A stretch of DNA of 63,466 bases, the filler included, from Perkinsus chesapeaki ATCC PRA-425 (taxonomy: Eukaryota; Protista; Perkinsozoa): assembly GCA_013115145.1 (NCBI GenBank). It is 7 parts of 7 records of this genome, joined end to end, with 100 filler letters (N's around TTAATTAATTAA, not from the genome) between each part and the next. Parts side by side here need not be neighbours in the genome. Positions count along the whole stretch, not along the records: positions 18,436 to 35,061 come from JAAPAO010000703.1; 6 more parts are not named here. One strand, written 5' to 3'. The translations under genes and the position numbers were made by a program. The notes under the pieces are model-generated. The model was given only the letters and a program-made list of their open reading frames with translations, had not been told where the DNA came from and made no database searches. This document shows, in pieces, positions 1 to 63,466 of the stretch. Positions within the stretch are counted from its first letter, which is position 1; each line of letters starts with the position of its first letter.

Positions 1-3000
1 ATATCCGTATGATTAGGATATCATCCGAAAGCACTCAACCAAACGACCCGGTCAGTGGGGCCTTCTCATCCAATTTGGATGATCCAAAAGAGCGTGGGAA
101 TCATTGAAAATTCAGAGCAGCTTCTCAGGGCTAGAGCAGAGTCGACTAAGTCGGCTACCGCTCGATGGATGGTACTGGGTTCTGGGTCTGTATTAGTGAC
201 TCTGGAGTACAGGGCCCTGTTATCCCGGTTCGCTGCTTTCAACAAAACGCAGTCGCCAAAAAGAGCCAAATGAATTAAACGTGGCAAACTTGAATTGCGC
301 CACTTCAAGCGAAGTGGTGGTAGAATCTCCGCTGATAGCCGTTAGTTGTATTTGGCCGTGCCGAAGCAAGTCTAGCATTTCTTAGCAGTGTCCCAATGGG
401 CGCAGTTTTGTCGTTCTCAGGTGGTTCGTTCTTGCTCAAGAGCGATTCCGAAGAACCTCCCAAGCTTAACGAGCACACGATACACCTTATCTGGCAAAGG
501 AGCACAAAGTTGAAAGCACGATTCACACCGATATTCCGTTCAACAAACCGATTCCATATAATGGTTATAATATCATTGTAGTACACTGAATGTGAAAAGT
601 GAGGCAAGTCACGAACCGGGGAAAGTGCCATAAAGGCACTGTCATGCATAGCAGCAGGTCAAACAGCGCATTTCTAGGTATATCCCAGCCTTACTGTCTT
701 CATCGGCTTCCACTCGCAGCATCGCTAGTCTGGTATTTTCCCCTAACATCTCCGTGTCTGCTAATTGACCCACTGTCATCTCCGGAGAGGTCACTCTCTC
801 TCGCAGTACACTTTGTGAAACCTTGAAAGTATGCTCAAGGGAAGGGTAGCTACGTAAGGTAGCCTGAAACGCCGAAGGCTGAGAGCAATCATAACGCATT
901 AGTTGGAATGACTCATTCAGAATGTGCAATACGCTGAGCTTAGCCCGCTAGTAGCGGGCCGCTACCTCTGAATATATTAAGGCAACCGTGACGGTCCTAT
1001 CTTGTTTCACGCTAATCGACAGATTTTTCAACTGCTTTGGAAATGGACGGCGAAAATTTTATGTTCAAAATCCGATTTGGGACCTCAATCAAACAGTTAC
1101 TGGGCCACCTAAGTTCACATTTGATCGAGAGAACCTATACAAAACTTGTATTACAAATGGTATAATACTATTCTATGGGCTCAGGCTACAACGCAACTGG
1201 TCCCGACTTGGGGCTCCAAGCTTACTGCGCAGTCCTCTGAGTACGAGTCGGACCCGAGTAGTAGATCAAGTACCAACACACAGTGCCTTTGGGTATCAGT
1301 ATGTTCAGGGTTTGCGCTCATGACTTGCAAGGCAAGCTGAGAAATACGCTGTGCTATGCTCCAGTCTATCCCAAGGCTGGGGTCACCTACACCAGCAGCA
1401 CCATGATTTACGACCGCTACGTGCCACGTAACCGCGGAAAAGTGAGGTGATACCGCCATTCCAGAAGAGGGGAATTCGGGGTGTTTATATGATCGAGGAA
1501 CGTAAGACGAAATTTGTATCCGTTTCGCTTGTTAAGTCGCAGCCATTCTTCTGAAAGTCTCATCATAAACTAGCAGTAAAGACGAAATCTAAGATGTGGC
1601 TTGCTACCGGAATTAATCTCACCCGGATCCGTATGAGCGAGAATCGCCTGAAGTGCCTGCATGCCCGCAAAGCCCGTGATCCTCTCCGGATAATGCTGAG
1701 TTATGCCCTGGGCTAGAAGCGGTATTGCTCCACTCTGGTGTAGAATTATTATACCCTGAAAGAGTTGCCGCTTCGAATTTCAAGTCCATATCTGGATCTA
1801 GAGTATACATTGTAGACTGTAGCATAGAGCGTTAGAATAGCAATATCCTCACACTCCTGCATGAAACTGGGATCCACGGAGCATTCTCACAAACCACGCA
1901 GACACTATTCCAAGTTGTCGAACACCGATCCTACCTCATTGAGTGAGTCACCTTCGTCTGTGCCTGCTGGTGGCCGCCTCTTGGCATAGTACTGTATGAA
2001 ACCGTATACGCAGAAACAACTGTGCGCGAACACGTCGGCGTTCGCAATTTGCTGTGCTAGAGGCACCAGGATCGCCCGTAGCATGCGTACCGAGCAGTAG
2101 GGAGACGGGATATTGGCGTGGGGGTCCTCCAGTGTATCTGATTTCGGGAACTCTTATTCAGCATCTCCGCCAAGATTATTATCACGCAAACTGAGAAAGA
2201 GATTACCTCGCCATGCCTGAGTGATAACAACTGTCATGAATTTTGTCGCCTGCGACACAAGGCGTTCATCTTCTGCAGATCCCTAAGAAACAATTTCGTA
2301 TATATACCGAGAACCTGTGATGAAAACCTCGAGAATGTTAGCAAGCAGCTGAGGCAGCCCCAATTGATGAGCATCAACTACACAGCGAGCCCGATTGATG
2401 GGCGAGTTCCAGCAGAGGCGAGATAGGACCTAGTGAGCTGTGCTGTCGCGATAGTGTGACAACTGTAGCATCTCCGACTTGTAGCGAAAGTTGGGATAGC
2501 TTGGGATTCCCCATAAGCAGGACTTGTACGAGAAGGTGGTACACTATGGGGAAGAGTTCATCAGCTGATTTGCTTGAAAAGCCATATATCTTCTTAAGCT
2601 CTCGAATGGCAACCTGACCCACGACGAAAAACATACGCAGACTCGCGTAACAGTCGAAGCGTATTCTCGCCTAGCAGTCCGGTAGACACGTGTATAATTA
2701 CAAGTAGCAGCTGCTGCTCATTGGACAACCCGCCGGCTGTCATCGTTCAAACTTGACAGCTGCTCATTCTACAATAGAGCTCACCTTCTCAGATTTTGTA
2801 GAGAATCCATCACCATTGTACTCATTTAGAGCGGCCTCTAGATGATCAACGCACTCGAGCAACTCTGACTGAGGGTAATCTGGGGCGTCCGCCTTTAATC
2901 GTAGATTCGACGGGGCTCTGCTTGTTGATTGACGACAACCAGTTGGTTCTGTCTGGACTGCCGGCTGTCTATGGTAATTGTGCAAGTGTAGGGTTCTATG

Positions 3001-4095
3001 ACTATGCATTGCTCGCTGCTGGTCAAGATTAGCCGCGGATTGAGTCCTTCGCATTCGCAACTGGAGGGTACCATGTCTTCGCCATACAGAGCTCTCACCT
3101 GCTCGACCAGGGCCTGGCTAGACTCCAGTTCGAGTTGCAGGCTCTCCACCTGGCTCGTAAGTTCTCCTACGCGGACCTATTGTTGAATAGGGACACTCTC
3201 GTGTATGGCAATAGAGTATCGCTACCAACCTCCGAGGCGTTCAATGAGTGCTCTAGGTCCAGCACCTTTGACTGAAGCTGGTCCGTCTCTTCTCCGCCCC
3301 GTTTAGCATCGACCCTGAAGCCTGCTGATACGAATGTAGTTAGTATGCACATCATTGGCATCATTCTTGACTGTCAACACGAGCTCCCACCCACGTGGTA
3401 AAGCGAAGCAGTACGTAGCCCTACCGCATAAGCATCATTTGTTCGTCTTTGACCTCTATCGCTCTTTCGTATTCGCCGACACAAGCGTCGCATTCTGCCC
3501 GAACTCTGTCCAGCTCTATCTTGTTGAAGGCAATAACTTGCTGCGCCTGGTATACAACAAGCATTGTAAATCAATCCAACATTTCCGCAACACCTCAGCG
3601 AGCTTCAAAGTCAATTCCTCGATGACCGCGTTGTCAGAGCCGCCACCGACTTCGCTGTTGCCGACGTTCTAAATGCGCGACGTTAGGCATGCAGTGTGGA
3701 GGACGTGCGAGACTCGCAAAGCTTCGACGTAGACACTTCGAGTCGCGTTATGAGTATTGGACATTGTAGAGAAACGGTATTCTTTGAGAACGTGACCATT
3801 CGCTCAGTAACGGCAGCTGGATAGTCCAACATTAATAGCATCGCAACACAAAGGGCGGCAGTGCAGCAGCTAAGTTGGGCATCACACCGCAAGCAGAGCG
3901 ACTCACCTGACTTGAACGCGTCGACCTTTCTCGAAAGCTGGCTTCCCTGAAATCACCAAGTATACCACGCTCTAGCCATCAGCGTTGTGAGTATAGAGCC
4001 TGGCTCCCACGCGTGCCTTTACGGACCTTTCCTTCATCTCAGCTATCATATTCTCGTAATGATGTCTCATCCGCTCTAAAGTGTCGGAGTTGGCC
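1..4095. repeat. Segmental duplication copy 1 (near-identical to 6865-10925); left end lies outside the window
   Basis: Position 1 (atatccgtatgattaggatatc) recurs at 6865. Identity continues with scattered SNPs and a few indels to gtgtcggagttggcc at 4095/10925, then diverges abruptly. The ORF track shows paired ORFs throughout. Confidence 0.97.
66..4095 (-). pseudogene. 5'-truncated duplicate of the kinesin tail exons (no motor domain)
   Basis: Carries the same coiled-coil exons as 6916-10925 but begins mid-exon ([23 protein letters not shown]). A 14-nt insertion near 73-86 alters the putative last exon. Confidence 0.7.
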
Positions 4096-4200
4096 AAGGG
4101 AAAAACTTTCTTCACACGAGCAGGAGCTCGCTGGAACGGAAGCCTTGTATTTCGCACTGAGGGGGTCTTCATTCACAATGTCAACATTGTCACTATCCAT
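4096..4200 (-). mobile_element. Possible degenerate hAT transposase C-terminal (dimerisation domain) fragment
   Basis: Minus frame reads MDSDNVDIVNEDPLSAKYKASVPASSCSCEESFS. This resembles the hAT motif DPL..WW...LA.KYL.IPASS..SER.FS with the WW segment missing, and it ends exactly at the duplication breakpoint. Confidence 0.4.
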
Positions 4201-4842
4201 TTGCAAATACAATCAAATAAAGCTGCAACATGCGGTAGGTCAGGATGGAGAAGTGTCTAGCTGTACAATTCATACTCTTTTTGGGTGCTTCAATCCATAC
4301 GTGCCGTGCACGTGCGCATTTGTGTCGTAAAGATATTTACGGCGTTAATACACGTTACGATTACGTCACGTAAGCGTAAAGTATGATCGTTACGGTGCGT
4401 AACGTAATTCTGGACATCTATAATGCACATGAGGAAACGGTGTTAACAAGTTTAGCGGCAAGGGAAACTGCATCACCAACGAGACGAGCTGGAATATCAG
4501 GATTTCTAGGAAGTAACATATCCACTTTCGACAACGCCGGCCATAACGGAGATCGCTTCAATATACATGAGTCATGGCTACCCCCGCCATATTTCGAAAC
4601 ACGACGCGAAGTGGAGGCTTCCACTACCTCCGGCGGAGGTGGAAACGAGATCTCTTGGAATGTACAACAAGTATTAAAACTGCAAGTAGAGCAGTCGTGT
4701 ACAAACAAGGATGGTTTAGGGCTTGAAACCGGGGTGGCCTGGAACTGTCCCTGGTTAAATCTCACAAATGGACAGAACTTTGGGCACCACCGGTGCCGCA
4801 TCAGTCATGGAGTGACCAGCTACATGAGCTATGTCTATCTGC

Positions 4843-4945
4843 TTTGGCTTTGGCTTTGGCTTTGGCTTTGGGACGGGCTGTGGCTTTGGCTTTGGGACGG
4901 GCTGTGGCTTTGGCCTTGGGACGGGCTTTGGCACTCGCCTTTGGG
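4843..4945. repeat. GGCTTT-based 6-bp/24-bp tandem repeat (reads RPKAKAKAKA or PKPKPK on the minus strand)
   Basis: Directly visible: gctttggctttggctttgg...gggacgggctgtggctttggctttgggacggg. Confidence 0.9.
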
Positions 4946-6108
4946 CGGGCTCTGTCCTTAGCACTAGCTCCCGGCGTTGATGGTCGTGCTGAGGCCAGCA
5001 GCACAGCATGCCGCAGGCCAGCGCTGTATCCCCAAGCTGGGCTCTTCCTGATCAGCTTAGTGATTGCGGTCATGTCGGAAGCAAACCTCCGTCTGGCGTC
5101 AGCCACTCGAACGCACTGATTCGAAGTTACGATTTTCCCGCGCGGCCCGTGCTGAAAAAACACTCTCTAAGATGAGCAAATGCGCCCGAAGCGGGTCCAA
5201 TGAGATCGTGATGCCACAAGCTAAGATTGCTCTTCTGACACTTATTCTGTCTCGCAAGCTAACGCAAAGGATCACATAAGTTACAACTTGTAACTTACAA
5301 GTCGTAAGCTAGCGACTGGGATGCGCCCAGTGAGGGCTGAAGTCCAGGCCCAGTCCCTAAGCGGGCTAAGCCTTTTCAGCCGTTGGTTTAACGGCGTTGA
5401 ACAGCCGTCGCCCTATGGTACGGCCTAACTAGTAGCTTCCAAAACGCCGTTAATGTAATTCAGATTTGAATACCGAGTTCGTGCTCCAGACTAGCGTTGC
5501 ATATGTCGCACATGATTGACGATCATTGATTGTTAATGGGGCTTCCTCGCTGAAGCGCCACGTGACCTTCGAGAAGACGGGCTCTGGGACGGGCTTTGGC
5601 ACTCGCCTTGTGGCAGGCTTTGGCACTGGCCTTGGGGCGGGCTCTGCTTTTAGCACCAGCTACCAGCGGTGGTGGTCGTGCTGTACTCGCACTGTACCTC
5701 CAAGCTGGGCTCTTTCTCATCAGCTTAGTGATTGCGGTCATGCCAGAAGCAAACCTACTGCTGACGTTAGCCACTTGAACGCACTTTCAGTGCGAATCAT
5801 TGATTCGGAGATAGTATCCTCTACATACGAGTCTTCTACATGGCCGATACGAGTCAAGATACGATGCAGAAGAATGATTCAGAAGATAGGCAAATGCGCC
5901 TGAACCGGGTCCAATGAGATTGTGATGCCACAAGCTACGATTGCTCTTTTGACACTTATTCTGTTTCGCAAACTAAGGCAAAAGATCACAATGTGATCTT
6001 TAGCCACGACTGAAAGTTCAGTCTTCAGCCGCTAACTTAGCGGCGCTAAGCCTTTTCAGCTCCTGAACAGCCGCCGTGGTAGGGTACGGCACAACTTCCA
6101 AAACGCTG
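4905..6108. repeat. Diverged direct duplication of a ~550-bp unit (about 4905-5450 and 5575-6108)
   Basis: Shared blocks include caagctgggctct..tcagcttagtgattgcggtcatg, gggtccaatgagat.gtgatgccacaagcta and gctaagccttttcagc...cttccaaaacgc. Parallel minus ORFs read MTAITKLIRKSPAW and MTAITKLMRKSPAW. Confidence 0.85.
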
Positions 6109-6242
6109 ATGGAGTTGATGTCATCAACAGGATAAGCTCACGCGGTAATTTGGGCTTGATTACCGTCCTTCAAAGTTTGGAGCCCAAATGCAGCTACGCC
6201 CTGCTTCGTGAGTGTTAAACTTCGCCGCATTTTCTCTAAGTT

Positions 6243-6303
6243 AGAGACTCTAACGATACTGCTTAGAAGTAAGTTACCGCTAAGCAGTATCGTTAGAGTC
6301 TCT
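6243..6303. repeat. Perfect 24-bp inverted repeat (hairpin) with 13-nt loop
   Basis: agagactctaacgatactgcttag (6243-6266) is the exact reverse complement of ctaagcagtatcgttagagtctct (6280-6303). Confidence 0.95.
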
Positions 6304-6864
6304 TCTTACTGCCAGTAACTGCTATATCACCCACCGAGTGGGGCATTAGTAAACACTCAGTCCACTTATCATGAATGGCCACTTCGCATCATGCGATTCG
6401 CGTGAGTGATTAATGCGAAGTGGCCTTCTATGGTAGACCAGTATCCCCTAGCCTCATCACAGAATGGCTGCGAAAACGCAATTTCTTCTATCGACCAATC
6501 CCACATATCACGATCGAATGCGCGTTCTGTGTACCTCTCGTCATTGACGAGTCGTCAATCTCATTCATACATTCCAATTATGAATTCATTATACCACCCT
6601 GGTATTACCAGGTATAATATACCAACTGAATTTTAGCTTCTGTGTTTTGTCATCGAGGATCCCAATGGGGATTCCCCATCTTGATAATAGCGCAATGACT
6701 GGCAGTCACTGACTGCCGCGGTCACAGCCAACAGGCGCCGAAGAACCGTTGAATCATTACGAAACATCACGAATGACCCATTCGTAATGGACGAATATGG
6801 GCCTATACAGGTTAGCTTATACGGTTTCAGTGGAGCTCACCATGAAGAGAACATGAGTAGTAGC

Positions 6865-9800
6865 ATATCCGTATGATTAGGATATCATCCGAAAGCACTC
6901 AACCAAACGACCCGGTCAGTGGGGCCTTCTCATCCAAAAGAGCGCGGGAATCATTGAAAATTCAGAGCAGCTTCTCAGGGCTAGAGCAGAGTCGACTAAG
7001 TCGGCTACCGCTCGATGGATGGTACTGGGTTCTGGGTCTGTATTAGTGACTCTGGAGTACAGGGCCCTGTTATCCCGGTTCGCTGCTTTCAACAAAACGC
7101 AGTCGCCAATAAGAGCCAAATGAATTAAACGTGGCAAACTTGAATTGCGCCACTTCAAGCGAAGTAGTAGTAGAATCTCCGCTGATAACCGTTAGTTGTA
7201 TTTGGCCGTGCCGAAGCAAGTCTAGCATTTCTTAGCAGTGTCCCAATGGGCGCAGTTTTGTCGTTCTCAGGTGGTTCGTTCTTGCTCAAGAGCAATTCCG
7301 AAGAACCTCCCAAGCTTAACGAGCACACGATACACCTTATCTGACAAAGGAGCACAAAGTTGAAAGCACGGTTCACCCCGATATTCCGTTCAACAAACCG
7401 ATTCCATATAATGGTTATAATATCATTGTAGTACACTGAATGTGAAAAGTGAGGCAAGTCACGAACCGAGGAAAGTGCCACCAAGGCACTGTCATGCATA
7501 GCAGCAGGTCAAACAGCGCATTTCTCGGTATATGCCAGCCTTACTGTCTTCATCGGCTTCCACTCGCAGCATCGCTAGTCTGGTATTTTCCCCTAACATC
7601 TCCGTGTCTGCTAATTGACCCACTGTCATCTCCGGAGAGGTCACTCTCTCTCGCAGTACACTTTGTGAAACCTTGAAGGTATGCTCAAGGGAAGGGTAGC
7701 TACGTAAGGTAGCCTGAAACGCCGAAGGCTGAGAGCAATCATAACGCATTAGTTGGAATGACTCATTCAGAATGTGCAATACGCTGAGCTTAGCCCGCTA
7801 GTAGCGGGCCGCTACCTCTGAATTCATTAAGGCAACCGTGACGGTCCTATCTTGTTTCACGTTGATCGACAGATTTTTCAACTGCTTTGGAAATGGACGG
7901 CGAAGATTTTATGTTCAAAATCCGATTTGGGACCTCAATCAAACAGTTACTGGGCCACCTAAGTTCACACTTGATCGAGAGAACCTATACAAAACTTGTA
8001 TCACAAATGGTATAATACTCCAACTGGTCCCGACTTGGGGCTCCAAGCTTACTGCGCAGTCCTCTGAGTACGAGTCGGACCCGAGTAGTAGATCAAGTAC
8101 CAACACACAGTGCCTTTGGGTATCAGTATGTTCAGGGTTTGCGCTCATGACTTGCAAGGCAAGCTGAGAAATACGCTGTGCTATGCTCCAGTCTATCCCA
8201 AGGCTGGGGTCACCTACACCAGCAGCACCATGATTTACGACCGCTACGTGCCACGTAACCGCGGAAAAGTGAGGTGATACCGCCATTCCAGAAGAGGGGA
8301 ATTCGGGGTGTTTATATGATTGAGGAACGTAAGACGAAATTTGTATCCGTTTCGCTTGTTAAGTCGCAGCCATTCTTCTGAAAGTCTCATCATAAACTAG
8401 CAGTAAAGACGAAATCTAAGATGTTGCTTGCTACCGGAATTAATCTCACCCGGATCCGTATGAGCGAGAATCGCCTGAAGTGCCTGCATGCCCGCAAAGC
8501 CCGTGATCCTCTCCGGATAATGCTGAGTTATACCCTGGGCTAGAAGCGGTATTGCTCCACTCTGGTGTAGAATCATTATACCCTGAAAAAGTTGCCGCTT
8601 CGAATTTCAAATCCATATCTGGATCTAGAGTATACATTGTAGACTGTAGCATAGAGTGTTAAAATACCAATATCCTCACACTCCTGCATGAAACTGGGAT
8701 CCACGGAGCATTCTCACAAACCACGCAGACACTATTCCAAGTTGTCGAACACCGATCCTACCTCATTGAGTGAGTAACCTTCGTCTGCGCCTGCTGGTGG
8801 CCGCCTCTTGGCATAGTACTGTATGAAACCGTATACGCAGAAACAACTGTGCGCGAACACGTCGGCGTTCGTAATTTGCTGTGCTAGAGGCACCAGGATC
8901 GCCCGTAGCATGCGTACCGAGCAGTAGGGAGACGGGATATTGGCGCGGGGGTCCTCCAGTGTATCTGATTTCGGGAACTCTTATTCAGCATCTCCGCCAA
9001 GATTATTATCACGCAAACTGAGAAAGAGATTACCTCGCCATGCCTGAGTGATAACAACTGTCATGAATTTTGTCGCCTGCGACACAAGGCGTTCATCTTC
9101 TGCAGATCCCTAAGAAACAATTTCGTATATATACCGAGAACCTGTGATGAAAACCTCGAGAATGTTAGCAAGCAGCTGAGGCAGCCCCAATTGATCAGCA
9201 TCAACTACACAGCGAGCCCGATTGATGGGCGAGTTCCAGCAGAGGCGAGATAGGACCTAGAGAGCTGTGCTGTCGCGATAATGTGACAACTGTAGCATCT
9301 CCGACTTGTAGCGAAAGTTGGGATAGCTTGGGATTCCCCATAAGCAGGACTTGTACGAGAAGGTGGTACACTATGGGGAAGAGTTCATCAGCTGATTCGC
9401 TTGAAAAGCCATATATCTTCTTAAGCTCTCGAATGGCAACCTGACCCACGACGAAAAACATACGCAGACTCGCGTAACAGTCGAAGCGTATTCTCGCCTA
9501 GCAATCCGGTAGTCACGTGTATAATTACAAGTAGCAGCTGCTGCTCATTGGACAACCCGCCGGCTGTCATCGTTCAAACTTGACAGCTGCTCATTCTACA
9601 ATAGAGCTCACCTTCTCAGATTTTGTAGAGAATCCATCACCATTGTACTCATTTAGAGCGGCCTCTAGATGATCAATGCACTCGAGCAACTCTGACTGAG
9701 GGTAATCTGGGGCGTCCGCCTTTAATCGTAGATTCGACGGGGCTCTGCTTGTTGATTGACGACAACCAGTTGGTTCTGTCTGGACTGCCGGCTGTCTATG

Positions 9801-10925
9801 GTAGTTGTGCAAGTGTAGGGTTCTATGACTATGCATTGCTCGCTGCTGGTCAAGATTAACCGTGGATTGAGTCCTTCGCATTCGCAACTGTAGGGTACCA
9901 TGTCTTCGCCATACAGAGCTCTCACCTGCTCGACCAGGGCCTGGCTAGACTCCAGTTCGAGTTGCAGGCTCTCCACCTGGCTCGTAAGTTCTCCTACGCG
10001 GACCTATTGTTGAATAGGGACACTCTCGTGTATGGCAATAGAGTATCGCTACCAACCTCCGAGGCGTTCAATGAGTGCTCTAGGTCCAGCACCTTTGACT
10101 GAAGCTGGTCCGTCTCTTCTCCGCCCCGTTTAGCATCGACCCTGAAGCCAGCTGATACGAATGTAGCTAGTATGCACATCATTGGCATCATTCTTGACTG
10201 TCAACACGAGCGCCCACCCACGTGGTAAAGCGAAGCAGTACGTAGCCCTACCGCATAAGCATCATTTGTTCGTCTTTGACCTCTATCGCTCTTTCGTATT
10301 CGCCGACACAAGCGTCGCATTCTGCCCGAACTCTGTCCAGCTCTATCTTGTTGAAGGCAATAACTTGCTGCGCCTGGTATACAACAAGCATTGTAAATCA
10401 ATCCAACATTTCGGCAACACCTCAGCAAGCTTCAAAGTCAATTCCTCGATGACCGCGTTGTCAGAGCCGCCACCGACTTCGCTGTTGCCGACGTTCTAAA
10501 TGCGCGACGTTAGGCATGCAGTGCGGAGGACGTGCGAGACTCGCAAAGCTTCGACGAAGACACTTCGAGTCGCGTTATGAGTATTGGACATTGTAGAGAA
10601 ACGGTATCCTTTTTTGAGAACGTGACCGTTCGCTCAGTAACGGCAGCTGGATAGTCCAACATTAATAGCATCGCAACACAAAGGGCGGCAGTGCAGCAGC
10701 TAAGTTGGGCATCACACCGCAAGCAGAGCGACTCACCTGACTTGAACGCGTCGACCCTTCTCGGAAGCTGGCTTCCCTGAAATCACCAAGTATACCACGC
10801 TCTAGCCATCAGCGTTGTGAGTATAGAGCCTGGCTCCCACGCGTGCCTTTACGGACCTTTCCTTCATCTCAGCTATCATATTCTCGTAATGATGTCTCAT
10901 CCGCTCTAAAGTGTCGGAGTTGGCC
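6865..10925. repeat. Segmental duplication copy 2 (part of the intact kinesin gene)
   Basis: Matches 1-4095. Here the breakpoint exon continues uninterrupted ([34 protein letters not shown]). Confidence 0.97.
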
Positions 10926-13900
10926 CGAACAACTTCCTCCACCATGGAGCTACTGTAATCCTTGGCAGCTGCGGTCCTCTCTGCCTCTAAGGCTCTTTCC
11001 TAGACAACAAGCAGTACAACAGGGTACTTCCATTCAGTTATTTGTGGGAAGTAGCGAGCATGATAGATGACCTTCCACACAAGACAAGTGAATATAAAAT
11101 GCGCCTCCCGGGAATTGAACGCGGGCTGGATAGTGCCCGGTGGACACACTCAGCAAAGTTTGAACCGTTGTGACGAATGTCCTACTGTGAGAACAAATGC
11201 ACCGTCCGGGAATTGAACCCGGACCATCTGCTTGGAAGGCAGATATCCTAACCATTAGACCAACGGTGCACTTAACACTAAGGCGTAACCGAAGTAGACA
11301 TCGCAGTATAACGCGCGCAATGCCATGACGTCACCTGTGCCTTGGAGACTTCTTCACTGGCCCGAGCTGCTCGCAGTCGCTCTACTGCGAGAGACTCAGA
11401 TAGTGCTTTTGCTTCATTTGCAACACTATCTCGCTTTCCTTTCATACTTTCCAGGGCTGTACGCAAGCGTCGAGCTTCTGCGCGCTCAACCTCCAACGCC
11501 GATGCAAACTCAGTTAGGCGCGAAGCCTGGACACAAGAAATGTTGTCCTGCCAGACAGGCGGCAAAGGCGAGGAGCTGCCTGCATCTTTTCAGTTTATGT
11601 TAGTCGCGTGAGGGGACTGCGGCAGATCGACTACCTGGTTTCTGGTCTCAGCCAGCTCGGCCTCGAGCCGGTGCGCGGCCTCCCGTTTCGCGGATGCATC
11701 AGTGGCCACGAGGACCAATTCCTGGTAAATGGAACCAGAAGATAAAAGCTCAAATGGACACCACGGCCCCGCAGATACCTCATTGAGCTCACGCATCTCT
11801 GTTCTGTGCCTTTCATTAACAAGCTGCAGGTTGCGTTCGGCTTCCTGAGAGCGTTCTAACATTTCCGTCCGAAGACGATTAATCTCGCTCCTCGCGTCTG
11901 TCAGCTGGACCTGTTAGAGGCGCAGCTCTCCAAGAAATCTATTTCGCCAGAAACGATTGAACCACCTTGACATCTTCGATATGCTGCTCTTTTGCGCCAA
12001 TTTTCTCTTCGTGCATTCGTTTAACCTCTTCAAGCTCGGTCAGTGACTTCCGGTTACTCTGACTGACGAGGTTCTCGAGGTTTTCTCTCCACCCTTTGAA
12101 TTCGCTTTTGAACTCCTCCATAGTTCTAGTCATTGTCTCCTCGAGCTCCTGGCGATCGAGCCCCTGAAAGATGCTGGTGCTCAAGCTCGGCTTTCCGAGG
12201 CCGGGAAACTCAAGCCGCTCGGCTAGCTGGTATATGACCCTAGCTAGGATGCATGAAAGGGGCCCTAGGGTCTTACTACCGGAGAGGTCAAGCTGAGGCG
12301 CCTTTCGGTGCTGTCGATCGTGGCGATCTTAGGACGGTTTACAACCTTGCTCATACGCAAGGAGAACTGTAAAGTACTCATCGTTTGCCGGTACTCCGCC
12401 TCGCTCCTAATGGGCAGCAAAGAATCCCGATAATGTAAAGCACGTCGGTCAACTGGGCTGCAGATTCCCGGACGGACCACTGACTAACGTCTAAGCTCCA
12501 CTCCCACTCTGAAATATGTGGATAGTCAGCAAGAGTGAGCCAAATAGCAGTCGTAAGTCCAGCACTTGCGGGACGACACCTTGCGATCAGAGTCGCTATC
12601 GTCTAGTGGTTAGGACGTCACGTTGTGGCCGTGACAACCCCGGTTCAAATCCGGGTAGCGACTAGTATAACTCACCGCCTCTCCGGATTTATCGTTGCTA
12701 TCATACATGTCTTGCAGTTTCCTCCGAGGGAATCTTGGAGTAGGCGGGTGAGGAGGGACTCGCGATAAGGAACGTGCGAGCTGCCGCTGTTAAGAGCTTC
12801 CACAACCCGCCCCAACACGGACAAGCTTGTGTTTATCTCTCCTGCTTCCTTCACACCATCTTTGTTCACCTAACAAAGACGGCGACTCAATTCCTAGTTA
12901 AATACGATAGCGACCTCTACTTTGCTTCTTTTAACATTCTCGCTTCCAGCTAGGTCCACCAACACCAGCTTGGACCGTCTACCCGCGGGATTGGTATAGC
13001 TTATAGTGAAGACCGCATGTGACCGACTTGAAGACTCGTTACATTCTGTCTGTCGAAAATGGAGCATCTTGCAACCGTCTTCAAGAACCTTGAAAGTCAG
13101 ACGCTCATACTACAAAGCTATACAAATAATTTCTAATAGCGATGAACAATCATGAGGCACACTGAGGACGCTGATCCCGTTATAGCTGAGCATTACAGCC
13201 ACCAATCGTACACGGACTTTGATAAACTACTGAAGAGTAACACTTAGATGAACTCTCACCTCCAGTGCCTGGGACTCATCCTTGACAACCACCTCTTTGA
13301 TGCCCCTAACATGAATTCCGGAGCTGTTGCCACATATTTCCAGGCCGCTATTGCTAGACAGGGGCAGGGACGGCGTGTCGGTATTGAGAAGGTCCACCAG
13401 CTTTTTGCCATAGATCTCCAAGAAAGAGACCGATACTCTCGCTTTGGGCTTGGACTTCAACTTGTAAAAAATCTCCCCAAACGACTGTGGAATTATACCT
13501 GCTCATCAACGTCGTCCAGCACTGGGTCGCCCATGTCGCAATGTGAGTCGGGTTTTATAGAATACAGCCCCAGTCAACCCACCTCTGTTCAGTGCATTTC
13601 CCATCATCGTGTACGTTTTACCGCTACCTGTAACACCATACCTAACACAAAGTAAAAGTAAGAGGTGAAGAACCAGTCACACTAGATGAGGCAAAAATGA
13701 CCAACTGCGCACATTTCTGAGGATATCGTTTCAACCACAGCCGGAAACCTTTCGGCGAAGGGTGATCACCCGGCGTCGGCAGACTAGGGAAAAATACAAC
13801 TTGAAACACCCGTTAATGCTTTGAAGACAGTGAAGGGCTCTATCGACATACAAGCCCCATGGAGCCCAACTTACGCGAAAACAGCACCGTTAAAGCCCTC

Positions 13901-14476
13901 AAGGACGGCATCCAATACTTCGCCAACCGTCTTGTTGTACACGTCTTCTTGTGTGGCTTCGGGACCGAATACGTCCGAGTAAGATAGGAGATTCCTACCA
14001 ACTTGTACAGTCGCTTGAGTTGGATCCAAGGTGTACCTGAGCCATTCGACAATTGAAGAAATTCAGATAGTATAGAAGGCGTTCACCACTGAGAAGCTTC
14101 CCAACCCTGCTCCATAGTGGGCAAGCCGCTCTGTGCCACGCGACTGCTCACGTTCCCCTTCCTAGCAGTTCCCTGAGGTGGCAGTGGAGGCCGTGCACGA
14201 ATGACTACCTGTCACAGTTACGGAAATGCGCTTCATAGCGAGGAGAAGGCAAGCTTACTTTCACACATTCGGTTTTACCAGAGTGCTTGCCGACTCCCCC
14301 CACGGAAGATGACATCTAGAAAAGAGCAACTGAGGATACGCCCCAACCGAGAGAGTCTATGCCTCTCTCTTATCGACGTGCGCAGCACGAGGCAATGGCA
14401 CAGACTGCAATATCTTCTCATACGTACCGGCGTCAACTTATTGCCAATAAGATACTCTCTTCCCACTATTCTCCAT
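6916..14476 (-). CDS. Kinesin-like protein: N-terminal motor plus long coiled-coil tail, multi-exon; start and stop approximate
   Basis: Spliced motifs: VVIRARPP (~14210), [24 protein letters not shown]-loop [12 protein letters not shown] (~13600-13640), VSFLEIY..LVDLL, switch I NESSSRSH, switch [55 protein letters not shown]. Heptad-rich exons follow from 12180 downwards. Confidence 0.9.
11100..11126 (-). pseudogene. tRNA 3'-end relic (T-arm plus acceptor 3' strand)
   Basis: GCCCGCGTTCAATTCCCGGGAGGCGCA has a B-box/T-loop and a Gly-like 3' end. No matching 5' half lies upstream. Confidence 0.55.
11198..11269 (-). tRNA. tRNA-Gly(TCC), located in a kinesin intron (11000-11334)
   Basis: GCACCGT TG GTCTAATGGTTAGGAT A TCTGC CTTCCAA GCAGA TGGT CCGGG TTCAATT CCCGG ACGGTGC A: complete cloverleaf, anticodon TCC. 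Confidence 0.95.
12592..12663 (+). tRNA. tRNA-His(GTG), antisense inside a kinesin intron (~12407-12671)
   Basis: GTCGCTA TC GTCTAGTGGTTAGGAC G TCACG TTGTGGC CGTGA CAAC CCCGG TTCAAAT CCGGG TAGCGAC T: cloverleaf, anticodon GTG. Confidence 0.95.
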
Positions 14477-14627
14477 GTTTCGTCTCGCAAATGCCTGTAG
14501 ACAAATTTTCCTTAATTAAATAAACACAACGAGACACCCACAACGAGAAAGGAACATCCTGGTCAATGAAGGTTCGAAGAACAGAACCTTCTCGTATGAC
14601 AGGACAACAGAAGGGCAGTCAACAAGC

Positions 14628-15056
14628 TTATATGCTGGGACAACCATAGGGCTCACCGACGCAATCGGCATCGGTGCTGGCGAAGCATAGACTTCCATCA
14701 GCCTTCTTGATGATGCCGAAGCAGACAGGAGGATTCTGCCAGGTCTTGCAATAGGAACCCCACTTGGAAGTACTGCAGCTGGTCATACTGTTGCAGACAT
14801 CCTCACAACTCGGAGGTACCACAGGGCAAGAGACGGGTTCGTCAACGGAATCGTCACAGGAAGAGTCGGTTGGTTGGAAACAGTAACCGTCGCCTTTATG
14901 AAGGAGACCAAAACATACACCATTACCCTTGCAATAAGAGCCCCAACCATAGTCAGCGCAGCCGGGAGTTTCGTTACACAACTGCTGACAGTAATCGTCA
15001 GTGGAGTTGGCGAGAGCAACACCAAGAAGGGCGGTAAACAAGGCGAAAGACTTCAT
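14628..15056 (-). CDS. Secreted Cys-rich protein, 142 aa, intronless, two GSYCK..CFG repeats (surface-antigen-like), paralog 1
   Basis: Signal peptide MKSFALFTALLGVALA, then two ~60-aa units each containing C..LC/VC, WGSYCK, VCFG[LI] and CF. Clear paralog of 17145-17573 with identical length. Confidence 0.9.
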   Translation of the reverse strand: MKSFALFTALLGVALANSTDDYCQQLCNETPGCADYGWGSYCKGNGVCFGLLHKGDGYCFQPTDSSCDDSVDEPVSCPVVPPSCEDVCNSMTSCSTSKWGSYCKTWQNPPVCFGIIKKADGSLCFASTDADCVGEPYGCPSI

Positions 15057-15661
15057 TTTAAGAATACTACTGAAAGCAACAAATATACTACTACAACAAC
15101 TTGTGGAACTTGTCACGCTACGAGCACTATTAGCAGCGGGAAGCTCTGGGCTAGGCTCCACAGATCGAGACATGTTGCACAAAAAATCTCGTCGCAAGCT
15201 TCTTACCGCTATATCTCTTTGGACTGCAGGATCGGCTCCACGATTGCGTAGTAAGCTGCTACACAGCACAACGGTCGGAGCACTGGAAAGAAGGCGCCGT
15301 TTGCATCGTTTTCTCACCTGAGATACGCATGGGATAGGCACAACGCTTCCTCAAGAAGTACTTTACATCACTAGAAGGGACAGTCGCGCCCAGCATTCAC
15401 AACACAAAGCGATTGCTCATCGGTACAGAAATATTTCATGCTCGTGCTCACGAAGGTTGTAAACAGCACATTGAAAGTACACCTGAGATAGTATGATAAT
15501 GGTAGTGAGCTACTAGGTGCAAGGGCGAGCAAGCTCAAGGCCCGTTTACAATCCTAGGTTTCCACTACGTCCGCCTCCGGATAGCGATGCGGCCTGGGGA
15601 GTCGCTATGGTAGCTCCGACTTGCGGAGTAGCTCTGTTCGCTGTCTTCATCGCTATCAATA

Positions 15662-16934
15662 TCATCCGGATCCTCCCCCAGCTGTATCCGCTTCTGAGGC
15701 AGTAGGCTGGCGAGAGCGTTGGATCGAGAAATTCGATTGAGAAGTTACAGCAGGAATTGTGAAGGCAGCTGCTGACCTGATTGGCTGGTGAGAGGGATTG
15801 GAACCACGGTATGTCCTCAGCCTGGCAGCACTCTGTCCCATCCCCACCAGCCTCTACTACGTCTGAGAAACAGGAAGCTATGAACGCCAGCCATTAGCTG
15901 GAGCCACATTTTGCAGTTACAACTTACTCGCATAACTGTGCGCATATGGGATATTCGCGAGGCAGACAAATAGTGGAAGAATACCGAAAGGAATGACGAT
16001 GAGATGGATTCTTGAGCCGCAGTAATAAATGATGTCAATTGGGGCCGGTAGAACGTCTGCTCTGAAAAAGCGAATACCAGCATAGTAACACACAACTTCG
16101 CTAGTATGACACTTCAATACTAGTAGTATTGGTGCATTGAAGCAGCAAGCCGACAGAGCCACCGCTTAGATTCGATTCTCTATGGCAACCTGACAGCCTC
16201 ACGTTGCCATGTTTTCCATCATGGAATTGGCAAACGCAGCTGTTATCATCTTGGCTCCTTTCTTCACCGGCGCTTCGGTTGGATCGAGTGGGTCACCTTC
16301 CATCACAATATAATTCTGACACCAGAGAGGGTTGTAGGAAGACAGATGTCGACCATGTGAATACCCCTGGTAGGAGCAGAGTGTAGAACCGCTGAATTCT
16401 GAATGCAAAATGGCAACCGTAGACGAGCCACCTGAACAAAAGACATTCACCATGAAGGGTCCAGTTACACCGCGAGTAAAGTAAGTCCTACGTTAATCCG
16501 GTGACAAAGGCTAGTGCAGTGTAAAGCCGAGCAAAGGAATGCTTCCCAGGGCTGACTGGCATAGAGATACACGCCATTCCCACGAGGACGGTCACAGCGG
16601 AGACCGTCCAGGACATAATCGGCCCCCAATATAGAAGTTCTAAGTGAAATGCAGGGCCAGTTACAAATAGACCAAGGGAGTATTCATCCTCACCCGCGCC
16701 TAGCCAAGGGAGGTATTGGATCACCTCGTGTAGGTAGGCTTGCAAGATGATGGTGCAGTTAGTCAGAGAAACCACGGCCACAGATGTCACTCCTGCGATC
16801 ATACCTGAACAAGGATGCCGGGGATTTGGTGGCTCGGGAGGCAGACCGCGCTCACCTCCTCTGAGGTTACAGCAGCAACATCTACTGCAACTCATAAGAG
16901 AGCGGCGGAAAACTACAAGAACTGTCAGATCCAT
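15662..16934 (-). CDS. Hypothetical multi-pass membrane protein, multi-exon; 3' end uncertain
   Basis: 148-aa ORF with a CSRCCCC cluster and several hydrophobic segments, plus further open exon-like blocks at 16199-16453. Confidence 0.45.
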
Positions 16935-17144
16935 GAAGGCTTGATCTTAGTGTTTTTATACTGAGGAACGCAACATGGTAACAAAAGGAAGTTAAAACAA
17001 CGAATTATTATCGGCATTGCAAAGAGCAAGTTGCGCATTTGTTAAAAATAGAAAAATACCCATTTGAGCGGAGGGAGGAGCTCCAAGGGGAACCCCGTGA
17101 AGCTAAACCTCCCACCTTGCGGGCGCCACTTGAAATCACGAGAA

Positions 17145-17573
17145 TTAGAGATTGGGACATGAATAGGGCTCACCAACGCAGCCGGCATCTGTACTGGCAA
17201 AGCATAGGCTTCCATCAGCCTTCTTGATGATACCAAAGCAGACCGGAGGATCCTCCCAAGTCTTGCAATAGGAACCCCACTTAGAACTTCTGCAGCTAGC
17301 TAAACCGTTGCAGACATCCTCACAACTCGGAGGTACCACAGGGCAAGACACGGGCTCATAGACTGAGTCATCACAGGATGGATCAGTTGGCTGGAAACAA
17401 TAGCCATCATCTTTATTAAGGAGACCAAAGCATACGCCGTTACCCTTGCAGTAAGAACCCCAACCATAACTGGAACAAGAGGGAGTATCGTCGCATAGCT
17501 GCTGACAATACTCATCGGGGCTGGCCAAAGCGAAACCAAGGAAGGTGGTGGCAACAACTCCAAAGTACTTCAT
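17145..17573 (-). CDS. Secreted Cys-rich protein, 142 aa, intronless, paralog 2
   Basis: Signal peptide MKYFGVVATTFLGFALA. All Cys positions and both WGSYCK repeats are conserved with 14628-15056. Confidence 0.92.
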   Translation of the reverse strand: MKYFGVVATTFLGFALASPDEYCQQLCDDTPSCSSYGWGSYCKGNGVCFGLLNKDDGYCFQPTDPSCDDSVYEPVSCPVVPPSCEDVCNGLASCRSSKWGSYCKTWEDPPVCFGIIKKADGSLCFASTDAGCVGEPYSCPNL

Positions 17574-18335
17574 TTAATAAACTCGATTTAAAAAGATTCA
17601 AACTACAGGGAAGAACTCTGTATTCAATCTCACTGAACAAGATGTATTACCGAAGAGTAGTTTGTAACTAAAGTAGACAGCTAGCCTAGCATAGGACTGT
17701 ACTTCATTTGAAGTACACTCCTTTCTTGCATAACTGGACGCTAGTGATGGTGATGACCCGCGCTCCACCGAAGCGGCTCCGGAAGGTCGAGCCGTATGCC
17801 CCACGGTTGGACGAGCACCCAGTGACAGGTTCCCAGTCTGTAGCTCCCACAGATGTACCAACCCCTCAGTTTTTAGTCTCAACTGTAGAGAACATCAGTA
17901 AAATATCCAACTCGCACGTGAATCAACGGAAACGTCACCTAGTCACGAGAATAATTCACTTTAAACCAGCAATGCTAAGATGTTGCTTTACTTTATGGCT
18001 ATTTGCAGATTCACCTTGGAAAAGGACGACTTGATCTATCATCGCCCACCAATAGTTATCTACCAACTATAACCCTCATGCAGGGCCCCTTCAGCTGAAC
18101 GGAACGCATACTATAACGAGAATAACTCAATCTCATGGAACTAGCCAAATTACAGGTACCCAAGCCATCTCCTGGATTAAATATCAATTTGAATCCCCAC
18201 TTCGACAATAACTATAGATGCTACAACTTCCCAACCTCATCATTAATAATTAACTCCTAAACGAAACACGAGCCTTGATTGAGCGCATGAAAAGGACCAC
18301 CTCAAGAGAGCAATGGTACGAATAAAATGTAACCT

Positions 18336-18435
18336 NNNNNNNNNNNNNNNNNNNNNNNNNNNNNNNNNNNNNNNNNNNNTTAATTAATTAANNNNNNNNN
18401 NNNNNNNNNNNNNNNNNNNNNNNNNNNNNNNNNNN
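18336..18435. other. Assembly gap with TTAATTAATTAA linker (same at 35062-35161, 36889-36988, 50456-50555, 60880-60979, 62253-62352)
   Basis: 100-nt N runs with a central stop-in-all-frames spacer. Confidence 0.99.
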
Positions 18436-19069
18436 AGTCCATGCATCTCACGGTTTCGCCGAGGCGAGCGAATATATAGAATCTTTACAGTGCGAGATAT
18501 CAAGGACATCTGCGCAAACTGGGAGGATGAACGAGTATTTCGGAAGTGACATGTTGAAGGGAGGCACAACAGGTTTACTTGCACGACAATCGATAACCTC
18601 GAATCATACCATCCGTTAATCACATACGAACGTGACACGGCCATTTTGTATCAATGTCGTCGAGCACGTGCCCGCTAACCTTTTTGCAGAGCCGTAGCAT
18701 CTACCATGTACGTTACTGATCGCCCATAAAGGAACGCTAAGATGCTTTGTCATTACGGACGGTAGCGGCAAAGTGTTTCTGTCGATGTTTCGATGTCATG
18801 CATTCGGGAGGCACTGTGCCGAATGCGCGTTCAGACCGTGGCTGATTCACGGCTTTCGGTATTGATACCGAGATGCTCATTCGTTTGGTACATCGTCCGG
18901 TGAGGGAGCTGGTTTCTTCTAGGATACAATGACTACTTCATCATCAACAACACAATAGTCCATCTTGTATATAGCAAACGTACACTGTACTGAGATCAAC
19001 TATCCTCTTCACGGCAGACAAACCTTCTCTTGATTATGGTAATGAAATAACAAACATCAGTAGTAGTCG

Positions 19070-20189
19070 CTAGTTGTGAATGACCGCCAGAGCATTCGAT
19101 CTGAAATAAAATCGAAATAGATCAATCCAACAAAGAACGGCGAAGAAGTACAAGGGTTTCCAAAAAAGGTAATAAAGGGGATGGTTTCCTACAGCGTAGG
19201 GAGGAGGGTGGCCGTTATAAGAACTCCAAGGAAGGCACCAAATACTGTATCGCCAATCCAATGGAAACCAAAATAGACGCGAGCAAACATTACGCAGGGA
19301 ACCTGAAAATATAAAGATAGTTGTTCAAGAACCCGTGCGAGGGGGCCGATGCCGCCGACTATGATGGAAGTGAAAGGGGTTTATTACTACCAGAGCATAG
19401 GCCTTAGGCGTGTTATCACAGAATGCCAGAAAAGTAGCTAACGCGCCGGCTTGAACTGAATCCCCACTTGGAAAGGAAAAGTTACTCTCCATCCATCTTA
19501 AATTGACTTCTCTTGGAGCGGATGGATACGTCGGACGGACACGTTTGAAAACCTGAAACAATAGTCTGAGACGATCACAACTGTACGGTGATGAGGTCTC
19601 GAACGAAGGAGCTAAAAGCAGACCCTGCTGAGAACCCACTGAGGAATGGCGAGCAAGGCGAAAGGCTAAATGCTGGCTTTTTAGTCTGCCCAGTCGACTC
19701 CAGCACAGAGCCTGTTTTTGATGCACGACTGTATGTCGAGCGTGAAAAGAATCATGTTAGATAATCAAAAGATTCCAATGCTCACTCATACGGCAATGGT
19801 GATTCCGAGCCAATATGCTACCCGGCTACTACCTTTTTCAATGTGAGCGAAACTGCCACACAGAGAACAACGCATGTGGTGTACTCCAGTCCTCTTTGGG
19901 TGCCCATCTTGACGGTAATGATAACCGCCAAAAACGGCACAACGTAAGTAGAGCAAATTAAAGCCGGAATCGCCACAATGTAGTCAAGAACCCCGAGCTT
20001 CAAGGAATGGATGTAAGTTGCAGATATATACTGGTCAAATTTCGCAAGAGCGTTCGACGAGCTCTCGGCAGCAGCGGTAGGGGGTGCCTCCACCTCCATC
20101 GACCCCAAATCCTTCTTAGGGCTTTCAATTAGCGACTTATCCGGCGAATTACGTAAAGTCACCGTCTGGAGTGTATCAGATCGAGCCAT
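19070..20189 (-). CDS. PAP2-superfamily integral membrane phosphatase, at least 3 exons
   Basis: After splicing: C1 motif KKVFKRVRP, C2 motif SFPSGDS, C3 motif ARVYFGFHWIGDTVFGAFLG, with hydrophobic helices between them. Confidence 0.85.
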
Positions 20190-20861
20190 GCAAGATATTC
20201 AAGAACAGATAAGCTGAAGGAAAGTTAATTGTACCGGTGACAGCCAACAAACACGAACGGGTGTCTCTGAAACGACAAAAAAACACACAGGTCCCCTTCA
20301 CTAGGGCTTTATCTTAATCACAGTAACGCATGATGGGCATATGACAAGTGCAGCTCGACCACACGACTTGGGGCCATTCTAAGACGCTCTTTTCTCGATG
20401 AGTAGTTCAGGAACGGAGACTCACGACTAGCAAGTTGTCCACATGTTCGACATTCCGATGAGTTCCGCACTCCTTGCAGTTTATGATCACTTGTGTTTCA
20501 GGATCCTCCGCCTGCTGCTGTGATAAATCCACTTGTGACCGGTAATGAATCCGTGACACCTGATTGCAAAGTGAATAAAGATCTTTCATACACTACTACA
20601 GAAGCACCCTACCAAATAATGGGGATAGGAAAGATTTTATAAAATCGTCGATAGGAAAATGCTTGGGGAGTTTGTATACATTATTATAATAAATTCAGTA
20701 TTGCATGACTATAAAAACGATAACTAATACACGCCGGCAGACGACGTACAAATGCTCATGTTTAGCGCAATATTTCTGATCTTCGCATACTTTGTAATCA
20801 GCTTCGCTTTCGCCATGTAAACGAGTACAACGATGCTACGCGCTGCTTCGCTGCGAATAAT

Positions 20862-22319
20862 TTAAAGCTGCGTATTTTCGAACGTTGATCGACCCCTTTG
20901 TTCATAGGCATGCCGGAGGTATATTCCCAAATATATTTTCGTATCCACAATACCCCACATCACAGCCTCGGCCTTCTCGCCTACTACCATTCTCTCATTT
21001 ATAGTAGCTCCGGCAAATGTGCTAAACAGCGGCGTCTCTGCTGCCAGTTTCTCCTTCTCCTCATCAGACATTCGAGCCCCTTCATGCGTATGGTGGACGA
21101 AAGGCGACCTTGCTTCAGCAGCCTACGTCGAACCACCCCTAGATCGCAATAAGTTATGAAGCTCACCACCTGCTGTGGCTCCACCGATGTGACCTCCTTT
21201 ATGTAAAACTTCAACGTTCGTTCGATCGAGTCTTTTAAGGTCTTTGCTGACTGCGGGCATCTGATCGGGAGCCTCTTTGTCTCGAAAGTATGCCATAGGG
21301 ATGAAGCAGAGCAATCACAAGTCAGTATATAAGCAACTGTAGCCAGGAAGAACGATTCAGCGTGCTGACTCGTCGGGTTCAGGCAAAGATTATGACATTC
21401 AATTCCATTTAAAAATCTCTAAAAATATGACTTGAACGATGTGAACCACTAGGCAGGATACTTCTCAGGCAGATAAGACCAGGAGAATAATACTACCCTT
21501 CACAGGAACCATGTAGCGCCAGGGTCACCTTTCCCGTCTCGCTGTCAAACGCTACGAACTCGCAGTCCCCACCTGAAAACGGCCTGTAGCCATGCATATT
21601 AACCAACCGAGCACTTCTAAACACTGGAAGGCGAATTCTGCATCGATCATAGCAGCTGCAATATCGTACCATCTTGTGCAATAACCGGTCTAATTCTGTC
21701 ATCTAACAACGCCTGAATTCGCTTCTCCACTTCACTCTGCTCCGGAAGATCCTTCGCCTGGTCCAATTCAGATGTGCCCAAGAAGTCCTCCTGTGAAGGG
21801 AAGCCGTATCCCACTCGCTCACAAAAAATCTCACCTGAAGCCCCTCGGCGTTTTCTAATATACGTTGGAAAGCCTCTAGCTGACCCTTGCTGAATGCCTC
21901 GCTCTCGCTAACCATTCTAGGTGCCACAACTGACAGATGCGCTTCAATAAGGCATCCGAAATAAGGTCATACTTGATAAGAATCCTTCGCCAATCATAAC
22001 CTTCTCGACACCATCAACAGCGAGCAATTCCTTGGCAGCCCGCGGGCAGAACTCACTTGTCGCTGTGTATCTAACACCGAAACTACACACGGGCCACTAT
22101 AGTGTATAGTACACAACACACTGGAAAGTGTCCAGAAAGGACTGGACACTCGCCAGGACTGCGTACCTACGTTGTGGATCGCCTTCCTCCACTCCCAGAA
22201 CCACCGCCCTTGAAAGCCTCCGACGTGTACATAACCGCTAATGGATTCGGAGTGCTCTCCATCACCACTCTAGAGCGGATAGGTTTCGAACAGAAATACC
22301 GAAACGCAGTAGGCCGCAT
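20862..22319 (-). CDS. NFU1: Mitochondrial NFU1-type Fe-S cluster carrier (NFU N-domain + NifU-C domain); 3' end uncertain, may extend to ~20407
   Basis: Arg-rich presequence MRPTAFRYFCSKPIRSR. N-domain ESTPNP...AKELLAVDGVEKVMIGEGFLS. C-domain IQALLDDRIRPVIAQDGGDCEFVAFD..GKVTLALHGSCEGCPQSAKTLKDSIERTLKFYIKEV, with the CxxC split by an intron. Confidence 0.9.
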
Positions 22320-22842
22320 GCACAAAACTGAAAACCAAAAAAAGAAACTATCGCGATACCTTGCACGCATGCGCACGCTTGTGCGTGCGAGACCCACTAA
22401 CAGCAGCTGCGGGCAAAAGCCGGGAAATATTACAAGCTACATAAGGTCACAAATTGAGCGGTCTGGCAACTTTAAGAAGATGCCGGGATAATATCGCTAT
22501 TAAGCATGTCTCAACAACGCTTTAAGAGGAACAAGGTGTTATAACAAAACCCCAACAAGGGTATCTACATAACCCATTGAACAACTTATAACACACAGCG
22601 CCTGACCGAGACGTTTCTCAGTAACATGCGACTTATATGCGATGGGAGACAAATGACACAATGTCACACAATCTTGTCTCCGGTACTTGTAGCAAACGCA
22701 CAATTATCATGACTCGAAGATATATACTTATCGCGCTAAGTGTCACTTGTGAGATTCAGTGAAAAGCGGCTGACGATTCTAAGGAAAAGAAATACCGAAA
22801 TACATAGGTTAAAAGAGAAAAAGGAAGAGATAGATCAAACAA

Positions 22843-23962
22843 TTAATTTGATGCTCTCAACGAACGCTTCCCACATGGCGCAAGATCAGAGTGGTCCGAA
22901 AGATGACAGATAGATCGCCCACATGCGTCCAAGCCAGCAGTGCCTTTACAATAGCTCCCAAAGTATTCTGAACAGAACTTTCCAGGGTTGGAAAGCCCGA
23001 GGCAGCCGTGCTCTTGGTACATCTCGTACTCAGACTTCCCGCTAGAGCCTTCTGAAGCAGCATTACCAGGAACAGTCTCAACCGAGGGAGTAGTCTCAAC
23101 AACCGGATCCGTCTCAGCCACCGTGGTGACCTCAAAGGTAGTAGGAGAACTATCACCACCGAAGGTAGGCTCAGTGGTGGGCTCCGACTGAGGGCTGCCG
23201 CCATCGGCACCATTGACTAGAACATCCGCGCAGGCACCGAAATAGAAAGGGCCGAATTTCCACATCCAATTGATTGTGTACTTGCCCGTGGCATAGTCTT
23301 CTGGGATGGTTACATAGCCCGAAGTATCCTAAAGCACTCCGCAGTCACGGAGAACTCGGCAAGGACCACTTACAAAGTCACGATGATAGGGCAAACAGCC
23401 ATCCAAGACCTTGAAATCGGTCCAATCTGGGTCGGACTTGTATGGGGTGATTCTGATCTCGATGCAAGTGCCTTAGGAAGAGAAAATCTATTACAAACCA
23501 CTAGCAAGCCACTAACCTTCAGACTCCCCATTCTCGGCATGTCCATTATTACGCCAGAGAATACGAAGCTTCTTTCCTGAGAAAATCAAACCATAGCGCA
23601 CACCCAAACTACGCGATTTTACCAGCGTTAACAATGGCCAAATCATTGATGTTAGGAGCTCCCGGGGAACCAGTCGCTCGGCAAGGGCGCATACTGCTTT
23701 CAGTCAACTCAATTTCGTGCTTGGGATCAAGAGCACATTCTTCCAGACTCGCTAGAGGGCACACATATCTCTGACAAAACACAAAGTGATAACAAACTGT
23801 GAAACCGAGAGCTCCTACTGTATAATAATCATCATCCAGACCGATATATCCCATACGGGCAAGTCCTTCATCAACATCGCCTTCAAGATACCACATCCAG
23901 CTGTGGGCGTCGGCGCCGAAGAAAACAGCGAAAGAGGGAATGACGTAACGAGAGAACGGCAT
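22843..23962 (-). CDS. Secreted histidine-brace (LPMO-like) protein A with Thr/Pro/Ser linker and Cys-rich tail; 5 exons
   Basis: Signal peptide ends ADA|H. Spliced mature protein HSWMWYLEGD...LRILWRNNGH(91)...YVTIPEDYATGKYTINWMWKFGPFYFGACADVLV, then a PTTEPT linker, then C..L.NPG.FC..YFGSYCK..C...IC. Confidence 0.8.
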
Positions 23963-24545
23963 TATTTTGAGGCTATATGCAAAACTAAGACACTTCTAGC
24001 TTGCACATAATACAGAGAATAAATGATAGTCGGGAAGTAAGCCGAAACCGTTAGATATTTCATCGTATCTTGCGACAGTTTCAGATTCCCAAGATACCCT
24101 TGTCTACGTTTCTCTCGTATTCTACATATTATCTAACGCTTTCAAGAAAATCAAGATTCCTCGCTCCTCCGAAATCGAGTAGGCAACAGGCGTTAGACTT
24201 CGCGCTCGACACGATGAGGAAATATAGAAGGTATCGCTCGAGGATTCGACTTGTTCTCATTTCAGGTAAGCTTTCTCCTTATGGAACGCAATACTTTCGG
24301 TAGAAATCGAATCTAGTCGATCCGTGGGTCACATGTTTAGGCACAAATATGCGCAATAAAGCTTCACCATATTCACAAACGACTTGAATTAGCTACTAAT
24401 TAGGACAAAGAAATTGAACTACCGAGCCACTTATGGACAAGCAAAAATTAATGATTGAATTCGTTTAAATAGCGATATGATTAACGTGATATACGGAACA
24501 ATACTTTATGAGAGTTAAGACTCCGTAAACGACAGATGGAACCCT

Positions 24546-25564
24546 TCACTCGCGGCGTCGTAATCGTTGACATGGTCCCAGCTCAGTGTGATCCGACTCA
24601 TGGCAGATATGGCGTCCACAGTAGTCAGCACCAGCAGATAGCTTACAATACGTACCATAGTATTCGTAGCAAAACTCACCAGGGTTATCTAGACCACCAC
24701 AGCCTTTCTGCTTATAAAGGTCCATTACATTTTGTGCGCCATTCCGCGCCAGTGGTTTGGACGAACTGCTTGTCTTAGGCACATAGGTGACCTTCTTGGG
24801 GGCCTCGGTATAAGTTTTTGCTTCCATTTTCACAGAGCCACCAGCATTTTCGTTGGTGATGGCAATGTCGGCACATGTACCAAAGTAGAAGGGACCGAAT
24901 TTCCACATCCAGTGGATGACATACTTTCCCGAGTACTGCTCAGGGATGCGAACAACAGCGGAAGTCTCGTGGTTGACGTGATATGGCAGACATAACTCTA
25001 GGATCTTGAAGTCGCTCCAGTCGGGGTCGGCCGAATAAGGTGCTATTCGGATTTGAACGCACGTTCCTAAAGCCTGTCAGATAACGCAGAGAGGCAACGC
25101 TGCTCACCATCAGACTCGCCGTGGGTGTGACCGTTGTTCTTCCAGAAAATCCTCAAGGCTTTACCTAACAAACTGCCTTGGCCCCCAACAGGTGTAGACC
25201 AACCTACCAGCGGTAACAGCTGCAATGTCCTCAACATTCGGGGCACCAGGGGAGCCACTTGCTCGACATGGCCGGAGGCTGCTCTGATCCAGCACTATCT
25301 CATGCTTAGGCTCAAGAAAGCAATCATCTAGACTCCTCAATGGACAAATATATCGCTGAAAACACAGGCATTTTGCGAGCACGGTGGTAGCGCTGTATAG
25401 TATACCGTAAAGTAGTCGTCATCAGGACCAGAGAGGCCCATTCTAGGATAGCCATCTTCGATGTCACCCTCCAAGTAAAACATCCAACTGTGGCCTCTAG
25501 CTACATAGACAAGTGCACTGACCACAACGGTGAGTCTGTAGGGAATGGACAAAAGGGACACCAT
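24546..25564 (-). CDS. Secreted histidine-brace (LPMO-like) protein B, tandem paralog; 4 exons
   Basis: Signal peptide ends ARG|H. HSWMFYLEGD...LRIFWKNNGH...VVRIPEQYSGKYVIHWMWKFGPFYFGTCADIAI, then a linker, then a YYGTYCK Cys-rich tail. Three intron positions are shared with A. Confidence 0.8.
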
Positions 25565-26361
25565 TTTAACGAGAGCTAACAAGTAATACGGAAGGCATGG
25601 CAAGTAGATCGGTACGCTCTTTATCCATGAGTATCCAGCAGTTTCATCAGATAGGCAAACCGTTACGTTATTGCCTACCTGTCAACTCGCGCGCGCCCGG
25701 CTTGTGAATGCTTCATGCTTATTGGCAGCTGTTCAAGGTGCTCATCTGTTGTATGCGTTCCTTCGGTATTGCTAACAGTGACGTGATGGTATCCAGAAGA
25801 ACAAAATTCGAGTACTATCGAAACACCAGGCTCGACTGAGACAGAAAATCAAGTGTCGCCATTCACTCAAAATCCATAAAGTATGACCCGCAAATTGCGA
25901 AGGTTAGGGAGTATCTTCCCCGCCGTTTCATCAACACAAAGATATCTTCGTCACCAGTGGAGCGCGCCACGCGCACTACGAAGATTCCTATACTTTTGCA
26001 GCAAGTTGCCTACTACAGCAGTAATACGTATTTTCACACGCTCCTCCTTCGATATAACTAAGCAGCATTATCGAATATACAGACACTCTCTCCAAGCAGA
26101 CCACTCGATAGACTGCAAAGGCTGTATACAGTAATCACAGCAACATCCACTGAACTGAAGGCTTTAATGCAACTGTAGAACAAGTGGATGAATCATACTC
26201 TAGTAAAACAGTTTAATAGACGAGCTTCTCAAAACACTTATTACACTAAACGACATTCTGTGAAGTAACGACGATATCAAACCAGTTGAATCCACGACGA
26301 GCGCTCTCACAAGCCAATCCACGAAGGTTTCTTAACGCAAAGACAAGGATACACAGAAACG

Positions 26362-29300
26362 TCACGTGCTCGCCATGCGCTTAACTTTCACAGCTTTCCC
26401 CTTCGCCCCCTTCAAGTGCTTCACAGCCTCCGCTTGTCTAGGGCCCATTCTCTTCCACTTCAAGGTTTCCTCTTTGCTAAGTTTCTTCTTTGGATCCGGC
26501 ATTAACGTACTTCTAATCAACATTCTTATCGGCGTCCCTTCCATGCCGAATTCTTCCCTCATCAAGTTGCGCATTTGCTGCATGTAATTAGGGGGAAAGC
26601 CACCATGCGTATTCGCCCAAAAAACAAATGTCGGTGGCCGGGATCGAACCTGCGTCACATACTTGGGGTAGAACTTCACACCATCTTTCCACGGCGGAGG
26701 ATAATGCTCCTGAAACTTCCTCATCCATTCGTTTATCTCAGACGTTGCCACACGACCGTTCCAGCGCCGAAACAGCGCTTGAATTCTCGTCATCATCATC
26801 ATAACGTTGAAACCCGTCTTGGCGGATATAAATATAATTGGCATGCCTTTCACTTGCGCCGATTTATTCACCGTATTGGTAACATACAGCTGCCGTAACT
26901 TCTCTCTGAAAAAGAATGGCTGGATACTACACGGTATCCACCGACGACTCAGCTTACTTGTGGCGGTCCTCAATAAGGTCCCACTTGTTAATGGCGACTA
27001 CCACACACTTCCCCATTTCCACCGCCATTCGAAGCAACCTTAACTCCGCTCTATTTGGGATATGAGACCGTTCCGCTCGAGATCCATCAACAACAATTAC
27101 AACCACGTGTGCACTGAAAGAGCAACCACTCCAGCGGGCATGTGAAATGTAAAGGAACTTACAATCGTATCGCTCGCTGTGTCTCTGAGCCTGGGCCCAT
27201 CAATTCCTTGTCGCCCTTGTACCTGTAAACAATATCCCATTTAAAGGAATATAGCATGTGATGAGATACGCAGCCCGCAGACCTCGCTCCATCTGCATCA
27301 ATGCAAGCGCTATAGGACGGCTCCAGATATTATCCGAGCCCACATACATATCCTGTTCAAAGGTCTTAAAGCGCCAAATGCGCCAAGATACACGGAACAA
27401 AAATCACACAAATGACATCGAAATGGCAAAAGTCATTCACAACTTCTACAATAACATCGTATCACTTTTCTGCGAAACCAAGCAATACAAAGACGTATGT
27501 TTTCGCCACTTGACCTGTAGTGGAGGGCTCTATATGAAAATGGTATGCAAATCCCCGAGACGACCCATCGAACATCTCAGCAGACTAGATGCCGAGAAGC
27601 ATTCCAAACTTACGCCCAACCCTTGAAAACACCGGCTGTGTCGAACAGCCGAACCTTATGCTGTCTAAATGCCCAATCAGTAACAATCGTATCAGTCGTC
27701 GTACCTGAGCATCTTAACAGCGGAGCGCAGCTCCTAATCTCCCCGTACCAGGAGTTGAATCCGTTATTATTCTATCCTCCTTCAGTAGGGCATTTACCAG
27801 CGAACTTTTCCCCGCATTTGGCAGACCTACGATCGCCATGTTGATTGCTCGTTCATCTCTAAGAAGCCTTCGGCGCTCTTCCAAAACAACATCTCTAGTC
27901 TGAAAATACTTCTCTTTGCAACCTCATCTTCTTGACCAAACAGCTCGACATGCACTCTAATTTCGAAAAGTCAATATCCTAATATACGGGGATTCCAGCA
28001 AATGCGAACCTTACACCACGCTCGACTTGCACGAAGAAGAGTTATCCCGCAAACTCAAGGCTGCACCCCCTCCTCGCCGCTTGGCTAACGAAATAGTTCA
28101 GCTTACCATTTTATCCTTCAAATGATAAGGCTTCTTGGTTAGATATTTCGCCAGCGCTTTTCTTTCTATCATAGTTCTCCCATCAATCCCAATCTCATTG
28201 GCGATGTCATCATCCATGCCTGGGCCTCGTTCCATTTCATCTTCCTCAAAATCTTCTTCCTCTTCACCTTCGGACTCTTCGACTGGTAACCCTCTGAAAA
28301 GCATCGAAATGGACACCTTCAGCATGATCAAACAGTCGCTAAATCAATCTCAATCCACGTGGCCATGGATCACTCCCACTAGTGACCGCTACCATCAAGC
28401 CGGCCAGTGCTACGTAATGCCGCCAATCTAACATTTACAGGCGCGAGCCAAAATCTAGACGCGGACTCAAGGCACTACAGCTACGTGGGAACACAGTTAC
28501 CCAGCACTACAGTCCAATCGCTAATTGATCACTGAAGATGGCGGAGTCTACAATTCCCGATCAGATTGGGGGGCTTTTAAGCAGCAAAACCGAGTTCAAG
28601 CCGCCGAGCTGTCCACCTTTTCCGATCTCGCCTCTTCTGCTTCTCCTTCTCTCTTGCCTCCCTTTTCTCTTCTTTAATCGCTTCCTTATACTCTTGATAC
28701 TCGATAGCTTCCTTTAACCATATCTCATGCATCTCTTCTATCGTTTCCAAACTGGGACCATCTCCCGCCATTTCCTGAAACGCTAATCAACAGCCCATCC
28801 ACAGTAAGCATATCCAAACACTTATGGCCACTAAGACCTTTGACGAGCTCCGAAAGCAACGGCTGTGAGTCATCTTCACTGGCGTCCCCAGTTTGGGGAC
28901 GCCAAAACTGAGTCGGCATATTTGACAACTGAAAGTTGTCAAATATGAATTTAAAACAAAATTTCTGGGAACTAGTAGCACATTTCCTTTCAAACTCCCT
29001 ATTATATCTCCTTAGAGGCTCATAAACTTTATAAGGAGACTAAGCTGCTACTCCCCGCCCCGAATCTCCCCGAAGCACTCACTGCTTGGATAGCATCATC
29101 ATCACCATCCTCCTCCCCTCCCTCTCCCTCAACCTTCCCTTCATCCATGTCAGCCCACGCCCCTCGAAGCCTATCCCCGACATCGAGCATTAACCTATCG
29201 TATCTACCAACTACTAGCTCACACGGATACCTTAGTTCATCATCAACAATCAGTCGAAATAGAATTGTGGCTCGTCACAGAAAACGAGGCGAAATTCACG

Positions 29301-31554
29301 GAAGTTCCGTGACGGAACTCCCCCAGATTTTCCTCCGTCTCTAATAGATGAACTGGAGTCCGAGGAACATATCCTTGAGGTGCTCGTTAATGAGCACACC
29401 TTAGTTGTTCTTAAACCCTTGGAAAACACGAGTTGATAGGAATTTGACGCGCGGTGTAGATATTTAAAGCATCTACACCGCGTGTAAAGTATCAAATTTT
29501 TTAAATGTACTCAAACGTAATTTAGTAATGATTCAGTTTCATATTCCTGAGGTGTTAATTGGCAGCAGCTGCTGGCTTCAGCGCTGCTAATAATCCTCTC
29601 TCTGCACTTGAAACTTTTCCACCCTTACAAATCATCCATGCCCTCATTCTTAGTTGCCGATATCATCACCGGATCTCCAAGCCCCAAATCATAGCAATCT
29701 GCGATGGCATCCGTCGGGAAATCTTGCGCCCCATCCGACTTATTCGCCGCTAACACGATCGATATCGGCGGCCGACTCCGCCTGAAACAAGTAAACTTAA
29801 ACAGCAGACATTTTTTATCCCTCTTCAGCAGCTCACTGCACGTGGCTTGAATGATCCTCCAGACCTTGTCGCGGAAAACCATTGAGGATTCTTAAAGATG
29901 TTTCCGAGTAATTAGCAGGTGAGTCTTGAGTATTAGGGTAGGACGGCTATTTCAACGGAGAAGGAATCACAAGAAAATTCCTCCTGGTTGTTGAGAAAAT
30001 TTCCCGCCAAGTCCTAGCATTTCCAGATGACGTTTAATGTACATAAGTCAGCAATCGCTGCCCTTACTCGTTCCTCTCCTCCTTCTCCTTGAATAGCTCA
30101 TTCAGCCGTTCAACCCTCTTGCTGACCATCCTCGCCAATTTCAAATCCAGTGGCGTCACTCCCTCTTTTGCATCCACCATAAAAATTACTGCATCGCTCC
30201 GCCCGATAGCTTCCAATGCTTTCTGGCGCATCTTTTGAAGCAGCTCACCTAAACCATCCATTTGCACATTCCATCAAATTGCCTAAGTCAATATCGATAA
30301 AACACTTAACACCTTAAATGCCCAGCTGCTCATCTCGTGATTCCAAGACCATCCATACTAGCTCGATTAGGGAACCGTACAACAGAGTAAGTGTAATGAT
30401 GCTATCCGAAGTTTCGTCGTCACTAGTAAAGTCCGGCACAGCCGGTGAATCCTATTTACCAAACCAGATCTCACTGTTTTCTGTCAGAACATCGTCCTCG
30501 AGTCCAGGAGTATCGTGTAGCATCATCTTCAACCTCCCCAACTGGCACATAGCCGATTTACCATCCCGTGTCGTCCCAGCAGCTGTATACCTGAATCGAT
30601 CACTCGATCGATAATGCACCCCTTAACCCAAAAAATTTTCATGCTGGTAATTCGCAAAAGCCTCATGTGAAGACGAAAAACTCAATTGCTTCCGTAAGCA
30701 TCCCTTTGTCTTATTAGTCTTCTCAGTGTCGCATCCTCCCCCCCCCCAATCCATTGATTCGTTCATGGCAAAGGCAGCAGCCTGTAGTTAATCATATAGG
30801 TCCATTCGCCAAAGCTCTCAAGACACAAGCTATCGTGTAGTAATTGCATAAGGGCCAAACCCTTCAGCGTTCCCCCACACTCACACTATCGCCTTCTGTC
30901 GACCGTTCTCAGCGTTGCGGTTGTTACCTGACAACAGATTTGGAAATAAATACTGTACAAAGTTGAATACTGCGCAAGTCTACAATATGCAATTAAAATA
31001 GTTACTTATGTGTTATAAGAGCAAGTAAACAGCGCGACACGTTATAACGGATAACACACAGTGAAGAATTTTCTCAGCAAATCTTCAACACTTTCATAGT
31101 TCTTTCAAGTATCTTTTCTTCTGTTTTTTCAACATTGTCAACAGTTCTTCAAATACCGAGGACACACCATCGCTGCCTTGATTGCCACTAGCGCGAGATT
31201 CGCAATAACACATTTTATTAAAGCAATGAGCTAGTGCAACTATAAAGCCTGAATGACACTGGTCTCGTCACGAAAATAAATTGAGTTCGAGAAGCAGCTC
31301 GAAATAACAGGAAAAAAGTGATAAACACTACACGATAAAAGACTATAATAAAAGATACAGTAAATATAGGAAATAATAATTCTTGCCAGGACGGATAACT
31401 TACTTTGTAACCGATTGAATAAACTTGATTTCCCTACATTTGGTCGTCCTACCATACATACTGTAACATGAGGCCTCTCGCTCATTAAACTTTGAGCAGC
31501 ATTTGCCGACACCGAAGAGATGCCCCGAAATAATAAAATATTAAACCTGATCAA
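26362..31554 (-). CDS. der: EngA/Der double-GTPase (ribosome biogenesis), probably organellar, multi-exon
   Basis: GD1: [56 protein letters not shown]2: [13 protein letters not shown] (~27800-27840), ISAKTG. C-terminal KH-like RPPTFVFW...IRMLIR. Confidence 0.9.
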
Positions 31555-33899
31555 TCAAGGCTGCATTGTTGCGTCGAACAACGAGCATCTCGAAAGTATT
31601 GCACCCGTAAGCGTTCTTCCTCCAGGAGTGCAATTTATCGACACTCATTTTTAGAACAGTGAAAATGTCACCGAGACACATCTCTACCTCAACACCACTC
31701 ACTGCATTCAAGAATGGTGGTGCAAAGCTGCTTAGACTCGACTGCTTCGCAGCCTAGGTAGTATCTAGGGCTGCTAAATGGTTTATGATGTTTGCTTTGC
31801 ACTTTTATGTCCCGTAATACGCACTGAAGCGTCACGGGTTACTTTAAGTTACACACACATCATTCACACATTCAATGACTAACATTACCTACTACAAACC
31901 AAGTTGTGGGTTGAACAAACCCAGCGCTTGCCGAACTCTAATAGCATCACCGACACTGATGCTGCGCCATGACTTCAACGCCAAGACATCACTAATGTGC
32001 TTCCTATGGGGCCTTTTCCAGGCCATATACGTGTTACAAACGCCGTGGTGTCCGATGAGAAGAGAGACAGGACTTTATCTTCAAACGAGGGGGAAAGCGT
32101 CCATTCGCTTACCTTGCTTTTGAATTACTTCCAATTAAATGCAAACATCTCCAGCATGGCTGACTTGCCATCCCCCACAAACGAAGGAAAGTGAAACTAC
32201 TCAAACAAGCTTCATCAAACGTTCACAAACTTCATAGCACCACTGTATCCTGAAGCATCATCCGGGATGATTCATCCCGGAATAAGTACAAAAACCAGAC
32301 AAGTTCCAATTAGTGGATTCCAAGGGTCAAATTTTGTCTACATATAAACTGTATAACGTCAATTATGATCACGTAAAGCTTTTCAGCGTCCGTCTATCAC
32401 GAACCATCTATCAAGTCCGCGGAAGTGTCTGCAATCCCAATAAGGCATCAAGCAGTTATTAACAACCCCGCTTGGCCACCACTCTTCTTCGGAAAGCTCA
32501 AAACAGTTCTCCGGTCGGAAACGTCATTTTTCATGCGCGCCACGAAACTGTCCTAATAATCTATAGGCTCATCAATATCAGAATCACCATCCAATCTCTC
32601 ATCATCATAAACATCTTCATCCTGCCAATGGATATCGATCATCTGGGCGTGCGCGTAGAACGAAGAGTTCTTGCTCACCTGCGAACACCAGCAACGCATG
32701 TGCACAGGAAATGCTTCCATGCTTCCCCTCGGCCGAGCCATGTATTGTCGAGAAAATTATATCGCGAGGCTTTGTATAATTTCTCACCCCCGACGAGCAC
32801 GTTCATGCGTATCCCGACCACTACTACTAATAAGTTAATAGTATTAACATTATATCTCTCTGGACTTATAATATTCCTAGTGACAATACAGCGTGTCTCT
32901 TTCTATTTTAAACTAGTACACACACACTACCACATTTCTAAGAAAACAGGCGACCCTTTGATGAAGAACAGTCTAGGAAGCCTTTAACGGAAACCCAGTC
33001 GAGAGTTCACGGCGTCATGCAAGATGATGAAAATGCCGCTAGAGTCTACGCGGAACTGATTAAAATAGTTCTAAACGGGTTACAAAATAGTTGGCTTCCC
33101 GAGAAAATGCTCAACATGATACTACCTAAAACTATCGAAAACGAAGCCATCGCCAGATACAGCAAAAAGCAGCATAAAGTTAATTGGTCAACACTAGGAA
33201 ATGATTAGTAACACTAAGATCAAGATCTTAAGCGATAAACGATTTCCCGCTCCTGTGATACCCTCATCTGTGAGCACAGAGCGAGATATTTCACACAAGA
33301 TCATGACCAACTCGGTGATGGAAGTTATTCGAATCCGGTTGATGACGGCTTCTTACTCTCCAGCGCTTCTTCAATCTATGCAATCTGTTAATACAACATT
33401 TAGCCAGCTTAATGCTTGGGAACTTCAGAACAAACCCACACGTTCCATCAGATTGCGGCACCTACGTCATACCGTATTCTCCGCAACGTCGAGAAAAAGC
33501 CACTATGACCCTATGAATATCTATGGGATAAAAACGCAAACTGTGGAGTAGTCCTTCGAGCTGCTCGCTGTCAACATCTTCATGCCACCCAGCGGAAAAT
33601 ACGTTGAATCTACAAGGTGAGGAATACTTGCCGAGTTGAGCCCGAACGCTATTAGTAGGGAAAAGCTAACGACTGTACAAATCTATTTATCGATTATTCT
33701 ATTTCCTTCTCGTACGATCGACTCCAGCCATACTTTTGTTAATAGTAAAGAAACAATGTCGTAGAATCTGGTATAGACACCCTCGTGCGATAAAGACATT
33801 TCCGATGACAAGCTACTCTGAACATAGCTTCTGTTCGAAGAGCAAATGCCTCAAACAACATAAGGGAACTCTCCTCGGTATCTTATCAGCAGTCTAAGG

Positions 33900-34740
33900 C
33901 ATCTTCGAGTTAGTGTGTCATACTCACTCTAAAGGGCGTTAGGAAACGTCGTGAGAACTACTCCCTTGCTCCATTTTTTGCGATCATACCCGATATCAAC
34001 ACTCAAAGCTCCCCCACGCGGCTCCTAGCTTTCTGGCGCTTCGACACCCGGCCCACTTAGCGTGTAAACTCAGACATTATTTCCCCCCCATCCCTACTCG
34101 ATAATAAAAAAACCGTCCTCCTGTTAAGAAACCCGAAATACCCTTTAGCGACATTGAACTAACACGGTTGTTGCCTACCTGCTCTCCGGTCCACTTTTCC
34201 TGGTCAGTGCTATATCCATATCATCCCCTGTACTCGGCACAAATATGGCTTGTCGAGACGCCCACACGAATGCACACCCAAATGCCTCTCCGTACGCCCG
34301 CCGTTTCGGCACAGCGATTTCTTGTATCTGAAAAAGTTGAAAAACGTTCGACTTCTTCGCCAAATTTCCGCTTGCCTTCTCCATCACTTTCAAGCTGTCT
34401 TTCACAGATTTACACAGAACGTACACTGTGTCGCTCTGGTGGCCTTTACGCTGGAACCGAAATACAATGTCCCGATGATCCACATCGACCTCCGCATGCT
34501 CCTTAAGAATCTCTTTAACCTAATAACGCGATGTTGAGCATTCATTGCTCCTTGGTCCAAGGGCATCAGTGGAAGTCTATGAAGCACTTCTTCGTCAGTA
34601 GTTTTATTAACGAATATCACACCCATCGCTGGACTCATGAGTGGTAACCTTGCCCAACAACGCTACCACTCTTCGACATTTTAGGGCAAACCTTGCCACC
34701 ATCATGATCCATGAAATTCTTGCTACATTCCTCGTCATTT
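33900..34740 (-). CDS. Hypothetical protein, multi-exon, possible RRM-like segment; extent uncertain
   Basis: Open exon VKEILKEHAEVDVDHRDIVFRFQRKGHQSDTVYVLCKSVKDSLKVMEK...SGPE flanked by AG/GT, with further open blocks at ~33950-34060. Confidence 0.35.
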
Positions 34741-34939
34741 TCTCTTATCATACAATACATACGTAAAATGTTCATTACGATTCAGAGCTGAGCGGCAGGC
34801 TCGATCTACAGGTGATCGGGCACAGAGGATTCGATGGAAATGAAATCAGCTCGAAGTTCACAATTACTTATCGATATCTCCGCCCTTCCATGCCGTGCAG
34901 TTTTTCAAGACAAGTTGTGTGTGGACTCGCTAGGGAATT

Positions 34940-35061
34940 AATTTTGTCTGTAATACAGCACAGACCGTTTCGTGCTTGACCTCGTACTTCTACACCATTT
35001 CAAGATCTAATCAGTAAAAGCCAAGATCAAATTAATATAGCCCAGAACAGATTAGTAAAAG
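34940..35061 (+). mobile_element. Relic of the same retroelement family as 50556-52039 (RT segment running into the 20-bp repeat at the contig end)
   Basis: tacaccatttcaagatctaatcagtaaaagccaagatcaaattaatatagcccagaac matches the reverse complement of ~50580-50680. It reads TPFQDLISKSQDQI versus TPFQHLISKSQDQI. Confidence 0.7.
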
Positions 35062-35319
35062 NNNNNNNNNNNNNNNNNNNNNNNNNNNNNNNNNNNNNNN
35101 NNNNNTTAATTAATTAANNNNNNNNNNNNNNNNNNNNNNNNNNNNNNNNNNNNNNNNNNNNCCGTAATGATGTTGGGTGATTTCCATGTTAGTTCCCCTC
35201 ATGACTCTGAGTTAGTTGTGGTGCCTTTTTATATTTTCTTGGATAATACATTCACGTACGAAGGGCTCTGCACTAATCGATCCAAGTACCCTTTAACCGT
35301 GAAAGTTGATTCTAGCAAG

Positions 35320-36878
35320 GTTTGGATATCTGGTGTGGAGTATATAATACCAACACATGCACCACAAACACTATACAATTACACGCCATGCTCTCGTTCA
35401 TCCAGTCGCTTGTCTTAGACTTTTTCGTCCGAAGGCTCTCTTTTTCATGTATAGTTTTTGTCTAACTCTCCTTGCCTGGCTTCCTCGCATCCTTCACCGC
35501 TTCAAAGATGATGGTGATATGACGGCGCTAGTATACTTGTAGCTCTCCCGCAAAGGGTTTGGCTTCTACTGTAGCCCACTACATTTCAGACTTTCACTCG
35601 ATGAACCGTTCCAGGCCCCATTTTTCCGGAAACAATAGTGTTGCGTCATCGCGAGTCTACTTCAGGCCTAAGATAGGAACCGCTAAGAAGTCGATGCCAG
35701 ATTCGAGTCTCACCGCGTCGGCTTCTTAGCGGTGCTGTTGTTAAACAACAGTTGATTTATATCCTAATTCGCCTTACGTGGCCCTCTGGGGAGATTTACT
35801 GTGGAATTACTTTCTATAGAACAACACCCTACCACATGGTCTCTCATCTGCCTAAACCGTTTAGGCTAAACGTATGCTTTAATGTCAATTGAGGAAGGTT
35901 CATCAGCAGAGTTGCTTGCCCATCTTGGTACATATGAAGCATTAAATATATCAGATAAGAAGCCTCGAAGGAATATTTATAACAAACATTATTTAATAAA
36001 GAATATCATTCATGGTGTAATCCTATCGGTTATCCTTCTCGCTTTATTCTTTATTTGTTCACTTATTACAGGAGTCGAGTTGCAGCAAATGATGTAAAGG
36101 TCTCAGTCGAAAGTATTGATACTTTTTACCCGATGGAGTGTGTTTTTTAACATAAATTATGACCCTTCATGATACCTTCGCAGTGAAATAGTCTTCAACA
36201 ACTTAACGCGATGGGTTGTCCATCTCATTTAAAAAAGTGAAATACGATCATGGGCAAGTTGCCCAGGGCAACTATAGGGATGAACTTGTTCAACCTTATC
36301 CGGCAACAAACCATCTATACGCTTCCAGCTTAGAGTCGTGCATAGCCTGATGCCATACGAGTATGTAAGTGTTAACAACATAATCAATTCATCACTGTAT
36401 ACAAGAATACCTCAACCAATTCCACTCTAGCGTTTCTAACTACTATCAACATTATACGCCCCCCTCCTGGAGGCCACGGAAAGCTAGTTGAGATAAGAAA
36501 CATCAGAACTTCTGACTCATGTCTTCTGACCTACGATGATGCAACATTATTGTTTCCGGAAAAGCGGGGCCTGGAATGTTGAATCACGTAAAAATATGAA
36601 ATGTAGTAGGGTACCGTACAAGCCAAACATTTGCAGGGGAGCTACAGGTCTAGCATCATCGTCATATCAGCATCATCTTCCAAATGAAGAAGGATGCTAC
36701 GAACTTCGTAGTACGAAGTCAGGCAAGAAGAGTTGGACAAAAACTATACATTAAAAAGGGAGCCTCTAGGCGAAAAAGTCTAAGACAGGCGACTCGATGA
36801 ACGAGAGCATGGCGTGTAATTGTATAGTGTTTGTGGTACATGTGTTGGCATATCATACTCCACACCAGATATCCAAAC
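35320..36878. repeat. Long diverged inverted repeat: arms 35320-35651 and 36534-36878 around an ~880-bp core
   Basis: Arm 1 (gtttggatatctggtgtggagta...ttccggaaacaatagtgttgcgtcatcg) aligns to the reverse complement of arm 2 along its full length, with near-identity at the outer end. Confidence 0.9.
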
Positions 36879-38354
36879 TGTGTTAACCNNNNNNNNNNNN
36901 NNNNNNNNNNNNNNNNNNNNNNNNNNNNNNNNTTAATTAATTAANNNNNNNNNNNNNNNNNNNNNNNNNNNNNNNNNNNNNNNNNNNNTCATGATTTTGA
37001 CCGGCCAATCCTTGATCACCCGGGTCACACGTGTCCCGAGTACTCTCCGATTGACCTCGCATAAAACTGAGGATACTGACGCAGCCGGCAGTGTTTGGGT
37101 AAATCCTTAGCTGTTTGAGGAAATCTGCAATGTTCCAAACAGTTATCAATTCTGGAGAATGCGCCCGCACATTCCCCTACCTCCGGGCCGGGGTCTCCCG
37201 AGGGCTATCCTCACCACTCGCTGCTGTGTGCACCAAGTCTCCGACACTGGTCGCGGAAGTGACAGGGGAGGCTACCTCTGACAGTACTGCAGGTTCGCAG
37301 CTTCCGGAGCTCTGAGAATGATAACTGCTCTACTACGGCCGACTAATGCATAGTGGCCCGATTGGCTTGTAAACGGGAGCAGAAAAACAGCATAATAGAT
37401 AATTTTCGATATGCTATCAGTAATAACACAATTTACTAAAAACTATATTCCCTACTCCAGCAGCTTGACGACAACTTCTCAGTGCCACATTCTGAGCTAA
37501 AATGAGGCCCTCACCTTGCAGCAAGGGGAGGACAACACTTCTTTGCTGCAACCATCGTCTTCCATCACATCAATGCTAACCTCCTCACAAGGATTCGACT
37601 GCATCGACTCCGTCCGTGGTGACTGATGACCTGGATATTACGTATGCCCTGTATTGGGGCAGTTGAAAATTGAGTATTCCTAGTCGTTACTACGTAACAA
37701 AACTAGGCATATATCAAAATCTACTAATCGATCAACCGTTTCACGTTGTCAATGATATTGATGTGACCATATCCTATTCCGCTGTGTTATTCATCAAAGC
37801 TCTCACCGGGCGATTGCCCTCCGATAATGTACAGCAAGTAGCACACCAACCGGAGAGCTATGGACCGTACCATATACAGCAAGGAATGAAGCCTAGGGTA
37901 TCGCAGCAGTACCTATTCCAGCGCGCCAGGAAATTAACCACGGCTGGCGCGGACTCACTTCTGCAGAACGGTGCTGAATTGCAGTTGCTAACTTGAGTAA
38001 GTAGGTAATAGCATCAATCAGCAGAGCCTTCGTCTGTTCACGGTCCTTCTGTCGTAGCAGCAGAAGCTGCCAAGGATACATTCAAATCTCACCGATAGTC
38101 AACTGAAGATAGCGGGATATGATGCATCACATCGCTTGTAAAGATGCCCGATGCTATAGTATCCTTGCAACTCAAAATTTCCTATATTCTGGTACGATTG
38201 TTAAAATGTTGTTTTTATGCCGCCACTTCCTCATTACATTCATTCCCCCTCTAATTGATCAATTAACTAAATCACCATCCCACTTTCTACAATAGCAACA
38301 GTAATAGTGTGCGTGATAAAGGACACTCGATAAAACCACAACAATAGCATTTCG

Positions 38355-40549
38355 TCAGCTCTTCCGCCACGGAGGCGTATCCTCCGCCGAGTTTTTCTTC
38401 TCCAAGTTGCTCTTGTGAAGCTTCGATAGCTTCTCATGTCGCAAGAGCAGCTCGTAGGAGTTAAACCGACGCTGGCAAAGAAGGCAAACCTGATGGGGAT
38501 GCATGCGGGCTTCATACTAGTTAACTTGCAGCATTATAACTAACGGAACACTAACTACGATAACTTTACTACTTAGCATTTGAAAACTATTATTCTAATT
38601 ATTATGAAATCATACTGCTGCTGCCGACAACCGATCCGGTGCAAAGCGACAAGGCAAATAGACGCCTATGAACGTGAAACAGATTTCGTATATTATCTAC
38701 CATTAGATCACGGAACAGCTCAACATTGGCACTTACTGCCTCCCCACTGGGGCTTTCCAACCCCGTCGTTTTGCTAGTAGGCACCTTTCTCGTGGGCTTA
38801 GCCAATATAACAGGCTCACTCATCAGCGGTGCCGGCGCAGTCTCCATTGCAATGGCATCAACATCTCGTCGAGATTTATGCTCTTGGCTGCTCCTCGGTA
38901 TTGAAGTTGTCCCAAACTGGTTGGGATTGAAGTGTATAGATGCCAGCTTGGTAGAGCCCAACTTGCTACGCTCCGCCTCGGTTGTTCGCTCACTTTTGCG
39001 GCCCTTATTTGCCTGTAACAAAAACACATAACGGTTCGAAATTCATACCAGAACACCGCATGGGAGATTACAGCCCGACATATATATTCCACGTGATAAT
39101 TATTAATTCATTTGCTCACCAGCAAGGCTGACAGACTCTGTCACCAACTGTCACTCGCAGTCGGTTATTGGTCTGACTTGCCGAGGGAAAGCGCGGGAAT
39201 TCTCTCACGGAGTCTTCAGTATATATCCAACAATTTAAAGCAGATACGTCCACGTTCAGAAAAAGGACAAAAATTCCCCAAGTTTCCGTGAAGCATTGTA
39301 TCTTCCTCAGGCCAACATACACCTATGGGCGGACTGCCCACTGCGATTGCATGCATACACTGCCCAGGGACACTCGCATTGCAGCTCATGTTTCCGCATA
39401 TTTCCCCCTATAGATTTCATATTAACAATTGTGGATATACAAATCCCCTACTCCTGCCAACATCGACCCCTTACAGTAGCTTTAGGCTCTTCCTTCGACA
39501 CTTCTCTGCCACTGCCCGCATCCTAACACCCCAACACTGGTCCTAACCAAGCCTAACAAACCCACCTTTCGGTCAGACTGCCTCCCATCTGTCTCTCCCT
39601 CCGCCGCAGTCGGACCTTCTCGAGCTTCATTATGTACGTGGGAGGATCTGGAGTTCCCCTTTGACTGTTTCCGAGACAAACGATCGATCTGGAAACGATA
39701 TTTGAGATAAGAGACAAGCCATAACATCAACATTATAATATTTCCAATATCAACGCTGAGTTGCTGTTGCTGCATCAGCGCCTTACAAACCACGGTCCAC
39801 CTTACCTGCTCCTTTGCCCTACTCCTCTGCTCATCCGTCAATTCAGGCTGCCCCGGTAAGGACCTTATTGGTCCATCATCAGCATAACCAACCAATACAT
39901 TCAAAGGCTCATAATAAGTATAATAGATACCATCACGGTGATACCTAAGCACGTAGACACATAGCCTTATCCAAGCGCCAACACCGTTGCAGATACTCAA
40001 CTCACTCGCGAACATCCATCACGTGCATATCTTAGATTATAAGATTGCGCCTAAGACTTATACGCTATGTGTAAGACAGGCGTCTATGTCTAGATCTTCG
40101 CGATACGGAATTTTATATTATGACTTGGAATATAAAGTTCCGAATGGTCCCCGAGTTTCTTTCCCTTCTGCTCTTCACAAAACCCACAAACACTAATGGC
40201 CTCGCTACATATTTTCCCAAGGACTTCGCCGCCCCTCTAGAATGCCCCCAGCTATGCTAGGCTCATTCCTTCCAATAATTGCCATTATTCAGTATTTCAC
40301 CAGGAAAACTGCAGCGCTTGTTTCTTACCAAAACCCCGTCCTCGGGTTGTATGCCCAATTTTTCTTATCGTCATAATAGTGCTCCGCAACATCATCATAC
40401 ACCATACATCGACAATATGCCAGCCGGTCACCTAGCATCCCATCGAAACTCATATTTAGCAAGAAATGATGACCTTCTTTCGGCTTGGCAGATGACCGCA
40501 CCTGGCTGCTCCCCCCTTCAGTAGAGTCTCCAAGATAGGACTGCCACAT
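38355..40549 (-). CDS. OCRE-domain + C2H2 zinc-finger protein (RBM5/RBM10-like modules), multi-exon
   Basis: Aromatic octamer repeats VYDDVAEHYYDDKKNWAYNPRTGFW and YHRDGIYYTYY. Last exon VCLLCQRRFNSYELLLRHEKLSKLHKSNLEK matches the RBM5/10 zinc-finger pattern. Confidence 0.7.
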
Positions 40550-40754
40550 ACCCGAGTTGATGCCCTAAAAGTGACTCCCTACACTCAAGTACAAGGAGAC
40601 CGGCTAAAATATTCACAGCAGTCCGAGGTAAACTGAAACTGTAAATTCTGAAGTTAATCCTACACCCAATGAGCCTTTGAGTAGAGTCGGACCCTCTATT
40701 CGAGACTCAGACTCTAGGAATTGGACTGGAAATCGAAAACCCTTACAGTTCGCC

Positions 40755-40797
40755 TCATCTAGAACGCGCGCTTCTTGACAATCGACTTATATCTTAA
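40755..40797. repeat. 43-bp dispersed repeat, copy 1
   Basis: tcatctagaacgcgcgcttcttgacaatcgacttatatcttaa; 41/43 identical to 60764-60806. Confidence 0.9.
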
Positions 40798-41284
40798 GTA
40801 TAACGAGTCTTCACTTAGTTCCTTCGATATCTACTTTAGAAATGTCTCATCATCATGGGATCCAAGTCGCCGAATCCGAACACCCAAAATACTGTTCATG
40901 TGCATTTTGTGCCTTCTTGAGCTTGAAAAGGTTGTTTGCATAAGTTCGTCATGGCGTTGGGTCTATCGGAGATTATTTTAACATTTGGCTGATATGGGTT
41001 ATTAAATAAGATGATCATTTCCTCTGTTAAGTGTGCCTTAGTGACAGTGTTGGGTTGTGTTGAGGTTCCTATGCCAGTGCACCACAAGCTGTTTGGAGGG
41101 TATGTGTGGCTCTGACATTAGAAGCCCCCGGAAGGAATTCACATTTTTCTGTTTAATTCAGGAACATACATTCTACCCGTTCCTGTTCTATCTGCGCCTT
41201 AGTACAGCTTTTTCCTCAAGGTCAAAGGAGAACCACGTTTCTGTGAGGCGGCCAGATGGCTCCCCGATCATGACTATCTAGTAG

Positions 41285-44042
41285 TCACGTTCTACACACA
41301 ATCCTTCTGACTATCCTACCGCCTATCACCACGCCAACCGGCCTCACCTCCATAGCATGGCTTCTCGTCCGTCGTCTTGTCTCCTCGGTATTATATTCGT
41401 TAACTGCTGCCCACAGCATACTGCCTCGCTGAAACCTTCCAGATTTGAAGTATAACCAGCTTCGCTCCGCCCCAACTCGCAGCTCACTTTTCAATTTGAA
41501 ATGCTAGCTCTCGCGCCCTCGGAGCATGCTGGGCTGCTGGGACCAATACAGCCGAAACCTGAACCAATCTCAACTATCAACAATGTAAATGCACAAAGGA
41601 AGCAGGAGAAGATTCTTCCCAACGACCTTCTCACAAGAAGTTCCTTGGGAAGGCGAGTTGGGCAACTATGACTATTGCGGAGCGTATAAACGTGCGTGCG
41701 TGCGAACTGCAACTCACCCAGCAGCTCGATGATCTAGAGGGGCTATGATCACATGCTATGCACCAATCGATAGCTCCCACTCTGGGGATACTAGGAAAAA
41801 ATACGAAAAGTGGCTTCTCATTGTATCTCGAAGGTTTGCGGGCCAAAAAATATTTTTCCACTGAAAAATGACGGGCCTGGGGATCGAACTTGCGACCGTC
41901 CAATAAAATTCACTGATGATTCGCCAAGCTCAGTCTCTCCTCCGAGAAGGCCTACTTATAAAGCCTTCATAATAAATCAGACAATAATCCCTTAACAATA
42001 AAGAGCTTATTGGCAGTCCTCAAAGTGAACAATGGAGTTTTACCCATAATAGACATATCCTTTAGACACAACCACCAACGCTTCCTACGCTCATTCCAAA
42101 ACACCCAAGCGTCACAGTAAACATCTAATGCTCCTCCTACTACCTGCGCATTGTCCCCTTGTCTAATCCTCGAGCCCGCCTCTTGGAACTTCTTAACGGC
42201 ATCAACACACTGCTTCTCATCACAAAAGTACACAAAGGCAACACCTTTGCCTGGAAATACGTCTACATTCTTCTGAAGGAGAACCGAATGATGATAAATA
42301 ACCTACGCCAGCATCTCGTGCTGGGATGTATTTCAGTAACTGAACTTCAGTTTCCCTCACTCGATGGGCTATCCAATCTCCGTTATAGAAAGTACATTAT
42401 TTGGATTTGACTACGCCAAAATGGACCAGGATTTCGTAACATTTCGTCGAATCCTCTTTTGTATAGTTGCATATGCAGATAAGGCTGGGAGCATACATAA
42501 GTAAGGCTTGACGCAGAACCCCGAAGAGGCACAGTACGGATGGAACTCAGAAATGAAGCCACAAAGGTCTTCTGGCCATTTAACGAAGCCGGTATCCAAA
42601 CTAATTAAGAGTACTTTTATTTAATTAGTCTTCATAACAAAGCTGCCAGCTATCCTTCAGTAACGTAGCTCTCACTATCCCAAACACTCACCGGCATCTC
42701 TCCAAGATCTCTGAATCGTGTACGTATCTCGCCCTCCTCCGTGCCTGAATGACAACAGGCGTCATTTCTTCAACCCTGCCGCCGCCGTTGAGAGGGCCGC
42801 TGTCTAGCTCTCCCTAGGCCTGGCCACGACCTGCTGCCACATGCTTCAGAATAATATAATGCTGATGGCTCTGCTCTTCATGCGACAATCTGCCATCTTG
42901 CTCAATCACTCCCGAACTTGGCCGCCGTCCCGCTCGACCCTCTCCCCCGGGATTCCTGATCAACAAAATAATCAACTTCAAGTGGGACAATGCACCTTCT
43001 GAAGCTTCGACGCTGTCCGTCATCTGCTCGAGGATTTGGGCGAAGAATCACCGGCGATAGCTCTCCTCGATCGCTAATAAAGATACAAATCAGCAAGACT
43101 ATTTTTCCGATAGAAAATCCGGGAAACAAATTGTTGCTCGACTCTGCCTTTTGCCACTCCGCCGCCCTCTTCATCAGATACATCGAAAAATTGTCGAAGA
43201 GGAAATTCAGAAAGAATTTTCCACGGAAAAATGTAGCGTTACAACCTGGCAGGCAAAGCGACAGATCGCTCTGCCTCCAAAAAGCGGTGGGTATGATCAG
43301 GTTACCCTGTGTGAAAACTGGGAAATTTCCCGGAACATCAGCGACAAAATGTGAGAACTTGCCAAGTTCAACTTGGCATTCTTCCAAGACTGAAGAAACA
43401 TGCTGTCCTCCTCTTCAGTCGCTTACTCGATACTTTCACTCTTCCTCTTGGCCGGGCGCAGAATAGCCAACCCACTTGTCGGCTTGGATCTCCCGCTATT
43501 GTTGTACCTACACTGTGAAACTGATCGAGAAGGTGCAACAAGTGCACATGCAACGAGCTCGACGATATGATGAAAACCTTGTTAAAAAGTTCATTGTTCA
43601 TCCGACATTCACAAAACTTACTACACAAAAAAGTGTCCATTTCGCAATTTCTGTCCGAAAAAATCCTCATAAAACTGATATTTTTCTCCCACTTAGAATC
43701 GTCCCTCCGACTGCTTTCCCCTTCCGGTCTCCTCGTAAGCCTCGCCACCGGTCTCTCCCTCGATCTTGACCTCGACCTGCTGCTGAGCCATCCCAAACCA
43801 TATATCGCACACTTGCCAACCTGCGACATAAGTCCTCCTCCCGAGCATCATACCAACTTCTTGGTTCTCGACAATCCGCTCCTCGCAGGTCTCGACCTTC
43901 GCTGCGACCGCTTCGATACCTTAACCGTCAGCGTGTAGTTTCTATGCCCCACGGCCTTACACGTCATAGTAGCTAAATACCCCCTTGTCAGTTTTCCGCT
44001 CTCCTTGGTCGCTCTGTCTCCGAGAGCTCCTACTCGTATCAT
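41285..44042 (-). CDS. One or more hypothetical multi-exon genes (RNP1-like KGVAFVYF at ~42230-42260); structure unresolved
   Basis: Series of minus-strand open blocks (41967-42270, 42902-43387, 43690-44042) with plausible splice sites. No confident family assignment. Confidence 0.3.
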
Positions 44043-45139
44043 CCAGCCGCCTACTCATTATTATTAAACAAGTTACTAAATGTATTGACTATATAAAAAC
44101 CCCTTATAACCGAGGTAACCTTGCCGGCCCGACAGGGTGACCTAAGATCGACAGAGATCTCCTTGCCCTAAGGTTCCCGCGCTCAAACGACACTTGTTCG
44201 GAAGTCCGAGATCCGCCCATATACATCGATCGAAAATGCAGGTGGCGACGTCCGAATACTCCACAAGGAAACATTGAACTGCGCTAAACCAGTGCAGCGG
44301 TGGCCTGGTGAGCGCTTCGCTCAATGATGACGACAGGCACACATGTGGGCCTAATATTCATAAGCCCGCCGATCTCATATATAAAACCCGGAAACACGGT
44401 GAATTCTAATTTTCCGCCTCCATAAAAACTCATCGAGTCAAACCCAAATATATATTAAGTCACAACTTAACTCGAAGCTCTATCACTCAGTGAACCGCCC
44501 TCACCGCTACTCACTAGGGCTGATGGGCTTTGATAAATGGATAGAGGCAAGGACGCCACCGCCCGATCAATGCCTACTCGTCTACCCACACAGTCACGTC
44601 GTACTCCTTGTCGGGGTTCTCAATGTCATCCTTGGACTGGATGAGACGGAGCTCGGTCGGATTGCCAGGGATACCAACACTGAAAATGACATGAATACCA
44701 CCTAGACTAACTCAACGACGACGTTGAAGTAGCAATCAGCGGTATAATTTGGTAACGCTGAGATGACAAAAGAAGAATCAAGCCATCCTGTAGAGGAAAT
44801 TACAATCCACAGTCAGCAGGAAGACGGTAAGACTTATTTTGCTGCTTCTAATATATAACCAGTAACCATGAAGGTGATGCATAATGTAATAAGCTGTAGT
44901 AATGTCGAGGTTTTAATAGAGCTGACGCCTAGGCGATTCCGATCATTCCCAATCCGCGGGCCGCATCCTCATATCAGATTTAAGTACCAACACTTAGCCT
45001 TTTTTGGTTACCCAATGCTCACCTAAAATACGTCTCTCTATACTACATGCTGAATACAGTGAAAAAGACAGTTCAGTTAAGGCAGCAGCGGCAGCTACAA
45101 CGGCAGCATAAAATGACTATATAATCCATACCACTCCTC

Positions 45140-47225
45140 CCTAAACTCTCCTTACTTTCTATCATGATACTCTCTTGTCCGGTTAATAACTCTTTGCAAC
45201 ACACATCCCGTCTTGCTCATCGCCGCCTTCACGCCGTACTGGGTGTAAAACCTACCACCAATTGCCCCGGAACTCGACACCATCATCATTCCTACGCCAT
45301 TAGCAATGCCGTAGTGAGGTCCCCCGTGCCCGTATAGTTGCCCTCTATAAATGGCAGTTCCATGCGATACCGTGTCCTTCTGCCGCTTTCTGTATCAACC
45401 TCAGACGCCAACATAACCACCTTGGAAGAAACCTGAGCAAGTAGCATCCCAACTAATCCATTATCCCTTATATACAACAGCGAGTGATATTAAATAATGG
45501 TAATCTTACCGTAGCTAGTATTCGATCCATAAGTTTCAGTATATTCTACACCCTCTCACATGGTTCTAGCAAAGTTAAATACCCCGTGGAAGAATACCTT
45601 CCCTTCCACTACTTGTTCCGGTAGGTTAGTGCTAGTAACAAACACCAGTCCCGGCCCCATTCGATGCAGCTCATCTACTGCTGTAAACAACTCAGAAGCA
45701 TCTGATAAGCATAAGCTTCATTCCACTTCATGCCCCTCAACCACTCCACTTGGCGCACCCTTTATTTCCGCCCTGCCTGTCAACTTTTCCACCTCAAATT
45801 GATTCGGTGTGATTATAGATGCTAATGGAAGTATCCTCGCCCGATATTCTGGTATTAGACTCTCAGGTACATACCTAACAAAAGGGACAATATTCTTATA
45901 TAAAACCATATTTTCATACTACAGTGGTTAGCGATGTATAAAGTAACAAGAGAGCACACATGGAGACTCAAGCTGAATGAAGACCACATAGAATGTAGCC
46001 CGTAACGAGAACAGTACAATATACCTTCATTCCTACCACCAGAATCCCAGCAGTTTCCAGCGAACCGGTTACCCAGTGCGAGCCAAATCCTCGTCGTTCA
46101 ATCCTTCACGGAAAAGCCTAGAAACCTCCCCGAGTCACTACATTCCCTGATCATAATCTCCCAAAACTGGATCACATACATAAAGCAAGGACGGGCCACA
46201 TTTCGAGGCAACTCGCTGAACAACGCTCTCCACTTCTGCTAAGAACGAGGCCGAACCTATATACCTGATAATAACGAGTTAATCACACCAAAACACCAAA
46301 AATGATCATTCGGCATTCGCTTCGGATGGATGATGACAGGCATGTCCGCTCAAACCTTCAATTTAGAGAAATCCAGCTAGTCTGTAAATTTCGCATACAC
46401 TACACACAGTGAAAGTAGGGCACTGTACTCAGGACACCTAACAGTACACCAAAGAGACTTAATAATCGAATAACACAGCAGCCCACATTGACAGCGCATC
46501 AATCGCTAACCCCGACCCTAATATGCACAATATACAGGGACTACAAAGACTTTCAATTTACCCTCAAGGTAATAGAATTCATGCAAGGAACGCAAAAACA
46601 GCATAAAAACATAGTGCGTCAAGACAGAGTTTACTTCTGCCCGATCCGGAAGCCCCACGATATTCCCTCACTACCCCGTCACCATATGCGTGTACTGCGA
46701 TAGGAGCGAATTCTCCTCCAAGCCATCTATAAGGCATTTCAAATCTGCACCATCCAGTACTTGACCTTTAAAGGTACGATAACCAGTATGATTAGACAAC
46801 TGAGAGGATGAACGTTACAACTGAGTATACTGATATCATTTTTATCCCTCCACTTCCTCATTACATTTATATATTATTTTTATGCCTCCACTTCCTCATT
46901 ACATTTATATATTATTTTTATGCCTCCACTTCCTCATTACATTTATATACTATTTTTATGCCACTTCCTCATTACATTTATATATTATTTCTATGCCTCC
47001 ACTCCCTCATTACATTTATATATTATTTTTATGCCACTTCCTCATTACAATTCCTCCCCTCATATCCCCTATTACCTGTACTGAGTTCACAAAATCGACT
47101 TCAAATCCCAAAAGCTGTAATGGGAACACACACGCTCTGTTTCCAACATAACCATGGACGACATGCGACTGTATGGCCAACACATGGCCAGGGTCCTCAG
47201 TCGCTGAACAGGATGAGGACGACAT
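45140..47225 (-). CDS. pdxK: Pyridoxal kinase (PdxK/PdxY family), multi-exon; 3' end uncertain
   Basis: [49 protein letters not shown]...[21 protein letters not shown], and anion-hole motif TGTGDL. Confidence 0.93.
46840..47049. repeat. 38-bp minisatellite (about 5.5 copies) in pdxK intron 1
   Basis: Unit cctccacttcctcattacatttatatattatttttatg, with two 35-bp variants. Confidence 0.97.
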
Positions 47226-47931
47226 CGGAGATATAACTACTGACACAACGCCGCCAAGCTCCTTACCCACTTCGAGCTTCCTATTCTGGCACCCCCCACA
47301 GACCCCATGTTAAAATGCCTAGAACACAAGACAAATCTTCAGTGCAACATACGCCGCAAAGGGCGTCCCCGAATGATATAATAACAGATAGACAACAGGC
47401 TAAACAAACCGTAAAAACCCCTAGTCAAGCCAAGGGAGCTCTCCCCCTCCAAACTGCCATTGCAGCCCCCATGGCTTCTCCTTCTGCATTTCTATACGAG
47501 ACTCCTCGGTGTCGAACTCTGGGCGTCGACAGTCCATGAGGAGGTAATTGAATTTAGGGTCTCTTTTAACGGGTTCTGGCACGTCTACATCTGAAAAGAC
47601 GTAATCATTTTACTCAGTGGATACACGCAAATATTCCTTCTCGTTCGAGTCGCTGTAACAATATAAAAAATACAGCAAGCCTCAGTCTTGCGATATGTGC
47701 GATCAATGGACATTAATATCAAACGCCCTAGGACCAAGGAACGGATAGCGGGAAAACTGATATTATACAGTCATATCAAAGAAGCCATATAGAGTGTGGT
47801 TTAGCACTATCGAGTACATCTACAATATTCCTGCCTTGCAAAGCCAATAAACCAATCAACTATCAACATTAAACAGCAGCCTAACCCTTATATACAATCG
47901 ACATTTCTCTTGGTAAAGCTCTGCCCATAGA

Positions 47932-50350
47932 CTAACCAGTACGAGCCAAGGAATCCCGATCGCTAAAATCGGAGGAATCCTCCCAGCCCTCCTTCCCTCT
48001 ATTACTGCTAGCAGTGAATCTCAATGGTAAGCTAAGCATCGCCATTTCCTTATAATCGTAGGCCTCTGGTATGAAGCCATCAACTGTAGGCAACCTCTCA
48101 CATACACGCCGTTGGAACTCAGCTGAGGTTGTGGCTACTTTGCGGTGAAGGAATCTGAAGGCACATAGTAATCTGAAAATATGCTGGGCTCGAAGATCTG
48201 ACTCCGAGTTCACACTCTAGGCAATGTGTTAACAAACGTGTCTCTTCTATCAGTAACTCTCAGTAGCAGTGTACTTTCGCAGAGAGGGTGATACATAATT
48301 ATAATTTGGAGATTATTGCAATATCGGATGCCTATACGATATTATATATGATACCCAATTGCTAACATTTTTCGACAACTACAAGCGATATATCACATAA
48401 GAGATATCTACCGATAGTACGACTGTGAATAATACTAGCTTCAAGCTAAGATACCATCGAGCCTGCTAATACCAAGCACATTGACCCATTACAATAACAA
48501 ATCTCTATATAACCAAACTTCCCCGGATATAACCAGCCGACCAATCAATAGTATTCCCACGTACCAATACACTATAATCATACCTCGACTACCTCAATAA
48601 TGCCGCCGCCGCACTCCCCTCGCCTACCTGTCCTGATGTGAGTATCCAAGAGCTTTAGCTTTGAACTGTGACAATGACTCTAGACACCAGCTACAATGCC
48701 ATCCTGCATCAGCTATAATAACACCAGATGTCGGGCCATGGGTGAACGACTGCCCTATAGGCACATTAGAGTCGTACCTTTCAAAGCTATCTGTCGGACT
48801 TCTACTGATGGTCGTGATAAGCAGAATGCGGTAACAACATTTTCGGAAGTTCACCGATGATGGGGCGAAATATTCACAAGCATTGATATAATAGCAATAG
48901 TTGAGCAACTATTGTCATAAGTATATAGTAATATACGAATTACAAATCTCCAAAGATAACAGAGTGAGTAAAGACCTTACCGATTAACACTAGCCGCCCT
49001 GGTGCGCTCCCTATACGTCAGACTGAATGCATATAGCTGATTCCTCAAGTCCAATTGAATTCTCATGGTTCCCTCCGGCCAGGGACCACAGGAGCTTAAT
49101 ACCCTAATACGAGAATCTTACTGAAATAGAATTATTATGTTCTTTTGCGTACCGTAAAATATCTGGTCTGGGTATCTCGTCCAAATCGGCAACAGTGAAG
49201 ATGTCACCTTCAGAAAGTCCAGCTTCTTCAGCAGCCTTTAGCATATTATTTCCCCTATGAGTCCCCTCCGCCTTAAACCCACTAAGAATGAATATTCTAA
49301 CACCTCTAGCCGCATCACTCGTACTACCCTCCAGATTTGGTATCGACGACTCTGTATTGAATCCGATCTCGGAATGGTGCGAATACAGGATCGTCCTTGA
49401 TGGTTGGATAGACCAGCTTCTTGGGCTGGCCTTGGAACGTCTCTGTGCCTTCTAGTATAACAAACTTATCGACAACCTGATAAATCATAGTAAAACTGCT
49501 TCCTAATACAATAATACTTATTAACGATAGTATTAAGAGAATGCTAACCAACCGACATTATCTATGCCGGAGTGATTATGGACTTATATTCAATATAGAA
49601 ATTGACGCCGACTCTCATCGAATGATCAATACCCTTCCGAAAACTAAAATTATCATTAATTCTAATAATATAAAATATGACTTCCCTCCTTTCCCTATAA
49701 AATCCAAATCGAGCGATAAGGTAGCCGAAGCCGCAGTTACTATTCTTGAATAAAGTCTCCCCATTACTGTATGGAAGAAAGTGTTCGTCTGCGTCATCAC
49801 ATATAGTGATAAATATACAACAATGCGCTTTGCGAAAACCTACTGATACTTACGTCTGCGAGGGTCCGCAATCTGACCTCTAAAAGATCTTTCTCGCCGG
49901 AGAAAAGAAATATGTCAAATACGTGAGCTTTCTCGGAGACCTGCTGGCAGCCCAAAGATATTTTCAAGCTCAACTTGATGCTACCGGTTCCATGCCGTAA
50001 AGCGTACAGGTACTGGAAGCGTCCCCGGACCAACCGTAATTAGGTAAAACGTGCGAGTAATGATACCGGCGATCGCGGTCCCAAAACGGGCGGAAAAAAT
50101 ACGGCACCCAGACCTGACAAGAATCCTCTATGTTATCGGAGAATATAGACGGTATTACAGTAAAGGTTATATTGAAGAGGTCGAGACGCCAAAGGATAAC
50201 AAAGCAAGCAAATAATAGCAGTATAATACAAAGACAAGCTCTCAGTGGCCGACGAGCTAGAAGGGAACCAACTCCGGGAACTCGGAGAAGACGGCTCCTC
50301 AGGGTAGCTCGTAGAGGGCGCAGGCCGGAAGTAGAGGCATCAGATCCCAT
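47932..50350 (-). CDS. GT17-family glycosyltransferase (beta-1,4-GlcNAc transferase III / MGAT3-like), type II membrane protein
   Basis: N-terminal TM (ACLCIILLLFACFVILW), VFDIFLFSGEKDLLEVRL..L, VVDKFVILEGTETFQGQPK, VADLDEIPRP, AGWHCSWC, KALGYSH. Confidence 0.88.
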
Positions 50351-50555
50351 GATATGAGAAAACGACAACGAAAAAACGCCCGGTGGTCCGAACTGCGCCA
50401 AAAAGTGGTCCGACCTTCGCCAAAGCTCGTACGAAGGCTTTATTTAGGAGGAAACNNNNNNNNNNNNNNNNNNNNNNNNNNNNNNNNNNNNNNNNNNNNT
50501 TAATTAATTAANNNNNNNNNNNNNNNNNNNNNNNNNNNNNNNNNNNNNNNNNNNN

Positions 50556-50660
50556 TGTTCTGGGCTATATTAATTTGTTCTGGGCTTTTACCAATTTGTT
50601 CTGGGCTATATTAATTTGTTCTGGGCTTCAACCAATTTGGTCTTGGCTTTTACTAATTAG
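50556..50660. repeat. 20/21-bp tandem repeat (gttctgggct core) at the contig end
   Basis: Alternating units tgttctgggctatattaatt and tgttctgggcttttaccaatt. Confidence 0.92.
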
Positions 50661-52039
50661 ATGTTGAAATGGTGTAGTATTCTTCTCGTCACCGCTATGC
50701 AAGACACCAACATTAGCATTCACATATCGCAAATCTAGTGTCACACGAAAGTTAGCATTAAGGGCCTCATTGTCATTCTCATTTAGAATAACTGGCAATT
50801 TCTTCCAAAATGCATCACCCTTCTTGGCCACTAATGCAATCTCATTAATTGTCCAAGCATCTTGGATAGGTATCCTCTCCACTTCATTTTCCTTCTCCAT
50901 GGGCTCCAGTAATCTATATATAGCTACCTTCTCTTTACTTGATCTCCTTCTTATGGTCTCGATACGCCGAACTGGTGCCAGTTCATTCTTGATGATCTCA
51001 ATAGGCATCATACAATCCATATCAGTTTCATCCACTGCCCGTGCTGCATGAAGGTCAGCCTCCTTTATGGGTATGCCACCCTGAATGTCCGAATTCATAA
51101 GACCAACTCTCATAATCGGTGCTATAACCGTTTGCTAGTTGTCATCTTCCTCGGTAATATTATTTTGCTCCTCCATAATCATAGCTGCATTAGCTATGGT
51201 GTTCTCATCCTGATTATTAGGGTTGCCATTCACCATTTCTCTTCTACACTTGTAGTGAAACTTCTTAACCGGCGCTGATGCTTGACAAACCATAGCTGCA
51301 TAGAGTTCTGTAGCAGGTGTATCATCATTATCATCATCCATGACATGGATTCCATGTGCTCAGCCGACACTTGAACTTCAGCATTACAGGCATTTCTTGC
51401 TGGCGTCATCACTTTCTCATTTTTACGGGCCCACCTTCTCAGCTCCAGCCTGAGGGCAATAAAAGTGGAAGTAGACGCAGCACCCAGACTATCAAGCCAG
51501 TCAGTGATCTTCTCCGGCATACTAGCATACAATTTGGATACCATCTCAGAATCTCTAACTGGTACGCCACGAGATTGGCCCACCCTATCCGCTAGCACTA
51601 ATAAAGTAGATAAATGGTTTTCCATACGAGAGGAGCCAATTTTGTATTGGAAGGTATCTCACTCGTGTTGGATAGATGCATTTCCACCCACCGATGTGTA
51701 CTCAGTAATCAGGATCGTCTCAAGCAACTCCAGCTTCTCTTGCCAAGCATGAGCATTTATTGCTTTAGCAGTACATTGCCGTTTAAGTTCTCGGCTGCAG
51801 TAAGAGTTAACATCGGCGTCCAAGTTGGCCTTCAGAGTAAAGAACGTGGCCACATCTGTAGCACAAGCGTATTCTTCCAAAGTATTTAGCTCCTCTAAGA
51901 ACAGCGTTACCGGACGCTTATCATTCAGGCCACAAAAGGGGCCACCCAAAAGACCAATAGACGATTTGGCACGAGCCACTACCTTCTGGATATCCTCGTC
52001 TTTCTTAGCTTTCTCTTCGCTCTTATTGTCGTTAACCAC
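50628..52039 (-). mobile_element. Degenerate LTR/DIRS-type retroelement: gag-like ORF fragments plus start of reverse transcriptase
   Basis: Frameshifted, intronless ORFs at 51659-52039, 51230-51625, 51135-51341 and 50628-51113. RT N-terminal motifs AW..NEIALVAKKG and FRVTLDLRYVNA. Confidence 0.65.
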
Positions 52040-52152
52040 CTCTGGTGTTTGAACACAGCCATGTCGAAGAAAACACTGAGTGTGCCGATGGTTTTTTTTA
52101 CGGTCCGTAAACCATTCAACCGAATGGAGAAGGGAGAGAAAAATAATGACAT

Positions 52153-52401
52153 TTACATTCCTCTCGCCAAAGCTACAAACCGCGCGACACTACTACTATT
52201 ATTTCGAACAAAGTCGTCTTTATCTGCCATAACAGGAGAACAACCAAAACACTGAATTCGGATATTCTCGTACTTACGGCATGTAAAAAGCCTATGTTCG
52301 ATGTCATCTACTATATTATGATCGTCATCAGTACATACCCTACAGAAGGGATTGTCTACTTTTGAGCTTAGTAACCAAATCCACCTTTTGATCTTGAACA
52401 T
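52153..52401 (-). mobile_element. Possible non-LTR retrotransposon C-terminal CCHC relic
   Basis: PFCRVCTDDDHNIVDDIEHRLFTCRKYENIR fits C-x2-C-xn-E-H-x4-C, typical of LINE ORF2 3' ends. Confidence 0.45.
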
Positions 52402-53730
52402 GAATAGAATTCAAATCCGAAGGCAGAACTAAAGGCAACATATCCACAGGAACCTTTAGATAATCGGATAATGCAGAGGTATCTGAATCAGATGGACCAG
52501 TCGACGCTCCTCTCAAACTACTCGAACCAGACGCAACAGGCAACGAGAAGTGTTGAGTGGGAGATGTTCTGGGCTTAGCCCCTATTATGTCAGCGGTAGA
52601 TCTCCCATTGTTCAACTCGGGACTTGATGATGGTAAACTCGTAATAACAAATAGGAAATAGTAGTAGTGGCTCTCATTTATTATTTACGTAGTATAGCAA
52701 ACTAACTAGCGTAACAGCTTTGCGTTACAGACAGTTTAGAGGATATACAAGATAGCAAGATATAACATAATATTCATTCATCGACCAATAAAATACTATC
52801 ACACCTCCACATCATACTATCTCGATTTCAAGTGGTGGTGTCGCACTGGACGTATTGTCAGAAACGTAGATAGAACCTACATAATGCTCTCGGGACCTTT
52901 ACCTACTCTAATAGAAGAGATTTTCTGGAAGATCCCATCCAAGAAAAAAATCCAGTTTGCTTGCTCCTGCAGTGGGATCCTATTCATTGTGTGGTAATTC
53001 GGGGCGCTGATGGAAAGTCGAGTTCTCATAACACTATTAGCATCGAGTGACGAGGCAAGCGTTGGGAACAGGCACTCGGTGCTGAGTAAGTTCGTGGAAA
53101 TTCATTTGCTTTACACACTTTAGCGATCTCTGAGAACAAGTGTGTGTGTTTTTGTCAGGGTAACTTCCCTATCCCTTTGCCACTGTTCAATCGTGAATCA
53201 TTTGATGCTGGGACTTACACAACGCCTGGAGCTAACGAGGGCAGCAGCAGCAGGGCCGATGAAAAGATAAGTGATTGGCCAACTGATAGTAGCAAGAAGT
53301 GAGCTCGTCAAAGAGGGAGTTCTGGTTCCTGTTACTGATTAAGCAGGATGTGTTGTATATAACAGTTTCAAGCTTGAAGAAGGTGCCTTTGACTTCTAAA
53401 TTATGGCCCACTAATCCAAACTTGCCCTGCTGTTGTCTGGTCCAATTGCTGTGCAGTAGCGATACGGGGCATGGGGTGTGTTGATTGGCATCTTCCCCTG
53501 AGGTACTCCACTAGCTGCAGTTCTTCATTATGGATATACCACGCAGGTTAAAATATGGATAGTTCGACTTTTAGAAAAAGTTGCAAGTGGTGCGAGCAAC
53601 TTTGATTTCCCTGCGATGCGATGTCGTCTCTGTAAGTCATGGTATGGCAGACATTATCACAAGGTTTCAGCTACACCTTGCTGCCGCCGCGTAATCCTAC
53701 GACTCAAGTTGATTGTTTTCCATATCCTCC

Positions 53731-56393
53731 ATGACTACTCCCGCTGGCCGACCGCTCCCTTTGCTTGTTTCATCCACTTTAACTGCTCCATTGTTGACTA
53801 CATGCTCTATACAAGTCCGTTGCTTTGCTGGGGTCCAAGGCACCATGGGCTCCTATGCCAAGGCATTTCGATGGGGTTCGCAGAGGAAGAAGGGAAGATG
53901 GTAAATTAAAGGCGGCGGCGCTCAACGTGCTGCCACGATTGCTTTGTGGCTTATCCACGCACCTGCATAAAACTACCTTTTACTTGCTCCACTCTCACGT
54001 CTATTCAAAAAGTGAACCGCCACACGAGCTATAAGACTCCTTCACGAATGGGTCCAGAAAGCGGAGGCTGATGTATTGGTAGGTATTATCGTTATCATAA
54101 GCCACTAGGCCACGGAAACTGGCAGAAGTATATCGAACGATATGAGACACCAAGGGAGCTAGAGTCGAGGCAAAGATTGGTGTTCTCGACACGTGCTGAT
54201 TACAGAACGTAAAGTGAAGCCGACCGAAGTGGAATCGAATGACGCTGGTTGATGATGTAGATACAAACAAGCAATCAGCTGGCAATGGAAACTGCCAAAG
54301 GCTATAGCCGAGGCCACCACGGTTGATGAGGTGGGGGAGGGGTTGTGAGTAATGTGGTATGGGTTGTGACACAGGTACTCGATGCCTGGATGTTATACCG
54401 ACATCGGAGGTTCAAGCAACACCATCACTTCTTTAAAGTACTTCAAAGACTTGTGGAGGTAGCGAAGATATCGGTAGCCATAAATTCACTTCTCGCTCAC
54501 CCAGGTGCAGGGTGCCAATGGGCATGTTAACACCAGCGATTGGCGACTGGCTTTCATCACTAAAAAGGTAACCTGCTAATGCATCATCGGTCGTTGTAGT
54601 ATTGCTGCATCAGCTACGTGGAAGAACAAAGCAGATAGTTAACACGCCAAGGTTGGCAAGACTTTACTCTAGATTGGGCTCCGGTGACCATATGTGGTTT
54701 ATGGTTGAAAAATGCACACGCTATTTAGCCAGAGAGGATATGTTGAGGAGGTCCTCACCACGCACTAGTAGCATACCATATGGCTCCTGTGCAGATACAA
54801 ACCTTATCAATTAGTTTGGATCGCGGATGCCTGGGGATCTTGTCGTCTTCGAGACACCTATCTCTTTAATAGGTTAGCCAGGTTAGCTGGGGAAAGTGTG
54901 GTATTAGTACTGCTAAGTACGTCTTCTTGTAGGTATCTATCCAGAGTGGTTCCTCAGTTGAGCTCCGACCAGCTAATCACGGTCCTGGTAGCTTACGGTC
55001 GATGCGAGGTCACCCACACAGTTTTGGTTGGGAAGATTCTCAGTCAGCTTCTGACTAGAAAGCTCTCAGTACTGCTCTCGGGGCCTGCAGATAATATTCC
55101 CGATTGAAAGGTTCAACAGCATGCAGATATTGTGTCCGCTTTGGCACTGCTGCGAGTTCAAGACTACACCGCACTAGAGATGGCCTCACATGCAGCAGTC
55201 AATGCCATTAACACTGGTGTTGGGTAAAGCGGTGCCGCCCCGCATTTGTTACACTTGTTTTGGAAGGTATAGCACAGAGGATCTTTGTAGGATAGCAGAT
55301 GCACACTCGACCTTGAAGGTTAACGATATCAAACTGATGCAGAATGTAGCACCGGACTAGGTCGTCGAGGCGGCCGTAGAGAGTTTCCTCCTCCTCAGTT
55401 ACTAGCACATGCAAGAGATCACGGTTATGATTGGAGCCCATTGAATCTGGCTAAACTAGGGCAATGCGCAGCTCCTGTGGTGGCGAGTGACAAAAAAGCG
55501 TAGGAGGGAGGACGTCATTCGACGTCACGGGTGGTGGCAGGTTCGCTGTGATGCTGGACGAGCTTAATATGTATGTTCCTATTATGGAGTCGCTAGAGGA
55601 GATAACGGCAGCTGCGAACTTTGCCTATCTCCATCAGCGGTAGGTATCATTCGTGGCTTCAATTGTCGATGAACGACTCCTCAAGCCGTTGAGGAAAATC
55701 AACTCTGCTTCACATCTTCGAAAAGACCATTAAACCTTTCTCATCGATGATACATCTGGACCTTTCAGATATCACCCGCAAGCACTCGATGGTAACAAGC
55801 TATGTACGAGCCTGGTAGAGAAGTTAGCACTGAGAGTTCCGGAACTGACCAATCAGTCTCCTATGTGAGATAGCCTAGGGTAACATAAGGGTCTAGTATG
55901 ATGTGTTATACAGGTTTAATATAGCACAACTGGCCCGATCTCTGACCTACTTCAAGGAGTTTGACCAGAAGGTTTGGTTCACTATTCTTAAGCATTCCTC
56001 CAAGTCCGCTGAGTGGTGTGAGGCTAAGGAGCTCGTAGGACGCCTTGGAAAAGAATTCGGATAATTGGAGACCTGATTCGCATTCTCGATCAGTTATCAC
56101 TGAGTTACTGCCTCCACCGTTTGAAACCGTCCTTGGCGAAGGAGCTTCCTATGAGAACAGTGGCAATGGCTCAAGCTCAGTGGGCACTTAAACGAAAGGA
56201 GGAGTTCGCTCCGTACCAGCCTCGTTCCGCTACCACCGCACGTTTTTGTTCCAACAGATACGACTGGGACCGCATTAGGTCGTGGCTGCGGTCTCGGAAT
56301 GGTTATCACTGTGGGAAAAGATACGTCACGGAAATGGCAGAATACAGAAAGCTAACTAAAGGACCCAGCCTCAGGCTCAGCGCCAGGGCATGA
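53731..56393 (+). CDS. Probable mitochondrial helical-repeat (HPR/OPR/RAP-like) protein, multi-exon
   Basis: Presequence-like start (MTTPAGRPLPLLVSSTLTAPLLTTCSIQVRCFAG). Spliced exons WKLPKAIAEATTVDEVLDAWMLYRHRRFKQHHHFFKVLQRLVE and repeat-like LSSDQLITVLVAYGRCEVTHTVLVGKI. Arg-rich last exon 56121-56393. Confidence 0.5.
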
Positions 56394-56979
56394 TAAAACG
56401 GTTTCGGTCACCATGTGTTTTTAGATGTGTTTCTGATTAACAATCTGCTGTTTTGATTGTTGTTAACGGCAGATGGGCATTAGCCTAGGCCGCAAGTGAC
56501 TGGCGTATTGTAATGAAGCTTAGACCAACGCAAAGCAAGCAGGTGCGTGAAATACTAAACCGACGTGTGATTAAAAAAAGAGTTGATGTATGCTTGTTGG
56601 ACATCAAGGCGACCACGAGCACTGTTAGTACACGAACAGCGTTAATAAGGTTGAACTTGGTACAATGAGCCTAGAAGGCTTCTGAAGGAAAAAGACACAT
56701 CGTGACTACTACAAAGCCCTGAGGCAGATTGGATTCCTTGTTGATAATTTTCGGGGAGCAAGGAACTCAAGTACGGCAATCCTAAAGTCTATGTGTGCGA
56801 GAACGATCCATAGTAGCGACCATTTTATAGAGATTCGAATATGAAGAGTAATGCCGAATGCCTACGGTCTAATCCCTCTGCTATAAGCAAAGGAAAGGGC
56901 TCTATCGAATGCCTCTCTATTGTCCACTTGCTGGTCTCTGACATATTCGCATATCTACATCGCAGTGCGCTTCGCAAGG

Positions 56980-59900
56980 TGGATGTGAAAGTTTCTTACT
57001 TGCAGAACTTTTGACGAGGGAAACAGAAAAGGATATCTCTCACGGTTAACATCAGCGAACCTGAAAAGCTGCCGTGCATTGTTAGGTGAATGACGCTATA
57101 ACCAAGGTATCCAGGTATCATAGTTGATAAACCTGGTCAAGTAGGGGTCCTCAGGAGTGCACGTTCGAACCTGTGTTCAATGATGATGGTGTTGGCGAGC
57201 GGTCACACAACAACTCACTCCGCATACTTTCCACACGTATCCCATTTCAGGATGACGAGCCAATGTGGCTGCCGTATCTGAACGACGACCGTCGCCCAAT
57301 AGTTCCACTCATTCCGGAGGAGAATTACGTTTGTCAAAATCACTTCTAGGTAACTTCCCTGCGTCTGTATACGAAAGGAACTTGAATACTTCGCATTCTG
57401 GTGACATCTGAAGCAAGCCGGTGTTCAACGTACCACCACAAACCGTGGTCTTTGTGGTCTTTCAGGTTTGCATTACAAAAGAGCTCATGTGGGCTCCTAT
57501 GTTCGGGACATCGATGACCCAGGCTCCAGGGTACCTAAACTGAGAGATGAACGAGAGGATGCCTACCCCCCGACTTACCTCACTGGTTGAAGCAAACCTG
57601 TATCCTTGTGGCGAGTCATCGAACTTTCGTTAAACACATGCGGAGAGTCGTGCATCTCAACGCCATCACTTCCTGATTAACGAGAACGTCATAGAACATC
57701 CGCGGTGTTCCATTCTTTTCAAGAGCAGTGCTCGCGCACGGCTTAATGGTAAATTTCCTTACGTGTCCACGCAAAATTCTGGGCTATAAATCTGGTTGTC
57801 AGGGACACTGGAAACTCGTCGACCTCCGGCTGACAGTATTTGAAAGCGGCAACTTGCTCCGCCGACGGCAACTGGAATAGGGATCGCCGTTCCTTAGCAT
57901 TATTGCTACACATATGAGATATCACTTCGTCTAAGTCGCCATGAATCAGGAAAACGTTATCGTTCATTGTATCATTGAACTGCTCCTTGTATTTCTCGAA
58001 GACCAAAGCTCTGGCAAACTCTTCAAGGTCGTACCTGGTTGGTCACTTGAGCTGTATGGATAGTGCTCAGTATTATCCACGTGTTAATCAGCGTTAATAC
58101 ACTCAAAGCCCATTCAACGCCAATAGATATCAATTCATTCTACGACCACACATATTGCCCAGTAACATATTTACCGACAGCCACACGATATTGGCAACGC
58201 CCCTTGCTGTACCACACTACTCCGCCGTACTTACTTCCCTTCTCTTTTGTGCCTTCTTATTTTCTTACAGGTTCGTATCGCTCTTGCTCTCTTCTTTTCT
58301 CTCCATCTGCCCGAAAACTTCTTTTCACGATTCTCGAGCACTGCTCGTGTTTGTTGTATATTCTCGTCCGAATGGATCCCAGACCATGCTCTCAGACCAT
58401 CTGTACCATCCTCGTCCCCATGTAGCTCGCTTTCCCCTTCTCCATACGGCCCGCTTTCCCCTTCTACATATAGCTCGCTCTCCCCCTCCTCGAATGGATA
58501 GATCTCCCCATACCCACATGGCTCGGTCTCATTATCTCGCCTTACCAAAGCATACTCGTACTGCTCGAGCTTACGTCGTTTGAGTTTATCGTAGCGTGAG
58601 AATGAGGAGTCGTCCATGACAGTGTATACAATTTTGTGGCGGAATCTTCGGAACCTGTTTAATCATATGCTGCATCGATCGACGAAAGATTCTTCAAGAC
58701 TAACCTTGGGGAATTGAGGACTGAGCCAAGCATAAGAGGCTTGTCCCACTTCTTCAAAGATTTCGAAGTTTCCAGAATTATGAATGCCTGAGGTACTGGT
58801 TAATTACTGCGTAATTAACTAAACTAATAACGTGACGTCCCCTCCTTACATCAACTACAGGTTCCAGCTCGTAGAGCCTGAGTTCGAGCTGGTCAAACTC
58901 GTATGCAAAAAGCAGCAGATCCACGATTTTGAGAGGGTTCTCTCTGCTCCCATTCATGTACCTAATTACATTGTGATACTAATGATAAGAAAACATGTCC
59001 ATCGCCATGAGCAGTTCATGGCGCCTAGAGAACGTTGCCTCCTCCTTACGGATTGCTAGCACAGTCCCAGCGAAGCTGCCGTTCAGGAGGCCTTTCAAAC
59101 GTCGACGCCTGCTTGTTAGGTTCTTGCAACAATCGCGGTTTGAGTAGATCTGCGTATCGCATGATCCACTCCTGAGAATTCCGAACACGATAATACGATT
59201 TCAAACACTTTAATGCGTAAAACTTGTACCGTATTATTTGGATGAGTTTTATCTGCTAAGGCTGCCCAGTCGAAGTCCTTCCCTGCACGTTGCCCTAACT
59301 CATCAAAGCTCGGACTTATCTCCCATGGACCTGATTCCACTCGGCTGCATAAACCTCATAAACTTGCCGAGCGTATCGCACCTAACAGTCGTAGATCCAC
59401 TTCTTCTCCATATTGAGTACTGTTCTCAGCTGCGTCATTTAAGACCTTCGAGATGTAGTCACCATATATTCCTGCACACTTGAGAATTCCACGTGAGTAA
59501 AACAGAGGGAATCCTCTCTCGCCTGGATCATGAGTAACACTCTGGTTGAAATTGTACTCCTTCCGGACCGGCTCGGGATCTTGGATCGGCTCGGGCGGCG
59601 CATTTCTGAAAAGGACAATACTTCTGGAGAGTAGTGTTGCTGAGAATTCGTACTCTCGATTCGCACGTATGAATTCCCTCCCCCCTCTGCTCGCGAGTTG
59701 GTCTACAGGTATGGAATTCTGCACACCAGACAAGCCTCACGACTGGACGACCTTAAATGTGCTACCTGGTCTTGAATGAGAGGCATTGGCCACCCATCCA
59801 TGATGAAATATGATAGAAGCCACAATACTAAGGCTTCGGCGCTGAAGATCAGCAATAGTAGCTTCCAAAAAGAAAGAAAACTCATAAAACTGGAACAAAT

Positions 59901-60060
59901 TGCCATCCACTGTGAACACACAATACCATGCAATAAAGGAGAAGCTTGCACGAATTGGCGCCTCGCATTTTCCCTCAATCCCACTCGGGTCGTATCATAT
60001 GAATCATATGCATACAAGAATGCCTCAGCATTATTAAAGTTGTTTTGCGCTGAGATCCCT
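56980..60060 (-). CDS. Second GT17-like glycosyltransferase with a large N-terminal extension, multi-exon; both ends uncertain
   Basis: Spliced: RENPLKIVDLLLFAYEFDQLELRLYELEPVVD|AFIILE, RFRRFRHKIVY, IHGDLDEV, IGAHMSSF, KFLSYTD, VNRERYPFL. The motifs appear in GT17 order. Confidence 0.75.
58415..58500. repeat. 24-bp tandem repeat, about 3.5 copies (EGESELYV / EGESGPYG / EGESELHG on the minus strand)
   Basis: gctcgctttccccttctccatacg-like units. Confidence 0.8.
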
Positions 60061-60763
60061 GCGGAAAAAGTAGGTGAAAAAAGCTATAACAAGGCTTTGG
60101 GGATATAACAGGGCTTCGAGCCCCTCGTGGCTAGACGGCAAAGAATAAGTCACTGCAAACCCGGCATACTTTTGGCGATGTGAGACTCATTCTCGCTAAT
60201 TACAGCTAGAGCTGTATTGAACCTCATTGTTGCATGCATGGGTGGCGTCACCGTCTGTGACAGGCCGGACAGTCATAACGCGAAAACATTTCCTTACATC
60301 TCGTGTTTATATGGCCCGTGACTAGCCTCTACGTAATGGTGACCATAACGTGGTCCCCTATAATGGCGCAAGCTTGGTCTGAGACATGCCTCCAACATAT
60401 AACTCCGTTCAGACCCGACCTGTACCGACCCGTTCAGACTGCACGCATGCGCACTGCCTCCATGAGACATGGAATTGTGCTGGTTCGGGTTTCCCCTCTT
60501 AATCTGGTTAGAAGGTCTTGATCTTGTCGCAATCTTTCAGCGCAGCGGCGAGTAAGAGAGTAGTGATAGTAAGTTCAGTCTCAATTATGCATCCTTTGAC
60601 GTAGGTGCCGCTTGATACTATCGAGTCATCAAGTTGATAGATGCCACCCTTCGCGCCACCACACTTGTCGACGCAGAAGCAGTCGGGTGAAGGCGCAACC
60701 CAAGGCAGAAGTAGTGCTTAGTAGTGAAAGGTAAGTCCTAGCCTGGGAAAAGTACAGTACGCG

Positions 60764-60806
60764 TCATCTAGAACGCGCGCTTCTTGACAATTGATTTATA
60801 TCTTAA
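60764..60806. repeat. 43-bp dispersed repeat, copy 2
   Basis: tcatctagaacgcgcgcttcttgacaattgatttatatcttaa. Confidence 0.9.
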
Positions 60807-60979
60807 TCAAATGGCGCGTGCTCGGTTGCTCAACAGTAGTGGGCGTTGGGACATGCTAGTCAGGAGCGGAAGCACCCATNNNNNNNNNNNNNNNNNNNNN
60901 NNNNNNNNNNNNNNNNNNNNNNNTTAATTAATTAANNNNNNNNNNNNNNNNNNNNNNNNNNNNNNNNNNNNNNNNNNNN

Positions 60980-61144
60980 GTATTGATACTGCATATCTAC
61001 AAGTATTCTCCAGCCTTGGTTTGGCCCTCCTTGAGAATTGGTCACCCGGTTCAACCGCGGAACATCGATTTTAGCCGATAGGCGGGAGGATGCACCAGCC
61101 TGAAGGGATCGCCCCAGTTTTTCCAGTGTTCTGGTACTCCGCAT
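60980..61144 (-). mobile_element. Possible reverse transcriptase relic at the contig edge
   Basis: GGPNQGWRILVDMQY resembles the RT motif G.WR..VD. The fragment is short and cut by the gap. Confidence 0.25.
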
Positions 61145-61536
61145 CTGGTTCTGCCATCGGACCTTCTAGAAGTAGACATTTTTCTACTCACGCGTCATGC
61201 GCTTTTGTTATTGCGTACATTGCTATTCGAATCAATTTGGTTTCCACTCTCACAGAGTTTTGCTCGTCTCTCCTTCCCGCGCGTCAGTGCGTTGTTTGAA
61301 TCCCACACAACGCCCCTCTGCCAGCCGGACAGGGTGGGCTCGTTCCACTAAAATCACAAGAAGAAGGTTTTCGGTTGCAAAATGTTTGCAACTCCCCAGT
61401 TCCCTGGAATTTTTTTGAAATTCCCTGGTTCTCGAATTCCTACCCGGAAACATCCTGGAAGATGGCCTGTGGGAATTAACTGTGTAAATCCCGTGCATGC
61501 GCATAGATCACGCATGACAGTTTATTGTGAATTCCC

Positions 61537-62252
61537 ATGACGATCTTCGCTGATTTGATAACAATTTCGAGACTATCGAAGTATATATTACTCTACTGTC
61601 TAGTTTGGTCCTTTGGAGGGTTTCGGACCCGCAAAGTCTTCGGTCAACTACCATATCCGCCCGACGACCCCTACTTTTCGGATCAGAATGCCCTATTCGA
61701 GTCATTGCATATCCAAGAGACTTGGAGGGCGGTCCGAGAGTCCGGGTTATCCCGTAGAGATGTCATCGTCACTGTCATCGACACGGGTGTCGCTACTAAG
61801 CAACCTGACCTCGTGGGCAAACTATTGAAAGGGCGGGACGCTTCTGGTTCTACAGAGCGGTCAGTCGAAGACGTGCGTGGCCATGGTACAAAGATGACCA
61901 GTATAATCGCTGCGGGGATCAACAATGGTATAGGTATCGCTGGAATAGCTGATAGAGTTAAGATAAGACCGATTAGGTCGAGTGCGTCTCCCAGCCAAGC
62001 CCCTGCTCTCGAGCAAGCAAAAAGCGCGTGGGAGATAGCGAACAAGCTCAATGATTCTGATGTTATAGTGTTCGCTGTTGGTTGGAGCTTTGAACATGAG
62101 AAGTCCGTGATGTTCAAAAAAGTGATCACGAAGGCCGTCGAGCAAGGTAACTTCGTTGTCGTTGCCGCTTCAAACAACGATACTGCAACCGGGCCGGATG
62201 AGGTTATGTTACCCTGTTCACTGGCGAACTCTATGCCTGGTGTGGTGTGCGT
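61537..62252 (+). CDS. Subtilisin-like serine protease (family S8), intronless in the visible part, truncated by the gap
   Basis: Hydrophobic leader, PDDPYF, catalytic Asp VTVIDTGV, catalytic His GHGTKMTSIIAA, GIAGIA, oxyanion Asn VVVAASN. The catalytic Ser would fall in or after the gap. Confidence 0.92.
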
Positions 62253-62352
62253 NNNNNNNNNNNNNNNNNNNNNNNNNNNNNNNNNNNNNNNNNNNNTTAA
62301 TTAATTAANNNNNNNNNNNNNNNNNNNNNNNNNNNNNNNNNNNNNNNNNNNN

Positions 62353-63466
62353 GACACCCGACGTTATCGCCCGGTGTTCACGTTTATTCATCTAAATCGT
62401 AGTTTGCGAAAAGCATTCGGTAAGTCGAGCTTTCCTCAAGCTTTGATATCGACCTTGGTAGAGAAAGCTAGATGTTATGAATATGGTATTATCAATGATG
62501 TTATGGACGCTTATATGAGGCTATGGTTGTTACCTAGTAATAGAAAGTATTTTACGGTCAACATCACTCCCTTTGAAGCTACCCCTACTTGGTGTGAATT
62601 TTGGTGCCTTCCGTATGGACCATCGCACTGTCCGCGAGTGCTGGAGCTCTGCTTACAGTGGCTTGTACAGCACAACTTCCGCCCTAATCCTATGTTCGAG
62701 ATCCAGTCATATATGGACGACCTTGTGATATTTTCTCACAAGGGCGATATTGATGTCGAACTGCAACTACGTGAGTTATGCGGGAGTTATGATCTAAATC
62801 TCAAGCCGACCAAAAGACAAGTACTTACAGAGGGTGATGTGAAAATGCTGGGAGTTATGCTCATCGATAATGGCCGATATATCACAATACCTACTGAGAA
62901 GCTCGATAAGCTCAAGCTCAAGATGGTTGACGAAAGAAGTACTTATGCCCGTCTGTTGGGCGTGCTAGGGCTACTCGATGAATCTCCGGCAGCACCAGCA
63001 TGGGCATTAGCAATAAAGCATGCGTGCCAGAGTCTAGTGGCTAAAGAGAGAGCTAAGAAAGGATTGCCATGGTCAGCAGAATGTTCAAGCGACCTCAGAG
63101 ATATTGTCAATGCGTGGCAGACGATGATAACATCTATGCCCGCATCTGATTTTGTTGTTCCTCGGCTATATGATTATGGTAAACCCCTGGATGTATATAC
63201 AGATGCCTCTAAGAGGGCTGGAGGGTTTATCTTTAAACAGAACGAGACGATTCTACTTCAACGCGTTCACGTATTCGCTGAGTCCGAGACGCACCTTCCT
63301 ATTGTATGTTTAGAGGCGCATACCCTATATCGAGCCTTTGCAATGGTTCACCAGATTGAATTGGCAGGTCACCGAAACTTTCGACAACGTCGACGTTGAA
63401 GCTACTTTTCGAGCTGGTAGGCCAGCGTCATTCAGCAACAAAGACGCCAAACCTATTTTGGCTAAG
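62353..63466 (+). mobile_element. Retroelement pol fragment: reverse transcriptase + RNase H (DIRS-like or Ty3/gypsy-like), frameshift near 63370
   Basis: RYRPVF...LN, NDVMDAY, LPYG, YMDD, MLG, then RNase H VYTDAS and HLPIVCLEA. The motif FDNVDV continues only in the +1 frame. Confidence 0.9.

Follow-up and report, generated by a model that had tools for sequence, protein, structure and literature searches.

Lytic polysaccharide monooxygenases (LPMOs) have altered the views on the breakdown of recalcitrant polysaccharides, and with every family added to them, novel substrates or novel biology have come to light. The AA11 LPMOs are fungal and chitin-active, and in AoAA11 a Glu is located two residues before the axial Tyr, where the Q-x-Y motif of AA9 has its Gln. 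With the AA9 and AA10 families, the proteins described below share the fold and an N-terminal His aligned at the first residue, and their predicted axial Phe is also seen in many AA10s. The X325/Bim1-like proteins, represented by LaX325 (6IBH), have an LPMO-like fold, and X325 has a histidine brace. Several LPMO-fold proteins are adhesins or colonisation factors. The AA15 family has been reported in Bacillariophyceae and Alveolata, so that its taxa overlap with those of the family described here; in the supplements of the same paper, none of the names Perkinsus, Alveolata, Skeletonema, and Thalassiosira occurs (PMC5823890).

The window analysed here is a stretch of 63,466 nucleotides composed of seven joined parts of the genome of Perkinsus chesapeaki, a clam parasite, which agrees with the attribution to an alveolate made in an earlier note on this DNA. 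The part that harbors the two genes under study (positions 18,436 to 35,061 of the window) is contig JAAPAO010000703.1 in its full length. These occupy positions 22843-25564, where they are arranged as two head-to-tail paralogues on the minus strand, to which all the gene features given below belong. The earlier note had described them as a tandem pair after manual splicing, and this arrangement was confirmed to the base, all seven introns of the two genes being GT-AG and 41-50 nt long. Gene B (FOL47_009774, 24546-25564), called on JAAPAO010000703.1, consists of four exons (25564-25406, 25355-25208, 25164-25108, and 25066-24546) with intervening introns 50, 43, and 41 nt long; it encodes a 294-aa precursor, and its spliced model is letter-for-letter the same as the deposited protein (P0001/KAF4654799.1). 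Gene A (22843-23962) consists of five exons (23962-23819, 23770-23623, 23576-23517, 23471-23374, and 23328-22843) separated by introns of 48, 46, 45, and 45 nt; its product is a 311-aa precursor, and it has a stop codon of its own at 22845-22843. The two precursors are about 50% identical to each other, and a spacer of 583 bp (23963-24545) separates the gene B stop codon from the gene A start codon. The motifs HSWM.YLEGD, LRI.W.NNGH, and V.IP...GKY.I.WMW...F..CAD[VI], which had been read from the same DNA, were all found in the spliced proteins.

The first 252 residues of gene A, and hence all four of its splice junctions, are the same as those of a deposited 500-aa model named "NFU1" (P0109), from which it diverges after residue 252. 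The lengths of its first four exons (144/148/60/98) recur in the P. olseni orthologue, and P0008 agrees with it in exon lengths; the model can be aligned collinearly with P0005 of P. olseni, an orthologue to which it is 76% identical. In P. olseni, the B-then-A order and the neighbouring genes are also retained (GTPase ... B, A, NifU, PAP2). Between the LPMO domains and their P. olseni orthologues, the nonsynonymous difference (pN) is about 0.05-0.08 (0.048 for gene A), with a saturated synonymous difference (pS) of ~0.8, so that strong purifying selection acts on the domain in both genes. The low pN against a saturated pS, together with the same residues being kept in 39 aligned relatives, argues that the gene pair is not due to chance. 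It might be supposed that the two models are an artefact of splicing or gene prediction and that no such proteins are made; indeed, no transcripts of either locus were found in two small RNA runs with the same species label. Since neither of these runs holds the stretch, both the expression of the two genes and the boundary between gene A and NFU1 rest on comparative evidence. This evidence makes an artefact extremely improbable: gene B coincides with an independent deposited prediction, the junctions of gene A recur in P0109 and in the P. olseni orthologue, the protein is conserved while synonymous sites are saturated, and relatives exist in MMETSP transcriptomes as well as in the form of a single unbroken ORF on a 1.57-Mb algal contig.

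Both precursors begin with a predicted signal peptide, 24 residues long in gene B (25493-25564), with a hydrophobic core and A-R-G at its end before His, and 19 residues long in gene A (23906-23962), with A-D-A at its end before His. Signal peptides were judged by rule, i.e., by small residues at positions -3 and -1 and by a hydrophobic core, and the pattern proposed for the two genes (ADA|H and ARG|H, with His next) holds in all the 31 family members, among them gene A, whose N-terminus could be used. Position -1 is occupied by G, A or S and position -3 by A, V, T, S, C or I, and a hydrophobic core lies upstream of the cleavage site in 30 of the 31. The His codon that follows (25490-25492 in gene B, 23903-23905 in gene A) would, on the basis of family conservation and of the model alignments for gene B, specify the mature N-terminus and the first histidine-brace ligand; it is conserved in 31 of the 32 members having an N-terminus. 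The predicted second copper ligand is the His of the N-N-G-H segment at mature position 91 (25127-25129 in gene B, 23539-23541 in gene A), kept in 37 of the 39 aligned members. The positions assigned to both His codons in the earlier note are exact in the two spliced genes. The predicted axial position is Phe159 (mature numbering) of gene B, embedded in F-Y-F-G-T-C-A-D (24882-24884), and, by homology with the same family column, the Phe at precursor residue 180 of gene A, embedded in F-Y-F-G-A-C-A-D (23239-23241); across the 39 aligned members, this column holds F in 21, Y in 18, and nothing else. Six Cys are also conserved across the aligned family.

Two members depart from this scheme, P0058 having lost both histidines and P0049 having lost His91. 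This suggests that loss of the brace need not entail loss of the scaffold, and, together with the existence of LPMO-fold adhesins and colonisation factors, it might indicate that the proteins serve in glycan binding or adhesion, or as structural components of the wall, on an LPMO scaffold whose histidines have no redox role. Such a role seems quite improbable. His1, His91, and the F/Y residue are kept in nearly all members, genes A and B among them, from alveolates to diatoms, a retention that would be hard to explain if a metal site were not needed, and the purifying selection acting on the domain points in the same direction.

The predicted fold was obtained from an AlphaFold model of gene B with a pLDDT of 84.3 overall and >90 over most of the LPMO-like domain (the model from a single sequence, with a pLDDT of 38.7, was unusable). 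In gene B, this domain comprises mature residues 1-172 (24843-25492) and contains three introns; in gene A, it spans 23200-23905 and contains four introns, the two domains being 64% identical (via P0005, the orthologue of gene A). The top Foldseek matches in the PDB are all LPMOs, and the ESM Atlas feature and structure searches likewise return LPMO clusters. In a scan of 48,161 representative PDB chains, the first 23 places are taken without exception by LPMO or LPMO-like proteins (Z 12.7-9.1), with the next chain at Z 7.7. A reading of the model as a generic beta-sandwich was rejected, unrelated sandwich folds reaching Z<=7.7 against 9.1-12.7 for the LPMO families. VIA-align gave Z 12.7 for TdAA15A, 11.6 for AA9, and 11.1 for AA11 and AA10; by family, the structural Z is 10.4-11.6 for AA9, AA10, AA11, and AA13, and about 9 for AA14, AA16, and X325. 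When solved LPMOs are aligned structurally with the model, its residue 1 is placed on the His1 of the chain, an indirect hint at a brace in which His1 and His91 would be adjacent. The predicted fold is thus an LPMO-type beta-sandwich (immunoglobulin/fibronectin-like), and the family resembles the LPMO superfamily in the predicted signal cleavage before His, the internal His, the predicted axial F/Y, and the beta-sandwich. The LPMO architecture that had been proposed from His1, the internal His, and the C-terminal motif is one on which the fold, the conservation of the site, and a marginal profile match to AA11 agree, and none of the refuting conditions of the earlier note that were addressed in silico (cleavage site, conservation, fold) spoke against it.

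Position 157, located two residues before the axial one, is an almost invariant Phe (F157) across the family. Since F157 stands at the position of the AoAA11 Glu, the canonical second-sphere Glu/Gln does not appear evident from the alignment, and this leaves room for a non-catalytic copper protein. The proteins might accordingly be compared with X325/Bim1, i.e., with LPMO-fold copper proteins devoted to the acquisition or handling of copper at the cell surface, given that LaX325 and an LPMO-like protein of AA16 are among the fold matches (both at Z 9.1) and that a parasite living within host haemocytes could need to scavenge copper. However, several observations make this explanation unlikely. 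The Z to the catalytic AA15, AA9, AA10, and AA11 exceeds that to X325, and the Pfam domain BIM1-like_dom (PF20238) has no match in any of the 40 family members scanned. The C-termini of genes A and B are charged/hydrophilic (...RLRRRE, ...SLRASN), therefore no GPI-anchor signal is apparent, at variance with X325/Bim1. Moreover, the layout of the family is CAZyme-like, with Ser/Thr/Pro linkers, small Cys modules that are repeated, and GH16 fusions in diatoms.

The relationships with the described families were also evaluated by sequence profiles. None of the 40 members searched reached the gathering threshold of any Pfam family, and the NCBIfam search returned nothing. With LPMO_10 (PF03067), P0001 has no match at E<=10 and 0/40 members match at E<=1. 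AA9 (PF03443) is matched below threshold by 6/40 members (best E 0.0039), the individually listed scores being 14.3 and 17.3 bits against a cut-off of 27.8. The commonest Pfam signal is DUF7492 (PF24320), matched by 31/40 members at E<=1 (best 9.1e-6), with individually listed scores of 14-22.3 bits, lower than the 27-bit gathering cut-off; the alignment is limited to the C-terminal hairpin, about positions 185-256 of the 265 of the profile. DUF7492, which consists mostly of ascomycete proteins, is also one among the fold matches in the AlphaFold DB, aligned from query residue 1. Among the papers of the library searched, none was found that ties Perkinsus, Skeletonema or DUF7492 to the LPMO-like family described here.

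A search of the PDB sequences with a profile of three Perkinsus sequences gave no match, and the 39-sequence profile gave marginal matches, covering positions 51-163 only, to AoAA11 (E 6.6e-4) and AfAA11B (E 1.3e-3), a third AA11 (7P3U) scoring E 0.82. AA11 (AoAA11 4MAH/4MAI; AfAA11B 9EXJ/9HDG) is the only solved family detected by sequence, at a marginal E. The likeness concerns the G-K-Y-T-L-x-W-x-W hairpin and the [FY]-x-x-C-A segment, which align; in the profile alignment, Tyr140 of AoAA11 falls on the F/Y column of the family and His60 within one column of the N-G-H histidine. The AA11 folds match the family model at Z 10.9-11.1, with 17-22% identity in the structural alignments, and the ESM Atlas feature search returns fungal clusters carrying LPMO_10 with scores of 0.89-0.90. 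On the other hand, the N-terminal third of the family remains unaligned, its H-S-W start is not of the AA11 type, the organisms are marine protists rather than fungi, and the appended modules differ too.

The best structural match is the AA15 protein TdAA15A of Thermobia domestica (5MSZ), at Z 12.7 over 146 residues, with model residues 1-170 aligned on chain residues 1-195. The identity in this alignment is 17%, and the family profile has no match to 5MSZ even at E<=10. Membership of AA15, which the best Z and the shared taxa might suggest, was not adopted, both LPMO_10 and 5MSZ being undetected by sequence. Judging from these profiles, the family is distinct from the Pfam LPMO families, and it is real and probably a new LPMO-like family. 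The suggestion of the earlier note that a new family might be involved is in line with the HMM check (LPMO_10 in 0/40, AA9 and DUF7492 below threshold) and with a best PDB E of 6.6e-4.

The family is small. Out of 1.84 billion representatives, an exhaustive profile search retrieved only 52 related clusters with E<=1e-3, and a word-index protein search with the family profile added few relatives, none of them named beyond Perkinsus. The named sources of the family are Perkinsus and Skeletonema diatoms, the members of the latter being fused to GH16 (a beta-glucanase domain); other members occur in MMETSP transcripts and metagenomes. Throughout these sources, the two histidines and the F/Y residue are retained. 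The proteins of genes A and B consist of an N-terminal LPMO-superfamily domain of ~172 aa, a Ser/Thr/Pro-rich linker, and a six-cysteine module of ~50 aa. In gene B, the module corresponds to precursor residues 236-288 (24567-24725), with its six Cys conserved family-wide; in gene A, it is located at 22870-23028 and matches both gene B and P. olseni P0005 to the last residues. Fifty-six copies of the module were found in 35 of the 36 members scanned, with the six Cys invariant and one to three copies per member. It has no match in either Pfam or the PDB, and in the ESM Atlas feature search it gave scores <=0.60, pointing weakly to small CBMs. The module is a possible carbohydrate-binding module fitting no Pfam family. 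A carbohydrate context for the whole family is suggested by the GH16 fusions of the diatoms, by the CAZyme-like linkers, and by the variable number of Cys modules.

On the whole, it is likely that genes A and B encode secreted proteins of the LPMO superfamily, with a predicted copper brace and a role in glycan oxidation, belonging to a small protist family. As to how the proteins would bind copper, on which substrate and by which chemistry they would act, and what the Cys module would do, we infer the following scheme. The signal peptidase would cut directly before His, which would become residue 1; the amino group and the imidazole of His1, together with the imidazole of His91 (N-G-H), would coordinate a single copper ion as a histidine brace, with Phe159 (Phe or Tyr in the relatives) filling the axial position. 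The reduced copper, with O2 or H2O2, would oxidise and break the glycosidic bonds of an insoluble glycan, to which the Cys module might tether the enzyme. The substrate might be chitin, or a wall polymer of the beta-glucan/cellulose type, belonging either to the parasite or to the bivalve in which it lives, an assignment that is a guess.

A more detailed reading can be put forward tentatively, as a serious possibility rather than as an expectation: the proteins would constitute an unclassified, future CAZy AA family limited to marine protists (perkinsids, diatoms, and other algae). Its marks would be the H-S-W start, the N-G-H histidine, three conserved disulfides, and a Phe where the second-sphere Glu/Gln is usually found, and it would possess a new six-cysteine binding module of its own. 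Under the same proposal, the GH16 fusion of Skeletonema would point to a new LPMO substrate, e.g., a beta-1,3-glucan of the chrysolaminarin/callose type or a protist wall glycan, and the role in Perkinsus would be the remodelling of the parasite wall or the attack on host glycans. If such a protist-restricted family were true, oxidative glycan cleavage would extend to marine microbial eukaryotes, including a perkinsid parasite and bloom-forming diatoms, and the diatom GH16 fusions would provide a concrete substrate hypothesis, testable with recombinant protein. Perkinsus is a cause of disease in bivalves, and its proteins would be candidates for wall remodelling at the transition from trophozoite to zoosporangium or for the interaction with host tissue.

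A last, practical point concerns the annotation of the locus, the motifs of which had been said in the earlier note to be hidden by introns from ORF-level annotation. Public annotation does show the LPMO-like nature of gene B: the automatic name given by UniProt to these Perkinsus proteins, "Chitin-binding type-4 domain-containing protein", is LPMO-like, though unclassified. As for gene A, public annotation buries it in a chimeric "NFU1 iron-sulfur cluster scaffold" model, P0109, which splices out its six-Cys module; one of the two genes is therefore concealed under that name in public databases. When Pfam was run on single-exon translations, a weak DUF7492 hint was the sole signal obtained.

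Genes A (window 22843-23962) and B (24546-25564) of Perkinsus chesapeaki form a conserved tandem pair predicted to encode secreted proteins with a histidine brace and the fold of lytic polysaccharide monooxygenases (LPMOs), belonging to a small marine-protist family; the earlier note, which had described them as a tandem pair of secreted histidine-brace, LPMO-like proteins, was correct in every observed detail, and its interpretation was refuted by none of the computational checks it had named. Both lie on the minus strand of the complete 16,626-bp contig JAAPAO010000703.1 (assembly GCA_013115145.1), which occupies positions 18436-35061. In the spliced models, gene B (exons 25564-25406, 25355-25208, 25164-25108, and 25066-24546) encodes 294 aa and gene A (exons 23962-23819, 23770-23623, 23576-23517, 23471-23374, and 23328-22843) yields 311 aa; the seven introns, each with GT-AG boundaries, measure 41-50 nt. 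Overall, the two proteins share about half of their residues (158 identities in an alignment of 317 columns, about 50%). The gene B product is identical, letter for letter, to the deposited KAF4654799.1 (P0001), while residues 1-252 of gene A are those of the deposited 500-aa protein P0109, so that all four gene A junctions match this model. The first four exon lengths (144/148/60/98) are common to gene A and its P. olseni orthologue P0008. The codons claimed for the two predicted copper ligands, His1 (25492-25490 in B, 23905-23903 in A) and His91 (25129-25127 in B, 23541-23539 in A), are exact in the spliced models, as are the motifs quoted in the earlier note in both proteins.

Word-index searches retrieved relatives from Perkinsus alone. 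An exhaustive HMMER search of 1.84 billion cluster representatives with the mature-domain profile disclosed 52 clusters at E<=1e-3, 45 of which at E<=1e-10; far more matches would be expected if the domain belonged within AA9 or AA10, so that the family is small and separate. Its named sources are Perkinsus, the diatoms Skeletonema marinoi, S. dohrnii, and S. menzelii, and the MMETSP transcriptomes, whose presence among the sources indicates that members of the family are transcribed; many others are located on marine metagenome and metatranscriptome contigs. One of them, P0107 (327 aa, L003 6001-6984), is a single uninterrupted ORF on a 1.57-Mb metagenome contig. Because a gene for a chlorophyll a/b-binding protein lies there too, this contig is algal, and the family is therefore present in the nuclear genome of an alga. 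P. chesapeaki harbors a second tandem pair, FOL47_008220 and FOL47_008219 (P0014 and P0065, 194 aa each; L004 5080-5808 and 7601-8327, contig JAAPAO010000514.1), which represents the closest relatives of A and B apart from the P. olseni orthologues (E 1e-45) and possesses an H-S-W N-terminus and the N-G-H histidine, without the linker or the C-terminal cysteine module.

Residue conservation was counted in a 39-sequence domain alignment. His1 is kept in 31 of the 32 sequences with an N-terminus, and the second histidine (N-G-H, mature position 91), proposed as invariant, is present in 37/39 members, i.e., near-invariant. The -3/-1 rule for a signal peptide ending directly before the histidine, noticed at first in A and B, is obeyed in 31/31 cases, with a hydrophobic core in 30. 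Trp86, Pro139, and Trp152 do not vary, and six cysteines are fully or almost fully conserved; the column three residues before Cys162, i.e., that of the predicted axial residue Phe159, contains Phe (21) or Tyr (18) and nothing else. P0058 has lost both brace histidines (Tyr for His1, no N-G-H), keeping the fold motifs and two cysteine modules, and P0049 has lost His91 (N-G-Y), with no cysteine module detected; the two proteins are possible non-catalytic derivatives.

The novelty anticipated by the earlier note was checked with Pfam HMMs, and the family matches, at threshold, none of the LPMO-type models tested (LPMO_10, AA9, and BIM1-like). P0001 has no Pfam match at E<=10, and NCBIfam gave no match. 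LPMO_10, which covers AA10 and AA15, matched 0/40 members; AA9 matched six of the 40, all below threshold (best E 0.0039). DUF7492 was found, again below threshold, in 31/40 (best E 9.1e-6; individually listed scores of 14-22 bits vs. a 27-bit cut-off), the alignment being limited to the C-terminal hairpin G-x-Y-T-x-x-W-x-W...F-x-x-S-C-A-D. When the 39-sequence profile was compared with all PDB sequences, AoAA11 (E 6.6e-4), AfAA11B (E 1.3e-3), and AA9s (E 0.4-2) were retrieved, and no AA10 or AA15. In the AoAA11 alignment, where positions 60 and 140 were confirmed by residue count, Tyr140 falls on the F/Y column of the family and His60 one column off the N-G-H histidine; these two are the copper-site residues of AoAA11. 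Two residues before the axial Tyr, AoAA11 has a Glu, whereas the family has an invariant Phe, so that the usual second-sphere Glu/Gln is not obvious. UniProt automatically names P0001, P0002, and P0005 'Chitin-binding type-4 domain-containing protein', a label whose basis was not reproduced by the Pfam search. Diatoms and alveolates are reported among the holders of AA15, the LPMO similarity of those sequences being reported as confirmed by a Pfam search (PMC5823890). The present family has no LPMO_10 match, and Perkinsus is not named in the supplements of that paper.

The LPMO-type fold predicted from the sequence was borne out by structural modelling. AlphaFold gave a pLDDT of 38.7 from the single sequence and a mean of 84.3 with a 42-row family alignment; in the latter model, pLDDT mostly exceeds 90 in the LPMO-like domain and lies between 85 and 93 in the C-terminal module, and the linker is disordered. 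Among the 50 matches listed by Foldseek against the PDB, there are solely LPMOs (AA9, AA10, and AA11; E 1e-7 to 1e-4), and the AlphaFold DB clusters and Swiss-Prot structure matches give the same picture. VIA-align scored TdAA15A at Z 12.7, CvAA9A at 11.6, AoAA11 at 11.1, and AA10s at 11.1, every alignment beginning with model residue 1 against His1 of the solved chain. In a Foldseek-independent scan of 48,161 PDB representatives, ranks 1-23 (Z 12.7 to 9.1) are LPMO or LPMO-like (AA15, AA10, AA11, AA9, AA13, fusolin, AA14, X325, and AA16), below which Z drops to 7.7 with unrelated sandwich folds. Thus, all the known LPMO families lie at roughly equal distances from the modelled domain. In the ESM Atlas, language-model features reach 0.89-0.91 to 'Chitin-binding type-4' clusters, and the shape search agrees.

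A Ser/Thr/Pro-rich linker follows the LPMO-like domain; next, one to three times, comes a module of about 50 aa with six invariant cysteines (Y-x3-G-C ... F-C ... S-Y-C-K-x-W-x-x-D-x-C-G-R-S-x-C ... C). This module (56 copies in 35 of the 36 members scanned) has no relative in Pfam or the PDB, and its language-model similarity to CBM_10, Chitin_bind_1, and CBM_1 is weak (<=0.60). P0024 (765 aa, metagenomic) contains two such modules and then a further C-terminal stretch of about 400 aa without a Pfam match. In Skeletonema P0017/P0074 (713 aa), the LPMO-like domain and one module are followed by a GH16 domain and two further modules; a second fusion, P0044 from a related metagenome contig, comprises the LPMO-like domain, one module, and GH16. 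The GH16 part (Pfam E 1.3e-13) has 1,3-1,4-beta-glucanases as its nearest solved relatives. GenBank (KAK1735218.1) and UniRef name P0074 just 'glycosyl hydrolase family 16 protein'. Linkers, small disulfide-rich modules, and a GH partner usually accompany CAZymes, so that an LPMO directed at polysaccharides is favored over an X325/Bim1-like copper-trafficking protein; the latter reading is also disfavored because no family member scanned had a BIM1-like match and no GPI-type C-terminus is apparent in A or B. As candidate substrates of such an LPMO, chitin is suggested by the resemblance to AA11 and AA15, beta-glucan by the GH16 fusion, and wall glycans of the parasite or host by the biology. 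A new LPMO family carrying a new module of its own is probable, though not a categorically new one, since it follows known LPMOs in fold, brace, and logic and the proteins already bear an automatic label of LPMO type.

The deposited model over gene A, P0109 ('NFU1 iron-sulfur cluster scaffold', window 20862-23962, minus strand), follows gene A for its first 252 residues, then splices past the six-cysteine module and the stop codon and runs on into NifU/Nfu, the next gene downstream. The gene A orthologue and NifU are separate genes in P. olseni (305 and 283 aa), and conservation of gene A with both P. olseni and gene B extends through its C-terminal module to the last residues; hence, the A-NifU fusion is most probably an annotation artefact, whose name conceals one of the two LPMO-like proteins from name-based searches.

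P. olseni harbors the same tandem pair with order and neighbors kept (GTPase ... B, A, NifU, PAP2). In P. chesapeaki, the upstream GTPase gene (window 26362-34520, minus strand) is intron-rich, and its Der/EngA-like product of 850 aa contains a KH-like domain in addition to two MMR_HSR1 domains; the PAP2 phosphatase gene lies downstream of gene A, beyond NifU, in the same order in both species. The gene A protein is 76% identical to its P. olseni orthologue and that of gene B 75-77% to its own; since both paralogues have orthologues in a conserved order, the duplication is older than the split of the two species. No evidence of A or B transcripts was found; of the two listed runs labelled as this species, neither contains the stretch. 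In the comparison with the P. olseni orthologues, synonymous sites are saturated (pS ~0.8), and the nonsynonymous difference for A and B, respectively, is 0.048 and 0.077 in the N-terminal domain and 0.15 and 0.10 in the C-terminal module; for the linker of A, it is 0.40. This is the signature of two folded, selected domains with a free linker between them. The deposited B-type orthologue of P. olseni, P0002 (L002 8398-9405), lacks the conserved segment S-D-G-T-C-V-Q-I-R-I-A-P-Y-S; the DNA of the locus still encodes G-T-C-V-Q-V-R-I-A-P-Y, in a frame differing from that of the following A-D-P-D-W, suggesting a one-base indel in the assembly that the gene caller may have evaded by a shifted splice site. 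In P0003 and P0004, from related contigs, this segment is intact.
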